Source: Promethearchaeota archaeon (GTDB lineage Archaea > Asgardarchaeota > Lokiarchaeia > Sigyniarchaeales > SOKP01). Taken from it: a DNA stretch of 57,043 bases. Below are positions 1 to 57,043 of the stretch, in pieces. The translations under genes were made by a program, and so were the position numbers. The notes below the pieces were generated by a model. That model was given only the letters and a program-made list of their open reading frames with translations. It had not been told where the DNA came from and searched no databases. The DNA lies in the NCBI GenBank assembly GCA_016839765.1, contig JAEOTP010000064.1, positions 1 to 57,043 of the forward strand, read 5' to 3'. Positions within the stretch are counted from its first letter, which is position 1. Each line of letters begins with the position of its first letter.

Positions 1-2742
1 CATCTGTTTATCTGCTTTTTGCTCGACTACTGCCTTCTCTAAGAAATAGGGATCAATTATAGCTGAAATTTGTTTAAAATCATAATGTCTGGGATCAATC
101 GCTTTTAATCTGCATGTTGCTGAACATTTTCCACATCCTTTACAGATAGCAGGATTGATATGCGCCTTTTTTGTAGGAATACTAACATCCTCATATTCTT
201 GTTTGAGATCAGTCAATGAGATAGCTTTAAATTGACATACTTCAGCGCACCTACCACAACCGTTACATTTTTCCACATTTACTCTCATATCTTTAAAGAA
301 ACACTCAATTGATAGCAGAAATGAAAGTAATTCTAATTTTGTTGTTGAAATCTTTTTTTGACTTAAAAATCTACTCGATCTTCCTGCTGCACCATTTGCT
401 TCTGAAATGCAATCTTGGATATTTTTGGGCCACTGAGCACACCCACACACAAATATCCCATGCCCAGTAAAATCTAAAGGTCTTAATTTCGTATGTGCTT
501 CAATAAAGAATCCATTTACGTCAAGCGGAATATCAAGCATTTCTGATAAAATATCTAAATCATCAGGAGGAACCATGGGAGTTGCTAATATAATTAAATC
601 TGAATTAAATTCAATAATCTCATTTGGGTTGATATCATCTCGCAGTTTAATTAAATATTTTTCAGGATTTTGCCCCACTTTAACAATATCAGGAATATTT
701 TCAAGATTATATCTAACATAATCCGCGATATTTTTTCTTTCACTAAATATATCTTCAAGTTCTTTTTTAGCCATATGAAGATCTCTGAATAATACATGTA
801 TTTCAGCTTTTGGATTAATTTCCTTTAAGATATTCATATTTTTTATTGCATTACTGCAACATACATTTGAACAATATGAAAAACCTTCTTTTTGTCTTGC
901 CTTCACGCAAAGGATAATAGTTATATGCTTTATCTTATTAAGCCAAGAAATATCCTTACTCTTTAGTTTTTTTTCCAATTCTAAAAGAGTTAAAACTTGT
1001 TTATTATCTTTGTTGTATTGAAAAAGTCCAATTGGTTTAAATTCTTGACTACCTGTAGCAATTATTATAATTCCAATGCTTATATCATGAATTTTTTTAT
1101 TTAGGTCTAAAATCGATATCTCGTAATTTCCAATTGATCCTGTAATGTTTTCAATTTTAGAATTCAGAAAAATTTTAATTTTTGTATTCTTTCTGACTTC
1201 TTCTTCAAGATTAAAAAGAAAATCTGAACTACTTTGCTTAGTAGGGTATAATACGTTAATTTCATTAATGTTACCTCCTAATTGATTTTCCTTCTCTAAA
1301 AGAATTGTATCAAAACCCTGTTTTCCTAAATTTAATGCCGCAGTCATTCCAGAGACTCCACCGCCAATTACTAATGCTCTTGGAGTGATCTTAATTATAT
1401 TTTTTTCTGGTAGTATATCAATTTCCTTTTCTTTTATTTGTGAATATCTTACTGGTGCTAATAATGCTGCTATTTCACCTGCGATTCCACTGGCATTGAC
1501 TACAGTTTCTGATATGTTCATTGGGCTCTGATTAAAGCCACATAAATATATTCCTTCCTTCGTTGATAAAGATTTATTAAAGTAGGATTGTGATTTGAAA
1601 AACTGGTATTTATCTTGTTCAATTCCCAAAATTTTAGCTAATTTTTTAGCCCCTTTTGAAGATACTAAAGGTGCTGCTAGAACTACTAGATTTGCTCTAT
1701 AAGTTTCATCTTTTCCAGTTTTCATATCTTTATAATGTATTATTAAATCATTTGATCCTGACTCTTCTTCAATGTTATCTATTTTGCTATTAATATACTT
1801 AATATCATGCTCATCTTGAGCACTTTTAGTGTATTCATAAAAATCACGACCAAAAACTCGGATATTATGTCTAAATACGGAGATCTGTGCATTCTCAGTG
1901 TAATCTTTTGTTATAATTGCATTTTTTGCTGTATACATGCAGCACACTCGGGAACAATAAGGAATATGATCTTCCAAATACCCAGATCCCGCACATTGAA
2001 TGAAAGCAATCTTTTTCGGCTCTATTTCATCGCTTGGTCGTAAGATTTGCATACCAAATGGACCTGTTGGACAGAGCATTCTTTCATATTCTAAAGCATT
2101 AACCACATTCTTATGTTGATATCCCCATTTAGAATGTAATTCTTTACCAAGCATATCGAATCCAGTGGCAACTACAATTGCGCCTACATTTACTTCTATT
2201 TCTTGGGGTTTTTGATCAAAATCGATTGCCTCACCTTTACATACTTTTTGGCATACTCCACATACATTCCTATTTAAATAAAGACATATTTCAGGATCTA
2301 TTACATATACAGGAGGAGTTGCTTGAGGAAAAGGCATATATATTGATTTTCTTTTACCTAAATTCATGTCAAAAATATTAGGGGTTTCTATTTTTGGACA
2401 CTTTGCAGCACAATCACCGCATCCCTTACATTTAGATTCATCAACATATCTTGGATGCTTTAAAACAGACACATTAAAATTTCCAGCCGTTCCAGAGACA
2501 TGTTGTACTTCAGATAAAGTATATAGCTCTATATTGGGATTTCTATATATTGCAACCATTTTAGGTGAAAGCATGCATAAAGAGCAGTCATGTTGTGGAA
2601 ATAATTTATCAAATTGGGCCATATGACCTCCTATTGATGCATTTTTTTCCACCAGGAAAACTTTAAATCCTAACTCCGTTAAATCAAGAGAAGTTTGGAT
2701 TCCAGCGATACCCCCACCTATTACTAAAACGCTACCTTTCAT
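1..2742 (-). CDS. hdrA: Large HdrA-like FAD/Fe-S oxidoreductase with two FAD domains; 3'-partial, runs off window edge
   Basis: Manual translation from ATG 2742 gives MKGSVLVIGGGIAGIQTSLDLTELGF..., CKGCGDCAAKCP, YCSRVCCMYTAK, a second GGGVSG motif and C-terminal CKGCGKCSATC. Close paralogue of 5631..8729. Absent from the ORF track because there is no stop inside the window. Confidence 0.9.
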   Translation of the reverse strand, partial: MKGSVLVIGGGIAGIQTSLDLTELGFKVFLVEKNASIGGHMAQFDKLFPQHDCSLCMLSPKMVAIYRNPNIELYTLSEVQHVSGTAGNFNVSVLKHPRYVDESKCKGCGDCAAKCPKIETPNIFDMNLGKRKSIYMPFPQATPPVYVIDPEICLYLNRNVCGVCQKVCKGEAIDFDQKPQEIEVNVGAIVVATGFDMLGKELHSKWGYQHKNVVNALEYERMLCPTGPFGMQILRPSDEIEPKKIAFIQCAGSGYLEDHIPYCSRVCCMYTAKNAIITKDYTENAQISVFRHNIRVFGRDFYEYTKSAQDEHDIKYINSKIDNIEEESGSNDLIIHYKDMKTGKDETYRANLVVLAAPLVSSKGAKKLAKILGIEQDKYQFFKSQSYFNKSLSTKEGIYLCGFNQSPMNISETVVNASGIAGEIAALLAPVRYSQIKEKEIDILPEKNIIKITPRALVIGGGVSGMTAALNLGKQGFDTILLEKENQLGGNINEINVLYPTKQSSSDFLFNLEEEVRKNTKIKIFLNSKIENITGSIGNYEISILDLNKKIHDISIGIIIIATGSQEFKPIGLFQYNKDNKQVLTLLELEKKLKSKDISWLNKIKHITIILCVKARQKEGFSYCSNVCCSNAIKNMNILKEINPKAEIHVLFRDLHMAKKELEDIFSERKNIADYVRYNLENIPDIVKVGQNPEKYLIKLRDDINPNEIIEFNSDLIILATPMVPPDDLDILSEMLDIPLDVNGFFIEAHTKLRPLDFTGHGIFVCGCAQWPKNIQDCISEANGAAGRSSRFLSQKKISTTKLELLSFLLSIECFFKDMRVNVEKCNGCGRCAEVCQFKAISLTDLKQEYEDVSIPTKKAHINPAICKGCGKCSATCRLKAIDPRHYDFKQISAIIDPYFLEKAVVEQKADKQM

Positions 2743-2792
2743 TATTGTTAAATCCCCAAAAAAGAATTTTACTATCAAATTGAGTTATTCTC

Positions 2793-2906
2793 ACATATAA
2801 ACTTTATGATCCATTTTGATCATTATTCAATTTTTAATGATGGAAATTGAAAACTTTTCAGGTTTTTATGATTGATTAGTTCAATTATGATCGTTTAGTA
2901 CGATCA
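2793..2906 (-). promoter_or_regulatory. Putative BRE/TATA of the first hdrA with two upstream palindromic operators
   Basis: Minus strand AAAG-TTTATAT around 2795-2805; ATGATC-N6-GATCAT at 2806-2823; TGATCGT-N5-ACGATCA at 2888-2906. Confidence 0.4.
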
Positions 2907-3101
2907 ATCCTGTGCAATTTGCAGTAAAGAGTGGATTCTTTCTCTAATAATTATCGGTTTTGAACAAAAATTCAGTAAATATTTATGAAAAACATAAATT
3001 TTGTAATAAAAAATTCTCTTAATTTTATCTCCTTTAGCAAAAATGTTAAGTATTTAATTGTAAGTCTTTTATTTAATACGATTATTTTTGAGCGAAATTA
3101 A

Positions 3102-4088
3102 ATGAGAAATAAAACCAAAATCAAAATAACTATAGGAGTTTTAGTGATAGTTATAGCATTTTTAAGCATCTGTAATTGTATTATCTTCAATAATTTAGGA
3201 GAAAATGATGTATCCCTAAAAGTTCAAGACGAAATTAATTTAAAAAGTCCGAAAAAGTCGGGGTATTGGAATCTCCAGTTTATCCATATTGATGGTAATT
3301 GGTCTCATACTGCTGGTAACTATACGTGGTGTAGCGGTGATGGTTCGTGGAATAATCCCTATATTATAGAAAATGTTACTATTGATGCGAGTAATTCACC
3401 TACCGGAAGTGGAATTCTTATAAATAATTCTAAAAACGATTATTTTTTCATCAATAATTGTACTGTGTATAATGCGGGTATTGGATACAATGACTCGGGT
3501 ATCAAACTAGAGAATACAAATAATGGAACTATAACAGGGAGTAAATGTTCACACAATGGAAGATTTGGTATATTCTTATACAATCATTGTAAAAATAACA
3601 CAATTTCAGGAAACACTGCAAATGAAAATTATAATTATGGGATTTATTTATTTGATGATTGTGATAACAACACTATTTCGGGAAATACAGTAAATGATAA
3701 TGATTACTCTGGGATACGTTTGTACTGGTATTGTTCTAACTACATCATTTCGAATAACAGTGTAAACTACAATGAGTGGGATGGAATACATTTAGATATT
3801 AGTGGTTATGGCATCATTTCGGGAAATACTGCAAACTACAATAGATATGGGATTCATTTATATAAGAGTCATTCTAACATCATTTCGGGAAATATATTGA
3901 TTGGAAATGATGAATGTATTTTTGAACAAGAATGCGAAGAAAATGTTTTTGAAAATAACGATTGCGTCGAGGCGGAAATCCCTTTCATGATAATTATCGC
4001 AATTATATATACTGTAGGCGGAATAGGATTAGCGGTGGTTATAATAGTTCTATTACTTAAAAGGACACGAGTAAGTGAAAGTATATAG
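3102..4088 (+). CDS. Membrane-anchored parallel beta-helix (NosD/CASH-like) surface protein
   Basis: N-terminal hydrophobic segment, repeated NNTISGNTAN.N..GI.L units, C-terminal TM helix followed by basic residues. Confidence 0.8.
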   Translation: MRNKTKIKITIGVLVIVIAFLSICNCIIFNNLGENDVSLKVQDEINLKSPKKSGYWNLQFIHIDGNWSHTAGNYTWCSGDGSWNNPYIIENVTIDASNSPTGSGILINNSKNDYFFINNCTVYNAGIGYNDSGIKLENTNNGTITGSKCSHNGRFGIFLYNHCKNNTISGNTANENYNYGIYLFDDCDNNTISGNTVNDNDYSGIRLYWYCSNYIISNNSVNYNEWDGIHLDISGYGIISGNTANYNRYGIHLYKSHSNIISGNILIGNDECIFEQECEENVFENNDCVEAEIPFMIIIAIIYTVGGIGLAVVIIVLLLKRTRVSESI

Positions 4089-4184
4089 TTTTATTGTTAT
4101 CTTGTCCTTGTTATTTCTTAAAAATAAGAAAAAGAAAACAATAAATAATTGGTTCGCTGGTTTTTTTCATTCAAAGTATCTAAC

Positions 4185-5120
4185 TTACTTTCCATTATCT
4201 TTACTCAAACTTGAAACAAGGATTTCCATGAACTCTTTATTTCCATTCTTTGTCTTAAATTTCATGCAATAAGTTATTGGTGTTGAATTTTCACGTTTTT
4301 CCTCTAAAATTTTAATTTTTCCAGGAATTTCCTTAGTATCAACAGTCATAAATAAGTCGGTAGTAGTAAATAATGCTGGTTTTATTAAATAAATAGGTAC
4401 AAATGTATCAAATGGGTAAAATCCATTACTTTTATTGAATTGCCAAACATTCAACCAACTTCTAGTATGTTGGGAAATAAAGTTTGTTATCGGATTTTGA
4501 ATTGAGTGAATTCTTTTTTGATGCTCTTCCTTAAAAACAGCTTGACAGCAGATATCCAATCCCATACCTATTCTTGGGACCATAGTTTTTGTTTCAATTA
4601 AAAATTTTGCTGCCATTGGATCATTCTGGAAATTAGACTCAACCATTTCAGATAAACCGTCATCAAATATAAACGGTGGACTAAATGCTGAACAAGGTTC
4701 GATAGTACCTCCCATAAAGATTATCTTTTTAACTTTTTCAAGTAAATGTGGAAAAAGTTGAAATACTGTCGCAATGTTAGTTAATGGACCAAGTGTAAGT
4801 AAGACTAATTCATTCTCATATTCTTGAATTTTATCAATTAAAAATTTAGAAGCATCGGTTAAGGTTCCTAAAGCATATTTAGAGCTAGCTCCTAAGAAGT
4901 GGGGAATTTCTGTTTTATTTGCTAAATCTAAATATTTTTGTATTAATTTATAACCAGTTTCTACGGGAGTATTCCCATAAATGGTTGTGATTCCCACAAT
5001 ATCAAATATATCAGGATTATTTAGCATTAAAAATAGTGCTAAGCCATCACCTACATCGACAGCTCTCTTTCCAAGTCCAGGATCACAATCAATTATAACT
5101 TTATATTTTGGTTTATCCAT
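4185..5120 (-). CDS. Inosine-uridine preferring nucleoside hydrolase family protein
   Basis: IIDCDPG...DVGDGLAL, TTIYGN, LGPLTNIA, FMGG and E.NF..DP.AA motifs. Confidence 0.85.
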   Translation of the reverse strand: MDKPKYKVIIDCDPGLGKRAVDVGDGLALFLMLNNPDIFDIVGITTIYGNTPVETGYKLIQKYLDLANKTEIPHFLGASSKYALGTLTDASKFLIDKIQEYENELVLLTLGPLTNIATVFQLFPHLLEKVKKIIFMGGTIEPCSAFSPPFIFDDGLSEMVESNFQNDPMAAKFLIETKTMVPRIGMGLDICCQAVFKEEHQKRIHSIQNPITNFISQHTRSWLNVWQFNKSNGFYPFDTFVPIYLIKPALFTTTDLFMTVDTKEIPGKIKILEEKRENSTPITYCMKFKTKNGNKEFMEILVSSLSKDNGK

Positions 5121-5171
5121 GAGAGTTAGGGTGAGAAAGTTTTATTCTAATATTAATAAGAATAACAAAAT

Positions 5172-5609
5172 TTATATAACTTTTAAAGGCCCTAATTCTT
5201 TAATTTGATTCGTAAATTCAGTAATTAAATCCGCGAAGCGCTTGCCTTCTGAAGCACTAACCCATTCTAAACGAACTCTTTTTTCATTAATCCCTAGTTG
5301 TTTTATCACTATTTTATGCAACCTTTCAAATCTTTCTTTAGCATATTCGTTACCTGAGATATAATGACAATCTCCAATATGGCAGCCAGTGACTAATACT
5401 CCATCAGCTCCTTCCTTTAAAGCCTTCATGACAAATACCGGATCTACTCTTCCAGAACACATAACTCTTATAATCCTCATATTGGGAGGATATTGGAACC
5501 TTGAGACTCCTGCTAAATCCGCTCCTGCATAAGAGCACCAATTGCAGCAAAACACAAGTATCTCAGGATTAAAATCTGGATATTTAACTTTAGTTTTTGC
5601 TTTTGGAAT
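5172..5609 (-). CDS. mvhD: MvhD/HdrA-associated [2Fe-2S] subunit, Cys form; probable ATT start
   Basis: FCCNWCSYAGADLAG, RVMCSGRVDP, GCHIGDCHY. The frame stays open upstream of GTG 5555 (..DFNPEILVF) to an in-frame TAA with no ATG/GTG/TTG. ATT at 5609 follows AGGTG by 7 nt. Confidence 0.9.
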   Translation of the reverse strand: MPKAKTKVKYPDFNPEILVFCCNWCSYAGADLAGVSRFQYPPNMRIIRVMCSGRVDPVFVMKALKEGADGVLVTGCHIGDCHYISGNEYAKERFERLHKIVIKQLGINEKRVRLEWVSASEGKRFADLITEFTNQIKELGPLKVI

Positions 5610-5630
5610 GACTTCACACCTTTATTTTTC

Positions 5631-8600
5631 TTAAGTTTCTAATAAATATGATTCTATCATCGCGGTTATTTGATCAAAATCGTATTGCTTTATTGAGATT
5701 GCTCCGTTTGGGCAAGTTGCAGCACATGTGCCACATCCCTTACAGAGGGCAGAATTTATAAAAGATTTTTTTACAGTTAAGCTAATATCCTCAAAATCTT
5801 TTACTGATTCTAGAATATCAATAGCATTATAGGGACATATTGATTCACACTTTCCACATCCTATGCAATTTATTGGATCTACTTCTGCTACTATCCCTGA
5901 GGTGGTAATCTCTTTGGCACTTAGAAATCTACTTGCTCGAGCAGCAGCGCCATTTGCTTGTGAGATTGAATCTTGAATGTTCTTCGGCCATTGAGCACAT
6001 CCACATAAGAAGATTCCATCTGTTGCAAAATCCAGAGGTCTAAGTTTAACATGCGCTTCTAAGAAAAATCCATTTCTATCCAGAGGCACTTTTAACATTT
6101 TTGCTAACTCTTCCAAATTATCTGCAGGGATTATTGGGGTCGATAATATAATTAAATCAGTCTCAAATTCTAAGAAATCTTGTAGGTTGGTATCATAAAA
6201 TTTGATATTATATCTTTCTGGATTTTTATTTATTTGTTTAATTATTAGTAAATTTTCCAAATCATATCTTAAGAAGATAGCATCCTTTCTGCGTTCACGA
6301 TAGTATTCTTCATATTTTTTCTTTGCCATCTGAATATCTCTGTAAAGTACAACAATCTCAAGTTCAGGTTTTAATTTTTTTAGAAGACTAATATTTTTGA
6401 TTGAATTTCCACAACAAATATTTGAACAGTAGGTAATTCCTTCAAGCTGCCTCGCATTTGCACATAAAACAGTCGTTATTCGATTTATCTTAGTAAGCCA
6501 TGATTTTCCTTTTTCTTTTAAAATTTGCTCTAATTCTAGTTGAGTTATAACATTCTTATTTTGGTTATTGTATTGAAACAGATCTTTAGGTTTATATTCT
6601 TTACCTCCAGTAGCAACAATTATAGTTCCAATACTTAAATCTTGAGTTTTGCTATTTGAATCAGCAATAGTTACTACGTAATTACCTACATAACCTCTAA
6701 TATTATTAATTTTTCCTTTTAAGAAAACTTGAATATTCTCATTTTTCTCAACTAAATCAATGGTTTGGTTTAGAAAATCAGAGGCATTTTGTTCGGTTGG
6801 ATATAAAACATTTAGATAATTTAAATTTCCTCCTAGGATGCTTTCTTTTTCTACTATAAATGTTTTGAATCCTTGATTTGCAATATTTAATGCAGCACTC
6901 ATTCCCGCAATTCCACCCCCTATAATTAATGCTGTTGGAGTAATTTTTAACAATTCTTCCCTTAAAGGTTTTAATAACCTTGATTTAGCAATAGCCATTC
7001 TTATTAAGTCTTTAGCTTTTTGGGTTGCGGCTTCTGCATCATCCATATGAACCCAAGAACATTGATCCCTAATATTAACCATTTCAAAGAGATATTTATT
7101 TAATCCAACTTCTTGACATGTTTCTTGAAATAATGCTTCATGTGTTCGAGGTGTACAGGATGCTACGATGAATCTATTTAAATGATGATTTGTAATTAAT
7201 TCTTTAATTCTTGACTGAGAATCAGAGCTACAAGAATATAAATTATCTTCACAATGAACAACATTAGGTAGAGTTCTCACATATTCTGCCAGTAACGGAA
7301 CATGAACATATTTTCCGATATTAATCCCACAATGACAAATTAAAACCCCTATTCTTGGTTCATCAGTATCTTTAGTCTCTAGTTCGGGTACTTCTAACTG
7401 CTTCTCCTTGATTTGCTCAAATTTAACAGAATTTAGAAATGCAGCTATCTGTCCCGCCACACCACTTGCATCTGCAACGGTTTCAGGTATGTCCATCGGG
7501 CCTTGGCAGAATCCACATAAGTAAATCCCATCTTTCGTGGATTTAGATTTATTAAAATAATCTATTTCTTTGAAAAATTCATATTCATCTAATTCTATCC
7601 CTAAAACATTTGATAAAATCTTTGTTCCATTTGAGGGAACTAGAGGAGTAGCTAATACTACTAAATTAGCTTGAAAATCATTAAATTCTCCTGTTTTTAA
7701 ATTTTCATAATGAATAATTAAATCATTAGTTTCAGAATCCTCTTCAATTTTACTAATTTTTGTTTGTATGTATTTCACTCCGTATTCCTTCTGAGCTCTT
7801 TGCGTGAATTCATAGAAATTTTTACCATAAGCTCTAATATCATGTCGAAACACAAAACATTGGGAGCGATTCGAATGTTCTTTCGTGATAATAGCTTCTT
7901 TAGCAGTATACATGCAGCATACGCTTGAACAATAGGGTACACCCTCATGTAAATCTCTTGAACCAGCACATTGAATAAATGCAATTTTCTCAGGCTCTTT
8001 TTGATCACTTGGTCGCAAGACATGACCACCAAAAGGTCCTGAAGCACATAAAATTCTTTCATATTCTAATGCACTTACTACATTATTATACCGATATCCC
8101 CACCTTGAAGTTAACTTTTCAGCTGGTATATCAAATCCAGTCGCAACTACAATAGCTCCAACCTTTAATTCTATTTCCATAGGTTTTTGCTCAAAATCTA
8201 TTGCTTCAGCTTGACAAACTTTAGCACATACACCACATACTCCTTTATTTATTTTTAAGCATAATTCAGGATCTATTAAGTAAATTGGAGGAACTGCTTG
8301 AGGAAATGGAATGTAAGCAGATTTTCTTTTGCCTAGCTTCATATCAAATAGATTAGGTACTTCTATTTTTGGACATTTTATAGCGCAATCTCCACACCCC
8401 TTACATTTAGTCTCATCTACATATCGTGGCTTTTTAAGAATAATAGCAGAGAAATTCCCAGGTTCTCCAGAAACTTTTTTTACTTCATGATAAGTCATAA
8501 GTTTAATATTTGGATTACGGAATACCTCAACCATCTTTGGAGCAAGAATACAAAGGCTGCAATCGTTAGTTGGAAATGTTTTATCGAGCTGAGCCATACG

Positions 8601-8729
8601 ACCTCCAATTGAGGGATTTCTTTCTACTAAATATACCTTAAAACCTAATTCTGTTAGGTCTAATGAAGTTTGAATACCTGCGATTCCTCCTCCGATAACT
8701 AAAACAGATCCTTCCATTATTTTTTTCAA
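5631..8729 (-). CDS. hdrA: Large HdrA-type heterodisulfide reductase flavoprotein (two FAD domains, all-Cys)
   Basis: GGGIAG x2, LDKTFPTNDCSLCILAPK, ICHCG, YSCS, ASCTPRTHE, QCSWVH and ferredoxin motifs. Confidence 0.92.
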   Translation of the reverse strand: MKKIMEGSVLVIGGGIAGIQTSLDLTELGFKVYLVERNPSIGGRMAQLDKTFPTNDCSLCILAPKMVEVFRNPNIKLMTYHEVKKVSGEPGNFSAIILKKPRYVDETKCKGCGDCAIKCPKIEVPNLFDMKLGKRKSAYIPFPQAVPPIYLIDPELCLKINKGVCGVCAKVCQAEAIDFEQKPMEIELKVGAIVVATGFDIPAEKLTSRWGYRYNNVVSALEYERILCASGPFGGHVLRPSDQKEPEKIAFIQCAGSRDLHEGVPYCSSVCCMYTAKEAIITKEHSNRSQCFVFRHDIRAYGKNFYEFTQRAQKEYGVKYIQTKISKIEEDSETNDLIIHYENLKTGEFNDFQANLVVLATPLVPSNGTKILSNVLGIELDEYEFFKEIDYFNKSKSTKDGIYLCGFCQGPMDIPETVADASGVAGQIAAFLNSVKFEQIKEKQLEVPELETKDTDEPRIGVLICHCGINIGKYVHVPLLAEYVRTLPNVVHCEDNLYSCSSDSQSRIKELITNHHLNRFIVASCTPRTHEALFQETCQEVGLNKYLFEMVNIRDQCSWVHMDDAEAATQKAKDLIRMAIAKSRLLKPLREELLKITPTALIIGGGIAGMSAALNIANQGFKTFIVEKESILGGNLNYLNVLYPTEQNASDFLNQTIDLVEKNENIQVFLKGKINNIRGYVGNYVVTIADSNSKTQDLSIGTIIVATGGKEYKPKDLFQYNNQNKNVITQLELEQILKEKGKSWLTKINRITTVLCANARQLEGITYCSNICCGNSIKNISLLKKLKPELEIVVLYRDIQMAKKKYEEYYRERRKDAIFLRYDLENLLIIKQINKNPERYNIKFYDTNLQDFLEFETDLIILSTPIIPADNLEELAKMLKVPLDRNGFFLEAHVKLRPLDFATDGIFLCGCAQWPKNIQDSISQANGAAARASRFLSAKEITTSGIVAEVDPINCIGCGKCESICPYNAIDILESVKDFEDISLTVKKSFINSALCKGCGTCAATCPNGAISIKQYDFDQITAMIESYLLET

Positions 8730-9988
8730 TCACCTTTAGATTTAGTACGAATAACTTTAACATGATTTATTATGAACTCTGAAAAATCCAAAATTTCAAT
8801 TGATGCAAGATCTTCAAAATCATTTTGAAGACAAGTGAGGTGTATATTACACTTTGGACAAGAAGTAATTAATTTTGATCCCGCTAATTTTGCTTCCTGC
8901 ATTCGCTTGTATCTTAAAGCTTTTGACTTTTCATTACAATTCATCCAAGAATTTACGCCACAGCACAAGGAATTTTCTTTATTATGTGCCATTTCATTGA
9001 ATTGATATCCTAAATACTTAAATTCTCTAAAAATTTCTCTAACTTTGTTTGTTATATTATCATTTTCTGGTAAAAATCTACTTAATCTGCAAGGATCGTG
9101 ATACGTGAATTGAATTTCTTTTTCTGATTTGTTTGGATTCTTAAATTCAATTTTTTGGCTTTTCCAATTCTCATAAATATAGTCAATAATGTGCTTTACT
9201 TCAAAATTTTCATCAAATTCATCAAAAATATTCGCATAATCAATCTTAAATGTTCTGTAGCACTCTGCGCAGGCAGTAACAATAGTTCTTACTCCTGCAT
9301 TCTTGAATTTTTCAAGATTTTTTTTTGCTAGTTTTATAAATGTCTTTAATTTTCCTTGTCCCCAATAAATATCATGTCCACAGCAGATTTCTTCTTTAAA
9401 AACCACTATAGGTTTTTTTTCAATTTGGTATATTAATTTTAATGTGCTAATAGCAATAGAGTTTAAATTTTCAAATTCATAATTGAAGAATGGCAAACAG
9501 CCCACATAATATAAAATGTCGCCCTTATCTGATATCTTGCAATTTTTAGGAATCCAATCCATATTTCTATCAGGATTAATATATGGACGACTCATTATTT
9601 CAGAAATTGTAGTGTATATGCCTTTATGTGCCACAAATTCATCAGAACTTTGATTTTTCTCATGCCTCATTTTATAACGAGCCATCCTTACAATATCAGC
9701 AAAATTAATTTTTACTGGACAATCCTTAAGGCATTGATTACATGTTAAACAATCCCATAATTCTCCACTTTCCAATACTTTATTTTCAAAGCCTTCTAAA
9801 ATTAATTGAATTATTTTACTTGGTGTATATTTTTGAACTTTACTTAGTTGGCATACACCACTACATCTTCCACATTGATAACACTTCTTTAATAAATTTC
9901 TTAATTCTGGTTCGTATATTTTCTCCAAATAATCATATGCATCTGTGAAAAGTTTTCTCCTCTCTATATCTCTTTTTGATTCGGTTAT
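8726..9988 (-). CDS. HdrD-like (HdrC-HdrB fusion) Fe-S protein with CCG domains; probable ATA start
   Basis: CYQCGRCSGVC, CLTCNQCLKDCP, YYVGC, EICCG, TACAEC, YHDPC, SLCCG, TSCPKC. The frame is open 20 codons upstream of TTG 9928 to an ATA 6 nt after GAGGAG. Confidence 0.85.
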   Translation of the reverse strand: MTESKRDIERRKLFTDAYDYLEKIYEPELRNLLKKCYQCGRCSGVCQLSKVQKYTPSKIIQLILEGFENKVLESGELWDCLTCNQCLKDCPVKINFADIVRMARYKMRHEKNQSSDEFVAHKGIYTTISEIMSRPYINPDRNMDWIPKNCKISDKGDILYYVGCLPFFNYEFENLNSIAISTLKLIYQIEKKPIVVFKEEICCGHDIYWGQGKLKTFIKLAKKNLEKFKNAGVRTIVTACAECYRTFKIDYANIFDEFDENFEVKHIIDYIYENWKSQKIEFKNPNKSEKEIQFTYHDPCRLSRFLPENDNITNKVREIFREFKYLGYQFNEMAHNKENSLCCGVNSWMNCNEKSKALRYKRMQEAKLAGSKLITSCPKCNIHLTCLQNDFEDLASIEILDFSEFIINHVKVIRTKSKGD

Positions 9989-10001
9989 GGTTTTCTCCTC
10001 T

Positions 10002-11114
10002 TTAGAGTATATTTTTCATAAATTCTTCTCGACGTTTAACCTTCGATTCTGAATATTGAGTTATCAATTTTATCATTTTATCCTTTTGAACTTCATCAAG
10101 ATCTACTGCTCTGATTACCCCCGCGTCTAGAGCTTTTTTCAACACGTCTATTCCTTTTTTAGTTCGCGGGATTACAGTAGTGTATTTATCTTGTGAACCT
10201 AATCCCCCAAAAGAAATATCAGCATAAATGTTTGTGAAATCACTGCAAGCATTACATGCAGGGCGCATATAGTCTTTTAAGTGATTAAAAGGAATATGAA
10301 TAATTTTTTCACCAGTTCCCATATCCTTTAACTTGAATATAACATCTTCTTTAATATTTATTTTTTCGAGATCTCTAAATTTTATATTAAAATCTTTTTC
10401 AAATTTTTCTATTTGAAATTTCTCAAAGAAGAAATTTTCATAACAGAATAAGCCTAAGCAGATTTCTATATTTTCTGATGGGGTTACCCCTAAATCTTGC
10501 ATGCACCTAATCGTGTAAAGTTGGCACGGAGTTCCTACAACCGCCAATTTCTTAAATTTATAGTGATTTAATTTGGGGATAGAATGAGTATACGTACAGA
10601 ATTTTTGGATTTCATCAAGCTGGGGAGATATATCTAATTTAGCTCCTGAAGCTTTTATTAAATCATATTTACTGTCAGCGAAAGTTGCTTCTCTTGAAAA
10701 AGGAGCATCAGTTTTTGAAACAATAGAGCCATCAATTAACCTTTTTTCAATTAAAAAATTTATAATAGAATTTACTACTCCTCCATCAGTTCCATAATCT
10801 AGAAAATCCTTATCCGTTGCTTGACATGAATAAATATTCTCGTAATATCCAATTGGCGTTGACGAAAATCCTGCAAATTTATAGGTTTGATTAAGTTCAT
10901 TATCTAGAACATGAGTTTGTGGGCAAATATAATAACAAATCCCACACTCAAGACATTTATCTTTATTAATATATTCAGGAGGTTTATATGGATCTTTTAA
11001 TCCAATCACATCATATTCAGCTGAACTACAAAAACTTACACATCCACCACATTCTTGGCAGATACCTTTTTCGTGAACCTCCTCAATAAGATCCTGGAAT
11101 GTTTTAGAATCCAT
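10002..11114 (-). CDS. Coenzyme F420 hydrogenase/dehydrogenase beta subunit (FrhB/FdhB family) with N-terminal 2x[4Fe-4S]
   Basis: CQECGGCVSFC, CLECGICYYICP, DGGVV, VGTPCQ, GLFCYENF, C..C.DF...ADISFG. Confidence 0.88.
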   Translation of the reverse strand: MDSKTFQDLIEEVHEKGICQECGGCVSFCSSAEYDVIGLKDPYKPPEYINKDKCLECGICYYICPQTHVLDNELNQTYKFAGFSSTPIGYYENIYSCQATDKDFLDYGTDGGVVNSIINFLIEKRLIDGSIVSKTDAPFSREATFADSKYDLIKASGAKLDISPQLDEIQKFCTYTHSIPKLNHYKFKKLAVVGTPCQLYTIRCMQDLGVTPSENIEICLGLFCYENFFFEKFQIEKFEKDFNIKFRDLEKINIKEDVIFKLKDMGTGEKIIHIPFNHLKDYMRPACNACSDFTNIYADISFGGLGSQDKYTTVIPRTKKGIDVLKKALDAGVIRAVDLDEVQKDKMIKLITQYSESKVKRREEFMKNIL

Positions 11115-11128
11115 AATTATTAAATTTT

Positions 11129-12631
11129 TTATTCTTTTTGTGTTTCTAATATAATAGGTTTACATTTTTTTCTTTTGGATATAGCTATCCTCTCAACAAG
11201 ACCTTGTCCTGGTTTAACTTCCTTCAAATTTTGGTATTCTATCAAGCCAGCATCAACCGCTCCTTTAAAAATTTCTTCTCCTTCTTTTGAACGTGTGATT
11301 ACAGAAGAATAACCACTTTGTGAGCCAATGGAGCCTACTGAAATATCTGCATAGTCTGAGGTTAGATCCTCACAGTAATGACAATTATCTCGTGCATACG
11401 ATTGAACTTCTTTCAAATCTACTGCCAATTCTTCACCTGATTTTAAAGTTATTATGAACTTACCCTTATCTATGTTCATCTTTGTTAATTCATTAATATC
11501 TTGGTTAAATTTATCTTTCGCCAATTTAATGATATCCAAGTAAGAAAATGACTCCATACAAAACAAGCCAACTTTATATTTAATATTTTTAAAGAACGGG
11601 AGTCCACTTGGGAATAGGGTTCCCTTTTCAATAGCTTTCATCATACAAGGAACGCCTACGATTGCAATCTTATTATATTTCTTTGCTTGATCTATAATTT
11701 TTAATGAGGGCGCATTGGCATATTTTGTACCCCCTGTTTTATATAAATCTTTTACATCATCTATTATAATTGGTTCTGGTCTCCATAAATCACTTGAATG
11801 TTGTACTGCTATTATCGCATCTACTAATTTATTCTCTAATAAGTACTCTAATAAAGATGTTACAATACCTCCATCTTGACGCACTTTCTTTATTTCATCT
11901 TTAGTTGTTGTTCCCGTATATGCATTAATATAACCCCCTATTTTTTCAGAGTAAGTCAGTGATTTATCTAGTTTTTTGATACTTTGATAAGCTTGATCAA
12001 TAGAAAAGGAGCGAGGACATACTGTAAAACATAAACCGCATTTCATACAAATATTATCATCGATTTCAAGATTATCTGCTGTTACTTCTATTGCATTTAC
12101 TGGACATACAGAAGAACACCACCCACAATAACAACAGACTCCTGAATCGAATACTATTGAAACTGGTTCAAAATAATGTTCAGTAAAATCATGCGGCACC
12201 TCTTTTACTTGATATCTATAGAAATATTCCTTTTCTTCGACTTCTTTTTCTTCCCCCTTTATTTTTTTTATTACCGTTTTTGTTTTAATTTCGACTTGTT
12301 CTTCAACGTATCCTTGCTCCTTTAAATAAATAACGTCTCGGATTACATTTTCAGCTAGAAAAGCTTTAATACTTTTAGTGATTTCTTCTAAAAATAATGG
12401 TTTTTTACCTCTTAGTTGATCCAAGACTATTTTGCGTTCAGTTTCTGCATCTATCATAGTATCTAGAATTTCATAGAATTCTTGCTCAGAATATTTCCCA
12501 GTTTTTAATATTTCTTCTTTTGCTTCAAAAAATGCTCTAACTTGAAAATTTTCAGAAGCTTTATATGTTGCTTCTAATAATTCCTTAGGAGAAATTCCAC
12601 TAAACAATTTATTATTTACTATTTGAACCAT
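11129..12631 (-). CDS. FrhB/FdhB-family protein with a ~150-aa extra N-terminal helical/winged-helix-like region
   Basis: CCYCGWCSSVCP, CMKCGLCFTVCP, QDGGIVT, GTKY, VGVPC, GLFCMESF, CHYCEDLTSDYADISVG. Confidence 0.88.
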   Translation of the reverse strand: MVQIVNNKLFSGISPKELLEATYKASENFQVRAFFEAKEEILKTGKYSEQEFYEILDTMIDAETERKIVLDQLRGKKPLFLEEITKSIKAFLAENVIRDVIYLKEQGYVEEQVEIKTKTVIKKIKGEEKEVEEKEYFYRYQVKEVPHDFTEHYFEPVSIVFDSGVCCYCGWCSSVCPVNAIEVTADNLEIDDNICMKCGLCFTVCPRSFSIDQAYQSIKKLDKSLTYSEKIGGYINAYTGTTTKDEIKKVRQDGGIVTSLLEYLLENKLVDAIIAVQHSSDLWRPEPIIIDDVKDLYKTGGTKYANAPSLKIIDQAKKYNKIAIVGVPCMMKAIEKGTLFPSGLPFFKNIKYKVGLFCMESFSYLDIIKLAKDKFNQDINELTKMNIDKGKFIITLKSGEELAVDLKEVQSYARDNCHYCEDLTSDYADISVGSIGSQSGYSSVITRSKEGEEIFKGAVDAGLIEYQNLKEVKPGQGLVERIAISKRKKCKPIILETQKE

Positions 12632-12690
12632 ATTTCAATCCATTTCTATCCTTAACTAAAAAATTCAAATTTATTATTAATTAATTTAAA

Positions 12691-12762
12691 AACCCCCCCT
12701 TTGCAAGGTAAGTCACCTTAAAACTAAAATTTTATTTTAAGATTCATTCTACGGGAGTAGTT
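12691..12762 (-). promoter_or_regulatory. Eukaryote-like SECIS element overlapping the vhuD stop codon
   Basis: Minus strand GTAG-A-ATGA-ATCTTAAAAT-[AAAATTTTA]-GTTTTAAGGT-GA-C-TTAC: AUGA/GA kink-turn core, 10-bp helix (2 G-U pairs), apical loop beginning AAA, lower helix GTAG/TTAC plus AACT(A)CTCCC/GGGGGGGTT. Confidence 0.8.
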
Positions 12763-13202
12763 ACTACTTTCTTTTTAATAGATTTCATATCCATGGTATT
12801 AATCGGATTTGGTCCCGCCCGCCTTATTTTTTCAAGAGCGTCTTCAACGCTTTTAACTAGTTTTTCAGATTCTGCACCGCTTAACCAGTACATGTTGACT
12901 CTTTGACTTCCAAACCCTCGAGATTCTAAAATTCTATTTGCCAAATCTACATGTCTTTGGGCTGTATAATTACCATTTTTAAATTGACATTCATCAGGTC
13001 TTCATCCAACAACCATAACACCATCAGCTCCAGATTTGATAGTATATAAAATATGTTTCACATCAATCCTTCCAGTACACTTAACTTTGATGATTTTTAC
13101 TGATGGTGTATACTTTAAACGAGAAACTCCAGCCAAATCAGCAGCACTATAACCTCACTTTAAACAAGCAAACATAATTATTTTATAGTTATAACCTTCC
13201 AT
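12744..13202 (-). CDS. vhuD: Selenocysteine-containing MvhD/VhuD (152 aa; Sec16, Sec67)
   Basis: ATG 13202 after GGAGG: MEGYNYKIIMFACLK-U-GYSAADLAGVSR...KCTGRID...GADGVMVVG-U-RPDECQF. In-frame TGAs at 13155-13157 and 13002-13004 match Cys in the paralogue motifs CNWCSY and GCHIGDC. Confidence 0.92.
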
Positions 13203-13210
13203 TTTGATGT

Positions 13211-15151
13211 TTAACCTCCTTCTAGTAATCCATCTATCTCAGCATATAATTGATAATCACGGTAATAACGAATATCAATAGCTTGTGTAGGACAACAGGT
13301 TGCACATATCCCGCATCCATCGCAATTTATTTCATCAACAACAGCGCCTTCCTCATCGACTATTTTAATAGCCATCTTAGGACATTCTTTTTCACATCTT
13401 CTGCATGAGATACAAAACTCATTATCTACTTCAGCAGTAATAAGCTCAATATCTATCTCTCCTGGGGCTGTTAATTCAGCGACTTTACTCGCTGCTGCTC
13501 TTGCTTGGGATACGGAATAGGCAATGTCCTTAGGACCTTGAGCAAAGCCCGCAATAAAGATACCTTTTGTTTTAGTTTCTTGCGGCATTAAGCCAAAGTG
13601 GGATTCAGTTAGAAATCCATTTCTGTCAGCATCCAAATTTAAGACTTTTACAATTCGTTGTGTTCCTTCAGAAGGTAATGCTGCGGTAGATAACACTACT
13701 AGATCAGCATCTATTTTAATGATTTCATCAGTTAAAGAAGAGTAAACTCTAATTTTAATGTCTTTACTCTCAGGGTCTTCTGAAAATTCACCAACTTTAC
13801 CGCGAATCATCTTAATATCGGAGTCTTTAGCACGCTGATAATATTCTTCGAAACCTTTTTCATTAGTTCTTATATCAATATAGCATATAGTAATATTTGC
13901 GTCTGGAAATTCTTCTTTAAGTAATTTTCCATTCTTTAATGCTAACATACAACAAACACCGCTACAATATGGTCGTTCTGAGTCTCTACTACCGACACAT
14001 TGGATAAAAACGATTTCTTTTGGTTTTTTATTGTCTGATAGGCGCCTTACATGTCCCTCTAAAGGTCCGTTTGGTGCTAGTATTCTTTCTAATTGAGCTT
14101 GAGTTATTACATTTTCGAACTCACCATAACCATATTCACCAAAAGGTTCATAAATATCCCACCCCGTTGCTATGATTATTGTGCCAACTTTAAATTTTAC
14201 CTCTTTAGGTACTTGACTGAAATCTATAGCATCTAATTCACAAGCTTCTATACAGCTAAAACATTCAACGCATGAATCCCTGTTTACATCATACAAAAAT
14301 GGTACTGCTTGACCGAATGCAATATCTATGGCCTTACGAGCGCCCAAATATTCATCAAAATAGTTAGAAGTATAAACGGGACAAACTTCAGCACAAGCTC
14401 CACATCCATTGCAATCTTCATTGATGTATCTTGGTTTCATCTTAACTATTATATTATAATTACCAACATATCCAGAAACCTCTTTTACTTCACTAAAACT
14501 TAGAATCTCTATATTTTCATTTCGATTGACATCTAGCATTTTTGGACCACAGATTCATATAGCACAGTCATCAGTGGGAAATGTCCGGTCTAATTGTGCC
14601 ATTCTACCTCCAATAGTTGTTTTACTATCTACAAGATAAACCTTAATACCTTGATTAGCAAGATCTAAAGCAGCATTCATCCCTGCTATTCCTCCACCCA
14701 CTACCAGTGTAGCTTTTTCAACAGGAACAGTTTTAATTGGCACTATTTCAAGTTGTTTTGCTCGCTCAATCCCACTTTTTACTAAGATTTTAGCTTTGTC
14801 TAAAGCTTCTTCATTCTTTTCTGTACACCAAGAACAATGTTCTCGAACATTAACCATCTGAAAATAGTATGGATTTAAATCGGTTTTGGCGATTGAATCT
14901 CTATAAATCGGTTCGTGAGTACGAGGAGTTCAAGCAGAAGCTACAATACGATTTAATTTCTTCTCTTTGATGTCTTCAATAATCTCGTTTTGACCGCTTT
15001 CTGTTCATAGGAAACTGTGCTGTTTCGAGACAATTACTCCATCGAGTTTTTTAGCAAATTCTACTAGCTTATTGCAATCAACTTTGCCACGAATATTAAT
15101 ACCTCATTGACAAGCATAGTATCCAATCCGATGCATATCAGATTCTTCCAT
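13211..15151 (-). CDS. hdrA: Selenocysteine-containing HdrA (646 aa; Sec16, Sec49, Sec74, Sec199)
   Basis: One continuous frame from ATG 15151 (GAGGTGG upstream) joins ORFs 14555..14857 and 13211..14539. TGAs at 15104-6 (ACQ-U-GINI), 15005-7 (FL-U-TE), 14930-2 (ASA-U-TPRTHE) and 14555-7 (DDCAI-U-ICGPK) each align to a Cys of the 5631..8729 paralogue. Confidence 0.92.
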
Positions 15152-15582
15152 CTTTTTTTACACATCCACCTCTAATTTGACAATTTTGTATAGTTCTTTT
15201 CCTATAGTTTTTGTTTCTTAATTATGATCAATTTCCGATATTGAAAATTGATTTATTATCGAGAATTGGCTTTTTTTTCATTCTTTTTTAACTTTTATGT
15301 TATTTATACTTAAATAATTTGTTATTTTCCAGTATAATAAAATTCTGATAATTTAATTACTAAAATAGGTAATTTTATCCCATTTCGAAAAATTTACTCA
15401 ATTTAATTGAGGAATTTAATAATCTAATACTAAAAAATAATTGGATTTAATAAAATAAGGTTTCAAAAATCACTGTATTTTAAAAAGAAAAATTTATATC
15501 CTTATTCGACATGAATGTATAATAATATAGAATCAATAGGGTTTCACTTGAAACCTAAAATTTAATTGTTAATAAAAATGAT

Positions 15583-16257
15583 GTGATATTCTTGACTATT
15601 ATCTTCAATTATTACCAATATCTCTCGTATTATGCGCTTATTCATTTTACAATCCCGTCCATAATTACAACCATTTTTACTGTAATTTTAAATGTTTTTA
15701 TTTTGATTTCCAGTAAGGCTTTACGTGAAGAGATTAAAAAGACGAGTCTTTTAAAGAGTGCTGCGATTATAAACATTATTTTTAGCATCTTGCTATTAAT
15801 ATTTCCATCGATCGCATATTCAACTCTAACCGAAATAGAGAAAATAATTGTAATTAGTTATATGATATTTCTTGCATTGATTGGAACCTTACCATTTTTT
15901 ATAACGTATGGACTCTTTTTTTTCCTTTTCGGCAAAGCTAACCAAGAAAGATATAATAGGTTTCTAAAAATTGCTGGGATTCTCTGGATGGTATCTTTCG
16001 GATTTTATTTACTAATTCTAAACGGTTTATTAGGCGGTATCATATACATCTTCACGGGATATCCACCAACCCTTGTAATAACTAATTTTACTAGAATTAT
16101 TTTTACTATTATTGAATTGAATGGTTTTGTGTTGCTAATGATCCATGGCATTAAAAATAATAATAAGAATCTAATGATAGCAGGTATATTAAGACTTGTT
16201 GCTTTTACTACAGTAATCTTTTATAATCTATTCGTGAATTACCTCCCATTGCCCTAA
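15583..16257 (+). CDS. Hypothetical multi-pass membrane protein
   Basis: About 6 hydrophobic segments; start codon uncertain. Confidence 0.65.
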   Translation: MIFLTIIFNYYQYLSYYALIHFTIPSIITTIFTVILNVFILISSKALREEIKKTSLLKSAAIINIIFSILLLIFPSIAYSTLTEIEKIIVISYMIFLALIGTLPFFITYGLFFFLFGKANQERYNRFLKIAGILWMVSFGFYLLILNGLLGGIIYIFTGYPPTLVITNFTRIIFTIIELNGFVLLMIHGIKNNNKNLMIAGILRLVAFTTVIFYNLFVNYLPLP

Positions 16258-16349
16258 ATTTAAAAATACAAATACCTCTAAATTTTTTTTCCTTTTAGTT
16301 AACTGCTCTCTAATGAATATAATTTGATGCTCTCACTTTTATAGATTGA

Positions 16350-17468
16350 TTATCTCTCAAGGATAATTTTTCCTTGTAGTTCTTCAATAAGATTTTCTAA
16401 GTTTCTAATTTTATCTTCAAGTGTATCAATTTTTTTGAAATTATTCGAAATTATCTTTCTTATTAATTTATTTTCTGAAACTGTAAAAGCACCTGTCTTC
16501 TTTTTAAAGAATTTAAATCTGCGGTAAGCATATGATCGTTTCAACAGGTTTAAGCGAACCGCCCATTTTGCCATAGGCATAAAATATTTCTTGGATCCAA
16601 TTTTTTTCCTTACTTCATTATAATAATCTGTAAGAGTGTGTCTTTGGTAAGTTAAGAGTTGCTGAGACTTTTTAGTATCCATAAAGCCACAATGAAAATC
16701 CTTCTGTTCAAACGCATGTTCAGGTAAAAAATTCCTACCTAACCCAAAAATTTCCATCATATTGTTAAGGTACTCTTTATACGTAGTCCTACATTGTTCT
16801 CCTCCAGCAATAAGAAAGGTTTTGCCCCATAGCTCATCACATTCGATTGCATTTACCAATGCATAGCCAACATCTTTTGTATCACATATCTCAATGCAAG
16901 TATCTAATGGCATATGAAACATTAAAGGATCCATTTTTAATTTTTTGATCGAAGTGATATAAGTTAATCGAAAGATTGAGAACCTTATTCCCGATTCTCG
17001 AATTAAATTTTCTGCTCTAATTTTTGTAAGCGCATAATAATCTCCTCTGCTTGGTTTTAAAGGATCACCAACCTTAATCAGAGGATTTTCTAGACGATCC
17101 CCATATACGGCTATTGATGATGTAAAAATTAATTTTGGCTTACTTTTTTTCTTTTTAATGGCATTTATTATATTTGAGGTCCCTCCAATATTAACTGCTT
17201 CAGCTAAGTCTGGATTGGTATCTGCTAATGGAGGAATGATGGCAGCTAAATGAATAACAACATCTTGCCCCTCAACAGCTTTTTTTACATCATCATAATT
17301 CCTGAGATCTCCCCAAATAATCTCAAGGTTGCTTTTGTATTTTTTAGCAATTTTTCTATTATTTTTATTATATATTTCGATAATTCTTACTTTATGATTT
17401 CTTTTTATTAATTCATCTATTGTACTCAAGCCAACATTTCCAAAGGCTCCAGTTACTAATATATTCAA
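16350..17468 (-). CDS. NAD-dependent epimerase/dehydratase (extended SDR)
   Basis: TGAFGNVG, HLAAII, YALTK; GGAGGAG RBS before a TTG start. Confidence 0.88.
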   Translation of the reverse strand: MNILVTGAFGNVGLSTIDELIKRNHKVRIIEIYNKNNRKIAKKYKSNLEIIWGDLRNYDDVKKAVEGQDVVIHLAAIIPPLADTNPDLAEAVNIGGTSNIINAIKKKKSKPKLIFTSSIAVYGDRLENPLIKVGDPLKPSRGDYYALTKIRAENLIRESGIRFSIFRLTYITSIKKLKMDPLMFHMPLDTCIEICDTKDVGYALVNAIECDELWGKTFLIAGGEQCRTTYKEYLNNMMEIFGLGRNFLPEHAFEQKDFHCGFMDTKKSQQLLTYQRHTLTDYYNEVRKKIGSKKYFMPMAKWAVRLNLLKRSYAYRRFKFFKKKTGAFTVSENKLIRKIISNNFKKIDTLEDKIRNLENLIEELQGKIILER

Positions 17469-17633
17469 ATAAAACTCCTCCTTTTCATTATTATTTTTAC
17501 TTCAAGTTCTAAACCATTACAAAACCCCTACTATAATAAAATGAATATTGACTAAAGAGTTAAATGGTAGTGATCGCAACTTATAAGAATTATTATTAAT
17601 TAGTGATAATTAAAAGCAGAGTTCTGACGAGAG

Positions 17634-18314
17634 ATGAAAATAGTAAGATTACAAATACCTGGTAGTTCTCTTAAGGAAGTTGGATTTGAAAATTTGTTTG
17701 ATAAAGTTGAATTTATAGAAATATTAAATGCCTTTCAATACGATCAAAACCACTTCTTTGCTTTACAGAAAATTAAATTCAAACAAAAAATTGAAGTCAA
17801 TATGAAGGAATTTATTATAGAAAGCTTTAAGCCTGAAACTTTACAAATTTTGGATCGATCAGGAAATGAAATAATTTGTATTATGGATCAAAGTAGATCA
17901 GCTGGCTTTTTTCCTATCGTAGATTTGGGTCCATGGGCATTTCTCTTTCCTATTCATGTATCGAGTGAAGTTGTTCTAATTACCGTTATTTGTCATGAAG
18001 ATTATATAAAAAATTTATTTGAGAAATTAACCTCATTTACAGAAGATTTTAGAATTATTGGGATGACTGATCTTGATGAAATTAGTAAATTTGATGAATC
18101 AATTTGGAGATCAATTATCCCACTTCCAAAATTTACAAAACGGCAAAGAGAAATTGCCAGTTATGCTGCAAAAAATGGATTCTTTAAATCTCCAAAAGAA
18201 ATTTCTTCTAAGGAAATTGCATCATATTTTGGATTAAAGGAAGCCACAGTAAATAAACACCTAAAAATGACAAGAAACCTCACAATGGAATACTTTTTTG
18301 GAAAGTTTATTTAA
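17634..18314 (+). CDS. Transcriptional regulator with C-terminal Bat-type (HTH_10) helix-turn-helix
   Basis: FTKRQREI..YA.KNGFF..PKEISSKEIA..FGL..ATVNKHL; divergent from the SDR gene. Confidence 0.8.
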   Translation: MKIVRLQIPGSSLKEVGFENLFDKVEFIEILNAFQYDQNHFFALQKIKFKQKIEVNMKEFIIESFKPETLQILDRSGNEIICIMDQSRSAGFFPIVDLGPWAFLFPIHVSSEVVLITVICHEDYIKNLFEKLTSFTEDFRIIGMTDLDEISKFDESIWRSIIPLPKFTKRQREIASYAAKNGFFKSPKEISSKEIASYFGLKEATVNKHLKMTRNLTMEYFFGKFI

Positions 18315-18340
18315 AAAAAATAAATATTAGAAAGAAGTAT

Positions 18341-19048
18341 TCATCTTTCTGGTTTTAATTTCTTTATTAATACAAAAAGCGCTAGTGGAATAATCCAAGC
18401 AAGTATAGAAAATAGTAGAATCCATTCCCATAGGGGATTACTTTCTATTAAAAAGACAATTATAGTTGTAAATGGTCCAACAACTCCATATAAGCCAAGT
18501 AGCTTAGGTATTTTCGTTTTATAAAGTAGTATATACCATCCCATAAAAAAGGCGGAAAGCACAAAACCTACAAATGCTAACTCTGACATTATACCATGAA
18601 GTTCTGCTCCAAAAAGAATATCACTTCTGTTTTCGCTAAATATACCCACACCAATATATCCCAATCCTCCAATGAGTCCGAAGATAAAACCACTACTTGT
18701 TAATCTTATTCTTAACCTAGTAAATTTACGCATATTTTTTTGTGGTATTGGTAAAAGGAGGTTTTCCATATAATATGTAATAGGAATAGTTAACGATCCA
18801 GCAATTATGCAGGCTATATCATATAAATAAGGAGCGGGCGTATAAGGACTTCCTCCGAGATCACTAATCCAGTTATCAATAATAGAATATCCACTTGGGC
18901 CGAATATCGATGCAACAATTACACCAGCAATGAGAAAAGAGAGGTATAGGATAATAACTAAAATTCCACAGATTTTAACGATTCTATAATTTATTACTTT
19001 ATCAAATATAGTTGCTCGTATTTTATTTATTGATTCTCTTAATGACAT
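18341..19048 (-). CDS. DUF998-like membrane protein
   Basis: GYSIIDNWISDLG, VGIFSE, LHG, LWEW; multiple TM segments. Confidence 0.7.
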   Translation of the reverse strand: MSLRESINKIRATIFDKVINYRIVKICGILVIILYLSFLIAGVIVASIFGPSGYSIIDNWISDLGGSPYTPAPYLYDIACIIAGSLTIPITYYMENLLLPIPQKNMRKFTRLRIRLTSSGFIFGLIGGLGYIGVGIFSENRSDILFGAELHGIMSELAFVGFVLSAFFMGWYILLYKTKIPKLLGLYGVVGPFTTIIVFLIESNPLWEWILLFSILAWIIPLALFVLIKKLKPER

Positions 19049-19149
19049 AATAAACCCATATCCATTTTTAATAATTTAAATTACAACTCTATAAAAAGTT
19101 AATTAATTAGAGGGACTGAGTTTTAATTCATCCTAATTATTAGATTTGA

Positions 19150-20391
19150 TCAATTTTTGATGTTTTTTTGCAGGAATTCATCTGTAACTCTAATTTTATC
19201 CTCATTTAATTCTATTTTATAAGGTCTAGATGGCTTTTTTTTATCAAAAGGGGTGTTACAGACCCAACATGCATTTTCTAAAGTTTCAAGCGTTCTTGCG
19301 CAATTTTGACAATATAAAACAGCACATTTAGAACATTTAAATATATTTAGCTTGGATACATTTCCTTTGCAAACAAGGCATACTCTAAATTCCTTAGAAT
19401 AGGTTATATCTTTAATGTGGATCTCTTGAGGTCTGGAGAACATTTTTAAAATATCTTGTTCTGGTTTTTCTGTTTGAATTTCAGCTCTAATAATTTTTAT
19501 AATCTTATAAAACACCACTAGATAAAAACCAAATACTATAATATAATTAATTACCATTTCGATATATCCTATCTCAATAGCACTAAATAATTGAAAACCA
19601 GCTACTATTCCAATGCTTATTCCAAATATAATCCAATATCTGAATGCATGTCTAATTACAATGGGATTAGCTATTGCTGGGATCAGCATTATTAAAAAAC
19701 CAATTAAACTTAAGATAGGACCAGCATATAAGTAAACTATCCTTGGAATAATAAGTTCACCAAAATAACTACGAATAACATTTGAAGTTAAATTATGTCC
19801 ACCCACCAAAAGCATGAGTGCGAAAGAAAAAAAAGCAGTTATAGCTTTAAACTCCATTCGAGACCATTTTGTATATAAGAAGAAAATAAAATAAACTATC
19901 AAGACTGAAACTACAGGTACACTATAAACAAAAATGAAATATGCTAATTCGAATGGTAGAATAAATATTAATATTAATATAGCGGTATATGATGTGGTGA
20001 GAATATATTTGGTACGTTTTACTATCTTCTCAAATGTAAAAAAAATAAATACGGATGCTAATGTGTATCAAAAATTGCGAATCCTTATAAGGACAGCATA
20101 CAGGGAGGGATTTATAGTATTATAAAAATCTCCATAGAAATAATCTCCATAGAAATTATGATCAACATAAGTTCCTTGAATTAAAAAATCGCTCAAAAAG
20201 GGGGTTAATACAATTCCTACTTGAGAGAAAATAAAGCCTGCAAATCCTATTAATATTAATTTGTCATTTAAGTGCTCTTTTTTAATTCCATTATTTAAAT
20301 AAATAATCCCGCCTGAGAAACCAACTATAAAAGCAAATATTCCTAAAAATCTCTCAATTAGATTATAAACTAAAACAGTTGTGAAACTAAA
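19150..20391 (-). pseudogene. Multi-TM protein with C-terminal RING-like Zn finger, interrupted by one in-frame TGA
   Basis: The frame of ORF 19150..19902 continues upstream through TGA 20068-20070 (RNF*YTLAS) to 20391 with TM-like sequence. C-terminus CLVC..C..C...YC.NC...CWVC. No canonical start for the extended frame. Confidence 0.6.
20127..20156. repeat. 15-bp perfect tandem duplication AATCTCCATAGAAAT x2
   Basis: Read directly; encodes FYGDY-FYGDF on the minus strand. Confidence 0.85.
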
Positions 20392-20683
20392 TCACCCTTT
20401 AAAGAGAAATCGTAAACAACTAATTCTTTAAATAAGAAACCAATGTATATAAAGCTATGTTACCGTTTTCATAGTTAAAGTACTTTAATTAAGATTTAAA
20501 AAAATTTCAACAAATCACATTTTCTAATCTTTTTTTGGAAGTATGTGAGTTTTCACAATTTTCAGCTTTGATCAAATTTTGTTGAATTTTTTATTGAAAT
20601 TCATAATATTTTTTAAAATTTTATTGAATTTGAAAATATTTTTATAGGCGAACGATCTAAAATCTTAATAATTAAATAAAAAT

Positions 20684-22315
20684 TTGACCTCCAGAATTAA
20701 ACTCAAATCTATAATGTTAGAACAAAATATACAGCCAAAAGAAATATTTCAACGGAGAGAAGAGTTTGGGATTGACAATTCTATAAAGTTGTTAACAGAG
20801 ATCATTGAAACTGAAAAAAATGAGAACCAAAGAAGGGGTGCAGTAAAATATTTAGGGTTAGTAAGCAAAGAAGCACCTTCATTAAAGAAAGAATGTTTTG
20901 CTACTCTAGAAAACATATTAATTTCTGGAGACAATATCGAAATTAAATGTGAAGCTGCCAAAGCTTTAGGAAAACTCAACTATGACAAGGCTTTAAAACC
21001 ATTGATGTGGGTTTTAGAAGAAAATCCTGATAATCTTGAAATAAGGCTCTCAGTATTAAAAGCAATAAAGAAAATACAATTTAAGGATAATGAAATTAAG
21101 ATATTTATAAAAGAATTAGGTAGTCCCTTTACATCTATTAGAGATTATGTTAGAAATAAATTACTTACTCTTAATCCCGAAAACTTAATTAATACTTTAT
21201 TAGAATCACTGAAAAGAGGAGAGTTCTCTGATGAACACAAATCAGAGCTTATAAAATTAATTGGTATGGAATTATCTTCAATTGATATTTCTTTTAAAGA
21301 TGTTAGCTATTTAAAAGTAAAGTATCCTGAAATTCTTTCTGATTTGACGGCAAATAAACATATTTTATTAAATGAAATTACACAAATTTTGAAAGAAGAA
21401 GATTCGGAATTAATGGACGCAATATTAACTATAGTAAAATTAATTAAAAGTGATATTAAGGATGAGATCATTAAATTAATACTCATTGATGATTTTATTG
21501 CTAAAAAAAACGTGATTAAGTTAACCGGAAAATTAAGACTAACTGATGCTGTGGATTTTCTTGTTACCAATTTAGATAACATCTACAATGAAGTCAGCAT
21601 TGCATCAATTAAAGCTTTAGGTGAAATTGGAGATGTTTCTGCGATCCCAGATCTTTTAGGTATTTTAGATATAGAAGATATAAGTTTTGAATATTCTGAT
21701 ATTGATATGAAATTTCAGATTATAGATGCTGTAAAAAATATATATTTAATTAACAATAGTGCTACGTATGATCATTTATATTCCCAGTTAGAAAAAGATA
21801 ATGACACCCTTAAAGAAAGTATTGCTTTTATTTTCGGTGAATTAGGAAAGGAAGATTTTGTGAATCCATTAATTAACTTATTACATGAAAGAAACTTAGA
21901 TGTTAAGAAAAATGCGATAATTGCCCTTGGGAAAATTGGTCATCTTAACGCATTAAATCAATTAATTAAACTTATAGTTGATAAAGATTCTTATTGGCTA
22001 ATTAAAAAGATAAGTGTTGACGCTATTTATAATATTTTCCATAGAAATTGGTATAAGTTAAAGGAAGGTGAGAAAGATCTGAAAAGAAACTTGAACAAGA
22101 GTCTTGCAATATTAATTGAACATTTAACAGTCAACGAAACTGAAGATTTTAAGGTCAAGCTAAGTTTAATTAAATTCTTAGAGAATTATGGAGGGAAAAA
22201 CGCTTTAGATGCGTTATTGAAACGGGTGAACGATTTTCATAGAGTTGTAAGAATTCATGCCTCCAATGCAATTAAAAGGATTGAAGAAAAACTTGAATTA
22301 GAAAAATCGGCATAA
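20684..22315 (+). CDS. HEAT/PBS-lyase repeat protein
   Basis: Repeated EAAKALGKL, SIKALGEIG, AIIALGKIG, VRIHASNAI units. Confidence 0.85.
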   Translation: MTSRIKLKSIMLEQNIQPKEIFQRREEFGIDNSIKLLTEIIETEKNENQRRGAVKYLGLVSKEAPSLKKECFATLENILISGDNIEIKCEAAKALGKLNYDKALKPLMWVLEENPDNLEIRLSVLKAIKKIQFKDNEIKIFIKELGSPFTSIRDYVRNKLLTLNPENLINTLLESLKRGEFSDEHKSELIKLIGMELSSIDISFKDVSYLKVKYPEILSDLTANKHILLNEITQILKEEDSELMDAILTIVKLIKSDIKDEIIKLILIDDFIAKKNVIKLTGKLRLTDAVDFLVTNLDNIYNEVSIASIKALGEIGDVSAIPDLLGILDIEDISFEYSDIDMKFQIIDAVKNIYLINNSATYDHLYSQLEKDNDTLKESIAFIFGELGKEDFVNPLINLLHERNLDVKKNAIIALGKIGHLNALNQLIKLIVDKDSYWLIKKISVDAIYNIFHRNWYKLKEGEKDLKRNLNKSLAILIEHLTVNETEDFKVKLSLIKFLENYGGKNALDALLKRVNDFHRVVRIHASNAIKRIEEKLELEKSA

Positions 22316-22368
22316 AAATTCTTATTCTTTATGGAAAAAATATTTAAGAATCCTTTGTTTCTTAAAGG

Positions 22369-22907
22369 ATGATGAAATCCAAAAATATAGGACTTCTTAT
22401 CTCTGTGGTTTTTATATTCAGAGTATTTGTTATCAAAAGAACTATAGCCTATCCCTTTTTACTTATTAATAGGGAAATAGTTCTAAAAATGTAATAATCC
22501 ATGTAGCAGGGACCTACTTCTTCGCAACTACATTTGAATTGATTATTCTTCTAATATTTATCAAGCACTATCATTTAAAATTCAAAGTTTTTATTTATAT
22601 CCCTTTTGTTAAACTGATTACCTATCCGTTTATACTTTTTGGCTATATTTTCAGCTATTCAATTTATTTTAGTTTCATATCTTTAATCTTTTATATTGTT
22701 ATAGCAGGAGGTTCTACAGTCTATATTGAATATATTTTTTTATTAGACAAATTTGAGAAATCAGGAATATGGATTTTGGACAAGAAGTTAAAAAGCATGA
22801 CATTAGCGGGGATTATTGTGGCAAATATAATACCTTTTTCGTATAACCTTTTTTTAATGGGAATTTGGCCTCCTACATTTCTTTTTTACCCTTTTAAAAG
22901 CTTTTAA
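22369..22907 (+). pseudogene. Probable frameshifted membrane protein
   Basis: Signal-like ORF from ATG 22369 (MMKSKNIGLLISVVFIF..) ends at 22494 and overlaps a different frame open from 22473 to 22907. Confidence 0.35.
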
Positions 22908-23084
22908 TCTTTTTCAATAGATTTACTTAAAAATTATAAAAGTAGAAATTCTTAAAATTAAGTAGAGCAATTCATATATCTTTTAAACTTATTAATAAAT
23001 TTTAAAGGATTTAATCCATTTCATTACATAAGTTTTAAGTCAAACAACTAAGGTTATTTCTGAAGTTTAATTGGTTTCTTAATA

Positions 23085-24584
23085 ATGACAAAAGAGCAAT
23101 CAAAGATTAATGAAACAGCAACCCAATATGAATATTCTTTTGATTATATTCAAAAGAAGCTTGAAGGGAAGAAAGATTCATATGGTATGCTAATGAAAGA
23201 GATTGTACGAGCGGGAATTTGTACTGAATGTGGAACCTGTGCAGCTGTATGTCCTGTCCTTGAATGGGATTATGTTACAAGTCAACCAAAATTAATAGGA
23301 AAATGTACTGGTTGTGGAATTTGTTATAATCAATGTCCTCGCACGATTACAGATCCAATTCAACTGATGGGAGAATTTAAAACCGGATATACTGCCAATA
23401 CAAACATCCCTGAGGTAATAGGGGGTCAAGATGGAGGAACTGTGACTTCATTATTAGTTTATCTTTTTGATGAGCACTTAATAGATGCTGCAGTTGTTAC
23501 CATGAAGGATCCAAAAAACCCATGGCACCCTGTTGCCCAAATAATTACAAGTAAAGATGATGCGATAAAAGCCTCTGGATCTATTTATTCTCACTCACAA
23601 ACTGTCGAAGCACTAATGGATGCAATTCGACAAGATTATAGATCTATTGCATTCATTGGTACTCCTTGTAATATTGATGCAGTTGATAAAATGACGAATT
23701 CTCCAGCTGGAATGTTAAAGTATTTCATGAGAGCTCATATCCTTAAGATAGGGCTTTTTTGTATGGATTCGTTTGCTCCAGACGCAATCTATCCCTTTTT
23801 TAAGAAAGATGGCATTGATCTTTCTAAAGTTCAAAAAATGGATATTAATAAAGGTAAGTTTCACATATACTATGATCCTCAAGGAGAACCAATAAAATCT
23901 TATACAATAAAGCAATTAGATAAATTTAAGTCGTCAAGTTGCAATTTTTGTATAGATTTAACTGCTGAGAATGCTGATATCTCGGTTGGATCTGTTGGAA
24001 GCGGTCCAAATAAGAATACCGTATTTTCAAGAACAGGCTTAGGAACCGAAATTATTGAGGATGCTGCTAAAAAAGGATACTTAAAAATTGAACCTTTTAA
24101 TTCAATAAACCTCAATTCTGTTCTATTCTTAGCTAAACTTAAAAAAGTCTCTCAATATAACATCCAAAAACGTAAAGTTTTCATAGTAAAAGACACACTT
24201 GAAGAAGAACCGAGAATCGAAACAAAACCAGAAGTAGAACAAGCTGAAATTAGAACTACGCTTGGAGCTAAAAAATTCTTTAGCGTTTCAAAAGCTATAA
24301 TTGAACAAGATAAAATCTTAAATATTTCAATTACTAATACAGCTGGTTATGTTCTAGAAGATGTAAAAATTAGAATAGTTATTGTCGAGGAGTTATTTGA
24401 AAAACGACCATGGGTAACAAACATTAAGGAATTATTTCCATATGAAACTATTGAAATTGGCTATCCTCTTGAAGAAAAGGATAATCACCTAGTATATGGA
24501 AATGTGTTAGTCGAAGCTTCAACAGAGGGTTTCGGAAAGATATTCTCAAGAACCTTCAAACTAGCACCAAAAGAAGAAAAATAA
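23085..24584 (+). CDS. FrhB/FdhB-family F420-binding protein fused to a C-terminal Ig-like beta domain
   Basis: CTECGTCAAVCP, CTGCGICYNQCP, QDGGTVT, IGTPC, GLFCMDSF, CNFCIDLTAENADISVG, followed by a linker and a beta-rich tail. Confidence 0.85.
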   Translation: MTKEQSKINETATQYEYSFDYIQKKLEGKKDSYGMLMKEIVRAGICTECGTCAAVCPVLEWDYVTSQPKLIGKCTGCGICYNQCPRTITDPIQLMGEFKTGYTANTNIPEVIGGQDGGTVTSLLVYLFDEHLIDAAVVTMKDPKNPWHPVAQIITSKDDAIKASGSIYSHSQTVEALMDAIRQDYRSIAFIGTPCNIDAVDKMTNSPAGMLKYFMRAHILKIGLFCMDSFAPDAIYPFFKKDGIDLSKVQKMDINKGKFHIYYDPQGEPIKSYTIKQLDKFKSSSCNFCIDLTAENADISVGSVGSGPNKNTVFSRTGLGTEIIEDAAKKGYLKIEPFNSINLNSVLFLAKLKKVSQYNIQKRKVFIVKDTLEEEPRIETKPEVEQAEIRTTLGAKKFFSVSKAIIEQDKILNISITNTAGYVLEDVKIRIVIVEELFEKRPWVTNIKELFPYETIEIGYPLEEKDNHLVYGNVLVEASTEGFGKIFSRTFKLAPKEEK

Positions 24585-24660
24585 AAACAAGTTAAATAAA
24601 AAATTAAATGAGATAATTAATTATTTTTAAAAAAGAAATTAAGGCTAAAGGTGAAAAAAA

Positions 24661-25569
24661 ATTAAGGTGTCATTAGTTGGTCTTTCGGGTTGTGGAAAGA
24701 CGAGTATTTATTCAGTTGCCTTTGCTGAAAAAACTCCTGAAGATACAAAAAGTTTGAGTCCAACGATTCTGTATGAAACTAGAAGGCATCCATTTTTAGG
24801 GCTTCAAGTTGGAATTTTTGATTTTGGTGGCCAAGAACAATACAGGAAGGAATACATGGAAAAACCCGAGGTATTTCGAGGAACAGATATTCTCATTCCT
24901 ATTGTAGATCTTCATGATCCAAAAAATTTCGAGCAAGCAAAGGAATATTTTAAAGGATTATTAGATATTTATCGTAAAAGCAATGAAAAGCCTAAGATAT
25001 TCCTTTTCCTTCATAAATATGATACTGAGGATTATCAGAAGGAACTTCTTGATACAAACGTTAACAAAGCAAAGGAAATCTTCTTAAATCTTTTTAAAGA
25101 TTATGATTTTGATTACAGATTAACAAGTATCTATTTACAGGATGAATTAGCAAAGACCTTTAGAGATCTATTGATATCCTCATACGCAGATTTAAAAGCT
25201 CATGTGGAAAAAGCAGAAAGTCAACTCGAAGAAATTAAGGCAAAAATAATAATATCAGATGTTTCAGGAAATGTTATTGTTCATAATGTTCAAGGTGTAA
25301 GTAGTGGTTTGGCATTAAGGGGAGATTTAAGAGATTTCATAAATGCGTGTAATACTGTACGAGAAAACATTTTTATGTCTGATTCATCCATTTTTCAGGG
25401 GAAAAATGATGAGGGCAAGGAGATTGAACTTCATATATTTAAATATATTATTTCAGTATTAGTAATGAAATCAGAGGAATTAGATAGAGATTCTCAAGAT
25501 AAATTGAATACTTTATTAAGTGATATGAAATTATTTGCAGATTTAATTATTTCCGCTCACACAGAATAA
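24661..25569 (+). CDS. Rag/Gtr-like small GTPase with C-terminal roadblock/longin-like domain; probable ATT start
   Basis: GLSGCGKTS, PTI, DFGGQ, HKYD and TSIY (Rag-type G motifs); C-terminal IIISDVSGNVI. AAGGTGA precedes ATT AAG GTG TCA (xKVSLVG). Confidence 0.85.
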   Translation: MKVSLVGLSGCGKTSIYSVAFAEKTPEDTKSLSPTILYETRRHPFLGLQVGIFDFGGQEQYRKEYMEKPEVFRGTDILIPIVDLHDPKNFEQAKEYFKGLLDIYRKSNEKPKIFLFLHKYDTEDYQKELLDTNVNKAKEIFLNLFKDYDFDYRLTSIYLQDELAKTFRDLLISSYADLKAHVEKAESQLEEIKAKIIISDVSGNVIVHNVQGVSSGLALRGDLRDFINACNTVRENIFMSDSSIFQGKNDEGKEIELHIFKYIISVLVMKSEELDRDSQDKLNTLLSDMKLFADLIISAHTE

Positions 25570-25651
25570 ATATTAAAAAAAATCAAATAGTAATTTTACT
25601 TTTATCTCTTTTTTCTATTAATTTTTGAGCAAAATATTTATAGATATTAAT

Positions 25652-26326
25652 TTAGGGGTAGAAAATTCGATAAAGTTCTTGATAAATTTCAGCAAGTTTG
25701 GAAAGATAATAAGAATTATTTGTTTGTAAGTAGTAAGAAATATAACCACCTAACCCATCTGGATTTTTTACCCATTCTAGAAACATTTCTACTTCTGCTT
25801 TTAACGTAGGGTCAATAGTAGGAATTGTTGATGGATAAGTATATGTAGTATATTGTTCTGAAGAGGTTTCTCTCACTGTTTCTGTTTTAGTATCTTTAGA
25901 AAAATCTATTTCCGTTTTAATAAATTCAGATTTTGAGCCCTTTGTTAGCATAGCAGCAGCTCTAGCAACAGCAGGATAAGCTAAATGAAACCATCCTTTT
26001 GCTTTAGCTCTAACATGAGCAATCATATAATTTTCACCATCAGGGGTAGTAGCTCCAATAAGATGACCCTTTTTATGACGATTGGTTGCGATAAAACGCT
26101 CTGGCTCCATCTGGACAATCGAATAACGGATGGAGTTTACAGTAACAGATTGCGCAGAACCACTAGCCCAACTGGATAATAAACTTCTTATATCACTTTT
26201 AATACTCCAATTTTTTGTTGAATATAACAATTTTCCATTATTACTAAATATGGCTACTGATTCAGCATCTTTATAGTGCTTTTGTAAATTATTTGCCACA
26301 GTTTTAAAATTTACTATAAATATCAC
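25652..26326 (-). CDS. Asgard profilin-like protein with ~95-aa C-terminal extension
   Basis: VAIFSNNGKLLYSTKNWSI, IRYSIVQMEPERFIATN..KGHLIG resemble Loki profilins as I recall them (T.NW, I.Y.I...ER.I.TN..KGH). Confidence 0.72.
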   Translation of the reverse strand: MIFIVNFKTVANNLQKHYKDAESVAIFSNNGKLLYSTKNWSIKSDIRSLLSSWASGSAQSVTVNSIRYSIVQMEPERFIATNRHKKGHLIGATTPDGENYMIAHVRAKAKGWFHLAYPAVARAAAMLTKGSKSEFIKTEIDFSKDTKTETVRETSSEQYTTYTYPSTIPTIDPTLKAEVEMFLEWVKNPDGLGGYISYYLQTNNSYYLSKLAEIYQELYRIFYP

Positions 26327-26346
26327 TTTTTTCTTTAATTATAATT

Positions 26347-27702
26347 TTATTTACTCAAATCTATCCAAGTATCAACTTTTTCTAATAATTCAAGTTTTTC
26401 TTTATAACTTAATCCTAGATTTGGTTTAGCTCGTTGATAAATGTTTGCATATTTACTCAGATCCCATAAATAATTAAGATGTAAAACCATGCTTTTAATA
26501 TAATTACGTGCAATTTCAAACGCTTTACCTATCGAACTTAGATCGTAATCTTGTTTTATTATTTCTTTTAATACGGATAAAATTTCAATTATATTGCTGG
26601 TGGGTATTTCTGGAAGGGTTTTAATCTCTACAGTTGGACGCTCTATAAATCTGGGCTCAAACTTCTCCCTTTTTGGTTCTTCTTTCACAATGGTTTTTTC
26701 TTCCTTTTTAGGATGATATAACCGCTCCCTTCCTATAAGAACAGAATCTTCCAATTCTTTTTTTGTTCTTCTTCTAAATTGATCAGGCCACTCCACAAAA
26801 GAAGCTAGATTTTCCTCTGCAGAAACTAAAATTGATTCCTTTAGCGTTTTTTTAGGAGTGTGTTTTACTTGATGTGTAATTGAGTTTGGCATTTTTATTT
26901 TTAACCAAATATTTACTTGATCTATTAATGAATATAAATATATTGGATCAAATTCTACCGTAGAGTAAATTTCATTTAATTTTCTAATAGTTTCTCTAAT
27001 CTCAAGAAGTTCTGAATCTGTAAAGTGCTCGATTAGAAACTTATATACGCGCAACGAAATTCCATTCAAACCTGCTACTGATTCTAAATATTTTAATTTT
27101 ATTTCAGGTTGCATGTCATCAGAAATAAGGATCTGATTGAAGAAATCCCAATGAGCACTTAAAATCATATGCCCTGTCTTATCAAATTTATACTTATTGG
27201 GATCGCGAATAGTCTCAATAAATTCCAAGATTATATCCTTATACGGTATAAATAAATTTCTCATTAAAGTTCCTTGAATAAATGTTTTTTTGTTTTCTGA
27301 CTTAAATGATAAATCAATTGGTATTTTAAATATATCCTCTCCAACAACTACATCTCGATCATTTTGGAGAGTAATATTTTTTGATTTTGCTAATCGATCA
27401 TACACAAAATCAGATAGTAATAACCCCGTTAGAGGTCTATTATCAGTAATATATCTTCCAGTTTGAACTTCAAACTTCGTATAGTAATATCCTAATCCAA
27501 AAAGATAATATATTGTACCCCTCATGGTTTTAACAGCACGTTCAATACCACCAAAAAAGATCACCAAATCTTGAGAAATACTTAGCACATCATGATTAGC
27601 ATATCGCCCTAAAGTCGGATATCCAAGTAATTTTCCCCAACTTGGAATTACTAAAAAAATATTATTATTTATCAATTTTTTTTTTAATGGAACATTGGAC
27701 AT
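26347..27702 (-). CDS. Hypothetical protein, probably co-transcribed with the profilin-like gene
   Basis: 451-aa ORF ending 20 nt before the next gene; no recognised motif. Confidence 0.75.
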   Translation of the reverse strand: MSNVPLKKKLINNNIFLVIPSWGKLLGYPTLGRYANHDVLSISQDLVIFFGGIERAVKTMRGTIYYLFGLGYYYTKFEVQTGRYITDNRPLTGLLLSDFVYDRLAKSKNITLQNDRDVVVGEDIFKIPIDLSFKSENKKTFIQGTLMRNLFIPYKDIILEFIETIRDPNKYKFDKTGHMILSAHWDFFNQILISDDMQPEIKLKYLESVAGLNGISLRVYKFLIEHFTDSELLEIRETIRKLNEIYSTVEFDPIYLYSLIDQVNIWLKIKMPNSITHQVKHTPKKTLKESILVSAEENLASFVEWPDQFRRRTKKELEDSVLIGRERLYHPKKEEKTIVKEEPKREKFEPRFIERPTVEIKTLPEIPTSNIIEILSVLKEIIKQDYDLSSIGKAFEIARNYIKSMVLHLNYLWDLSKYANIYQRAKPNLGLSYKEKLELLEKVDTWIDLSK

Positions 27703-27890
27703 ATCAATCTTTTGATCAATTATTATCCTTTACTAATAATTATAGAAAAGTGTATTAATAATCCTTTACATATTTGGTAATATTATTAAATTTTTTTAAT
27801 TTTAAGCTTAGAGAATAATAAAAAAAAGAATAAATAGTTACAATAATTCTTATAGAAACAGAGAATATAATAATTTATACTTATCTTCTT

Positions 27891-29105
27891 ATGCAATCAA
27901 CGGGTAGAGACGATAGAAGAAGGAAAGATATGAAAGATGAGGAATATCTAACTAATTATATTAGTCATCTAGAGAATAGGATAAAAAATCTTGAAAATGA
28001 AAGACGTTCATTAAAAACAGAATGCTTGAAATTGGAACACGATTTACATACATTAAGAAATGAGATGAGCCATTTAAGAGAGGCTCCTTTAATTACTGGT
28101 ATCTTAACAGATATCTTGGATGAGAAAAAAGAAAGAGTCATTATAAATATTTCTACAGGTTCTAGCTTTATAGTAAATACTAGTAAAAATGTAAGAAAGA
28201 ATCAGTTAAGACCTGGATTGAATGTGGCGTTAAATCAAAACACATATTCTGTTATGGAAATATTGCCAATGAATTTAGAACCAATTATTAGGGGGATGGA
28301 ATTAATTGATTCTATACCAGACATTTCGTATAATGATATTGGAGGATTGGATGAGCAAATAGAGGAATTAAGAGAAGCTGTCGAATTACCTTTAATAAAA
28401 CCAGAATTATTTGAGAAAATAGGTATAGATCCTCCAAAGGGAGTTTTACTTCATGGTCCTCCTGGCACAGGAAAGACATTGTTAGCAAAAGCTGTTGCTC
28501 ATGAAACTAAAGCTACATTCATTAGAGTAATTGCATCTGAATTGGTGCAAAAGTTTATTGGAGAAGGCGCCCGTTATGTTAGAGAGATTTTTAGTTTAGC
28601 AAGAAAAAAAGCTCCATCAATATTATTCATTGATGAATTAGATGCTATAGCAGCTGAAAGAATGGAAGATGCTACTTCTGGAGATCGAGAGGTTCAGAGA
28701 ACAATGATGCAACTTTTAAGTGAGTTGGATGGTTTTAATGAGAGAGGAAATGTTAGATTTATTGGCGCAACTAACCGGATAGATATTTTAGATCGCGCAT
28801 TATTAAGACCTGGAAGATTGGATAGGTTAATAGAATTACCAATTCCTAATGAAGTATCAAGGGGAGAAATTTTTAGAATTCATACAAGATTTTTAAATAT
28901 TGGGGAAAATGTTAATTTTAAAGAGTTAGTTAGGCTAACTTCAGATGCTACAGGAGCTGATATTAAATCAATTTGTACTGAAGCAGGAATGTTCGCAATT
29001 AGAAGGGATTCAGAAACCGTTAGCAATAAAGATTTTTTAAAAGCAGTTCCTAAAATTATGAAAAAAATACAAAAAAAATTAGTTAGATTAGATTTTTTTA
29101 GTTAA
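27891..29105 (+). CDS. pan: Proteasome-activating nucleotidase (AAA+ ATPase)
   Basis: N-terminal coiled coil, GPPGTGKT, FIDELD, ATNR, LLRPGRLDR, TGADIKSICTEAGMFAIR. Confidence 0.93.
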   Translation: MQSTGRDDRRRKDMKDEEYLTNYISHLENRIKNLENERRSLKTECLKLEHDLHTLRNEMSHLREAPLITGILTDILDEKKERVIINISTGSSFIVNTSKNVRKNQLRPGLNVALNQNTYSVMEILPMNLEPIIRGMELIDSIPDISYNDIGGLDEQIEELREAVELPLIKPELFEKIGIDPPKGVLLHGPPGTGKTLLAKAVAHETKATFIRVIASELVQKFIGEGARYVREIFSLARKKAPSILFIDELDAIAAERMEDATSGDREVQRTMMQLLSELDGFNERGNVRFIGATNRIDILDRALLRPGRLDRLIELPIPNEVSRGEIFRIHTRFLNIGENVNFKELVRLTSDATGADIKSICTEAGMFAIRRDSETVSNKDFLKAVPKIMKKIQKKLVRLDFFS

Positions 29106-29257
29106 AAACTATATGTTTTCTCGATTTTAAGTTTTAAAACTTTGTTTTTCTTCTTTTTGTTCTATATATAGTATGAAACATTGATTAAATATATTAAATT
29201 TTTAAAGGCATATCCTATTAATTTTTTAGTAATCACGTAATAGGAGGAGATTTTAAA

Positions 29258-29389
29258 TTGAAGAAATTAGCAGAAAAATTGAAAAAAATTGAATATGAAT
29301 TGCCAAAATGGACAAGAGAGCTGTTATATGAACATTTAATAGAAGTTTGTGAAGATATAGAAGAAAAAAGACAGCTCAAAGCAAATTAA
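29258..29389 (+). CDS. Small helical protein (43 aa)
   Basis: AGGAGG RBS, then TTG: MKKLAEKLKKIEYELPKWTRELLYEHLIEVCEDIEEKRQLKAN. Confidence 0.55.
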   Translation: MKKLAEKLKKIEYELPKWTRELLYEHLIEVCEDIEEKRQLKAN

Positions 29390-29527
29390 GAACAATATTT
29401 TTAGTATAAATTTAGAAAGCATTTGATATTACATCTTATCCTGTTAACAGCTTTCTAATAATGATTGGTCTAAATATCATTTATATATCTTTTTCAATTA
29501 GTTAAATATAAATCTAAACTTTATAAG

Positions 29528-30376
29528 ATGATTAAATTGTCACATATGGATGTTAATAACAAATTCTACGAATTTGGCAAATATATTCGGGTTGTAGCAA
29601 TTGCGACGATAATAAGTATTTTTCCATTTATATCTTTTGCTGGTATGGTTTTAACATGTATTTTTGTCATTATCGCATCAGTTCATATGCTTGCTATAAA
29701 TAGGCAATTAATGGATGCCATTTTGGGTGAATTCCGTTCAAAATGGCTAAAAGGTGTTATCATTAGGATAATTGGAATGTTTGTTATCAATGTAAGTTTC
29801 GTTATAGTTCTTACAATGATAAGTAGAAGAGGATTAATAGGTATAATTGAATTAATTACTACCGGTTGGGCATATCCTTATCCTAATCCAGCATTAGTTC
29901 TATTAATTGGAGTTGGTATAACATTTTTTATAGGTTTTATACTTGTCATAGTAGGGTCGTCGAAAGAAATGGGCGCTTGGAGACTTTTTTACAATTTTCT
30001 CAAGGAAAATGAAAGTTTATTCCCAAAAGTGATCTCTGGAAGCGCTATGGAAGGAGCTGAGAAATGTCGTACGGGAGCTTTAATGTTTGCTTTAAGTTTT
30101 TTAATTATTACACCTATTATTGGCTATATTTTTCAAGCTATTGGTTATTTCAAGATAGCTTCACTTGTCAAATTAGGGGAGCCTTATCCAGATTTAGAAC
30201 CTGTACTACCTCAATCTGTGCCAATTTCAAAACCAAAGTCTATACCAAAACCAGAACCAGAATCTATATCAATAGCATCTTCAAAGGATGTTGTTAATTT
30301 CTGCCCTCTTTGTGGGGAAAAAGTACCTCCTAATGCTAGATTTTGTGGATTATGTGGTTCTTCATTGATAAGTTAA
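29528..30376 (+). CDS. Membrane protein with Pro-rich linker and C-terminal zinc ribbon
   Basis: TM segments and FCPLCG...FCGLCG; paralogue of the next gene. Confidence 0.8.
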   Translation: MIKLSHMDVNNKFYEFGKYIRVVAIATIISIFPFISFAGMVLTCIFVIIASVHMLAINRQLMDAILGEFRSKWLKGVIIRIIGMFVINVSFVIVLTMISRRGLIGIIELITTGWAYPYPNPALVLLIGVGITFFIGFILVIVGSSKEMGAWRLFYNFLKENESLFPKVISGSAMEGAEKCRTGALMFALSFLIITPIIGYIFQAIGYFKIASLVKLGEPYPDLEPVLPQSVPISKPKSIPKPEPESISIASSKDVVNFCPLCGEKVPPNARFCGLCGSSLIS

Positions 30377-30514
30377 TACAAACTACGTTAAGAACCCTTT
30401 AAATTATTTTTTTCTTTTATTTATTAAAATTTTTGACTCTTGGAAAATTTATCCCTTAAAGCATATATAGTATGTTATCTTAAAAAATCAAAACAATCAT
30501 GAGAATATTTAGCA

Positions 30515-31306
30515 ATGTTAAATTCAAACTTAGAAATGAGATGGGTTAACTTTGGAAAAAATATTCGGATTTTAGCTTTTCTTTGGATTTTTATTTTGAT
30601 TCCTTTTTTTGCATTTCTAGTTATTGTTATTCAGTTTATCTTTATAGTTATAGCACTAAATGAAATAAAATATATAAATCGACAATTGTCCAATCCAAAT
30701 CTTGGGAGATTTTTTTCTAAATGTCTGGCCGGAAATATTATCAAAGCAATTGGACTCATAGTGGTCAATATTGGTGGTTTAATGATAATTGGAGGATTTT
30801 TATCAAGGCGATTTTACGATTTCTTTATTTATTACGGGTACCCTTCTTTCAATTTCATTTGGATGTATCCTATTTTAACAGCAGTAGTGGTTGTTGGTTT
30901 TGTATTTATAATTATTGGCTGTGGTATTGAAAAGGGTGCCTGGGAGAATTTAAATATTTTTCTTAGTCAAGATAACAAAATGTTTCCTGTTTGGATAACT
31001 ATAGATCCAATTGAAGGGACAAACAAATTAAGTAGAGGAGCTTTATTATGGGCGCTTGGTTTTTTAATCATCCCAATAATAATTGGATGGATATTTTATA
31101 TAATTGGTTATTTCAAGTTATCGAAATTTAGTATTTGGCCTTCAACAAAGCAATTACCACCAACTATTGCTCCAGAATCAAAACCAACACCTACTCCTGT
31201 AACTGAAACGATAAATGATACAAAATATTGCCCTCATTGTGGATCAGAACTCGATGAAGAAGGTAGATATTGTGGAATTTGTGGTTCTCCTCTTCATGAA
31301 AATTAA
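30515..31306 (+). CDS. Membrane protein with C-terminal zinc ribbon (tandem paralogue)
   Basis: GALLWALGFLIIPIIIGWIF..IGYFK versus GALMFALSFLIITPIIGYIF..IGYFK; YCPHCG..YCGICG. Confidence 0.8.
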   Translation: MLNSNLEMRWVNFGKNIRILAFLWIFILIPFFAFLVIVIQFIFIVIALNEIKYINRQLSNPNLGRFFSKCLAGNIIKAIGLIVVNIGGLMIIGGFLSRRFYDFFIYYGYPSFNFIWMYPILTAVVVVGFVFIIIGCGIEKGAWENLNIFLSQDNKMFPVWITIDPIEGTNKLSRGALLWALGFLIIPIIIGWIFYIIGYFKLSKFSIWPSTKQLPPTIAPESKPTPTPVTETINDTKYCPHCGSELDEEGRYCGICGSPLHEN

Positions 31307-31319
31307 ATTATCCTAATAA

Positions 31320-31439
31320 TTACGTAGTAACTCTAATTATCTCCTCTGCTATTTCTTTTGGTTTAGTCTCTTGGATAAAATGTCCTTCGTTGGAAAAAAT
31401 TTTAATGTTACCTTGAAGTTGAGGGGTTGGAAATAATTT
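31320..31439 (-). pseudogene. Remnant C-terminus of an alpha/beta hydrolase
   Basis: KLFPTPQLQGNIKIFSNEGHFIQETKPKEIAEEIIRVTT* carries the GHF.QE..P.EIA catalytic-His motif; there is no in-frame start. Confidence 0.6.
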
Positions 31440-31500
31440 TTAATATTTAATAACCTTATATTCATAATTTATTAAACAATTTTTTAACTTAAAATAAAAG

Positions 31501-32088
31501 ATGGAATGGTTTAGAAATCTTTTCTCAAGAATCACTTCTAGTATAGAAGACAGTTTTAAGAGAGAATCAGATTATATCCAAATGAGACTTTTAGTAGAAG
31601 ATATTACTGATGATTTTGAAAAGAAATTAAAACTAAAAACTGAGCATAATATCTTGCATGCTGATATTAGAGAAGCTAAAGGAGAAGACATTAAAAGTAT
31701 AGTAAATCTGTATAATTTAGCTTGGCATTCAACTTCAATGCCATATCATATATTGAATGAGAATAATCTAACTGAGATGATGGAGGATCCTGATATTGTT
31801 TTTTTAATTGCTCAAATAGATTCTATAGATAGTGGATTTGCGCTTATTTATTATGCGGGGCAAAATAATGAAATTGGAGTAATTGCAGGATTAGGGGTAA
31901 TTCCAGAATTACAGAACAAAGGACTAGGTACGATCTTAGGATTAGCAGTTTGGAGTTATTTCAAGAAAAGAGGTGTTAAAGAATTACGGTGTAAGGTGTA
32001 TAAAGATAATAGTATATCCTATTCATTTATTAAAGGGCTTAAATTTGAAGAATATGAAGATAATATGGTTACATGGAAATTTCAATAA
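31501..32088 (+). CDS. GNAT family N-acetyltransferase
   Basis: GLGVIPELQNKGLGT, N..SYSFIKGLKF. Confidence 0.88.
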   Translation: MEWFRNLFSRITSSIEDSFKRESDYIQMRLLVEDITDDFEKKLKLKTEHNILHADIREAKGEDIKSIVNLYNLAWHSTSMPYHILNENNLTEMMEDPDIVFLIAQIDSIDSGFALIYYAGQNNEIGVIAGLGVIPELQNKGLGTILGLAVWSYFKKRGVKELRCKVYKDNSISYSFIKGLKFEEYEDNMVTWKFQ

Positions 32089-32286
32089 TAATAATTTTTC
32101 CAAATTTTATATTAGCTCATATGATTCTAAGTTCATCAACACGAGCGTTAGTTATATTTAAATTTTTTTGTTTTTGAAACTTTTGTCACGTCTACTTGTA
32201 TATCACATGGTTTTAATAAAATTTTAAATTAATTAAAAACGTTAAATTAATGAATTTCTATAATTATCTTACTTGTAGCATGCATT

Positions 32287-32424
32287 ATGAGTGATCGAAA
32301 ACCAGAAAAAGAACCTGAGATTTGGCTGAAATATTGTGAAGATTGCGTGAGAAGTGTATTATCTTCATCTGAAGACGATAAGGATGACTTTTCTGGTGAT
32401 AAACAAGATGAATCCGAGAAATAA
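32287..32424 (+). CDS. Small acidic protein with CxxC (45 aa)
   Basis: MSDRKPEKEPEIWLKYCEDCVRSVLSSSEDDKDDFSGDKQDESEK; coding-like composition within AT-rich flanks. Confidence 0.5.
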   Translation: MSDRKPEKEPEIWLKYCEDCVRSVLSSSEDDKDDFSGDKQDESEK

Positions 32425-32498
32425 CTTAAGTTTTAGTTTGTATTAAAAATGTTAATAAACTTTCTAATTTTTTTAAATAGCTTCCATTAAATTTCTAT

Positions 32499-33203
32499 CT
32501 ATACTATATTTATTATATCATGTAAGGTACCTTTATAATTTGGTTCAGGGATCTCTGAATTTAAATCTGTATTTGAACTATAGACTAAAAATGTTTGACA
32601 TCCTAGATTTTTTGCAATCATATCTTTATTTTCATCTCCAACCATTAAACAATCCTTAGCAGAATAACCCAGATAATCAATAATATGTCTATAATAAGTA
32701 AGATTGGGTTTATTTGCCCGAGAGTTTTCTATGGTAGTAATTAGTTTATAATTAAAATCTCCAACGCCTGCCCAATTAAGTCTTTGCTGTATTGCAGTTA
32801 AAGGGAGAACTGGTGTGGTAGCAATAACTACTTCATATCCCTTTTCGAAAACATTATTCATTACTGAACGTGCTTCGGGTTTTTTACTTGTGTATTTACG
32901 TAATTTTGAAAATTTAGTTTCATAAAATCTATCAAACAGTGGTTGAATCTCTTCAATACTATATCCTTCAATTGGAAAAAAATTTTCAAGAAAGACCTGT
33001 TCATTAGTTTTATGGCCATTATTTTTGTTAACCGCTTCTGAAGCTTTTAATAGTTTAGTAATTACTTTATTAGGCCGAACTAAATGTGAAACAGAACTTG
33101 CTAAGAGCTTTAGATATCCTGGAATGAATTTTTTTAAGTCTACATTAATTAAAGTTCCATCTAAATCAAATAGGATTGCTTTTAGAGAGATATTTGACAC
33201 CAA
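32499..33203 (-). CDS. HAD family hydrolase
   Basis: FDLDGTL, IAT, KPN, MVGD..KD. Confidence 0.9.
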   Translation of the reverse strand: MVSNISLKAILFDLDGTLINVDLKKFIPGYLKLLASSVSHLVRPNKVITKLLKASEAVNKNNGHKTNEQVFLENFFPIEGYSIEEIQPLFDRFYETKFSKLRKYTSKKPEARSVMNNVFEKGYEVVIATTPVLPLTAIQQRLNWAGVGDFNYKLITTIENSRANKPNLTYYRHIIDYLGYSAKDCLMVGDENKDMIAKNLGCQTFLVYSSNTDLNSEIPEPNYKGTLHDIINIV

Positions 33204-33411
33204 AGTGTATATTTTATATCCTTAAAAATCAAGAATTTTCTTTTGAAATAAAATATTCAATTTTGTATTTAATTTACTATTATACAAGGATTCATAAAGA
33301 ATAAAATACAAAATACCATTAATTTTTGCGATTAATAATAAATATTAATAAAATTCAACTATTAAATATAATATAGTAAATTTCATAAAATCTAATTAGC
33401 TAATTACGAAT

Positions 33412-34620
33412 ATGAAAATAGAGCTAAGCGATTTAAACAATGGTACGGTTTTTATAGGAGATAAACTTAATGTAAGAACTAAGTTCAAATTTGAAGAAGA
33501 TACATCAATTTTATGGTCAGGAATTAAACTAATCACACAACCACCATGTTTAAAGGAACTACAAGTTTCTAAGGAAGAAATCTTTTCGATGGGTCATTTT
33601 GAGGCTGGAGAATATATTAGAGAACGAGCTTTGCTCATAAAAAATAATGTTGTCCCAACAATCAAAAATCGTAATTTAGAATATGAAATTAAACTGATTA
33701 TAAGGCAACCACATCCCACTAACCCTGCTGATGATATAGTTATTAATAAAAGTCAAAAGGTGGAAATTAAGCCGCGAGATTTAAGCGCTCAAGTAAAACA
33801 GCCAAATCCTATCTCATTTTCCATCTCTGGACTTAATGTCCTTCTTAATAAAGATGTGTTTAAGCCGGGTGAAACTATTAAAATAAGTTTTACTTCTGAA
33901 GTACTCAAACAAATTGAAGTAAGACTCTTGCAAACAGCGAATCTTGTTTGCTATTGTGATGCTTATGGGCAAACGTGTAGGAAAGTTGAGGAATTACCTC
34001 CTGCTATTGCTGGTGATTCTAAAACTACTGATATGGAAAAGGGATTTTTATTACTAAAAATCCCAGAAATTGCAGAACCCACTCATAATTACATGTGGGA
34101 GCCTACTGAAAAGGAATATTGGGGATTTAAATTTGGTGATTATACCAATTGGTCCTTATTAATAATTGGAAAAAAAAAGCCTGAATATGGACGTGAACCA
34201 ATAACTTTTGAACTTCCAATAACGATTGTTTCAAAACCTATTGGAGAATTTAAGAAAGAAATTGATTTATTTGCCGAAACTCCTTCAGCGGCACCCTCAT
34301 TATTCGACGGCATTTCATCCAAATTTCAAAAAACTTATAAAATTACTTCAATAGATTCAGATATAGAAAAGTATAAATTAAAAATTAAAAACACTACCAA
34401 AGAAAAACTTCAAGGGGTTACTATAAAAGTCTCTGGACTTCAAGAGGGACTCTTTGAGACTGCTCCAATCTTAGCTGGATTTAATAATTGGAAGCCTAAT
34501 GAAGAAAAAGAAGTAATATTTCAATCAAAACAAGACATATCAGCATTAATTACTTTATTAGAAGACAATAGTCAGAAAATAATAAGAGTCCAAACTCCTG
34601 TTGCATCTAATTTTTTTTAA
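33412..34620 (+). CDS. Arrestin/Vps26-fold-like protein with an extra C-terminal Ig-like domain
   Basis: Two beta-sandwich openings (VFIGDKLNV; LNKDVFKPGETIKI), closing ELPITI, then a third beta domain. Confidence 0.55.
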   Translation: MKIELSDLNNGTVFIGDKLNVRTKFKFEEDTSILWSGIKLITQPPCLKELQVSKEEIFSMGHFEAGEYIRERALLIKNNVVPTIKNRNLEYEIKLIIRQPHPTNPADDIVINKSQKVEIKPRDLSAQVKQPNPISFSISGLNVLLNKDVFKPGETIKISFTSEVLKQIEVRLLQTANLVCYCDAYGQTCRKVEELPPAIAGDSKTTDMEKGFLLLKIPEIAEPTHNYMWEPTEKEYWGFKFGDYTNWSLLIIGKKKPEYGREPITFELPITIVSKPIGEFKKEIDLFAETPSAAPSLFDGISSKFQKTYKITSIDSDIEKYKLKIKNTTKEKLQGVTIKVSGLQEGLFETAPILAGFNNWKPNEEKEVIFQSKQDISALITLLEDNSQKIIRVQTPVASNFF

Positions 34621-34647
34621 AGATTAGATAAATAATGATGATTTATT

Positions 34648-35454
34648 ATGATTTACTCAAAATCAGATATGTTCTCTTATTTTTTTGAGGATCCAAAAGA
34701 AAAATCTTTAAACAGAAACTTAAACAATACAACAATCCAATATTTTTATATTCAAAAAGATTTGAATATTAAAACTCAACCAAATCAAGTGTTAAATGGC
34801 TGTCTACTATCTGGAAATATAGTAATAATACATGATAATGCATCATACAATTTCGATCAATTTGATTTCTTTCTCTTACCACCCAATAACGAATGTCAAA
34901 TTAAAATAAATTCTGATCGTGAAAATAAAATATGTTTATTTTATTCTTCTCTTGACCAAGATGTTGAGTCAGTATTTGAGGTTCAACGTTACAATCCTGA
35001 TAAATTTGTGCCCCGAGGGGATTATAGCTCTAAAGAAAAAATGGCAACTTATCGAACCGTTTGGACGGCATTTAAAAATGAGCTATTTATGTCTGGTTTT
35101 ACCAATATTCCAAGTGAATCTCTTAGAAGTGGAGTAATAACAAGCGTAAATCTAGAAAAGAATGAAAGCGGAAATGTGGAAATATATTCACATATACACC
35201 CAGAATATCCTGAAGTGTATATAATGTGTATTGATGATGATAAATATACAATTACTCAATATTTAATTAATGAAGAAGGATATTCGGTAAGTAGAGACCT
35301 TTCTAATGGAGATGGGGTTTTCTTTCCTGGATCTCTTGGACACAGCAATTTTGCTAGACCTACTTATAAAAAACTGGATTATGTCATGTATATGTGGATT
35401 ATACCTACTTTTGGAAGAACAGATACCGTAAATCCAATAACTTTAAAAATATAA
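34648..35454 (+). CDS. Cupin-fold protein (IolB/KduI-like)
   Basis: YSHIHPEYPEVY...GDGVFFP..GH metal-binding pattern. Confidence 0.55.
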   Translation: MIYSKSDMFSYFFEDPKEKSLNRNLNNTTIQYFYIQKDLNIKTQPNQVLNGCLLSGNIVIIHDNASYNFDQFDFFLLPPNNECQIKINSDRENKICLFYSSLDQDVESVFEVQRYNPDKFVPRGDYSSKEKMATYRTVWTAFKNELFMSGFTNIPSESLRSGVITSVNLEKNESGNVEIYSHIHPEYPEVYIMCIDDDKYTITQYLINEEGYSVSRDLSNGDGVFFPGSLGHSNFARPTYKKLDYVMYMWIIPTFGRTDTVNPITLKI

Positions 35455-35536
35455 TTAATACTTTTTCCAAAATAAATATAAGTTGCATCTACAATTGTTT
35501 TTTGTTTATAGAAAAAAAAGAGAAAAAGATCAAAAA

Positions 35537-36130
35537 TTATTGAAATACTGATACAAGCTGACTTTTATAAATATTTTTAAAGATCAAACTTAATATTTCC
35601 TCAAATGAATCCAATATTCCTTCCCCGTTTATCGCAATCGTTTTCTTTACATCTATGTTTGAGAATTTGTAATAATCAATCTTATGCAGAAAAATATTGT
35701 TATTAAATTTATCTGGGAGATCTTGTTTATTAAATGCGATAACTTTTGGTAAAGTTATAATAACATCTCCAAAATATGAGCAAAGTTCTTTCCAAGAGAT
35801 CTCATTTCTCTCAAATGCACTTCTTTGAGAATCTACAACGAAAATTATACCATCCAATGCCTGTAGAGTAGCAGGTCTTGTGATAATGTAGAAATCTTGC
35901 CCTGTCGTAGCGTAAATGTGAATCATAACAGTCCATTCTTGATTTTGAAAGACTATAGTGCCATAATCAAAAAAAAGCGTACGCCCAACTGTACTTTCAA
36001 TTGAATTTACTTCATCCCTTTTTCCAAAGTGATTAAAAAGTGATTTTAATGAGGTAGTTTTACCTGATAATGCAGGTCCATAATAGACTATCTTCAGTTG
36101 TATCTTTCTTTCAAAAGAATCTATAATCAT
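35537..36130 (-). CDS. MglA-family small GTPase
   Basis: KIVYYGPALSGKTTSL, RTLFFD, TTGQ.FY, DGIIFVVDSQ, NKQDL. Confidence 0.9.
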   Translation of the reverse strand: MIIDSFERKIQLKIVYYGPALSGKTTSLKSLFNHFGKRDEVNSIESTVGRTLFFDYGTIVFQNQEWTVMIHIYATTGQDFYIITRPATLQALDGIIFVVDSQRSAFERNEISWKELCSYFGDVIITLPKVIAFNKQDLPDKFNNNIFLHKIDYYKFSNIDVKKTIAINGEGILDSFEEILSLIFKNIYKSQLVSVFQ

Positions 36131-36259
36131 TATCGTATTTCTAGTTAATTTTATATTGATTCTGAATTAAGATTTTTAAAATCCAAGGATTTATTTCTCA
36201 AACTTTTCAAAAATCAACTTTCTTTTGAAGAAATTTTAAGCTGGTTAAAAAAAGATTAA

Positions 36260-36637
36260 CTAAAAAAATAATTTATTTCCTTCAATATTGCATGATAATA
36301 GCTCCCGTAAAATAAGAATCTCGATCTCTCTTCTTAAAATTGTCTCATCAAGAGCTATATTTTCAATTTCTTTCAATTTTTTTTGCAATTCAGTAAAAGT
36401 TATGGAGTTTTGCTGTTGAGAAATTCTAGTAATTAAATTCAGGATTTTTTGCTGATTGTAAAGCGAAAGTGCATTTGAATCCAATTGATATAATTTATGG
36501 GTCAAATTATAATTGAAATTTGCTTGCTTTTCGATCCCTTTTAAGTTCTCAAGTAAGGCTATAGCTTCAGAATATTTTTCTCGTGATAATAAATCTTGAA
36601 CTTTATTAAGTTCATCAATAAACTCTCTAGATTCCAT
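36260..36637 (-). CDS. Hypothetical protein, helical hairpin plus PCI/winged-helix-like domain
   Basis: SITFTEL...LDETILRREIEILILRELLSCNIEG pattern. Confidence 0.55.
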   Translation of the reverse strand: MESREFIDELNKVQDLLSREKYSEAIALLENLKGIEKQANFNYNLTHKLYQLDSNALSLYNQQKILNLITRISQQQNSITFTELQKKLKEIENIALDETILRREIEILILRELLSCNIEGNKLFF

Positions 36638-36669
36638 TCTTTAACTCAATAAGGTTCTTATTAATCTAT

Positions 36670-37011
36670 TTACAATTTATCAAGTTTTTGTAATTTCATT
36701 ATTTCGGGCATTGTTGCTTTTACTATTAATTTTCCCTGTTGATATGCTTTCAATCCAGTTATTTCTCCTCTATTAAGAGCTAGGAAAGTTTCCGTACTCA
36801 TGGTATACATGATATCAGGATTGTCAAGTTTTTGTTGAACAATTGGTTTAGGATTTCCATCAACTAATTCTATTACGTAATACTCGTCAAGGTCGGTAAA
36901 AAAATACTGCAGAGTTTTATTCCATCCTTTAAAGTGTCTAGCCACATCCTTGTGAGTGTATTTCTTTCGTTGATCGTCTAAAATTTTCATAAATTCATCT
37001 CGATTAACCAT
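36670..37011 (-). CDS. SCP2 sterol/lipid-binding domain protein
   Basis: PDIMYTMSTETFLALNRGEITGLKAYQQGKLIV; ATG 37011 follows AGGTGA. Confidence 0.85.
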   Translation of the reverse strand: MVNRDEFMKILDDQRKKYTHKDVARHFKGWNKTLQYFFTDLDEYYVIELVDGNPKPIVQQKLDNPDIMYTMSTETFLALNRGEITGLKAYQQGKLIVKATMPEIMKLQKLDKL

Positions 37012-37028
37012 ATTATTCACCTAATAAA

Positions 37029-37289
37029 CTATCCGTAACTAAAACGGACACCAGTTCCTCCTTTAGGTTCTTCAAATATAACGGCATCATCAAAGCAAAC
37101 ATTCCAGCAAGCACCGCACTCACAACACCGTTTTAGGTTTACAGGTCGATATATTTCACCATCTGCTTCCCATACCTCTCGTGTACAGAATTTAGCACAT
37201 TCCCCACATCCAGTGCATTTTTCTTCGTTCACTCTTACAAACTCTCCTGTGTCTCCAGGATAATAATCAACTTTCATTTCTACTTTCAT
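37029..37289 (-). CDS. FixX-like ferredoxin
   Basis: CTGCGECAKFC, CCECGACWNVC, PKGGTGVRFSYG. Confidence 0.85.
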   Translation of the reverse strand: MKVEMKVDYYPGDTGEFVRVNEEKCTGCGECAKFCTREVWEADGEIYRPVNLKRCCECGACWNVCFDDAVIFEEPKGGTGVRFSYG

Positions 37290-38584
37290 TTTCTTCCCCT
37301 CTCATTATATAAATTTTCAAAATCAGGATCAACATTCGCATAAGGTTGAATAAGTTCTAATAAATCATACGCTTCTTGTAGCAGTTCCGTATCTTGATCC
37401 TCAACTCCCTTCATCCATTTAGTATGTATTGCGTTGGAAATAAATCCGCCACCCATAATCACATTCTGCATCATTTTGGTGATTTCTTCATCGGATTTAC
37501 TTAAAGCTGTTGCTTTATTCACAGCACCAATGTGTCGAAAAGCTTGCATAAAGAAGTTATTAGCAATTAGTTGTTGGTATGTTTCAGATAATTCTGCCTC
37601 TGAAAAATCATTGGCTTCAATTGCCTTTGCGGCTGATTGAGCAGCATAAATTCCAGTAAAGAAGGCTTCAGGCATTCCTTCGCCTAAGAAAGGGACTACA
37701 AAACCTCCAGCTTCACCCGTTAGAATCAATCCATTTCTCACTCGTTTTTCTATGGCTTCATCATATTCTAAATGTAATCCCCAAGCTACTATTTTGCCAC
37801 CTTCTAATTTTTTCTTTACTACCGGTAAATTGAGAAAATTTTCCATGTATTTATTCACATTTGGAAATTCATCAGTAATTAGGTTTTCATCCATGTATCC
37901 ACCAGTACCGAGAGTAACCGTATCTTTTTTAGGGAAGATCCAAGGCCAAGTTTTATACTGAATTCCTGGTGATAAGTAATACTCAATACACTCTCCAATT
38001 CGTTCATCGATAACCTCCATACCTAAATGAACACATACAGTCACATACAATATCATATTTGTACCTTTTCTTTTTGGAATCAGACCTGCTTTCCTGCCTA
38101 CTATAGAATTTACTCCACCTGCATCGATTACAACTTTAGAATAACATTTTTCTCCACTATCAGTTATAACCCCTTTCACATAGTTATTCTCTTCAATTAT
38201 ATCTACTACTGTTGTTGATAGTTTAACCTCTGCTCCTGCTTTCTTAGCTTCTTCAGTATGCCAAGCATCAAAATGGTCTCTACGAATAGAAAGAAGTAAT
38301 ATCCCTTCTGAAGGGATTTCGTGGAAAATTGTTGTTCGATCCTTATTAATATGGTAAGTTCTCATTTCCCTTATTACTCTTTCAACAGGACCTTCTACTA
38401 AATAATGTAAATCAGGAATGATTAAAGCAGCTCCATTCAAACAAGTACCCGAGATATTTTTTTCTCCTGGAATTTGAGCTTTTTCGAGAAGCAGGGTCTT
38501 TAGACCTAACTCTGCTGACTTTTTCGCAGCAGCAGGACCAGCACAGCCTGCTCCTACAACAATAACATCATACTCATTTATCAA
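37286..38584 (-). CDS. FixC/geranylgeranyl-reductase-family FAD oxidoreductase
   Basis: GAGCAG, PGEKNISG, RDHFDAW, DAGGVNS, WIFPK, GEAGG...GEGM. Confidence 0.85.
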   Translation of the reverse strand: MINEYDVIVVGAGCAGPAAAKKSAELGLKTLLLEKAQIPGEKNISGTCLNGAALIIPDLHYLVEGPVERVIREMRTYHINKDRTTIFHEIPSEGILLLSIRRDHFDAWHTEEAKKAGAEVKLSTTVVDIIEENNYVKGVITDSGEKCYSKVVIDAGGVNSIVGRKAGLIPKRKGTNMILYVTVCVHLGMEVIDERIGECIEYYLSPGIQYKTWPWIFPKKDTVTLGTGGYMDENLITDEFPNVNKYMENFLNLPVVKKKLEGGKIVAWGLHLEYDEAIEKRVRNGLILTGEAGGFVVPFLGEGMPEAFFTGIYAAQSAAKAIEANDFSEAELSETYQQLIANNFFMQAFRHIGAVNKATALSKSDEEITKMMQNVIMGGGFISNAIHTKWMKGVEDQDTELLQEAYDLLELIQPYANVDPDFENLYNERGRK

Positions 38585-38788
38585 AATACTCCCTCCATGA
38601 CATATACTCCATTTAGAGTTGTAAAAAACTAATGCTTCTAATTTTCAATATTTTATAAGCTTTACTTGATAAAAATAATTTGAACTAAATAATAATGAAT
38701 AAATATTCCATAGAATATTAAGAAAGCCTATAAATAGGAACTTTTATTTATTTATATAAGAATATAAAATAAAATTTGAGGATTACAA

Positions 38789-39016
38789 ATGGATAAAGAA
38801 AAAGTAAAAGAAGTTATTGAAAAGATTAGACCCCAATTGCAAGCAGATGGTGGTGACGTTGAAATCGTCGAAATCACAGATGATGGTATAGTTAAAGTTC
38901 GATTAATGGGTCATTGCGCTGGTTGTCCTTATTCACAGCAAACATTATCCTTAGGAATTGAACGTGCCGTAAAGCAATTTGTTCCTGAAGTAAAAGCTGT
39001 ACAGAATGTCATTTAA
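38789..39016 (+). CDS. Nfu/NifU C-terminal domain Fe-S carrier
   Basis: IRPQLQADGGDVE, GHCAGCP..TL..GIE. Confidence 0.92.
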   Translation: MDKEKVKEVIEKIRPQLQADGGDVEIVEITDDGIVKVRLMGHCAGCPYSQQTLSLGIERAVKQFVPEVKAVQNVI

Positions 39017-39134
39017 AATAAATCTTTTTAATTTTTTTAAGCAAATCTTCTATTAAGATAACTCTTAATTTATTCTGAAAATTTCTAATTTAGGGAAGAG
39101 AAAAAAAAATCCTGAAAACAGGATAAAATTTTTT

Positions 39135-40016
39135 TTATAAACCTTTATAAATTTTAAAACCTAGACTGAGCCAATATACAATTGCTTCAACTAGTCGCTC
39201 TGGGTATTCCTCAATAATAGATTCAGGAACACGTTTTTTCAAAACATTATCGATTAAATATGGAATATCCTTTATATGCTCAACATTTTCTTCAAAATCT
39301 CTCCAAAATTGATTAGTATTTGCTAAAGATTCATCAAGAATACTTTTAGCCTCATTACCGTAATAATAACCAAAATGGTCTAAGCATAGGGTTTCATATT
39401 CAATTTTTTTAATTTTATCGATACTTTTAAGGTAAGCTTTTTGATCCCATTTAGGAGGCATAAACGGAGGAACAAATACTTTATCTGCAACTTTCATGCC
39501 GAGTACATCTCCCACGAATAAATTATTATTTTTTTCATCAAGTATAGCAATTTCATCATCCATGTGACCATGTGCTTCAAAAATTTTCAAAGTTATTCCA
39601 TCCAAATCTACAATATCCCCTTCTTTAAGGGGTGTTATTTCCTCTTCAATATTATTGTAAGGACCAGCTTCAAAAATATCATTATAGGATTGATCTCTTA
39701 AATTGGGGATTGCGGCAGCAGAGGCCAATATTTCAATTTCTTTTCCTTCTTTTTTAGCTCTCTGGCATAAAAATGGTATTGCTTGGACATGATCCCAATG
39801 AGAGTGAGTAGCAATGATCATATCAGGAGGGAATGCATTTAACTCTTTTAGTTTTTTGAGAGTTTTCCTAGTTTCAATATGAGTGCCTGCATCTATTAAG
39901 CACGATTTTCCCGCTTCTATCAAATAAATAGATAGAATACTAGGAACTCCCATCATATTTGCATCTATTAAAGTCGTATCATCATTGATTTTTCCTGGTT
40001 TTCGTATAACAGTCAT
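39135..40016 (-). CDS. Metallo-beta-lactamase fold hydrolase
   Basis: THSHWDH, GH, FVGD, DHFG. Confidence 0.9.
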   Translation of the reverse strand: MTVIRKPGKINDDTTLIDANMMGVPSILSIYLIEAGKSCLIDAGTHIETRKTLKKLKELNAFPPDMIIATHSHWDHVQAIPFLCQRAKKEGKEIEILASAAAIPNLRDQSYNDIFEAGPYNNIEEEITPLKEGDIVDLDGITLKIFEAHGHMDDEIAILDEKNNNLFVGDVLGMKVADKVFVPPFMPPKWDQKAYLKSIDKIKKIEYETLCLDHFGYYYGNEAKSILDESLANTNQFWRDFEENVEHIKDIPYLIDNVLKKRVPESIIEEYPERLVEAIVYWLSLGFKIYKGL

Positions 40017-40221
40017 TTTTTCACATCTTATATTTTATAATTAAAGATTAATTATTGAATTATTTTCTTCAGCATTTATAAACCTATTCGTTGGCAAAAT
40101 TAGTAGTAGTTTGTTTTTTATTAAAAAGAACCTCTTTTTTATTTTATATTATTTTCAAAAAGTTAATTATTTTCCAATAATTATTAACTTATTAACTAAC
40201 TAGGTAAGTATTTACGGAATT

Positions 40222-41469
40222 ATGAGTGAAAACGAAAAGGAAAAACCTGAAGAAGAAGTTTCTTCTGAGGAAGAAGAGAGGAAATCAAAAAGGAAAAGAA
40301 CAGTGAAAAAAACACAAGGCCAAATGATTCAAGAAGCACTAGGTATAAAACCTGAAGATATTCAAGATATTGAAGATAAACTGTTTATTTCTAGATTTTT
40401 AGATTATTTCGTTGAGGAAACGTTAGATTTTATTCATAGAGATCGTAGTATTGAACAGTATATGAAAAGACTAACTGATACAGTCTCTAAATTGGAAATG
40501 GGCAATGAAGAAGATAAACTCTTAAAAATCAATTATGAGGATAAGAAAGTATTTGAACTAGTTCAGAAATTGAAAGTAAGAGCAGAAGAACTTGCTTTAA
40601 GCAAGGGAATAAAGACATCCGTTGATAAACGTTTGAGGAGATTAAGTTTGATTATTACTGCTCCCCTACTTGTTGCAATCATAGGATTAATGTTCATAGA
40701 GAACCTTGATATATTATTTTTATTTCCATTACTCTGTATATTTTGTATGTTACCTCAATTATTAAGAAGCTCTGTTTTGAAAAAATGGATGAGATTCAAG
40801 GAAGAGAACAAAAATGAAGTATATACACAAAATCGGGAGGATATAATGGTTTTGAAGAGTTTTGTGAATGATATTTTAAATAATATTCGAACTAAACTGA
40901 TTGAATTAAATGTACCACTTGAATTAATTAAATTTGGGTTGTATAGTAGAGATTATGAAAATTTACAACTAATCAATCAGAGAATGATGCGAGGAGTATC
41001 TCAATTTTACTTTGTTTTTGAATATCCCGAAGGAATGGAACCATTTCCTATTCCTGAAAGTCTTCAACAATATCAACAACCATTATTCCCCGAAAAAAAG
41101 TATGAAAAGAACTTCATTGTGTTGACTGAAATGAAAGGAAAAGATGGGATAATCCAAACTTTTGTCCCTAGTCTAAAAGATAAACTTGCGAAACAAATAA
41201 ATCAAATGTTAAACGATTCAGAATTCTCAGAATCACCTTTAAATTTTAAAGAGATTATTCCTGATTATTCTAAAGAAATGGGCATCTATTGTGTTTGTGG
41301 CGAATTAGCTAATATTACAAATGTGCAAATCTGTAATTGGAAGAACCAGTTTAAGTATTACTTATTTCAAGGAAAACAATGTAAGTGCGGCGAGAGCATT
41401 TATGCGGTTTCTGTAATGGATGAACAAGCCGAAATTCCAGAAGAACTAAAAGAAATTTTCTTAGACTAA
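40222..41469 (+). CDS. Hypothetical membrane protein (2 TM) with C-terminal Cys motifs
   Basis: TM hairpin; YCVCGE and QCKCGE putative Zn ribbon. Confidence 0.75.
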   Translation: MSENEKEKPEEEVSSEEEERKSKRKRTVKKTQGQMIQEALGIKPEDIQDIEDKLFISRFLDYFVEETLDFIHRDRSIEQYMKRLTDTVSKLEMGNEEDKLLKINYEDKKVFELVQKLKVRAEELALSKGIKTSVDKRLRRLSLIITAPLLVAIIGLMFIENLDILFLFPLLCIFCMLPQLLRSSVLKKWMRFKEENKNEVYTQNREDIMVLKSFVNDILNNIRTKLIELNVPLELIKFGLYSRDYENLQLINQRMMRGVSQFYFVFEYPEGMEPFPIPESLQQYQQPLFPEKKYEKNFIVLTEMKGKDGIIQTFVPSLKDKLAKQINQMLNDSEFSESPLNFKEIIPDYSKEMGIYCVCGELANITNVQICNWKNQFKYYLFQGKQCKCGESIYAVSVMDEQAEIPEELKEIFLD

Positions 41470-41472
41470 ATT

Positions 41473-42822
41473 TTATTTCTTTTTTATTTTTGAATAATAA
41501 TCATATAATAGTTTATAAGAACGAACTGCTCGTTCAACTTCATTTTCGAAAAGAGGAATTTTTAATTCTGTCGCTGTTTTTATAACTCTTTTTGCGCCTT
41601 CGTGTTCTGCTTGAATCAAAATTATAATAATGGGTTTATGTGGAAATTTTGATTTTAATGAAGCGTATATCCCTACATCGAACTCTATTTCGATAAAGAA
41701 TTCTAAAGCTAAAATTAAACCATCTACAGAATTGTCTTCTAATAGGGCTTGTGATGCTGTATTATATATTCCACAAATCTTGATACCAATAAACTTTTCA
41801 GGGGGCCAAAAATCTACTGGATTACCAAAAGCACAAGTTGATCCTCCCACTTTATCGGTAATTATATCTCTTGATTGCTTACTTGGTCGTGCAAGCGATA
41901 AATGTTGTTTTCTCATTTCTCTAACTATTAAATGGATAGCTCCTGATGAGGGCCCTATTAAACCTAATTTTGGACCTTTTGGTTCGGGGCACCATAAAAA
42001 TATTTTTGCAATCTCAAAAAGTTCAATGTAATTAAAGACTTCAATACCTCCAGCTTTCTTCAATTCTTTTTCTTTTAATTCTTCTTTTCCCACATAAAAA
42101 AACAGGATAGGTTTAAGAGGAGCCACATTTTTTACTGCTTCGACTAATTCATCTGTGATCTCTCTTAAAAAAAGGGAAATCACTTTTGTCGTTTCATCCT
42201 TTAAGAAAAATTCAAGGATATCTGCTTCATTTATATGATAACCTTTTCCTAAATGAATCACTTTGGAAATAGGTAACCTTTGGGAAGGCGTCCACCAGCC
42301 CATAGCTCCCGCAAGACCTCCACTTTGAGCAATGAAACTTATACCTTCTTTTATGTTTTTGTTCTCCCGCATAATATGTTGTCTTACTGGAATAATTGAG
42401 GTTGTAAAGTTATCAATAAAATTAATCACACCAAGCATTGATGGCCCTAGATAAGTAATAGCATATTTTTCGCATATTTGGTGTAACTTTATTGTTGTAT
42501 CACTAGTATTCATACCAGGTTTTAATTCTGTTTGAATAGCAATATATTTTACTCCCATTCTACCTAAACTCTCTACAATCTCTAGTATATTTTTTCCTAA
42601 TACTATTACTGCAAGTTCAGGTACTTCAGGGAGTTCTTCAAAGGAATGATATGATTGAAGTCCTAAAATTTCCCCAGCATTTGGATTCAGAATATAAAGT
42701 TTTCCTTGATAAAATATTTCTAATAGATTTTTTAACACTGTATAGCTGAAAGATAATGCTTTTCTAGATACTCCAATAATTAGCACGCTTTTGGGATTGA
42801 AAAAAGGCTCAAGATTTTTCAA
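41473..42822 (-). CDS. ADP-forming acyl-CoA synthetase alpha-subunit homolog (CoA-binding), lacking the phospho-His loop
   Basis: FFNPKSVLIIGVS, LGPSMLG, AQSGG, NPVD are present; no SHTG motif after KPI. Confidence 0.8.
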   Translation of the reverse strand: MKNLEPFFNPKSVLIIGVSRKALSFSYTVLKNLLEIFYQGKLYILNPNAGEILGLQSYHSFEELPEVPELAVIVLGKNILEIVESLGRMGVKYIAIQTELKPGMNTSDTTIKLHQICEKYAITYLGPSMLGVINFIDNFTTSIIPVRQHIMRENKNIKEGISFIAQSGGLAGAMGWWTPSQRLPISKVIHLGKGYHINEADILEFFLKDETTKVISLFLREITDELVEAVKNVAPLKPILFFYVGKEELKEKELKKAGGIEVFNYIELFEIAKIFLWCPEPKGPKLGLIGPSSGAIHLIVREMRKQHLSLARPSKQSRDIITDKVGGSTCAFGNPVDFWPPEKFIGIKICGIYNTASQALLEDNSVDGLILALEFFIEIEFDVGIYASLKSKFPHKPIIIILIQAEHEGAKRVIKTATELKIPLFENEVERAVRSYKLLYDYYSKIKKK

Positions 42823-42914
42823 GATTTTATTAATACTCTTAATTAGTTTATCTTTAGTTATGTTATTAGAGAAATTGGATTATTAAAAAGTTGATGTTGA
42901 TATTTATTTTATTT

Positions 42915-43919
42915 TTATTTCTTCAAAGAATATGCTTTTAATACAAATTCTACTGCTTTCCTTCCGTCATTAAAATCTGGATGTTCCTGTTTTTTATTTA
43001 ATACACAAGTAATAAAGTGATTTATTAATTCGTATTGATTATTCATTCGAGACTCTTTATGAGAAAGAGCTTTTTTAAAGATTGGTTTTTTCTTTAATTT
43101 TAAGGGTCTATAATAAATGATTTTTTTTGTTCGTAAATCAATATTGAATATTCCTTTTGTTCCATAAAGTTTTAATACCTCAAGTGGTTCTAAACACCAT
43201 GATACTGAAATTATTCCTGTTACATCATTATGAAATTTAAATAATACACTAGAAGTATCTTCATCTTTCATATCAATACAATGAGTATTGAAATCAATTC
43301 CCTTAATTTCAGAATATTCCCCTACAAGATATCTGAGAAGATCTACACAATGTACTCCTAGATCTAATAGAACTCCTCCACCTGCCTTTTCAGAATTAAA
43401 AAACCACTTCTCCTCTGACATTGCTTGCCAAGATTTATAGGGACCATAATGGCTTAAATGATAATCAACAAGAAGTAATTTCCCAATAATTTCATTAGTA
43501 ATAATTTTTTTAATTAGAGGTAAAAATGAAATATACCTTTTCTGGAATGAAGTAAAAAAAATTATCCTCTTATTCTTTAACCTTTTTTCTACCTCAATTA
43601 ATTGTTTATTTGTGACACATATAGGTTTTTCGCAGAGAATATTAATATTATTATCAACTGCTTCAATTGTCATAGGCGCATGGAGAAAATTCGGTGTGCA
43701 TATGCTCACAACATCTAAATTTTCATTTCTTAGCATATTGTGCCATTCTTCACCAATATATATATTCGGAATATTAAATTTATCAGCAGCATTTTTTGCA
43801 TGTTTTAAAGTACGAGAAGCAATAGCTACTAACTCACAATTAGGATTCTTTTGATATCCTTCTAAATGAATAGTACCAAATCCTCCAGCTCCTATTAAAC
43901 CTACTCTTAATTTCTTAAT
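42915..43919 (-). CDS. Gfo/Idh/MocA oxidoreductase; probable ATT start
   Basis: CTPNFLH, LCEKP, GGGVLLDLGVH. The N-terminal Rossmann motif xKKLRVGLIGAGGFG is in frame 61 codons upstream of the called ATG and is bounded by TAA. Confidence 0.88.
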   Translation of the reverse strand: MKKLRVGLIGAGGFGTIHLEGYQKNPNCELVAIASRTLKHAKNAADKFNIPNIYIGEEWHNMLRNENLDVVSICTPNFLHAPMTIEAVDNNINILCEKPICVTNKQLIEVEKRLKNKRIIFFTSFQKRYISFLPLIKKIITNEIIGKLLLVDYHLSHYGPYKSWQAMSEEKWFFNSEKAGGGVLLDLGVHCVDLLRYLVGEYSEIKGIDFNTHCIDMKDEDTSSVLFKFHNDVTGIISVSWCLEPLEVLKLYGTKGIFNIDLRTKKIIYYRPLKLKKKPIFKKALSHKESRMNNQYELINHFITCVLNKKQEHPDFNDGRKAVEFVLKAYSLKK

Positions 43920-43993
43920 TGATTACCACGTGAGTGAGGTGAATTAATAATATCAAATTAATTAAATAGAGAAGTTATAAACATAAATTAAAA

Positions 43994-44620
43994 TTATGTT
44001 AAAGCAACCTCATATAAAGGAACTTCTTTTCGCTTTTTAGCATCATAAAGAGGAAGCCCAGATTTTTTGAAGAATTCTGGTGATTTATATTGTAGAATGA
44101 CTATAGAACAGGGACTGGATATTTTCATTGATGCCACTCGTAATCTATCTCTAACCAAGGGGAGATTCTTTAAAGATGTGCCTACTTCACATATTATTGA
44201 GCCCGCCCGGACTCTGGCACACACACCTGTGGATCGTCCAAACGAGTTTCTCATTCCGCTTTGAACCCGATCAGCTCCAGCAAATGCTAACATCCGATTT
44301 TCACGATATTTTTGAAATGGTTTTGGCCTTACTCTAAATCTATAATTCGATCTACCTAAGTATTTTTGTAAAGCGCTGTTTACCGTGATACGAATCGCTT
44401 CAAGAGCATTTGCAGATATTTGACTTTGATTATCACATTTCAAGCCAGCAACAAGCTCAAAATCTTCCCAAGGGACCAACTTTGCACCTCCCCAGTATCG
44501 TTGTATCTTTGATTGAGCTCCACCACGCGCAAATTCCCTTCTACGATTAGAGGAACGTTTGTATTGAAAAGGGCGTCTACTCCAGCTCGAATAACATCTC
44601 CAAGGACGACGATGAGCCAT
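43994..44620 (-). CDS. rpl10e: 50S ribosomal protein uL16 (archaeal/eukaryotic L10e type)
   Basis: RRPWRCY, ALEAIRI, RENRML..AGADRVQSGMRNSFG...G.CARV. Confidence 0.95.
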   Translation of the reverse strand: MAHRRPWRCYSSWSRRPFQYKRSSNRRREFARGGAQSKIQRYWGGAKLVPWEDFELVAGLKCDNQSQISANALEAIRITVNSALQKYLGRSNYRFRVRPKPFQKYRENRMLAFAGADRVQSGMRNSFGRSTGVCARVRAGSIICEVGTSLKNLPLVRDRLRVASMKISSPCSIVILQYKSPEFFKKSGLPLYDAKKRKEVPLYEVALT

Positions 44621-44764
44621 TTATTTTCCTCTCGTTTAAATAATTTTGCTAATTTTTTTACAATTAATAAGAAATAAAAATAAATATACTTATTAAATTA
44701 ATTCCATGAAGAATAGTTAAAAAATTTTATTAAATTGGGATGCTAAGAAAGGTTTTTCGATATT

Positions 44765-45901
44765 ATGATTGATAATTATAATGCTTTTATTAAGAAATCA
44801 GAATTATTATGTAAAGGATTATATCTTGATGAAGAGCTAATTAATCATTATAAAGAGCAAGGTGTTGAAATCGATTTTGGTCGAAAAGGAGGAGCGGGGC
44901 CCCTTGGAGGGCGCTACTTTTTATTTGAAAATGGGATTTTGGTAAATGTTGCTCTTTGGGATAACATAAACCGGACAGATTTAGTATTAAAGGAGAATCT
45001 TGAAGGATATTTTGAAGTTTTTAATATAGAAAAGAATGATTTTTTTGGTAAATTAAAACTTGTTCAAAATCCGGAATATTATAAACCAATGTATAAGACT
45101 TCCGATGGTATTCCAATGAAAAAAATCGCATTAGTTCATGGTGTAAATTGTTTAGCTAGTACAATATATCAACAATGTGTGTATTGGGCTTGTGGGGAAG
45201 GATGTAAATTCTGCGGTATTGAATTGAGCCTACATTCAGAAGATACAATTTTAGAAAAAAGTCCCCAACAAATGGTCGAAGTAATTGAAGTAGCGAAAAA
45301 GGAAAAAAGATGCGATCATATGACATTAACTAGTGGTACCGATGAAACCAAAGATAAGGGTGCTAATCGATATATAGAGCTTTTAACGGAAATTAAAAAA
45401 TATTATCCTGATCTTCCTTTACATGTTCAAATTGAACCATTAAAAGATTTATCATATATTCATAAACTAAAGAAGGCTGGAGCTGATACAATTGGAATCC
45501 ATATTGAAGTGCTTGATGACACAATCAGAAAAAAAATTACACCAGGTAAGTATCATATTCCGTATAAACAATTTAAAAGAAATTGGGAAAATGCTATTGA
45601 GATATTCGGCGATAACCAGGTTGAAACCTATGTTTTAACTGGGTTTGGAGAAGACTATAATAAATTAATATCGGATATAGCAAAAGTAGTCTCTTTAGGC
45701 ATAATCCCATTTATAACACCCGTGAGATCTATTCCGGGAAGAAATAATTTGCCTATAACGGATCACAGATTATTAGTTAAAATTTATCAGAAAGCAGCTA
45801 ATTTAATGAAACAATATGGAGTGAATCCCTTGGAAAATAAAGCTGGTTGTGTGAGATGTGGAGGTTGTTCAGCTATAAATGAAGCATATAAAGTTGCTTA
45901 A
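44765..45901 (+). CDS. Radical SAM protein (MSMEG_0568-like family)
   Basis: GRKGGAGP, KIALVHG..LAST, C-x8-CKFC, C-terminal AGCVRCGGCS. Confidence 0.82.
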   Translation: MIDNYNAFIKKSELLCKGLYLDEELINHYKEQGVEIDFGRKGGAGPLGGRYFLFENGILVNVALWDNINRTDLVLKENLEGYFEVFNIEKNDFFGKLKLVQNPEYYKPMYKTSDGIPMKKIALVHGVNCLASTIYQQCVYWACGEGCKFCGIELSLHSEDTILEKSPQQMVEVIEVAKKEKRCDHMTLTSGTDETKDKGANRYIELLTEIKKYYPDLPLHVQIEPLKDLSYIHKLKKAGADTIGIHIEVLDDTIRKKITPGKYHIPYKQFKRNWENAIEIFGDNQVETYVLTGFGEDYNKLISDIAKVVSLGIIPFITPVRSIPGRNNLPITDHRLLVKIYQKAANLMKQYGVNPLENKAGCVRCGGCSAINEAYKVA

Positions 45902-46052
45902 ATTAATGTCTTTTTTAAAATAAAACTAGATTTAATACTAAACTTAATAAAAAAAGTTAATAAATTTATTTTATTATCAAGATTGTAGATTTGTATTATT
46001 AAAGAGATTTAGTGGAAATATTTATTATAATTAATTAAATAGGAAAAAATAT

Positions 46053-47687
46053 ATGACTGAAATTGATGAAAGTAAGACTTTAAAACCAACTAAAGGAGAA
46101 AGAAAAGAAAAATTTCGAAACCTTTCCAACATTGAAATAAAAAAATTATATATGCCAGATCATATTCAGGATTTAAATTATGTAATGGATTTAGGAGAAC
46201 CTGGACAGTATCCTTTTACACGTGGAGCATATAAGAATATGTATCGTGGCCGTCTTTGGACAATGAGACAATTTGCGGGATTTGGAAATGCTGAGCAAAC
46301 AAATCAACGCTATAAATTTTTGCTAGAACATGGTCAAACAGGACTAAGTGTAGCCTTTAGTTTGCATACCATATACGGAATTGAAGCAGTGGATGAGAAA
46401 GCTTTAGGAGAGATAGGAAAGGAAGGAGTTAGTATTGATACTCTTAAGGATATGGAAATCTTGTTTGCTGGTATAGATCTTTCTAAAATTAGCACATCTA
46501 TGACTATAAATGGACCAGCTTCAATTTTGTTGGCTCTTTACATTGTAACTGCTGAAAATCAAGGCCATACTCCGGATCAATTAAGAGGTACTATACAAAA
46601 TGACATACTGAAAGAATATATAGCACAAAAATCATGGATTTTCCCACCTGAACCTTCTATGAGACTTATTGTAGATACTATTGAATATTGTACAAAAAAC
46701 GTACCTCAATGGTACACAATATCTATTAGCGGATATCACATTCGTGAAGCAGGATCAACAGCGGTACAAGAGTTAGCATTTACATTAGCAGATGGATTTG
46801 CTTATGTTGAAGCTGCTATGGAAAGGGGTTTGGATGTAGATGATTTTGCTCCAAGATTATCTTTCTTTTTCAATTCCCATAACAATCTTTTCGAAGAAGT
46901 TGCAAAATATAGAGCTGCTAGAAGAATATGGGCACGACACATGAAAAATAAGTACGGAGCAAAGAAAGCAGAATCTATGAGACTAAGATTTCATACACAA
47001 ACCGCGGGTGTTTCATTAACAGCTCAAGAACCTGAGAATAATATTGTTAGAGTAACTCTTCAGGGTTTAGCTGCAGTTCTTGGTGGTACTCAATCTTTAC
47101 ACACTAATTCTTTCGATGAAGCATTATGTCTTCCGACTGAGAAGGCTGCAAAAATAGCATTAAGAACTCAACAAATTATTGCTCATGAATCCGGAGTAGC
47201 TGACACAGTTGACCCACTTGCTGGTAGTTATTATGTCGAGTGGCTAACAAATAAAATGGAAGAAGAAGCTGAAGCTTATTTCCAGAGAATTGAAGAATTC
47301 GGGGGAGTTATTCCAGCGATTAAAGCTAATTTTTTCCAAAAAGAAATCGCAAATGCATCTTACAAATATCAAAAAGAAGTTGAAAATAAAGAAAGAATTA
47401 TAGTTGGAGTCAACGATTTTTCACAAAAGGAACCTTGCTCTACTCCTTTATTAAAAATTGATGAGGAAATTGGCAAACAACAAGTAGAATCATTACAGAA
47501 AATTAAACAAGAAAGAAATAATGAAATGCTTAAAGAAAAATTAGAAAAACTTAAAAAAGCTGCGGAAGGAACAGAAAACTTGATGTCTTACATCATTGAT
47601 GCCGTAAGAGAATACGCCTCTATTGGTGAAATAATCAACACTTTAAAGGATGTATTTGGAACTTATCATGAAGATTCAATATATTAA
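46053..47687 (+). CDS. B12-dependent acyl-CoA mutase large subunit, isobutyryl-CoA-mutase-like
   Basis: [51 protein letters not shown]. Confidence 0.92.
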
Positions 47688-47702
47688 GGAGGATATAATT
47701 AT

Positions 47703-48104
47703 ATGCCAGAAGGAAGAAAAATTAAGGTAGTAGTTTGTAAACCAGGATTGGATGGACATGATAGAGGAGCGAAAGTTCTTGCTCGAGCTTTAAGAGACGC
47801 AGGGATGGAGGTAATATACACAGGGATTCACAACACTCCAGAAGACATTGTAAATACGGTTATTCAAGAGGATCCTGATGTAGTTATGCTAAGCATGTTA
47901 TCAGGCGCTCATAATGCACTATGTCCAGTTATAATGGAAAAATTAAAAGAAAATGGAATAGATGATGTTCTAGTAGCTGTTGGTGGTATTATTCCAAATG
48001 AAGATAAACCTTTTCTTGAGAAACATGGGTTAAAGGGATTTCATGGTCCTGGAACTGAGTTAAAGACCATTGTAGAATTTGTAAAGAACAACCTTAAGAG
48101 ATAA
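47703..48104 (+). CDS. Acyl-CoA mutase cobalamin-binding small subunit
   Basis: KPGLDGHDRGAK, S.LSGAH, GGIIP. Confidence 0.95.
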   Translation: MPEGRKIKVVVCKPGLDGHDRGAKVLARALRDAGMEVIYTGIHNTPEDIVNTVIQEDPDVVMLSMLSGAHNALCPVIMEKLKENGIDDVLVAVGGIIPNEDKPFLEKHGLKGFHGPGTELKTIVEFVKNNLKR

Positions 48105-48111
48105 GTAGTCA

Positions 48112-49104
48112 ATGGATTATTCAGATTTAATTAAAAGACTTTTAAATAACGAACCGAGAGCTGCAGCGCGTTTAATTACCATTGTAGAAAATGATATTAC
48201 TGCTGCTGAAGAAATAATTAATTCTATTTATAAATATACTGGTAATGCTTATATTCTTGGAGTAACTGGAGCTCCTGGTAGCGGAAAATCTACTTTTATC
48301 TCAACTTTAACTAAAATTCTAGTTGAACAAGGTAAAAAACTAGGTATTATTTGCGTCGATCCAACTTCACCTCTTACTGGAGGGGCACTTTTAGGTGACC
48401 GTATTAGAATGAAGGAACATTTTACCTTAAATAATCTGTTCATAAGAAGCATGGCAAACAGAGGGCAATTAGGAGGATTAGCTAGGGCTACTGAAGATGT
48501 TATTAAAATATTAGATGTGTATGGTTGTGATATTGTTATCGTAGAGACTGTGGGCGTAGGACAGTCTGAGGTTGACATCTTCAAATCTGCTCAAACGGTC
48601 GCCGTATTACTTCAACCCGAAGTAGGGGATGATATCCAAGCAATAAAGGCAGGAATTATGGAAATTACTGATATCTTTGTGGTAAATAAGATGGATCTTC
48701 CAGGTGTGGATCGAAAAGTAGCTGAAATTTCCCAAATGCTAGAACTGGAATCAAGTTTTAAATATAGCTCAGATGATTTTTCCAAAGAATTTACTAAAAT
48801 CCGAAAATGGACACCTGAAATAGTAAAAGTAAATTCAAAAACAGGAGAAAATTTTGATATATTTCTAGAAATTGTTGATCACCATAAAAATTTCCTTAAG
48901 GAAACAAGTATTATTGAAAGCTACGAAAAAAATAGAATTAAAAATGAAACATTACAGATTTTAAAACATAAACTAACCAAAAAAGTAGAAAAATTAATTT
49001 CATCTAATTCTGAAATAGAAAAATACATTAATTTAGTGATGGATAAAAGCTTGGATCCGTATTCAATGGCTAATCTAATAATAAAGTTGCTTGGAATTGA
49101 ATAA
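48112..49104 (+). CDS. meaB: MeaB/ArgK mutase-associated GTPase chaperone
   Basis: GAPGSGKST, VDPTSP..GGALLGDRIRM, ETVGVGQSE, NKMD. Confidence 0.93.
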   Translation: MDYSDLIKRLLNNEPRAAARLITIVENDITAAEEIINSIYKYTGNAYILGVTGAPGSGKSTFISTLTKILVEQGKKLGIICVDPTSPLTGGALLGDRIRMKEHFTLNNLFIRSMANRGQLGGLARATEDVIKILDVYGCDIVIVETVGVGQSEVDIFKSAQTVAVLLQPEVGDDIQAIKAGIMEITDIFVVNKMDLPGVDRKVAEISQMLELESSFKYSSDDFSKEFTKIRKWTPEIVKVNSKTGENFDIFLEIVDHHKNFLKETSIIESYEKNRIKNETLQILKHKLTKKVEKLISSNSEIEKYINLVMDKSLDPYSMANLIIKLLGIE

Positions 49105-49137
49105 ACAGCGAAAAGATATTTTATTTTTTCTCTTTTA

Positions 49138-50241
49138 TTAAAAACGTTGTAAGCAGAATTTTATTCCAGGCAAAATATGATAACCAATACCTAATATATG
49201 AGGTGTAAGTGCTGCTTTTGGATCAGAATATATTTCATAATCATGTTCAATTCCTAATTCTGCTAACTTTTCATGAAGACTAATAGCCACCTCTACGAGT
49301 CTAAATTCATCTGTGCTTTCACAATTTAATTGTAAATGAACCTTCCTTAAAGAATCGGGGAATTTTTCAATTAAATTAATTAGATCATTTTTTGCCCAGT
49401 TTTTGAATGCTTCTTTATTATAATCAATGATATTTCCATGTTCATCTCTTTTAATAGTTGGTATTAATCTATTATCATGAGAAAAAATGAGGTCATAAGT
49501 ATCAATAATATCATTCCAAGCAGAATCCCCTACTTGAGCTGCCAATTTTTCACCAAAAAGCTCTATATAAATTGGAATTCTTAATTGCCAGTCCAAACCT
49601 TCCATATTCCTTGCATTTCCAGGACTTAAAGCACAAATAGAATTATATTTTTCAGGATGATGAAGACCTAAGTAAAATGCTCCATAACCTCCCATTGAAC
49701 AGCCAATTAATGCTCTATGGTTTTTATCAGGAATAGTTCTGTAGTTAGAATCTATATAATTTATGACATCATTAACAATATAATCCATATAATTACCTGT
49801 GTATGGGGAATTTACATAAAAACTCCCTTTAGTCATAATATTACCCCTTAAATCCTTTCGTTTAAATATATTAGGAACTTGTAGGCTTCCATCAGGTTGA
49901 ACATAAATAAATGGTTTTAGATCGCCTTTTTGAATTAAGTCATCTAGAATTTCAAAGGTCAATAATCGATCAATATCTAATTTTTCAAGAATTTTTTGTG
50001 GAGCCACCTGAAAATCAAAAGCTTTATCTTTTGAATCTTTCGATGTGGTTGTCCAGCTCCAATTATTTCCAGAATATCCATGTAGAAGATAAATTACTGG
50101 ATATCTTTTATCATCCTCTTCATAATAATCAGGAGGTAAATAAATATTAATATCTCGATCCGAAGGACTATTTAGTGGATTGTTTTCTAAACTCTCAGCA
50201 TGAAAATTATCGATTATATATCTATCATTACTCTTTGACAA
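49138..50241 (-). CDS. Alpha/beta-hydrolase esterase
   Basis: IYLPPDY, YPVIYLLHG, GCSMGGYGA. Confidence 0.87.
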   Translation of the reverse strand: MSKSNDRYIIDNFHAESLENNPLNSPSDRDINIYLPPDYYEEDDKRYPVIYLLHGYSGNNWSWTTTSKDSKDKAFDFQVAPQKILEKLDIDRLLTFEILDDLIQKGDLKPFIYVQPDGSLQVPNIFKRKDLRGNIMTKGSFYVNSPYTGNYMDYIVNDVINYIDSNYRTIPDKNHRALIGCSMGGYGAFYLGLHHPEKYNSICALSPGNARNMEGLDWQLRIPIYIELFGEKLAAQVGDSAWNDIIDTYDLIFSHDNRLIPTIKRDEHGNIIDYNKEAFKNWAKNDLINLIEKFPDSLRKVHLQLNCESTDEFRLVEVAISLHEKLAELGIEHDYEIYSDPKAALTPHILGIGYHILPGIKFCLQRF

Positions 50242-50325
50242 ATTAGTCTACCTGTAATAAAATTTAAATTAATATAATAAAGCGTTTAATCTTTAAAAAT
50301 TATTTTAGGATAAGTAAATATGCTC

Positions 50326-50577
50326 TTATTTACTTTTTTTAGGATCAATCCATTCAGCATAAATCTCTTCAATAGATAAAGATTTATTTCGATGGCATTT
50401 TTCACATTCTTCATCAGTTAACTTCTTAAAAGTATAATCACCTGCTTTGAAGGGTCGTTCATACTTTACTTTGCATTCCTTACATTTAATAACTGATGTT
50501 TTCTTTTGGATAAATCTATCTTTTCTGTCAATATCTCCAAGATCTGGTATATCCGGGAATTGGGGTTCCTCTGCCAA
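50326..50577 (-). CDS. Small Zn-ribbon protein
   Basis: CKEC...RPFKAGDY...CEKC...IEEIY. Confidence 0.75.
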   Translation of the reverse strand: MAEEPQFPDIPDLGDIDRKDRFIQKKTSVIKCKECKVKYERPFKAGDYTFKKLTDEECEKCHRNKSLSIEEIYAEWIDPKKSK

Positions 50578-50646
50578 TTAAAACACCTTATATTTATTTC
50601 TTATAATTATAATTATTCAGTACTATTAACTTTTTAGATTCTCAAC

Positions 50647-50664
50647 TAAAAGTGTTGGAACTTA
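50647..50664 (+). repeat. 18-bp direct repeat copy 1 (TAAAAGTGTTGGAACTTA)
   Basis: Identical to 51888-51905. Confidence 0.85.
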
Positions 50665-50779
50665 ATTATGTAATAAGGTTTTACTTTCTTCAGAGATTCC
50701 AACTTTTAAAAGTTTGACCATAAGACTAAATAAACGGTTCTATACTATTTTAAATAATAAAGAAATTTTAATTTAATTT

Positions 50780-51745
50780 ATGAAGAAATCTAAACTATTA
50801 CACATTCTAATAGTCGTATCACTAGCTATACTATTTACTATTAGTTTATTTTATTTAACTTTAGAGTTCCATAATCTCCTGAATAAAATTTTATTACCGG
50901 TATTTCCAGGAACAACTCTTTATATTGTCGACTCTCCACTTATTAGATTAATTGGTTTAATATGTCTCTGCTTCATTATAGCAGTAATTATGTTAGGATT
51001 TATAGTGAAGAGGTTAGTAATATCTAAGGTTGGATCTTTTGTACTATTTCTACCCACATTTGCCCACTTCTTTATGGCGATGTTCCTACTTGGAGGTCTT
51101 CAAGTATTTCAAATTATGTTATTACCTTTAGATTCATCTGAATTTAATATACTAACACTTGGTTCTATTATTAAATTACCTTACTTGATTATTGATTATT
51201 TAGCTTCTTTTTCATCAAATGCAGACTTAGTTGTAAGATATTTTTGTTATGGAATTATACTAATTGGTCTTATAATATTCGCTTTTGGAGTAGTTGCGTG
51301 GCTTCAAGGAGTAACCTATAAAAAAGAAATTGTAGATTTCTCAATTTATAAATATTCACGCCATCCTCAATTCCTAGGATATCTTATATGGAGTTATGGT
51401 ACATATCTTTTAACCTTAATACCAATTACTAGTTATCCAAAAGGTGCGAAGTTTTTTGAATATACATTTGTTTGGTTTCTTTCGGCATTGATAATCATAG
51501 GGATTGCATTATATGAAGAAATCATGATGAATAATAAATTCCCTGAAAAATATGATGGGTATCAAAAAAAAACACCATTTTTAATTCCTCTTCCTAATTT
51601 TATTAAAATTACAGTAACCGCTCCACTAAGACTTGTCTTCAAGAGAGATCTCCCTAAAAATAGAAAAGAAATCATTTTTCTATTAGCTTTTCACGGATCT
51701 ATAATTATTATATTTTCTCTTCTATTAAACCTTTTTATAACATAA
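50780..51745 (+). CDS. ICMT/PEMT-like (DUF1295) membrane methyltransferase family protein
   Basis: IYKYSRHPQFLG, EE..M...F...Y..YQKKTPFLIP. Confidence 0.78.
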   Translation: MKKSKLLHILIVVSLAILFTISLFYLTLEFHNLLNKILLPVFPGTTLYIVDSPLIRLIGLICLCFIIAVIMLGFIVKRLVISKVGSFVLFLPTFAHFFMAMFLLGGLQVFQIMLLPLDSSEFNILTLGSIIKLPYLIIDYLASFSSNADLVVRYFCYGIILIGLIIFAFGVVAWLQGVTYKKEIVDFSIYKYSRHPQFLGYLIWSYGTYLLTLIPITSYPKGAKFFEYTFVWFLSALIIIGIALYEEIMMNNKFPEKYDGYQKKTPFLIPLPNFIKITVTAPLRLVFKRDLPKNRKEIIFLLAFHGSIIIIFSLLLNLFIT

Positions 51746-51887
51746 ATTCCATCAATTTAATGGGAAGTTCAGAAAAGTCAATCTAGACAAGGAAAGGGAG
51801 AAGTAATCTAAGTGAAATTTTTATGATAAAGGAGAAAATTGAACCCTTTTGAGATTAATAGAAGGTGAATTTTAATCCAATATTAAT

Positions 51888-51905
51888 TAAAAGTGTTGGA
51901 ACTTA
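51888..51905 (+). repeat. 18-bp direct repeat copy 2 (TAAAAGTGTTGGAACTTA)
   Basis: Identical to 50647-50664; abuts the pirin stop codon. Confidence 0.85.
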
Positions 51906-52760
51906 TTAATATTTAATAAAAGTACCATTTTGATACTCTCGAAAAGCAATTCTTAGTTCCTCATCAGTGTTCATTACTATGGGACCACGCCACGCAACAG
52001 GTTCTTTTATGGGTTTTCCAGAAATTAAAAGAAATCGAACGTTCTTGTATGTGGTTCTTATTAAAACATGATCACCTCCTCGATAAATTACCAGATTTTC
52101 AGCTCCAACAAGATTTTCGTTATCTTCATCAAAATAAGCTTCTCCTTCTATTACATAGGCGATAACATTATTTCCTTCCTTAATTGAATGCTTAAGTTCT
52201 GAATTGGGATCCATAGCAACGTCTAAATATTCCGGTTCAGTGACTATATCTTCCACTGGTCCTTTAGTTCCATTTATTTCCCCAGCAATTATTTTAACTT
52301 TCACTTTATCATTAATAGAAACTTCAGGTATTTGTTCCTTCTTAACCTCACGGTATCGTGGTTCCATCATTTTAAATGACGCAGGTAAATTTGCCCATAA
52401 TTGAAATCCCGCTAATTTTGGATCATTCTCGTCCTTATGAGGCATCTCTTGATGAACTATCCCTGAGCCTGCCGTCATCCACTGAACATCTCCAGCTTCA
52501 ATAACTCCTCCATTTCCTAAACTATCACCATGCTCGACTTTTCCATGAAGTATATAAGTAATTGTTTCAATTCCGCGATGTGGATGCCAAGGAAACCCTG
52601 CAATATAGTCATTGGGGTCATCGGAATGAAAGTCATCTAAGAGTAAAAAAGGATCAAGTGATGGATCAGCATATCCAAAAGCTCGTTTTAATCTAACTCC
52701 CGCTCCTTCCGTAGTTGATCTGCTTTTCAAAGTTAATTTTACCTTTCTAATTTTATTCAT
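51906..52760 (-). CDS. Pirin family protein
   Basis: DPFLLLD, GFPWHPHRGIETITY, QWMTAGSGIVHQE, GPIVMNT. Confidence 0.95.
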   Translation of the reverse strand: MNKIRKVKLTLKSRSTTEGAGVRLKRAFGYADPSLDPFLLLDDFHSDDPNDYIAGFPWHPHRGIETITYILHGKVEHGDSLGNGGVIEAGDVQWMTAGSGIVHQEMPHKDENDPKLAGFQLWANLPASFKMMEPRYREVKKEQIPEVSINDKVKVKIIAGEINGTKGPVEDIVTEPEYLDVAMDPNSELKHSIKEGNNVIAYVIEGEAYFDEDNENLVGAENLVIYRGGDHVLIRTTYKNVRFLLISGKPIKEPVAWRGPIVMNTDEELRIAFREYQNGTFIKY

Positions 52761-52940
52761 TTTTTTGCCCTTTAAACTTTAAATTATATAATCTAAGCAT
52801 AGGAGTTTAGGTAAAAATAGATTTTCATTATAAACAATAAGGAGAACACAGAGAATAATTAAAAATTACAAAAAAACAAGAAAATTTTTTATAAACTAAA
52901 AATGTAAGATCAATTTCGATAAATAATTAAAAACTAAATT

Positions 52941-53762
52941 TCAATCCTTTAATTCTTCTGCTTCACTTCCTTTAAGATCTTCTTCTTGTTTTTCTGGTTT
53001 CTCTTTTTCTTCTATTTTTTGTTCTTCTTTGATTTCTTCCTCTTCACCTTCTTCTTCTGGTTCTGGCTCTGGCTCTGGTTCTGGTGGTTTAGGCTCACGA
53101 GATATTATTACTTTCGCATACCGAATTACCTCTTTATCTAATTTCCATCCATCTTGGATAACATCTATGATGGTATTATTAGGCACATCATCTCTTTCAA
53201 CAGAGCTTAAGGCTTCATGATAATTATAGTCAAAAAGATCGTTGCTGTTCACTTTAGTCGGTTCCGCTTTATGAGATTTTAAGATATTCATAAATTGATC
53301 ATAAAAACCTTTTAATATATCATTCTGAGGATTTTCATTTTCAAGGGCTTTCTTAAAGGAATCATATAATGGTAAGAAGGTTTTTAATATTGAAGCAGTG
53401 TACTGAACTCTTAAATTTTGGCGATTTTTATCCCACCTTTTTTGAGCGTTTTCGAATTCTGCTTGAAGGCGCATGAACTTATTTTTCCAATCATTTGCTT
53501 GATTTTGAAATTGGGATAATTTTTCCACTGACTCTTTAAGATTTTTTTCTAAGTCTTGAATTTTTCCAAGTATTTCATCTTTAGAGAAATATTCTAATTT
53601 TTGAGGCTCTTCGCCTTCAATCTGTTTAATTTCAGTTTGCCCTTCTGTTTTTGATTCGTCTTCTATTTTATCAGTAGATGCCTGAGAATAATCTGATTTT
53701 ATTTCATTGTTTACTTGAGATTCTTTCTCTTTCTCTTCTCTTTCTTTACTTTTCCGGGTCAT
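52941..53762 (-). CDS. grpE: Nucleotide exchange factor GrpE with acidic/PE-repeat tail
   Basis: RLQAEFEN..KR, LP..DSF.KAL, FD..YHEA, V.Q.GW.L..VIR.AKV. Confidence 0.92.
   Translation of the reverse strand: MTRKSKEREEKEKESQVNNEIKSDYSQASTDKIEDESKTEGQTEIKQIEGEEPQKLEYFSKDEILGKIQDLEKNLKESVEKLSQFQNQANDWKNKFMRLQAEFENAQKRWDKNRQNLRVQYTASILKTFLPLYDSFKKALENENPQNDILKGFYDQFMNILKSHKAEPTKVNSNDLFDYNYHEALSSVERDDVPNNTIIDVIQDGWKLDKEVIRYAKVIISREPKPPEPEPEPEPEEEGEEEEIKEEQKIEEKEKPEKQEEDLKGSEAEELKD
53055..53084 (-). repeat. Hexamer repeat (YTCTGG)x5 encoding (PE)5 in GrpE
   Basis: Read directly. Confidence 0.8.
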
Positions 53763-53969
53763 ATTCGCATCTCTTTATATTTCATAAAGATTTAGTTTTA
53801 ATAACTTATAATATCCAGTTTAAAAATCATTTTTATAATGATCTCTATATCATAAAAATTTTAAATTTTACCATTAATTATTATTTTAATAGGAAATAAT
53901 GTAGAATAAAAATATTATATTATAATTGAATTATATTGATTAATAATCTGAGTAAAGTGATATTTCATC

Positions 53970-55967
53970 ATGAGTGAAGAAAAAACAGAAAAACCGAAAA
54001 AGAAAGAAAGAGTAATCGGAATCGATCTAGGGACTTCAAATAGCGCATGTGCTGTCTTAGGTGGTACTGGAAAACCTGAAATCATTCCAGCTGCCGAAGG
54101 TCGTACATTAGGAGGAAAAGCTTTTCCATCATATGTAGCCTTCGATGAGAATGGTCGTAAAATAGTGGGGGAACCTGCTCGTCGTCAGGCAGTTTCAAAC
54201 CCCGATGGTACTGTTACAGCAATTAAACGTAAGATGGGTCTATCATATAAAGCTAAAATTAAAGTAGGAAAAGAGTGGAAAGAGTTTTCACCCGAAGAAA
54301 TTAGTGCAATGATACTCACAAAAATAAAAAATGATGCAGCAGCGTATCTTGGTGAGGAAGTAAAGAAAGCGGTTATTACTGTACCGGCTTACTTTAATGA
54401 TGCCCAGAGAACAGCTACGAAAAATGCTGGTGAAATTGCAGGATTAGAAGTCGTACGAATGATTAATGAACCAACAGCAGCGTGTCTTGCTTACGGTCTT
54501 GATAAAGATACGAAGGACAAGCTTTATAAAATATGTGTTTTAGATTTGGGCGGAGGTACCTTTGATATTACTTTAATGGAGTATGGTGAAGGGGTTGTAG
54601 AAGTCCTTTCTACAGCTGGAGATACTCAACTTGGTGGAACCGATATGGATAACGCCATTATTGACTGGGTTGCCGAGGAATTTAAGAAGAAAGAAGGTAT
54701 TGATCTAAAAGGAGATAATAAGGCTATGATTAGAATTAAGGATGCTGCTGAAAAAGCAAAAATAGAATTATCTACAACCTTATCCACACAAATAAATCTA
54801 CCTTATATTACGCAAAAAGAAGCAAACCCTGTTCATTTAGAAATGGAACTTACTAGAGCTAAATTAGAACAATTAATTGAACCAACCTTGAGAAGATTAG
54901 ATCCCATTATGCAAAGAGCCGTATCAGATGCTAAAATTCCTCCAAATAATGTGGATAAAGTCATATTAGTTGGTGGTCCAACAAGAATGCCTTCTGTTCA
55001 GGAACGATTTAAAAAATTCTTTAAAAAAGAACCAGAACATTCAGTTGATCCTATGGAGTGCGTAGCAATTGGAGCATCAATTCAAGGAGGAATTATTGCA
55101 GGAGATGTAGAAGATCTACTATTATTGGATGTCACTCCATTATCATTAGGCGTAGAAACTTTAGGTGGTGTGTTTACTAAATTAATAGAAAGAAACACTA
55201 CTATACCAACTGAGAAAAAACAAACCTTCAGTACAGCCGCAGATAATCAACCAGCAGTTACTATCAATGTCTTGCAAGGAGAACGAGCAATGGCTAAAGA
55301 TAATATTTCATTAGGGATGTTTCATTTAACTGGTATACCTCCTGCCCCTCGTGGTATGCCTCAAATTGAAGTAAAATTCTCTATTGATGCTGATGGTATA
55401 GTCCATGTTACTGCTAAAGATTTAGGAACTGGAAAAGAAACAGGGATTACAGTTACAGGCGCTAGAGGATTAAGTGAAGAGGAGATCCAACAAAAAGTTA
55501 GAGATGCTGAAAAGTTTGAAGAAGAAGATAAAAAAGTGCGAGAATCGATCGAGGTCAAAAATAATGCTGATTCAATGATTTATCAAACAAGGAAATTAAT
55601 GGAAGACAATAAAGATAAAATACAAGATAATGAGAAAAATGAAATAGAAGCAGCAATCAAATCTTTAGAGGAAGATATAAAGACCGATGATGTAAATAGA
55701 ATTAAAATGGGTATTGAAAATTTACAAAAATCTATGTATGGTTTTTCTCAGAGAATTTATGCTTCGCAGACCCAAGACCAAGTATATCAACAGGCTGCTG
55801 AACAAGCTCAGCGAGCTGCAAGTGGTATGGGTGATGTTCCACCAGGTGGTATGGGTGGAACCCCTCCAGGAGAAGCTGGTACTGGAGAAGGTGGTGCGAC
55901 ATATAAAAAGGAAAAGGAAGAAGATAAGAAGAAGAAAGTAGTAGATGTCGATTGGGACGAGGATTAA
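53970..55967 (+). CDS. dnaK: Hsp70 chaperone DnaK
   Basis: [42 protein letters not shown]. Confidence 0.98.
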
Positions 55968-55986
55968 ATTTCGATCCTTTCAAAAG

Positions 55987-56036
55987 AAAATGAATTTTTT
56001 CTTTTATTCCATTCATTTTTTAAAATCTTTTTTTCA
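55987..56036 (+). terminator. Putative dnaK terminator
   Basis: AAAATGAAT/ATTCATTTT inverted repeat and several oligo-T tracts. Confidence 0.35.
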
Positions 56037-56172
56037 AATACCAAACCCAATATTGATCCATTTTTTTGATGAAATTTTGGGTTAAAAAGAATAAAAAAGA
56101 ATAAAAAAATTTTAGATGGTTAATATCTAATCGTTCTAAATTTAAAAGATTATAAAGCCCTTCAAAACCGTC

Positions 56173-56412
56173 TTAGCGAGTAATAATAATTATAGTTATA
56201 ATAATAATAATGAATACTACTACGGGAATGCATTTAAGAATGCAAAGGTAATCTGTATATTTATCTACTTGTTCTTGTTTTATATCAGAGATCTTCGCCC
56301 CACAATGAGGACAATATTCGGGTATCTCTGCAGAAATGATATCAATACTTTGGAGAGACGACCTTGCAGGGTGAATAAGCCGTCCGCACTTTTCACATCG
56401 TGGTGTTTTCAT
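56173..56412 (-). CDS. Small Zn-ribbon protein with C-terminal TM anchor
   Basis: CEKCG...YCPHCG and a hydrophobic tail. Confidence 0.7.
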   Translation of the reverse strand: MKTPRCEKCGRLIHPARSSLQSIDIISAEIPEYCPHCGAKISDIKQEQVDKYTDYLCILKCIPVVVFIIIIITIIIITR

Positions 56413-56575
56413 TTATTTACTTTTTAATTTTATTAGGATTTCTTTTTGTGCTACCAATAATTATTAATTATTTAGAAATTTAAAGGTTCTTTTTTAAAAT
56501 CTTTTTTACAATTACCAAATAATATTCATTTTTGATTAAATTCTAAAAAAAATAAAGAAATTATGATTTATAGAT

Positions 56576-56806
56576 TTACAAACCTTTCAATTTTATAGCG
56601 AGGAAAAATAGAATCCAAGAGAAAAAGAATACTATTATAGCAATCAGCAGCCATGATTGGAAATTCGCTAAACCAAAAAGATGGATTGAAGGTAATATAA
56701 GATCATTCCAAAATATAACAGATACGTCGAGTAAGATGAATAGTCCGAAAATCCATAAGAGAAAGGTTATAACTACAATAAATTTACTTGGTGGGGTCCA
56801 TGCCAT
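56576..56806 (-). CDS. Small hypothetical membrane protein
   Basis: Two TM segments, MAWTPPSK start. Confidence 0.65.
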   Translation of the reverse strand: MAWTPPSKFIVVITFLLWIFGLFILLDVSVIFWNDLILPSIHLFGLANFQSWLLIAIIVFFFSWILFFLAIKLKGL

Positions 56807-57043
56807 TACTTATGCACTATTTTAAAATTTTTTTAAGAATAAAACTTAGTATATTAATATTTGATAAAGTTTTATAAAAGTATTTCAATTTCTAAGTATT
56901 TACAAGTTATAATATACACTTATGTCAGGTTTTTGTTTAAGCTCTACCTAATTTTGATTAAATTTTATGGTAATTCCGATTAACCACTCAGAGAAAATTA
57001 TGGAAGATTAGCTAAAATATAATCAATAAGTTCAGTATGATTA

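Follow-up and report, generated by a model that had tools for sequence, protein, structure and literature searches.

The window discussed here is one stretch of lokiarchaeal DNA of 57,043 nt, and all of its features described below lie on the minus strand. Between 5172 and 15151 it carries, in reading order, a selenocysteine (Sec)-type hdrA, a Sec-type vhuD, two frhB-like genes, a CCG/HdrD-like gene, a large Cys-type hdrA and a Cys-type vhuD. The first of these, hdrA (13211..15151), has 646 codons, ends on TAA and encodes FAD and 4Fe-4S domains according to a domain search. Its four in-frame UGA codons (15106, 15007, 14932 and 14557) align to Cys residues of the all-Cys paralogue at 5631-8729. 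After a gap of 8 nt follows vhuD (mvhD, frhD; 12744..13202; PF02662), which codes for 152 residues between an ATG at 13202 and a TGA at 12746-12744. It has Sec codons at positions 16 (TGA 13157) and 67 (TGA 13004), both in frame and both matched by Cys when the gene is aligned with its Cys paralogue at 5172-5582. A Shine-Dalgarno-like AGGAGG (13215..13220) within the last hdrA codons, with an 8-nt gap to the vhuD ATG, suggests that the translation of both cistrons may be coupled. Presumably they are also co-transcribed; the available metatranscriptome contigs cover only fragments of the locus.

A comparison of ortholog tails shows that VhuD ends in a variable, Lys-rich stretch of about 20 residues. 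The final codons of this stretch double as the 5' arm of a SECIS element. The genes 3' of this element, beginning with an FrhB-like ORF that starts at 12631, are free of in-frame UGA, and one of them stops at TGA (8726). A covariance model built from orthologs found no second SECIS in the 57-kb window. The single element is therefore the only candidate to serve all six UGA codons of hdrA and vhuD, which sit 258-2360 nt 5' of it.

The core of the element has the layout of a kink-turn (K-turn). Its 5' strand (12744..12750) consists of AG, which provides a canonical stem of 2 bp, a 3-nt bulge AAU, and GA. The AUGA motif occupies 12747-12744, and its UGA (12746-12744) is the in-frame stop codon of vhuD. 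In the 3' strand GA-CU (12711..12714) the GA lies at 12714-12713, while C12712 pairs with G12749 and U12711 with A12750. All sequence features expected of a kink-turn, namely the canonical stem, the 3-nt bulge ending in U and the tandem G.A/A.G pairs, are present. Above the core stands the upper stem P2 (12715..12743), 9 bp long (12743-12735 with 12723-12715) and often non-canonical at its first pair. It is capped by an 11-nt loop (12734-12724; UAAAAUUUUAG), which is A-rich on its 5' side and ends in AG.

A sequence-only reading had already recognized this element, with the true vhuD stop in its AUGA, its 5' arm in coding sequence and an AUGA..GA K-turn in place of the methanogen GAA/A bulge. 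All of this is confirmed, and the conserved structure has no GAA/A bulge. Two details of the proposed fold had to be given up. The helix had been drawn with 10 bp; a tenth pair, U:G, could form on thermodynamic grounds (p 0.78), but the U varies and the G is invariant, and the register is one of 9 bp with an 11-nt loop. The positions of the proposed GUAG:UUAC stem pair in only 66, 30, 42 and 39 of 76 homologues, with a pair probability of 0.05. By contrast, all 76 homologues form the canonical K-turn pair G12749:C12712, as do all 141 of the larger set, and other clades have it as U-A or A-U.

The 3' ends of vhuD had been named as a place to look for covariation, and there the core and the stem are indeed conserved with compensatory changes. 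Among 22 orthologs the AUGA and the loop-terminal G are invariant, and 93.9% of the cells of P2 are paired, with compensatory change at 4 pairs, in an alignment that was not fitted to structure. A strict core pattern finds 5 matches in the 3.3-Mb genome and none in 10 shuffled genomes. All 5 follow UGA-containing ORFs: vhuD, vhuU, a second hdrA and two small unlisted ORFs. The element is absent from all 36 Cys-type vhuD loci examined. Single-sequence folding of the element is not significant (z -0.35), and no SECIS family in Rfam matches it at E up to 10.

How does the element relate to known SECIS types? The text of Mariotti et al. 2016 (PMC4989117) defines the lokiSECIS by an AUGA, a 9-bp stem, an 11-nt loop that has adenines on its 5' side and ends in AG, and a GA or AA. 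It describes one element after vhuD that serves as many as six UGA across about 2 kb in HdrA-VhuD. The window matches this description. Adenines stand within the first five loop positions, a G (usually AG) closes the loop, and GA follows the stem. A single element lies near the end of a selenoprotein gene, after an hdrA-vhuD tandem, and the host is a Lokiarchaeon with Sec machinery. Judged by its sequence, the element is a real lokiSECIS, with every lokiSECIS feature that can be tested. The same text reports that the element overlaps coding sequence and that the AUGA is the stop codon in VhuU.1; there, the case concerns VhuU.1, not vhuD, and is not quantified. Huang, Xiao and Zhang 2024 (PMC11227280) describe in their text a Type I eSECIS-like element with a GA_[G/A]A core, a stem of 7-15 bp and a loop of 8-20 nt, shared by hdrA and frhD and with a lower stem noted, and state that UGA stops in Lokiarchaeia frequently overlap the AUGA motif. 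An eukaryote-like SECIS, the AUGA as stop codon and the overlap have thus been published, and no new mechanism is needed for them.

With the eukaryotic form-1 SECIS the element shares the AUGA..GA K-turn core and unpaired apical adenines. It differs in having a shorter upper stem, an invariant G that closes the loop, and a third helix. Furthermore, the form-1 SECIS sits 0.2-5 kb into a 3' UTR, whereas the element of the window overlaps the ORF and would serve two cistrons. Of the form-1 type it has the core layout, but not the 3' UTR position, a match to the Rfam models or an SBP2 partner. The methanogen (euryarchaeal) SECIS has the same 3' position and also serves hdrA and vhuD, and methanogen vhuD elements likewise have AUGA..GAC; the GAA/A bulge with its G-C clamp has no counterpart here. 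The element would work like a eukaryotic form-1 SECIS but is not one, and it does not belong to the methanogen GAA/A type either.

The third helix becomes visible when the flanks of the core are considered. As had been noticed before, CUCCC (12757-12753) is able to pair with GGGGG (12697-12693). This pairing is part of a closing helix, P1, formed by ACUCCC (12753..12758), which lies inside vhuD coding sequence, and GGGGGU (12692..12697). What had been missed is a side hairpin, P3 (CCU-UGCAA-AGG, 12698..12708), with a conserved G-C/U in its loop. Beyond the 2-bp canonical stem, P1, P3 and the K-turn arm make up a predicted three-way junction. A joint fit of P1 and P3 is found in 139 of 141 Sec-vhuD elements, about ten of which were retrieved with an RNA model and the remainder by protein; shuffled 3' arms give a mean of 14 and a maximum of 24. 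The strands of P1 are clade-specific, that is, they pair within but mostly not across paralogue clades. The loop region of P3 holds G-C in 128/141 elements and G-U in 11/141, compared to 35 expected from shuffles. One paralogue clade came out misaligned in MAFFT, which was therefore replaced by anchored scripts and a covariance model. In a 90-sequence alignment that was fitted to the model, and therefore leans towards structure, 6/6 P1 pairs and 3/3 P3 pairs show double changes, and RNAalifold recovers P1, P2 and two of the P3 pairs from it. Within the ortholog clade the C-G pairs of P3 are invariant and so show no covariation; the evidence for them comes from the wider sets.

P3 also occurs 3' of vhuU elements in the window's own class and in another Asgard class, in the vhuD elements of two further classes and in the selD element of this genome. 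In folding of the window sequence P1 and P3 are populated at 0.3-0.4 only, and they probably need the K-turn, ions or a protein to form. Pairing of the P3 loop with the 3' end of the apical loop was considered and rejected, as no matching variation was seen. In the running text of the papers on lokiSECIS and Asgard SECIS we found no description of P3 or a three-way junction, and a literature search for SECIS elements with a three-way junction returned no Asgard paper. The running text of Mariotti et al. 2016 (PMC4989117) has neither the 3' side hairpin nor the junction. According to the text of Huang 2024 (PMC11227280), what separates the core from the lower stem is an internal loop in which no nucleotides are highly conserved; here the same region holds P3 with its near-invariant G-C/U loop.

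Several loci illustrate the range of forms. At the 3' end of selD in the same genome (locus L101, 2500-2590, contig C51) the element bears a mini-stem at its apex, and its core is atypical in lacking a plain AUGA, yet P1 and P3 with its UGCAA loop are kept. In another Asgard class the Sec-vhuD domains of four loci (L214, L217, L218 and L219) end open frames of about 1100 aa, which are probable HdrA-VhuD fusions; they carry a type II-like SECIS with P3, and in three of them the core UGA is the stop. All listed vhuD matches of one Asgard class (L231-L245) are of the Cys type, although vhuU in that class is a Sec gene with a SECIS that includes P3. The element at L063, 202 nt downstream, shows no junction fit and may be spurious.

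Do P1 and P3 belong to the recoding element at all? P3 could instead be a separate terminator or an mRNA-stability hairpin behind the SECIS, with P1 likewise standing outside. A U5 tract (12688..12692) directly 3' of P1 would fit a possible archaeal terminator, and the published models, in their texts, leave P3 out. A terminator scan made no call on the minus strand, U5 tract included. However, P1 encloses P3 and has its own 5' strand upstream of the core. The position of P3 is fixed relative to the GA, and its loop keeps the G-C or G-U far beyond the shuffled expectation. It follows vhuD, vhuU, hdrA and selD elements, and no such element is found after Cys-type vhuD. These points argue against a separate hairpin, which we regard as improbable. 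As a comparative result drawn from sequences, the family-wide third helix is solid. That the Asgard SECIS is a three-way-junction RNA and not a shortened two-helix eukaryotic SECIS, with a junction that is real, functional in recoding and undescribed so far, is a stronger statement, to which we would give an even chance. P3 may be a docking site for an archaeal SECIS-binding factor or for EFSec, or may make a tertiary contact, being kept across selenoprotein families and Asgard classes.

The genome holds most of the parts that such an element would work with. The tRNA-Sec, SepSecS and a UGA-containing selD all score above curated cut-offs, while a full-length PSTK-like gene scores below its cut-off and EFSec appears as fragment candidates only, at contig ends. 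The 96% complete genome has only two ORFs with an L7Ae domain, both small (open frames of 144 and 134 aa), and no L7Ae protein of the size of SBP2. The K-turn is probably bound by a small L7Ae/L30e-type protein, and the SECIS would recruit EFSec and Sec-tRNA to the six UGA codons upstream.

We now turn to the overlap of core and stop codon. The sequence-only reading had suggested that burial of the stop inside the SECIS could be how the cell protects this UGA from recoding. On such a view a UGA stop within the K-turn would be favored by selection, as the terminating ribosome melts the element, and other stops would be escapes to UAA or UAG. Some counts lend themselves to it. The core UGA is the stop in 48/63 close orthologs and recurs as stop in several distant lineages, and 53 of the 65 vhuD genes that end on UGA use it. 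In vhuU (loci L246-L310) the overlap varies far less: the core is the stop in 58/65 genes across two Asgard classes, and 7/7 exceptions are UAA or UAG. The sampled genomes are related, so these stop counts, like those of conservation, overstate independence. The model R1 is narrow and missed most distant Asgard genomes; its misses do not mean absence.

A wider look at vhuD points in another direction. The 141 Sec-vhuD genes stop at the core UGA in 53 cases, upstream of it in 85 and inside the upper stem in 3; among paralogues the core UGA is the stop in just 5/78. Nearly half of the upstream stops (41 of 85) are a UAG 5 nt before the core. Orthologs alternate between the core UGA, this UAG and a UAA 16-17 nt upstream, and in a tree of 46 orthologs from which tail and SECIS were left out, at least four switches among these states are required. 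The sister pair of the window's own clade (87-91% identical) stops at UAG, and an indel of 1 nt in the 5' arm is enough to flip the stop state. Eleven vhuD genes stop on a UGA 4-30 nt 5' of the core, and in four of these it lies 22-30 nt away, at the margin of the element or beyond it. In one paralogue clade TGA even substitutes for TAA at the same site 22-24 nt 5' of the core. Translation across the core is tolerated: in three vhuD ORFs (L112, L137 and L201) the frame stays open through the AUGA, and the stop comes 7 or 13 nt into the upper stem or loop.

Further, a selected back-up stop was considered and dismissed. A TAA behind the core, which is itself part of P2, is found in 33/36 genes in which the core is the stop and in 11/11 in which it is not, and hence is no commoner in core-stop genes. 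Of the stop triplets that a ribosome can meet on its way into the 5' arm, only the core UGA is invariant, and its frequent use is expected without selection. For vhuU, the distance from Sec to stop is 84 nt in 63/65 genes (18/20 in one count), whichever stop is used, and a fixed protein end together with an invariant core can lock the overlap without any extra function. With the switches among orthologs and the eleven upstream UGA stops, burial as a protective device did not hold up as proposed, and we consider its selection unlikely.

It is also conceivable that ribosomes finishing both Sec insertions in VhuD unfold the SECIS and limit recoding by trailing ribosomes, which would balance HdrA, VhuD and selenium use. 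The geometry would allow such feedback, since in most of the genes sampled the 5' arm belongs to the coding sequence and finishing ribosomes disrupt it. Any stop inside the 5' arm would have this effect, not the core stop in particular. The element is retained in paralogues whose stops lie 21-24 nt upstream, and a hairpin of such size should refold quickly. Feedback is accordingly a very unlikely reason for the overlap.

A further possibility is that the core UGA is not a stop at all but a third Sec codon. Its read-through would indeed add U-I-L-K before a TAA, as the translation confirms, and the protein would gain a C-terminal tail resembling that of thioredoxin reductase; most core-stop orthologs have an in-frame TAA 2-3 codons later. 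The residues behind the UGA are dictated by the stem P2, and the SECIS should not be able to fold while its core occupies the A site. We rejected this candidate on two grounds, namely that sister orthologs stop earlier on UAG or UAA and that the Cys paralogues have no aligned Cys. It has next to no plausibility left.

If neither protection nor feedback is called for, what keeps a UGA so near to a SECIS from being recoded? A hint comes from the upstream cistron. Its stop lies about 470 nt from the core, and among 117 hdrA stops we count 88 TAA, 29 TAG and no TGA, compared to about 13% TGA among the long ORFs of this genome; one apparent TGA stop (L024) was an artefact of masked bases. In the text of Mariotti et al. 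2016 (PMC4989117) hdrA stops are likewise UAA or UAG, and a minimal distance between UGA and SECIS is proposed. Such a minimum-distance rule would explain both observations, hdrA genes without UGA stops and vhuD genes with UGA stops near the core. The shortest distance from UGA to core in an established selenoprotein is the 84 nt of vhuU. This turns the qualitative idea of Mariotti et al. into numbers: UGA terminates when it lies no more than about 30 nt 5' of the core, and would be recoded from 84 nt or less away.

Three loci outside the hdrA-vhuD arrangement are worth recording here. A small ORF with one hydrophobic helix and the sequence GGG-U-P-C-P (L035, 1144-1338; contig C12, about 3643-3837, plus strand) is a candidate for an unlisted membrane selenoprotein; a textbook lokiSECIS lies 58 nt after its UGA, and its UGA stop is found 7 nt before the core. 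On contig C20 an ORF ending at about 10825 (plus strand) contains C-U-U, that is, two adjacent UGA codons, 117 nt before a lokiSECIS with P3; the SECIS core is at 10837 and the TAA stop 12 nt before it. A Sec-hdrA on contig C33 (L033, 15260-17320, plus strand) is not followed by a vhuD and carries a SECIS of its own immediately behind the TAA; it is an exception to the pairing of hdrA and vhuD.

Taken together, we think it likely that a lokiSECIS common to a bicistronic hdrA-vhuD mRNA acts here as a three-way junction, under a distance rule and with an overlap that is tolerated and compact. The junction would comprise P1 as the closing helix, a canonical K-turn that carries P2 and its A-rich loop, and the short 3' hairpin P3. 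A UGA within about 30 nt of the core would be too close to be served, or the element would already be melted by the ribosome, and termination would follow. Similarly, a ribosome with the core UGA in its A site has melted the K-turn, and on physical grounds this codon should not be recodable by its own SECIS. The dispensable tail of vhuD would then enter the 5' arm and end at the first in-frame stop, most frequently the core UGA, which is invariant, and in second place the UAG within the K-turn strand. The overlap would be a compact arrangement that is optional in vhuD rather than a dedicated protective or feedback device. What speaks against this account is the use of the core as stop in distant lineages and in 58/65 vhuU genes, which is more than a neutral model obviously needs.

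For the biology of the Asgard selenoproteins, the conserved third helix matters more than the overlap with the stop codon. The near-invariant loop of P3 offers a concrete target for understanding how archaea recognize a SECIS without SBP2, and P3 may have been lost en route to the SBP2-dependent SECIS of eukaryotes. A lokiarchaeal vhuU.2 element was inactive in M. maripaludis, in a report that does not list the limits of the construct (PMC11881835); the junction sets the boundaries for any heterologous test of an Asgard SECIS. It also provides a more specific model with which to search for Asgard selenoproteins.

Follow-up and report, generated by a model that had tools for sequence, protein, structure and literature searches.

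A tandem of hdrA and vhuD with one lokiSECIS has been described in Lokiarchaeota by Mariotti et al. (2016, Mol Biol Evol, PMC4989117). In their account up to six UGA codons are spread over ~2 kb of a polycistronic mRNA, hdrA stops at UAA or UAG and never at UGA, and vhuD may use UGA as its stop. Huang et al. (2024, ISME J, PMC11227280) subsequently reported Asgard type I eSECIS-like elements from hundreds of metagenome-assembled genomes (MAGs), in which hdrA and frhD are always neighbours with one element common to both. The hdrA-vhuD genes of Methanococcales/Methanopyrus belong to these two selenoprotein families as well and are ordered alike. Their SECIS is located 3' of the coding region, and one element serves the two Sec of VhuD; HdrA of these organisms contains one Sec and has its own SECIS according to Mariotti et al. 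(PMC4989117).

Here we analysed a window of 57,043 nucleotides from a Promethearchaeota (Lokiarchaeota) MAG, the closest loci to which are present in other Promethearchaeota MAGs (up to 97% identity). We consider it very probable (about 0.85) that the hdrA-vhuD locus of this window is the published Lokiarchaeota selenoprotein gene pair with one shared lokiSECIS. It resembles the pair of Mariotti et al. in gene order, in the very short gap between the genes, in a VhuD with two Sec, in an HdrA with as many as four Sec sites, among them the canonical one close to residue 200, in the presence of a single element of AUGA, 9-bp stem, 11-nt loop and GA after vhuD only, in the six UGAs over ~2 kb, and in an hdrA stop which is not UGA. 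Nothing essential is different. Four orthologous loci in our set carry five UGAs in hdrA, which brings the number of UGAs per SECIS to seven. The element also has its AUGA_GA core and an A-rich apical loop in common with the type I eSECIS-like elements of Huang et al., and no difference from these was found.

Probable selenocysteine codons of hdrA and vhuD

Both genes, together with the signals attached to them, are located on the minus strand of the window. hdrA (heterodisulfide reductase subunit A, 13211..15151) encodes 646 amino acids in a translation where TGA is read as Sec. Its product contains FAD and Fer4 domains (Pfam) and aligns over residues 8-644 with the solved HdrA structure 9sfi_A (E 3e-201). 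Four in-frame UGAs are present, at codons 16 (15104..15106), 49 (15005..15007), 74 (14930..14932) and 199 (14555..14557). The first three lie opposite Cys in 9sfi_A, and codon 199, where HdrA has its canonical Sec, lies opposite a non-standard residue X, which is probably Sec. UGA is found in 69/69 orthologues at codons 16, 74 and 199; at codon 49 it is found in 48, the other 21 having a Cys codon. The gene ends in TAA (13213-13211), as had been stated in the sequence-only reading.

vhuD/mvhD (FlpD family, 12744..13202, ATG at 13202; Pfam FlpD E 1.6e-43) encodes 152 amino acids and contains UGA at codons 16 (13157-13155) and 67 (13004-13002). Both are X in 9sfi_K and Cys in 9sw2_D as well as in a Cys paralogue present in the window. 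All six UGAs of the two cistrons, the number counted in the sequence-only reading, are therefore placed opposite Cys or Sec of solved HdrA and MvhD structures, and we infer from the sequence that Sec would be inserted at each of them.

The genome contains tRNA-Sec, SepSecS (377 bits) and a SelD with one in-frame TGA; a search with a bacterial SelB model gave no specific identification of an archaeal EFSec or of PSTK. The presence of this machinery, an hdrA frame that is unbroken in 80 genomes at 76-97% identity, its UGAs fixed at Cys/Sec columns, and the use of TGA as the stop of 13% of long ORFs genome-wide, the neighbouring HdrD-like gene included, make it scarcely credible that hdrA has decayed or that UGA stands for another amino acid in this host. 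Such a reading could appeal to standard ORF calling, which splits hdrA into pieces, and to Rfam, in which neither a SECIS nor any other credible family matches the region, whether at the gathering score or with an E limit of 10, the eukaryotic SECIS covariance models included. Standard SECIS tools likewise gave no match to lokiSECIS in the study of Mariotti et al. (PMC4989117).

The SECIS element at the end of vhuD

The whole lokiSECIS is located at 12692..12758 (covariance-model match 82.5 bits, E 1e-20), where it overlaps the final codons and the stop of vhuD. Its lower helix is formed by ACUCCC (12758-12753) and GGGGGU (12697-12692), and this pairing is kept by differing sequences in the orthologues. 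The AUGA (12747-12744), invariant in 66/66 aligned elements, is situated directly 5' of the main stem, and the GA (12714-12713; GA or AA in orthologues) directly 3' of it. The upper helix of 9 bp (12743-12735 with 12723-12715) is paired at 9/9 positions with one G-U and carries an apical loop of 11 nt (12734-12724, UAAAAUUUUAG) with an A-rich start, in which AAA at positions 3-5 and the terminal G are invariant across the alignment. A small side hairpin (12708-12698) is less well supported. The element shows every feature of a lokiSECIS, or Asgard type I eSECIS-like element, namely AUGA, 9-bp stem, 11-nt loop, A-rich start, end G, GA and a location at the CDS end.

The aligned elements were chosen by a pairing filter allowing at most one mismatch, each locus with a vhuD end having one, and the covariance model was built from 66 orthologous elements with vhuD flanks included. 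Changes on both sides are seen at 7/9 pairs of the upper helix, and the observed values were reached by 0/500 shuffles; the strict SECIS shape was matched exactly in 0/300 shuffles of the operon.

The stop codon of vhuD (TGA, 12746-12744) is the very UGA of the AUGA core, a refinement of the earlier account. Mariotti et al. (PMC4989117) observed a stop in the AUGA core for VhuU.1, whereas in the present locus it belongs to vhuD. An in-frame TAA three codons further (12732..12734), inside the SECIS loop, provides a back-up stop, and the orthologues also stop 2-3 codons past AUGA. Directly after the lower helix there is a run of five T (12688..12692), which is likely to mark the end of the transcript, and a T-run is present after the helix in most orthologues too.

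Further downstream, two FrhB-like genes lack an in-frame TGA and stop at TAA, and an HdrD-like gene (9928..8726, CCG + Fer4 domains) ends in TGA, in accordance with the earlier description of the genes that follow the SECIS. This TGA of the HdrD-like gene is located 4 kb beyond the T-run that probably ends the transcript, and it therefore says little on the direction in which the SECIS acts. The element may act upstream alone.

Seven strong SECIS matches are found genome-wide, all behind ORFs with in-frame UGA. One SECIS is likewise common to both genes in each of two further hdrA-vhuD pairs, and a normal lokiSECIS follows directly after the stop of an hdrA copy that lacks vhuD. No SECIS match was found at the Cys-only hdrA copies, and Pfam assigned no family to two small ORFs that are linked to a SECIS in other parts of the genome.

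The junction between hdrA and vhuD

The two genes are separated by 8 nt (13210-13203) on the same strand, precisely the spacing noted earlier from the sequence. In orthologues the two genes overlap by up to 50 nt or lie up to 46 nt apart, most gaps being 4-8 nt, as judged from automatic start calls. The GGAGG Shine-Dalgarno of vhuD (13215..13219) is buried inside the final hdrA codons; orthologues keep it at the end of hdrA, and it shifts into the intergenic space where that is wider. No T-run is present between hdrA and vhuD. A TATA-like AT-rich stretch is located within the 3' end of hdrA, and an internal promoter for vhuD is conceivable.

The 8-nt gap, the Shine-Dalgarno inside hdrA and the T-run after the SECIS are indirect signs that hdrA and vhuD may be co-transcribed. 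If there were instead separate transcripts, the SECIS of a vhuD mRNA would have to work in trans on the hdrA mRNA, or the hdrA UGAs would need no SECIS. The TATA-like stretch favours such a possibility, but it is made highly improbable by the lack of an intervening T-run, by the 8-nt gap and by the position of the vhuD Shine-Dalgarno inside hdrA, and also by the requirement for the SECIS in cis, in the 3'-UTR, in Methanococcus (PMC9622424). The stop codons of hdrA point in the same direction. Among 72 orthologues there are 58 TAA, 14 TAG and no TGA, compared with 13% TGA among long ORFs of the genome, and avoidance of TGA in 72/72 is expected only if the entire hdrA frame is under a signal acting in cis, although no P-value is attached to it because the sequences are kin and not independent.

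Search for a second recoding signal

The distance from the AUGA to the first UGA (hdrA codon 16) is 2,359 nt, in keeping with the ~2.4 kb estimated earlier for the sole SECIS-like fold. With filters off, the covariance model finds one match in the window (82.5 bits), behind vhuD, and no second SECIS in hdrA or its leader, where the next sense-strand hdrA score is 7.1 bits (E 7.8). Each of 76 related loci has exactly one model match, again behind vhuD, with zero in hdrA or the leader; since the model derives from pairing-filtered elements with vhuD flanks, these scans would miss a very different recoding signal. A Loki-type descriptor scan gave no further match above chance. The Methanococcus-type GAA_A SECIS, with a descriptor comprising a helix, the GAA/A bulge, a 3-bp G+C helix and a small loop, had 0 matches across 15582..12500. 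A bacterial-type hairpin was not found after any UGA, all six windows of 45 nt being less stable than the median window. The claim of the sequence-only reading that one SECIS serves both cistrons is supported by the model, which detects no second element in the window or in the 76 orthologous loci. It also agrees with the 0/72 TGA stops of hdrA, the consistently short gap to vhuD, the Shine-Dalgarno inside hdrA and the SECIS of the vhuD-less hdrA copy.

A SECIS-like pattern (AUGA, 9 bp, 11 nt, 9 bp, GA) is present ~1,340 nt into hdrA in 13 orthologues. This pattern was rejected, as it results from the codons of the conserved peptide MIRGKVGEFSED, is without the invariant loop AAA and final G, has no model match, and its copy in the window fails pairing.

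The strongest synonymous constraint of hdrA (z about -6) is found at codons 3-16, just 5' of the first UGA. Two rare codons are conserved in this stretch, CGG in 53/62 Arg codons against a genome share of 4% and TAC in 57/61 Tyr codons against 16%. Nucleotide-level constraint on the first 16 codons could hide an extra element, and it speaks in favour of the view that hdrA has its own unrecognised recoding signal, in the coding region or at the 5' end, with the element after vhuD serving vhuD alone. We regard that view as very unlikely. Codons 3-16 show no conserved fold and no covariance-model or descriptor match (around the hdrA start and first UGA, alifold gives -0.7 kcal/mol, z -0.9), and they lie upstream of the first UGA only, so that codons 49, 74 and 199 are unexplained by them. 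Moreover, the 45 nt after each UGA are less stable than the median window, and the vhuD-less hdrA copy carries a normal lokiSECIS past its stop.

It is also possible, though very unlikely, that the constraint at codons 3-16 reflects an extra cis element that helps the distal, shared SECIS to begin Sec decoding at the first UGA, which follows only 45 nt of message and is 2.4 kb away from that SECIS. Such an element, if real, could be a programmed pause or a contact site near the SECIS, and a 10-nt complement in vhuD, 55 nt 5' of the SECIS, could be the partner for such contact. Long-range pairing between hdrA AUCGGAUUGG (15132-15123) and vhuD CCAAAUCCGAU (12812-12802) was considered; the duplex has -22 kcal/mol against -20 for the next-best chance site, and its motif occurs once in the genome. 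The pairing was rejected, as covariation is absent and the paired fraction is 0.777 compared with 0.780 when partners are shuffled. In the second Sec-hdrA paralogue (15 sequences) no matching 5' constraint was found, only weak dips (z about -2) around the UGAs.

Proposed mechanism and relation to other Sec systems

According to the shared-SECIS reading, hdrA and vhuD would be transcribed into one mRNA ending at the T-run just past a eukaryote-like, kink-turn SECIS that overlaps the end of vhuD. The SECIS would recruit a Sec-specific elongation factor with Sec-tRNA(Sec), presumably with a SECIS-binding factor taking part. It would then cause all six UGAs of both cistrons, 257 to 2,359 nt away, to be read as Sec, whereas the UGA of the AUGA core may be too near for recoding and would act as the vhuD stop.

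The element is comparable to the eukaryotic 3'-UTR SECIS, for example that of selenoprotein P, in its kink-turn AUGA..GA core, its apical adenosines, its long-range action from the 3' end and the presence of several UGAs per message. However, the eukaryotic element has a longer stem and belongs to a monocistronic message, and SelP has two SECIS. Bacterial SECIS also direct UGA to Sec, but each is a hairpin directly 3' of its UGA, and the present locus has no such hairpins. It differs from Methanococcales/Methanopyrus in the type of the element, the GAA_A-type SECIS found there being absent here.

To our knowledge, one 3' signal that would recode up to six or seven stops over two cistrons has no match elsewhere in known biology. 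The shared-SECIS arrangement of hdrA and vhuD is real and already known, from the lineage report of 2016 and the Asgard extension of 2024. As the finding dates from 2016 and later surveys have covered it, the window represents another clean example of it and not a discovery. The hdrA-vhuD SECIS ties archaeal to eukaryotic selenocysteine systems, as was also pointed out in 2016. With exact coordinates of six UGAs, 76 loci orthologous to it, a SECIS model of three helices and a probable end of the transcript, the locus offers a well-defined test case.

Two genes with six in-frame UGA codons

With standard decoding, the minus strand from 15151 to 12744 falls apart into short ORFs, and when TGA is read as selenocysteine (Sec) it yields two complete genes, hdrA and vhuD. 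The first of these, hdrA (15151 to 13211, minus strand), encodes a protein of 646 amino acids with FAD-binding and ferredoxin domains, contains UGA at codons 16, 49, 74 and 199, and ends in TAA. Its product matches solved HdrA chains over nearly the full length (9sfi_A, E 3e-201). The second gene, vhuD (also mvhD; minus strand, start 13202, stop TGA 12746-12744; Pfam FlpD, E 1.6e-43), follows after a gap of 8 nt and contains UGA at codons 16 and 67. The GGAGG of vhuD is located inside the last hdrA codons and relocates to a longer gap where the hdrA end differs, an arrangement that fits an internal cistron. The six UGA codons lie, in order, 2,359, 2,260, 2,185, 1,810, 410 and 257 nt from the core of a SECIS behind vhuD. 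The sequence-only reading had described the six UGAs, the 8-nt gap, the TAA of hdrA and the SECIS behind vhuD, and its coordinates and statements all hold. It was also right that the HdrD-like gene (9928..8726) stops at TGA and that downstream genes have no in-frame UGA, the FrhB-like genes between vhuD and the HdrD-like gene being TGA-free.

The minus-strand locus 5172-15151 combines this Sec module with a Cys module, which comprises an HdrA-like fusion of 1032 amino acids (8729..5631) and a Cys-type MvhD (5555..5172). Two FrhB-like genes and the HdrD-like gene stand between the modules, and no genes for hydrogenase large or small subunits are present within 5172-15151. The closest relatives of the locus are MAGs of Promethearchaeota, the current name of Lokiarchaeota, with protein identity of up to 97%.

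UGA codons as predicted selenocysteine

Alignment places HdrA codons 16, 49 and 74 opposite Cys in solved HdrA, and codon 199 opposite X, a non-standard residue, in 9sfi_A; this X is probably Sec. Both UGA sites of VhuD are opposite X in the solved MvhD chain 9sfi_K, and opposite Cys in other MvhD chains as well as in the window's own Cys-type MvhD (5555..5172). Codons 16, 74 and 199 are UGA in 69/69 orthologues. Codon 49 is UGA in 48 of the 69 and a Cys codon in the other 21, an alternation typical of Sec/Cys exchange. TGA is a normal stop in this genome, terminating 13% of ORFs of at least 200 amino acids, and the genes for the Sec machinery are present, namely tRNA-Sec, SepSecS (377 bits) and SelD with one in-frame TGA.

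Four orthologous loci (L041, L055, L057 and L088) carry a fifth in-frame UGA in hdrA, at window residues 297, 300 or 613. It falls on Fe-S Cys positions and is Cys in all other orthologues. This raises the number to seven UGAs per single SECIS, one above the published 'up to six'.

The SECIS and its surrounding fold

The SECIS core lies directly behind vhuD on the minus strand and consists of AUGA (12747-12744), a perfect 9-bp helix, an 11-nt loop (UAAAAUUUUAG) and GA. Its folding energy is unremarkable in the AT-rich surroundings (z -0.35), and the evidence for it is, folding energy apart, its exact shape and conservation. The strict shape occurs in none of 300 shuffles of the operon, and wherever the vhuD end is recognisable in an orthologous locus, the identical shape stands at the same place. 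Across 66 distinct aligned elements, gathered through a filter of at most one mismatch, there is no variation in AUGA, in the AAA of loop positions 3-5, in the final G of the loop or in the A of GA. In the stem, both sides have changed at seven of the nine pairs, and the observed values were reached by 0/500 shuffles. Sliding the stem partner by 1-3 columns lowers pairing from 94% to 41-57%, although the percentage paired is partly given by construction because the mismatch filter chose the elements; this filter accounts for neither the compensatory changes nor the constant position.

Outside the published core, a covarying lower helix is formed by ACUCCC (12758-12753, minus strand) with GGGGGU (12697-12692), and orthologues keep it by quite different sequences (e.g. 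CUCUCUCGU/AUGGGAGAG, AGCUCC/GGAGCU and AACACCCAA/UUGGGUGUU). The last vhuD codons (...TTPVE-stop) supply both the 5' strand of this helix and the AUGA, which is why the VhuD tail TTPVE is so conserved. Support is weaker for a small CC..GG hairpin on the 3' side of the SECIS (12708-12698, minus strand), whose mean stem is 4.3 bp as compared to 3.5 bp in shuffled flanks. Archaeal transcripts usually terminate at a T-run, and a T5 run (12692-12688, minus strand) immediately after the lower helix suggests that the SECIS fold lies at the end of the transcript.

A probable single signal for both genes

A second SECIS for hdrA would speak against a shared one, and a covariance scan of hdrA and its leader, proposed as a check by the earlier reading, finds none in the window or in 80 related loci. 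Built from the 66 elements and applied unfiltered to the entire window, the model has a single match (12761-12699, 82.5 bits, E 1e-20); inside hdrA the best sense-strand match is noise (7.1 bits, E 7.8). In the 80 related loci, 376 kb in all, a single match (58-86 bits) stands behind vhuD in 76, and no sense-strand match with E <0.1 is present in hdrA or its leader. A relaxed descriptor, which accepts 7-12 bp in the stem, 8-24 nt in the loop and a single mismatch, returns one other match in the operon, which has no A-run; shuffles yield 4.4 +/- 3.2 matches. A Methanococcus-type descriptor gives zero matches. Behind each UGA, the 45 nt are less stable when folded than the operon's median 45-nt window, and bacterial-type hairpins are therefore absent. 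By eye, in a listing anchored on the first UGA, the hdrA leader looks conserved only for about 50 nt before the ATG, and since this stretch contains a SD and a TATA-like palindromic block, a 5' element would have little space. A conserved TATACAAAATTGT block with the inverted repeat TACAA..TTGTA (15210-15180, minus strand), located some 35-50 nt upstream of the hdrA start, is seen in many orthologues and could be a promoter or operator.

The stop codons of 72 hdrA orthologues are TAA in 58, TAG in 14 and TGA in none, as expected if any UGA in the hdrA frame gets recoded. Two further hdrA-vhuD pairs in the same genome (contigs C35 and C59) have one SECIS each, behind vhuD. A natural control for the shared signal is an hdrA paralogue without vhuD (loci L003/L097; contig C33, 15236-17334; 678 amino acids, UGA at codons 17 and 201), which has a lokiSECIS of its own immediately behind the TAA stop. 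Three Cys-only hdrA copies of the same genome show no SECIS match. The interpretation of a SECIS shared by hdrA and vhuD is supported by every computational check run, and Sec insertion is predicted.

Constraint at the 5' end of hdrA

The strongest synonymous-site constraint in hdrA is at codons 3-16 (15145-15104, minus strand; z ~-6, 69 orthologues). Just before the first UGA stand two conserved rare codons: at Arg8, CGG makes up 53 of 62 Arg codons against a genome share of 4%, and at Tyr11, TAC makes up 57 of 61 Tyr codons against 16%. No conserved fold was found in this stretch. Either a common effect of start regions or a link to the first UGA, which comes very early, may explain the constraint. 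Ten nucleotides within the stretch (AUCGGAUUGG, 15132-15123), a motif unique in the genome, complement the GPNPI codons of vhuD (12812-12802) 55 nt upstream of the SECIS; in the window the duplex has a single bulged A, and rare codons are used on both sides. This pairing does not covary (0.777 as against 0.780 shuffled), and the complementarity is probably due to chance.

Other SECIS-linked ORFs in the genome

Two short ORFs elsewhere in the genome, neither with a Pfam family, precede similar elements. One of 111 amino acids (L099:1171-1503, contig C20) contains two in-frame UGAs side by side within a G-C-U-U-E motif and is followed by a lokiSECIS-like match (27 bits, E 0.001); it is possible that it is a small selenoprotein with a Cys-Sec-Sec centre. 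The other (L094:1317-1508, contig C12; 64 amino acids) combines a hydrophobic helix at the N-terminus with a GGG-U-P-C motif, and is followed by a strong lokiSECIS (60 bits) whose AUGA is the ORF stop. It might possibly be a membrane-anchored selenoprotein.

Relation to the published arrangement

In Lokiarchaeota, HdrA has been reported with up to four Sec sites per gene and VhuD always directly downstream, the sole lokiSECIS of the pair lying behind VhuD (Mariotti et al. 2016, PMC4989117). That element has a 9-bp stem, an 11-nt loop, AUGA, an A-rich loop start, a terminal loop G and GA; HdrA stops are always UAA or UAG, and AUGA may double as stop codon (PMC4989117). The hdrA-vhuD pair of the window shows the same order, a single element behind vhuD and hdrA without a UGA stop. 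Neighbouring hdrA and frhD/vhuD also have one element in common in a study of 227 Sec-using Asgard genomes (Huang et al. 2024, PMC11227280), and a 2026 review restates the element common to hdrA and vhuD. From Methanococcus it is known only that an archaeal SECIS in 3' position tolerates a distance of 679 nt or more. Because the 2016 model matches, the shared-SECIS reading is a rediscovery, and the arrangement is already known rather than novel. Its biology, with Sec decoding predicted from sequence, is remarkable though known.

Follow-up and report, generated by a model that had tools for sequence, protein, structure and literature searches.

The window analyzed here, a 57,043-nucleotide stretch of Promethearchaeota DNA, carries on its minus strand an hdrA gene followed by vhuD (mvhD) and a run of further redox genes (Table 1). 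With TGA read as selenocysteine (Sec, U), the hdrA interval was translated into 646 residues with no interruption, which bears out an earlier note on this DNA that had described four TGAs (codons 16, 49, 74, and 199) in an otherwise intact frame; a plus-strand reading of the same interval was ruled out by its many stops. Standard annotation splits hdrA into fragments and misses vhuD, which starts 8 nt past the hdrA stop on the same strand and was absent from the plain open reading frame list.

Table 1. Features of the hdrA-vhuD locus, with positions in the window
Feature	Positions	Strand	Remarks
hdrA, 646 aa, four Sec (U16, U49, U74, U199)	13211..15151	minus	ATG at 15151; TAA stop at 13211
Sec16 TGA	15104..15106	minus	C-x-U after strand 1; probable HA3 ligand
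Sec49 TGA	15005..15007	minus	probable HA3 ligand
Sec74 TGA	14930..14932	minus	end of strand 3; probable HA3 ligand
Sec199 TGA	14555..14557	minus	canonical HdrA Sec of the C196-x-x-U199 pair (= methanococcal Cys/Sec197)
mvhD/vhuD, 152 aa, Sec16 (13157-13155) and Sec67 (13004-13002)	12744..13202	minus	NF045873, E 1e-45
lokiSECIS	12713..12747	minus	pattern match: AUGA, 9-bp stem (9/9 pairs), 11-nt A-rich loop ending AG, GA
FrhB/FpoF-like subunit, 500 aa	11129..12631	minus	2x[4Fe-4S] and F420/FAD domain; syntenic in relatives
Second FrhB/FpoF-like subunit, 370 aa	10002..11114	minus	syntenic in relatives
HdrD/GlpC-like Fe-S protein, 400 aa	8726..9928	minus	dicluster and two CCG domains; syntenic in relatives
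All-Cys permuted tandem HdrA (HdrL/BamE-like), 1032 aa	5631..8729	minus	alignment to HdrA
All-Cys mvhD paralogue	5172..5555	minus	start possibly further upstream

The hdrA product is 46 to 47% identical to solved methanogen HdrA, matched five solved HdrA sequences in phmmer (E 1e-165 to 1e-201), and had the same structures as its top Foldseek ranks. It has an N-terminal Fe-S domain, a TrxR/FAD domain, and inserted and C-terminal ferredoxin domains, and the ligands of the static clusters are all kept. The FAD residues E355 and K406, which we take to be the flavin-flanking Glu/Lys pair numbered E356/K409 in 5ODC, and the HA4 cysteines C385, C396, C400, and C401 were present in 80/80 orthologues. 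The full-length AF2 model was of middling quality (pLDDT 71).

When Asgard and methanogen HdrA were aligned with TGA as U, the recoded sites fell on Cys or Sec columns; all four align to Cys or Sec in the solved structures, and the phmmer alignment placed the X (Sec) of Methanococcus maripaludis 9SFI in the column of U199. As the earlier note had claimed, each also matches a Cys of the all-Cys tandem HdrA in the same locus. This paralogue is permuted, so the matching CHCG, YSC, and ASCTPRTHE motifs lie in its internal N-terminal-type domain and CSLC in its first TrxR unit. Another large all-Cys tandem HdrA-like frame, open for 928 aa, occupies positions 52-2736 (minus strand) and reaches the contig end.

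The order FrhB-FrhB-HdrD-tandem HdrA-mvhD downstream was kept in every relative with sufficient flank. Residues 1-158 of the larger FrhB-like protein include an extension, about 150 aa long and at the N-terminus, that has no Pfam match. No hdrB was found in the hdrA operon; five full-length hdrB-like genes lie elsewhere in the genome. A contig assembled in an independent study (run X5) spans 14889-15128 and differs from the window at two positions only, 14898 and 15014, from which we deduce that the TGAs at codons 16, 49, and 74 are retained there. RNA contigs (run X19) cover part of the gene, though at a small share, and thus do not demonstrate hdrA expression.

One SECIS element behind vhuD

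A single lokiSECIS behind vhuD is common to six in-frame UGAs, four in hdrA and two in vhuD; both the two-Sec vhuD and the shared element had escaped the earlier note, which was right on the Sec reading of hdrA. The element was the sole match around hdrA and vhuD and fits the definition published by Mariotti exactly; the distance between it and the first UGA is 2,359 nt. The vhuD stop (12746-12744) doubles as the UGA of the SECIS core. A lokiSECIS was found at the equivalent place in 76/76 orthologous loci with sufficient flank, overlapping the vhuD stop in 51 of them, and its stem shows compensatory pairs at positions 2, 4, 6, and 7.

An Rfam search gave no match for the lokiSECIS, and RNAfold did not return it as the structure of lowest energy (z 0.06 to -1.3), as is expected of its non-canonical core. 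A hairpin that RNAfold placed at about 12715-12690 is distinct from the SECIS. On the published model, hdrA and vhuD would be carried on one mRNA, and the lokiSECIS would recode all six UGAs while sparing the overlapping vhuD stop.

Conservation of the recoded codons

To describe conservation we used 80 orthologous loci, the most distant at about 76% identity. Of the 101 other genomes searched within the family, 76 had a close orthologue, and at the same threshold 0/19 from other families did; the closest loci (97%) belong to Promethearchaeia/Promethearchaeota metagenome-assembled genomes, i.e., Lokiarchaeia. Random stops at non-Cys positions, which the earlier note had named as a sign against Sec, were looked for and none was found: 300/300 in-frame TGAs in these loci sit on Cys columns, a placement that cannot be due to chance. 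The pattern 16/49/74/199 was seen in 52 loci and 16/74/199 in 22; one locus was cut by its contig, and five had an extra TGA at a ferredoxin Cys. The hdrA stop itself was never TGA (63 TAA, 15 TAG), in line with Mariotti's prediction. In two assemblies of one project (L135 and L151), a short duplicated segment introduces a stop near hdrA residue 100, probably an assembly artefact.

A reading of the frame as a pseudogene, an assembly error, or a genome-wide reassignment of TGA could appeal to the origin of the sequence in a metagenome assembly. It is next to impossible: the same codons recur in dozens of species, tRNA-Sec and a SECIS are present, and neighboring genes end normally at TGA. The last point agrees with the earlier note, since readthrough at the TGA stops at 8726, 18341, 37286, and 52941 extends the frames by only 2 to 15 residues. 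Conservation refutes this reading.

A subtler alternative accepts Sec but takes the extra sites mostly as permissive drift, in which a long-range SECIS rescues upstream Cys-to-TGA changes without any special chemistry. Position 49 fits this description, being Sec in 56 loci and Cys in 24 with at least 7 to 9 state changes on the tree, and so do five unrelated genomes in which one of the ferredoxin Cys (297, 300, or 613) has sporadically become TGA; none of these TGAs is off Cys, although Cys makes up only 28 of the 89 codons one step from TGA. Against drift, position 16 is TGA in 79/79 loci and positions 74 and 199 in 80/80 each, without reversion down to the lower identity limit of the set, switches are very rare in the roughly 25 other Cys columns, and three other HdrA paralogues in the genome also use Sec16. 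As an account of the extra sites in general, drift is therefore unlikely, and it likely applies to position 49 only. We conclude that Sec at 16, 74, and 199 is maintained by selection, while 49 accepts either residue, its repeated switching counting against a strict selenium requirement there; rescue of Cys-to-TGA changes by the SECIS is evident at 49 and at the sporadic sites.

The sporadic TGAs fall on canonical ferredoxin CxxCxxC ligands (codon 300 in L122 and L136, 297 in L169, and 613 in L138 and L171) and sit on separate branches. Judged from their codons, four of these five genomes would encode a five-Sec HdrA, with seven UGAs per SECIS, exceeding the published maximum of four Sec.

The additional Cys residues on which the earlier note had remarked proved real, with C109 conserved in 76/80 and C201 in 80/80 orthologues; at these two positions the remaining HdrA paralogues of the genome carry V/T and L/I, respectively. 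A further Cys, C26, is conserved in 79/80. Conservation of Cys 26, 109, and 201 is limited to the multi-Sec orthogroup, although some other HdrA have C26 as well.

Sec machinery

The Sec machinery whose presence the earlier note had made a test of its reading was found in the genome, two of its components as probable matches. A tRNA-Sec (62 bits, Rfam) stands directly before SecS (475 bits, above the cut-off), and SelD, above the cut-off as well, has a TGA of its own. PSTK is a full-length match (E 8e-49) below the family cut-off, and EFSec, also below its cut-off, is split between contigs C34 and C75, with one piece at an end of each; both matches are probably genuine. The EFSec halves are at C34:1-150 (minus strand) and C75:1-1110, and these contig ends probably join; tRNA-Sec and SecS are on C34 as well, 4.3 kb from the EFSec piece. 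With machinery, SECIS, and conservation all found, the Sec reading of the earlier note holds.

Relation to described HdrA proteins

The four-Sec HdrA and its shared SECIS are already known and constitute no new system, since four-Sec HdrA was described in 2016 (Mariotti 2016, PMC4989117) and the same pattern is in a 2024 supplement (Huang, Xiao and Zhang 2024, PMC11227280); this answers the earlier note, which had left the novelty of the form open. In the 2016 paper, Loki HdrA has a maximum of four Sec, distributed over five possible sites, and a stop that is never UGA, vhuD is always downstream, and one lokiSECIS serves as many as six UGAs across about 2 kb. The tandem described there resembles ours in its HdrA with as many as four Sec, including the canonical site at about 200, its two-Sec VhuD, and its 9-bp/11-nt lokiSECIS. 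A SECIS AUGA that doubles as a stop is described there for VhuU.1, as is seen here for vhuD.

The 2024 study catalogued an Asgard HdrA selenoprotein family. Its supplementary file 77, which writes Sec as X, has dozens of sequences with the identical 16/49/74/199 pattern together with CSWC and XICGP, for example Lokiarchaeia GCA_019894885 U_2 and GCA_013375485 U_2; the motif counts are 68 for AXTPRTHE, 48 for FLXT, and 74 for XICGP (PMC11227280). Motifs for a fifth TGA (297, 300, or 613) were not found in the supplements, and a term search of the main text did not bring up any discussion of several Sec in one HdrA or of where they lie.

Methanococcal Sec-HdrA (M. maripaludis, 9SFI; PMC13518236) and the Cys-HdrA of 5ODC, 8RVU, and 7BKB share the domain order, FAD signature, and cluster motifs of the protein described here, with Sec/Cys197 equivalent to U199. 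In contrast, they have one Sec or none, an all-Cys HA3, and neither C109 nor C201, and methanogen HdrA is paired with HdrBC and a hydrogenase or Fdh, whereas the operon here is FrhB-FrhB-HdrD-HdrL.

The HA3 cluster and the proposed electron path

HA3 (A3) is the N-terminal shuttle cluster, which sits on a mobile arm and takes the low-potential electron from FAD; the proposed relay involves a Cys202/205 or Cys-Sec197 pair and MvhD Cys16 (PMC13580544, PMC13518236, PMC12350162). The AF2 model of residues 1-140 was good (pLDDT 91.6) and matched the N-terminal domains of 5ODC, 8RVU, and 7BKB with TM 0.88 to 0.93 and rmsd 1.0 to 1.7 Å. The HdrA proteins of M. marburgensis and M. hungatei (8RVU, 7BKB) have exactly four Cys in this domain, aligned to 14, 16, 49, and 74, and these columns hold the sole invariant Cys among 52 N-terminal domains. 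Because the domain cysteines of solved HdrA exactly match C14, U16, U49, and U74, a ligand list taken from the Cys count would make three HA3 ligands selenolates. The suggestion of the earlier note that an Fe-S cluster has up to three selenium ligands is thus well supported by homology to solved structures, though short of demonstration. The invariant His79 could be an alternative ligand to one of the four.

The three sites may instead form selenylsulfide or diselenide redox pairs while C26, C106, C109, and C201 bind the cluster. This reading is close to that of 2016: Mariotti's paper denies that the Sec sites are cluster ligands (PMC4989117), at variance with our assignment of three of them to HA3, the four positions being compared by description. 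The extra Cys conserved in the orthogroup could indeed replace ligands. However, the 2016 statement counted four clusters only and precedes the 2017 structure, the solved homologues have Cys in this domain solely at the 14/16/49/74 columns, and two-Sec paralogues keep Sec16 without C109 or C201. We therefore regard redox pairs as quite improbable.

Taken together, we assign a probability of about 80% to the reading of the locus as a multi-Sec hdrA-vhuD (mvhD) selenoprotein pair of Promethearchaeia (Lokiarchaeia), with a bifurcating HdrA and a three-selenolate HA3. Its most specific part is somewhat less secure but still favored: the HA3 shuttle cluster would be a natural [4Fe-4S] cluster held by three encoded selenolates, or two in the Cys49 forms, and all six Sec of the operon would lie on the mobile arm and the flavin relay. 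A limited literature search found no published statement of a selenium-ligated HA3.

In the mechanism that we propose, HdrA is a predicted electron-bifurcating enzyme in which C14, U16, U49, and U74 would bind HA3, by homology, and C196/U199 would be the Cys-Sec relay beside the flavin, equal to the Cys-Sec197 or Cys202/205 pair. VhuD U16 and U67 would be at its [2Fe-2S] centre, with U67 in what we take to be the GC(H)xxxC [2Fe-2S] motif and U16 corresponding to MvhD Cys16 of the relay. The six selenium atoms would then be on the arm and relay elements that trade electrons with FAD over long gaps, the static clusters remaining Cys, and selenium probably serves faster transfer or tuning of potential. 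Synteny suggests F420H2, through the neighboring FrhB-like subunits, as the most likely electron input. According to one account of the crystal form, Cys197 from the partner subunit serves as a cluster ligand (PMC9012536); if this residue also binds HA3, its equivalent here is U199, a Sec again.

Structural equivalence of HdrA U16/U74 with VhuD U16/U67 was considered but is not claimed here, the profile alignment lacking significance (probability 0.8 to 13%) and Foldseek giving MvhD only TM 0.48 and E about 0.02; a wide VIA search returned generic alpha/beta folds only.

A three-selenolate HA3, if true, would correct the non-ligand reading of 2016. Two structure papers of 2026 describe as unsettled what the HdrA Cys-Sec pair, and selenium, contribute to flavin-based bifurcation, and the apparent concentration of selenium on the shuttle cluster and relay of Asgard HdrA bears on that question.

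Other Sec genes in the genome

The three other Sec16 paralogues in the genome (C59:55987, C33:15257, and C35:16989) have two TGAs each, in columns 16 and 199. Each is followed by a lokiSECIS, and a two-Sec mvhD lies behind the C59 and C35 copies. Forms of the N-terminal domain with one, two, or three Sec exist, and this natural series, if it is one of cluster ligands, would provide a test of selenium tuning of electron bifurcation. Further strict lokiSECIS-like matches were found at C12:3841, C20:10837, C64:64601, and C46:21488, the last of which follows a hydrogenase C-terminal DCULSC motif (VhuU/FrhA-type).
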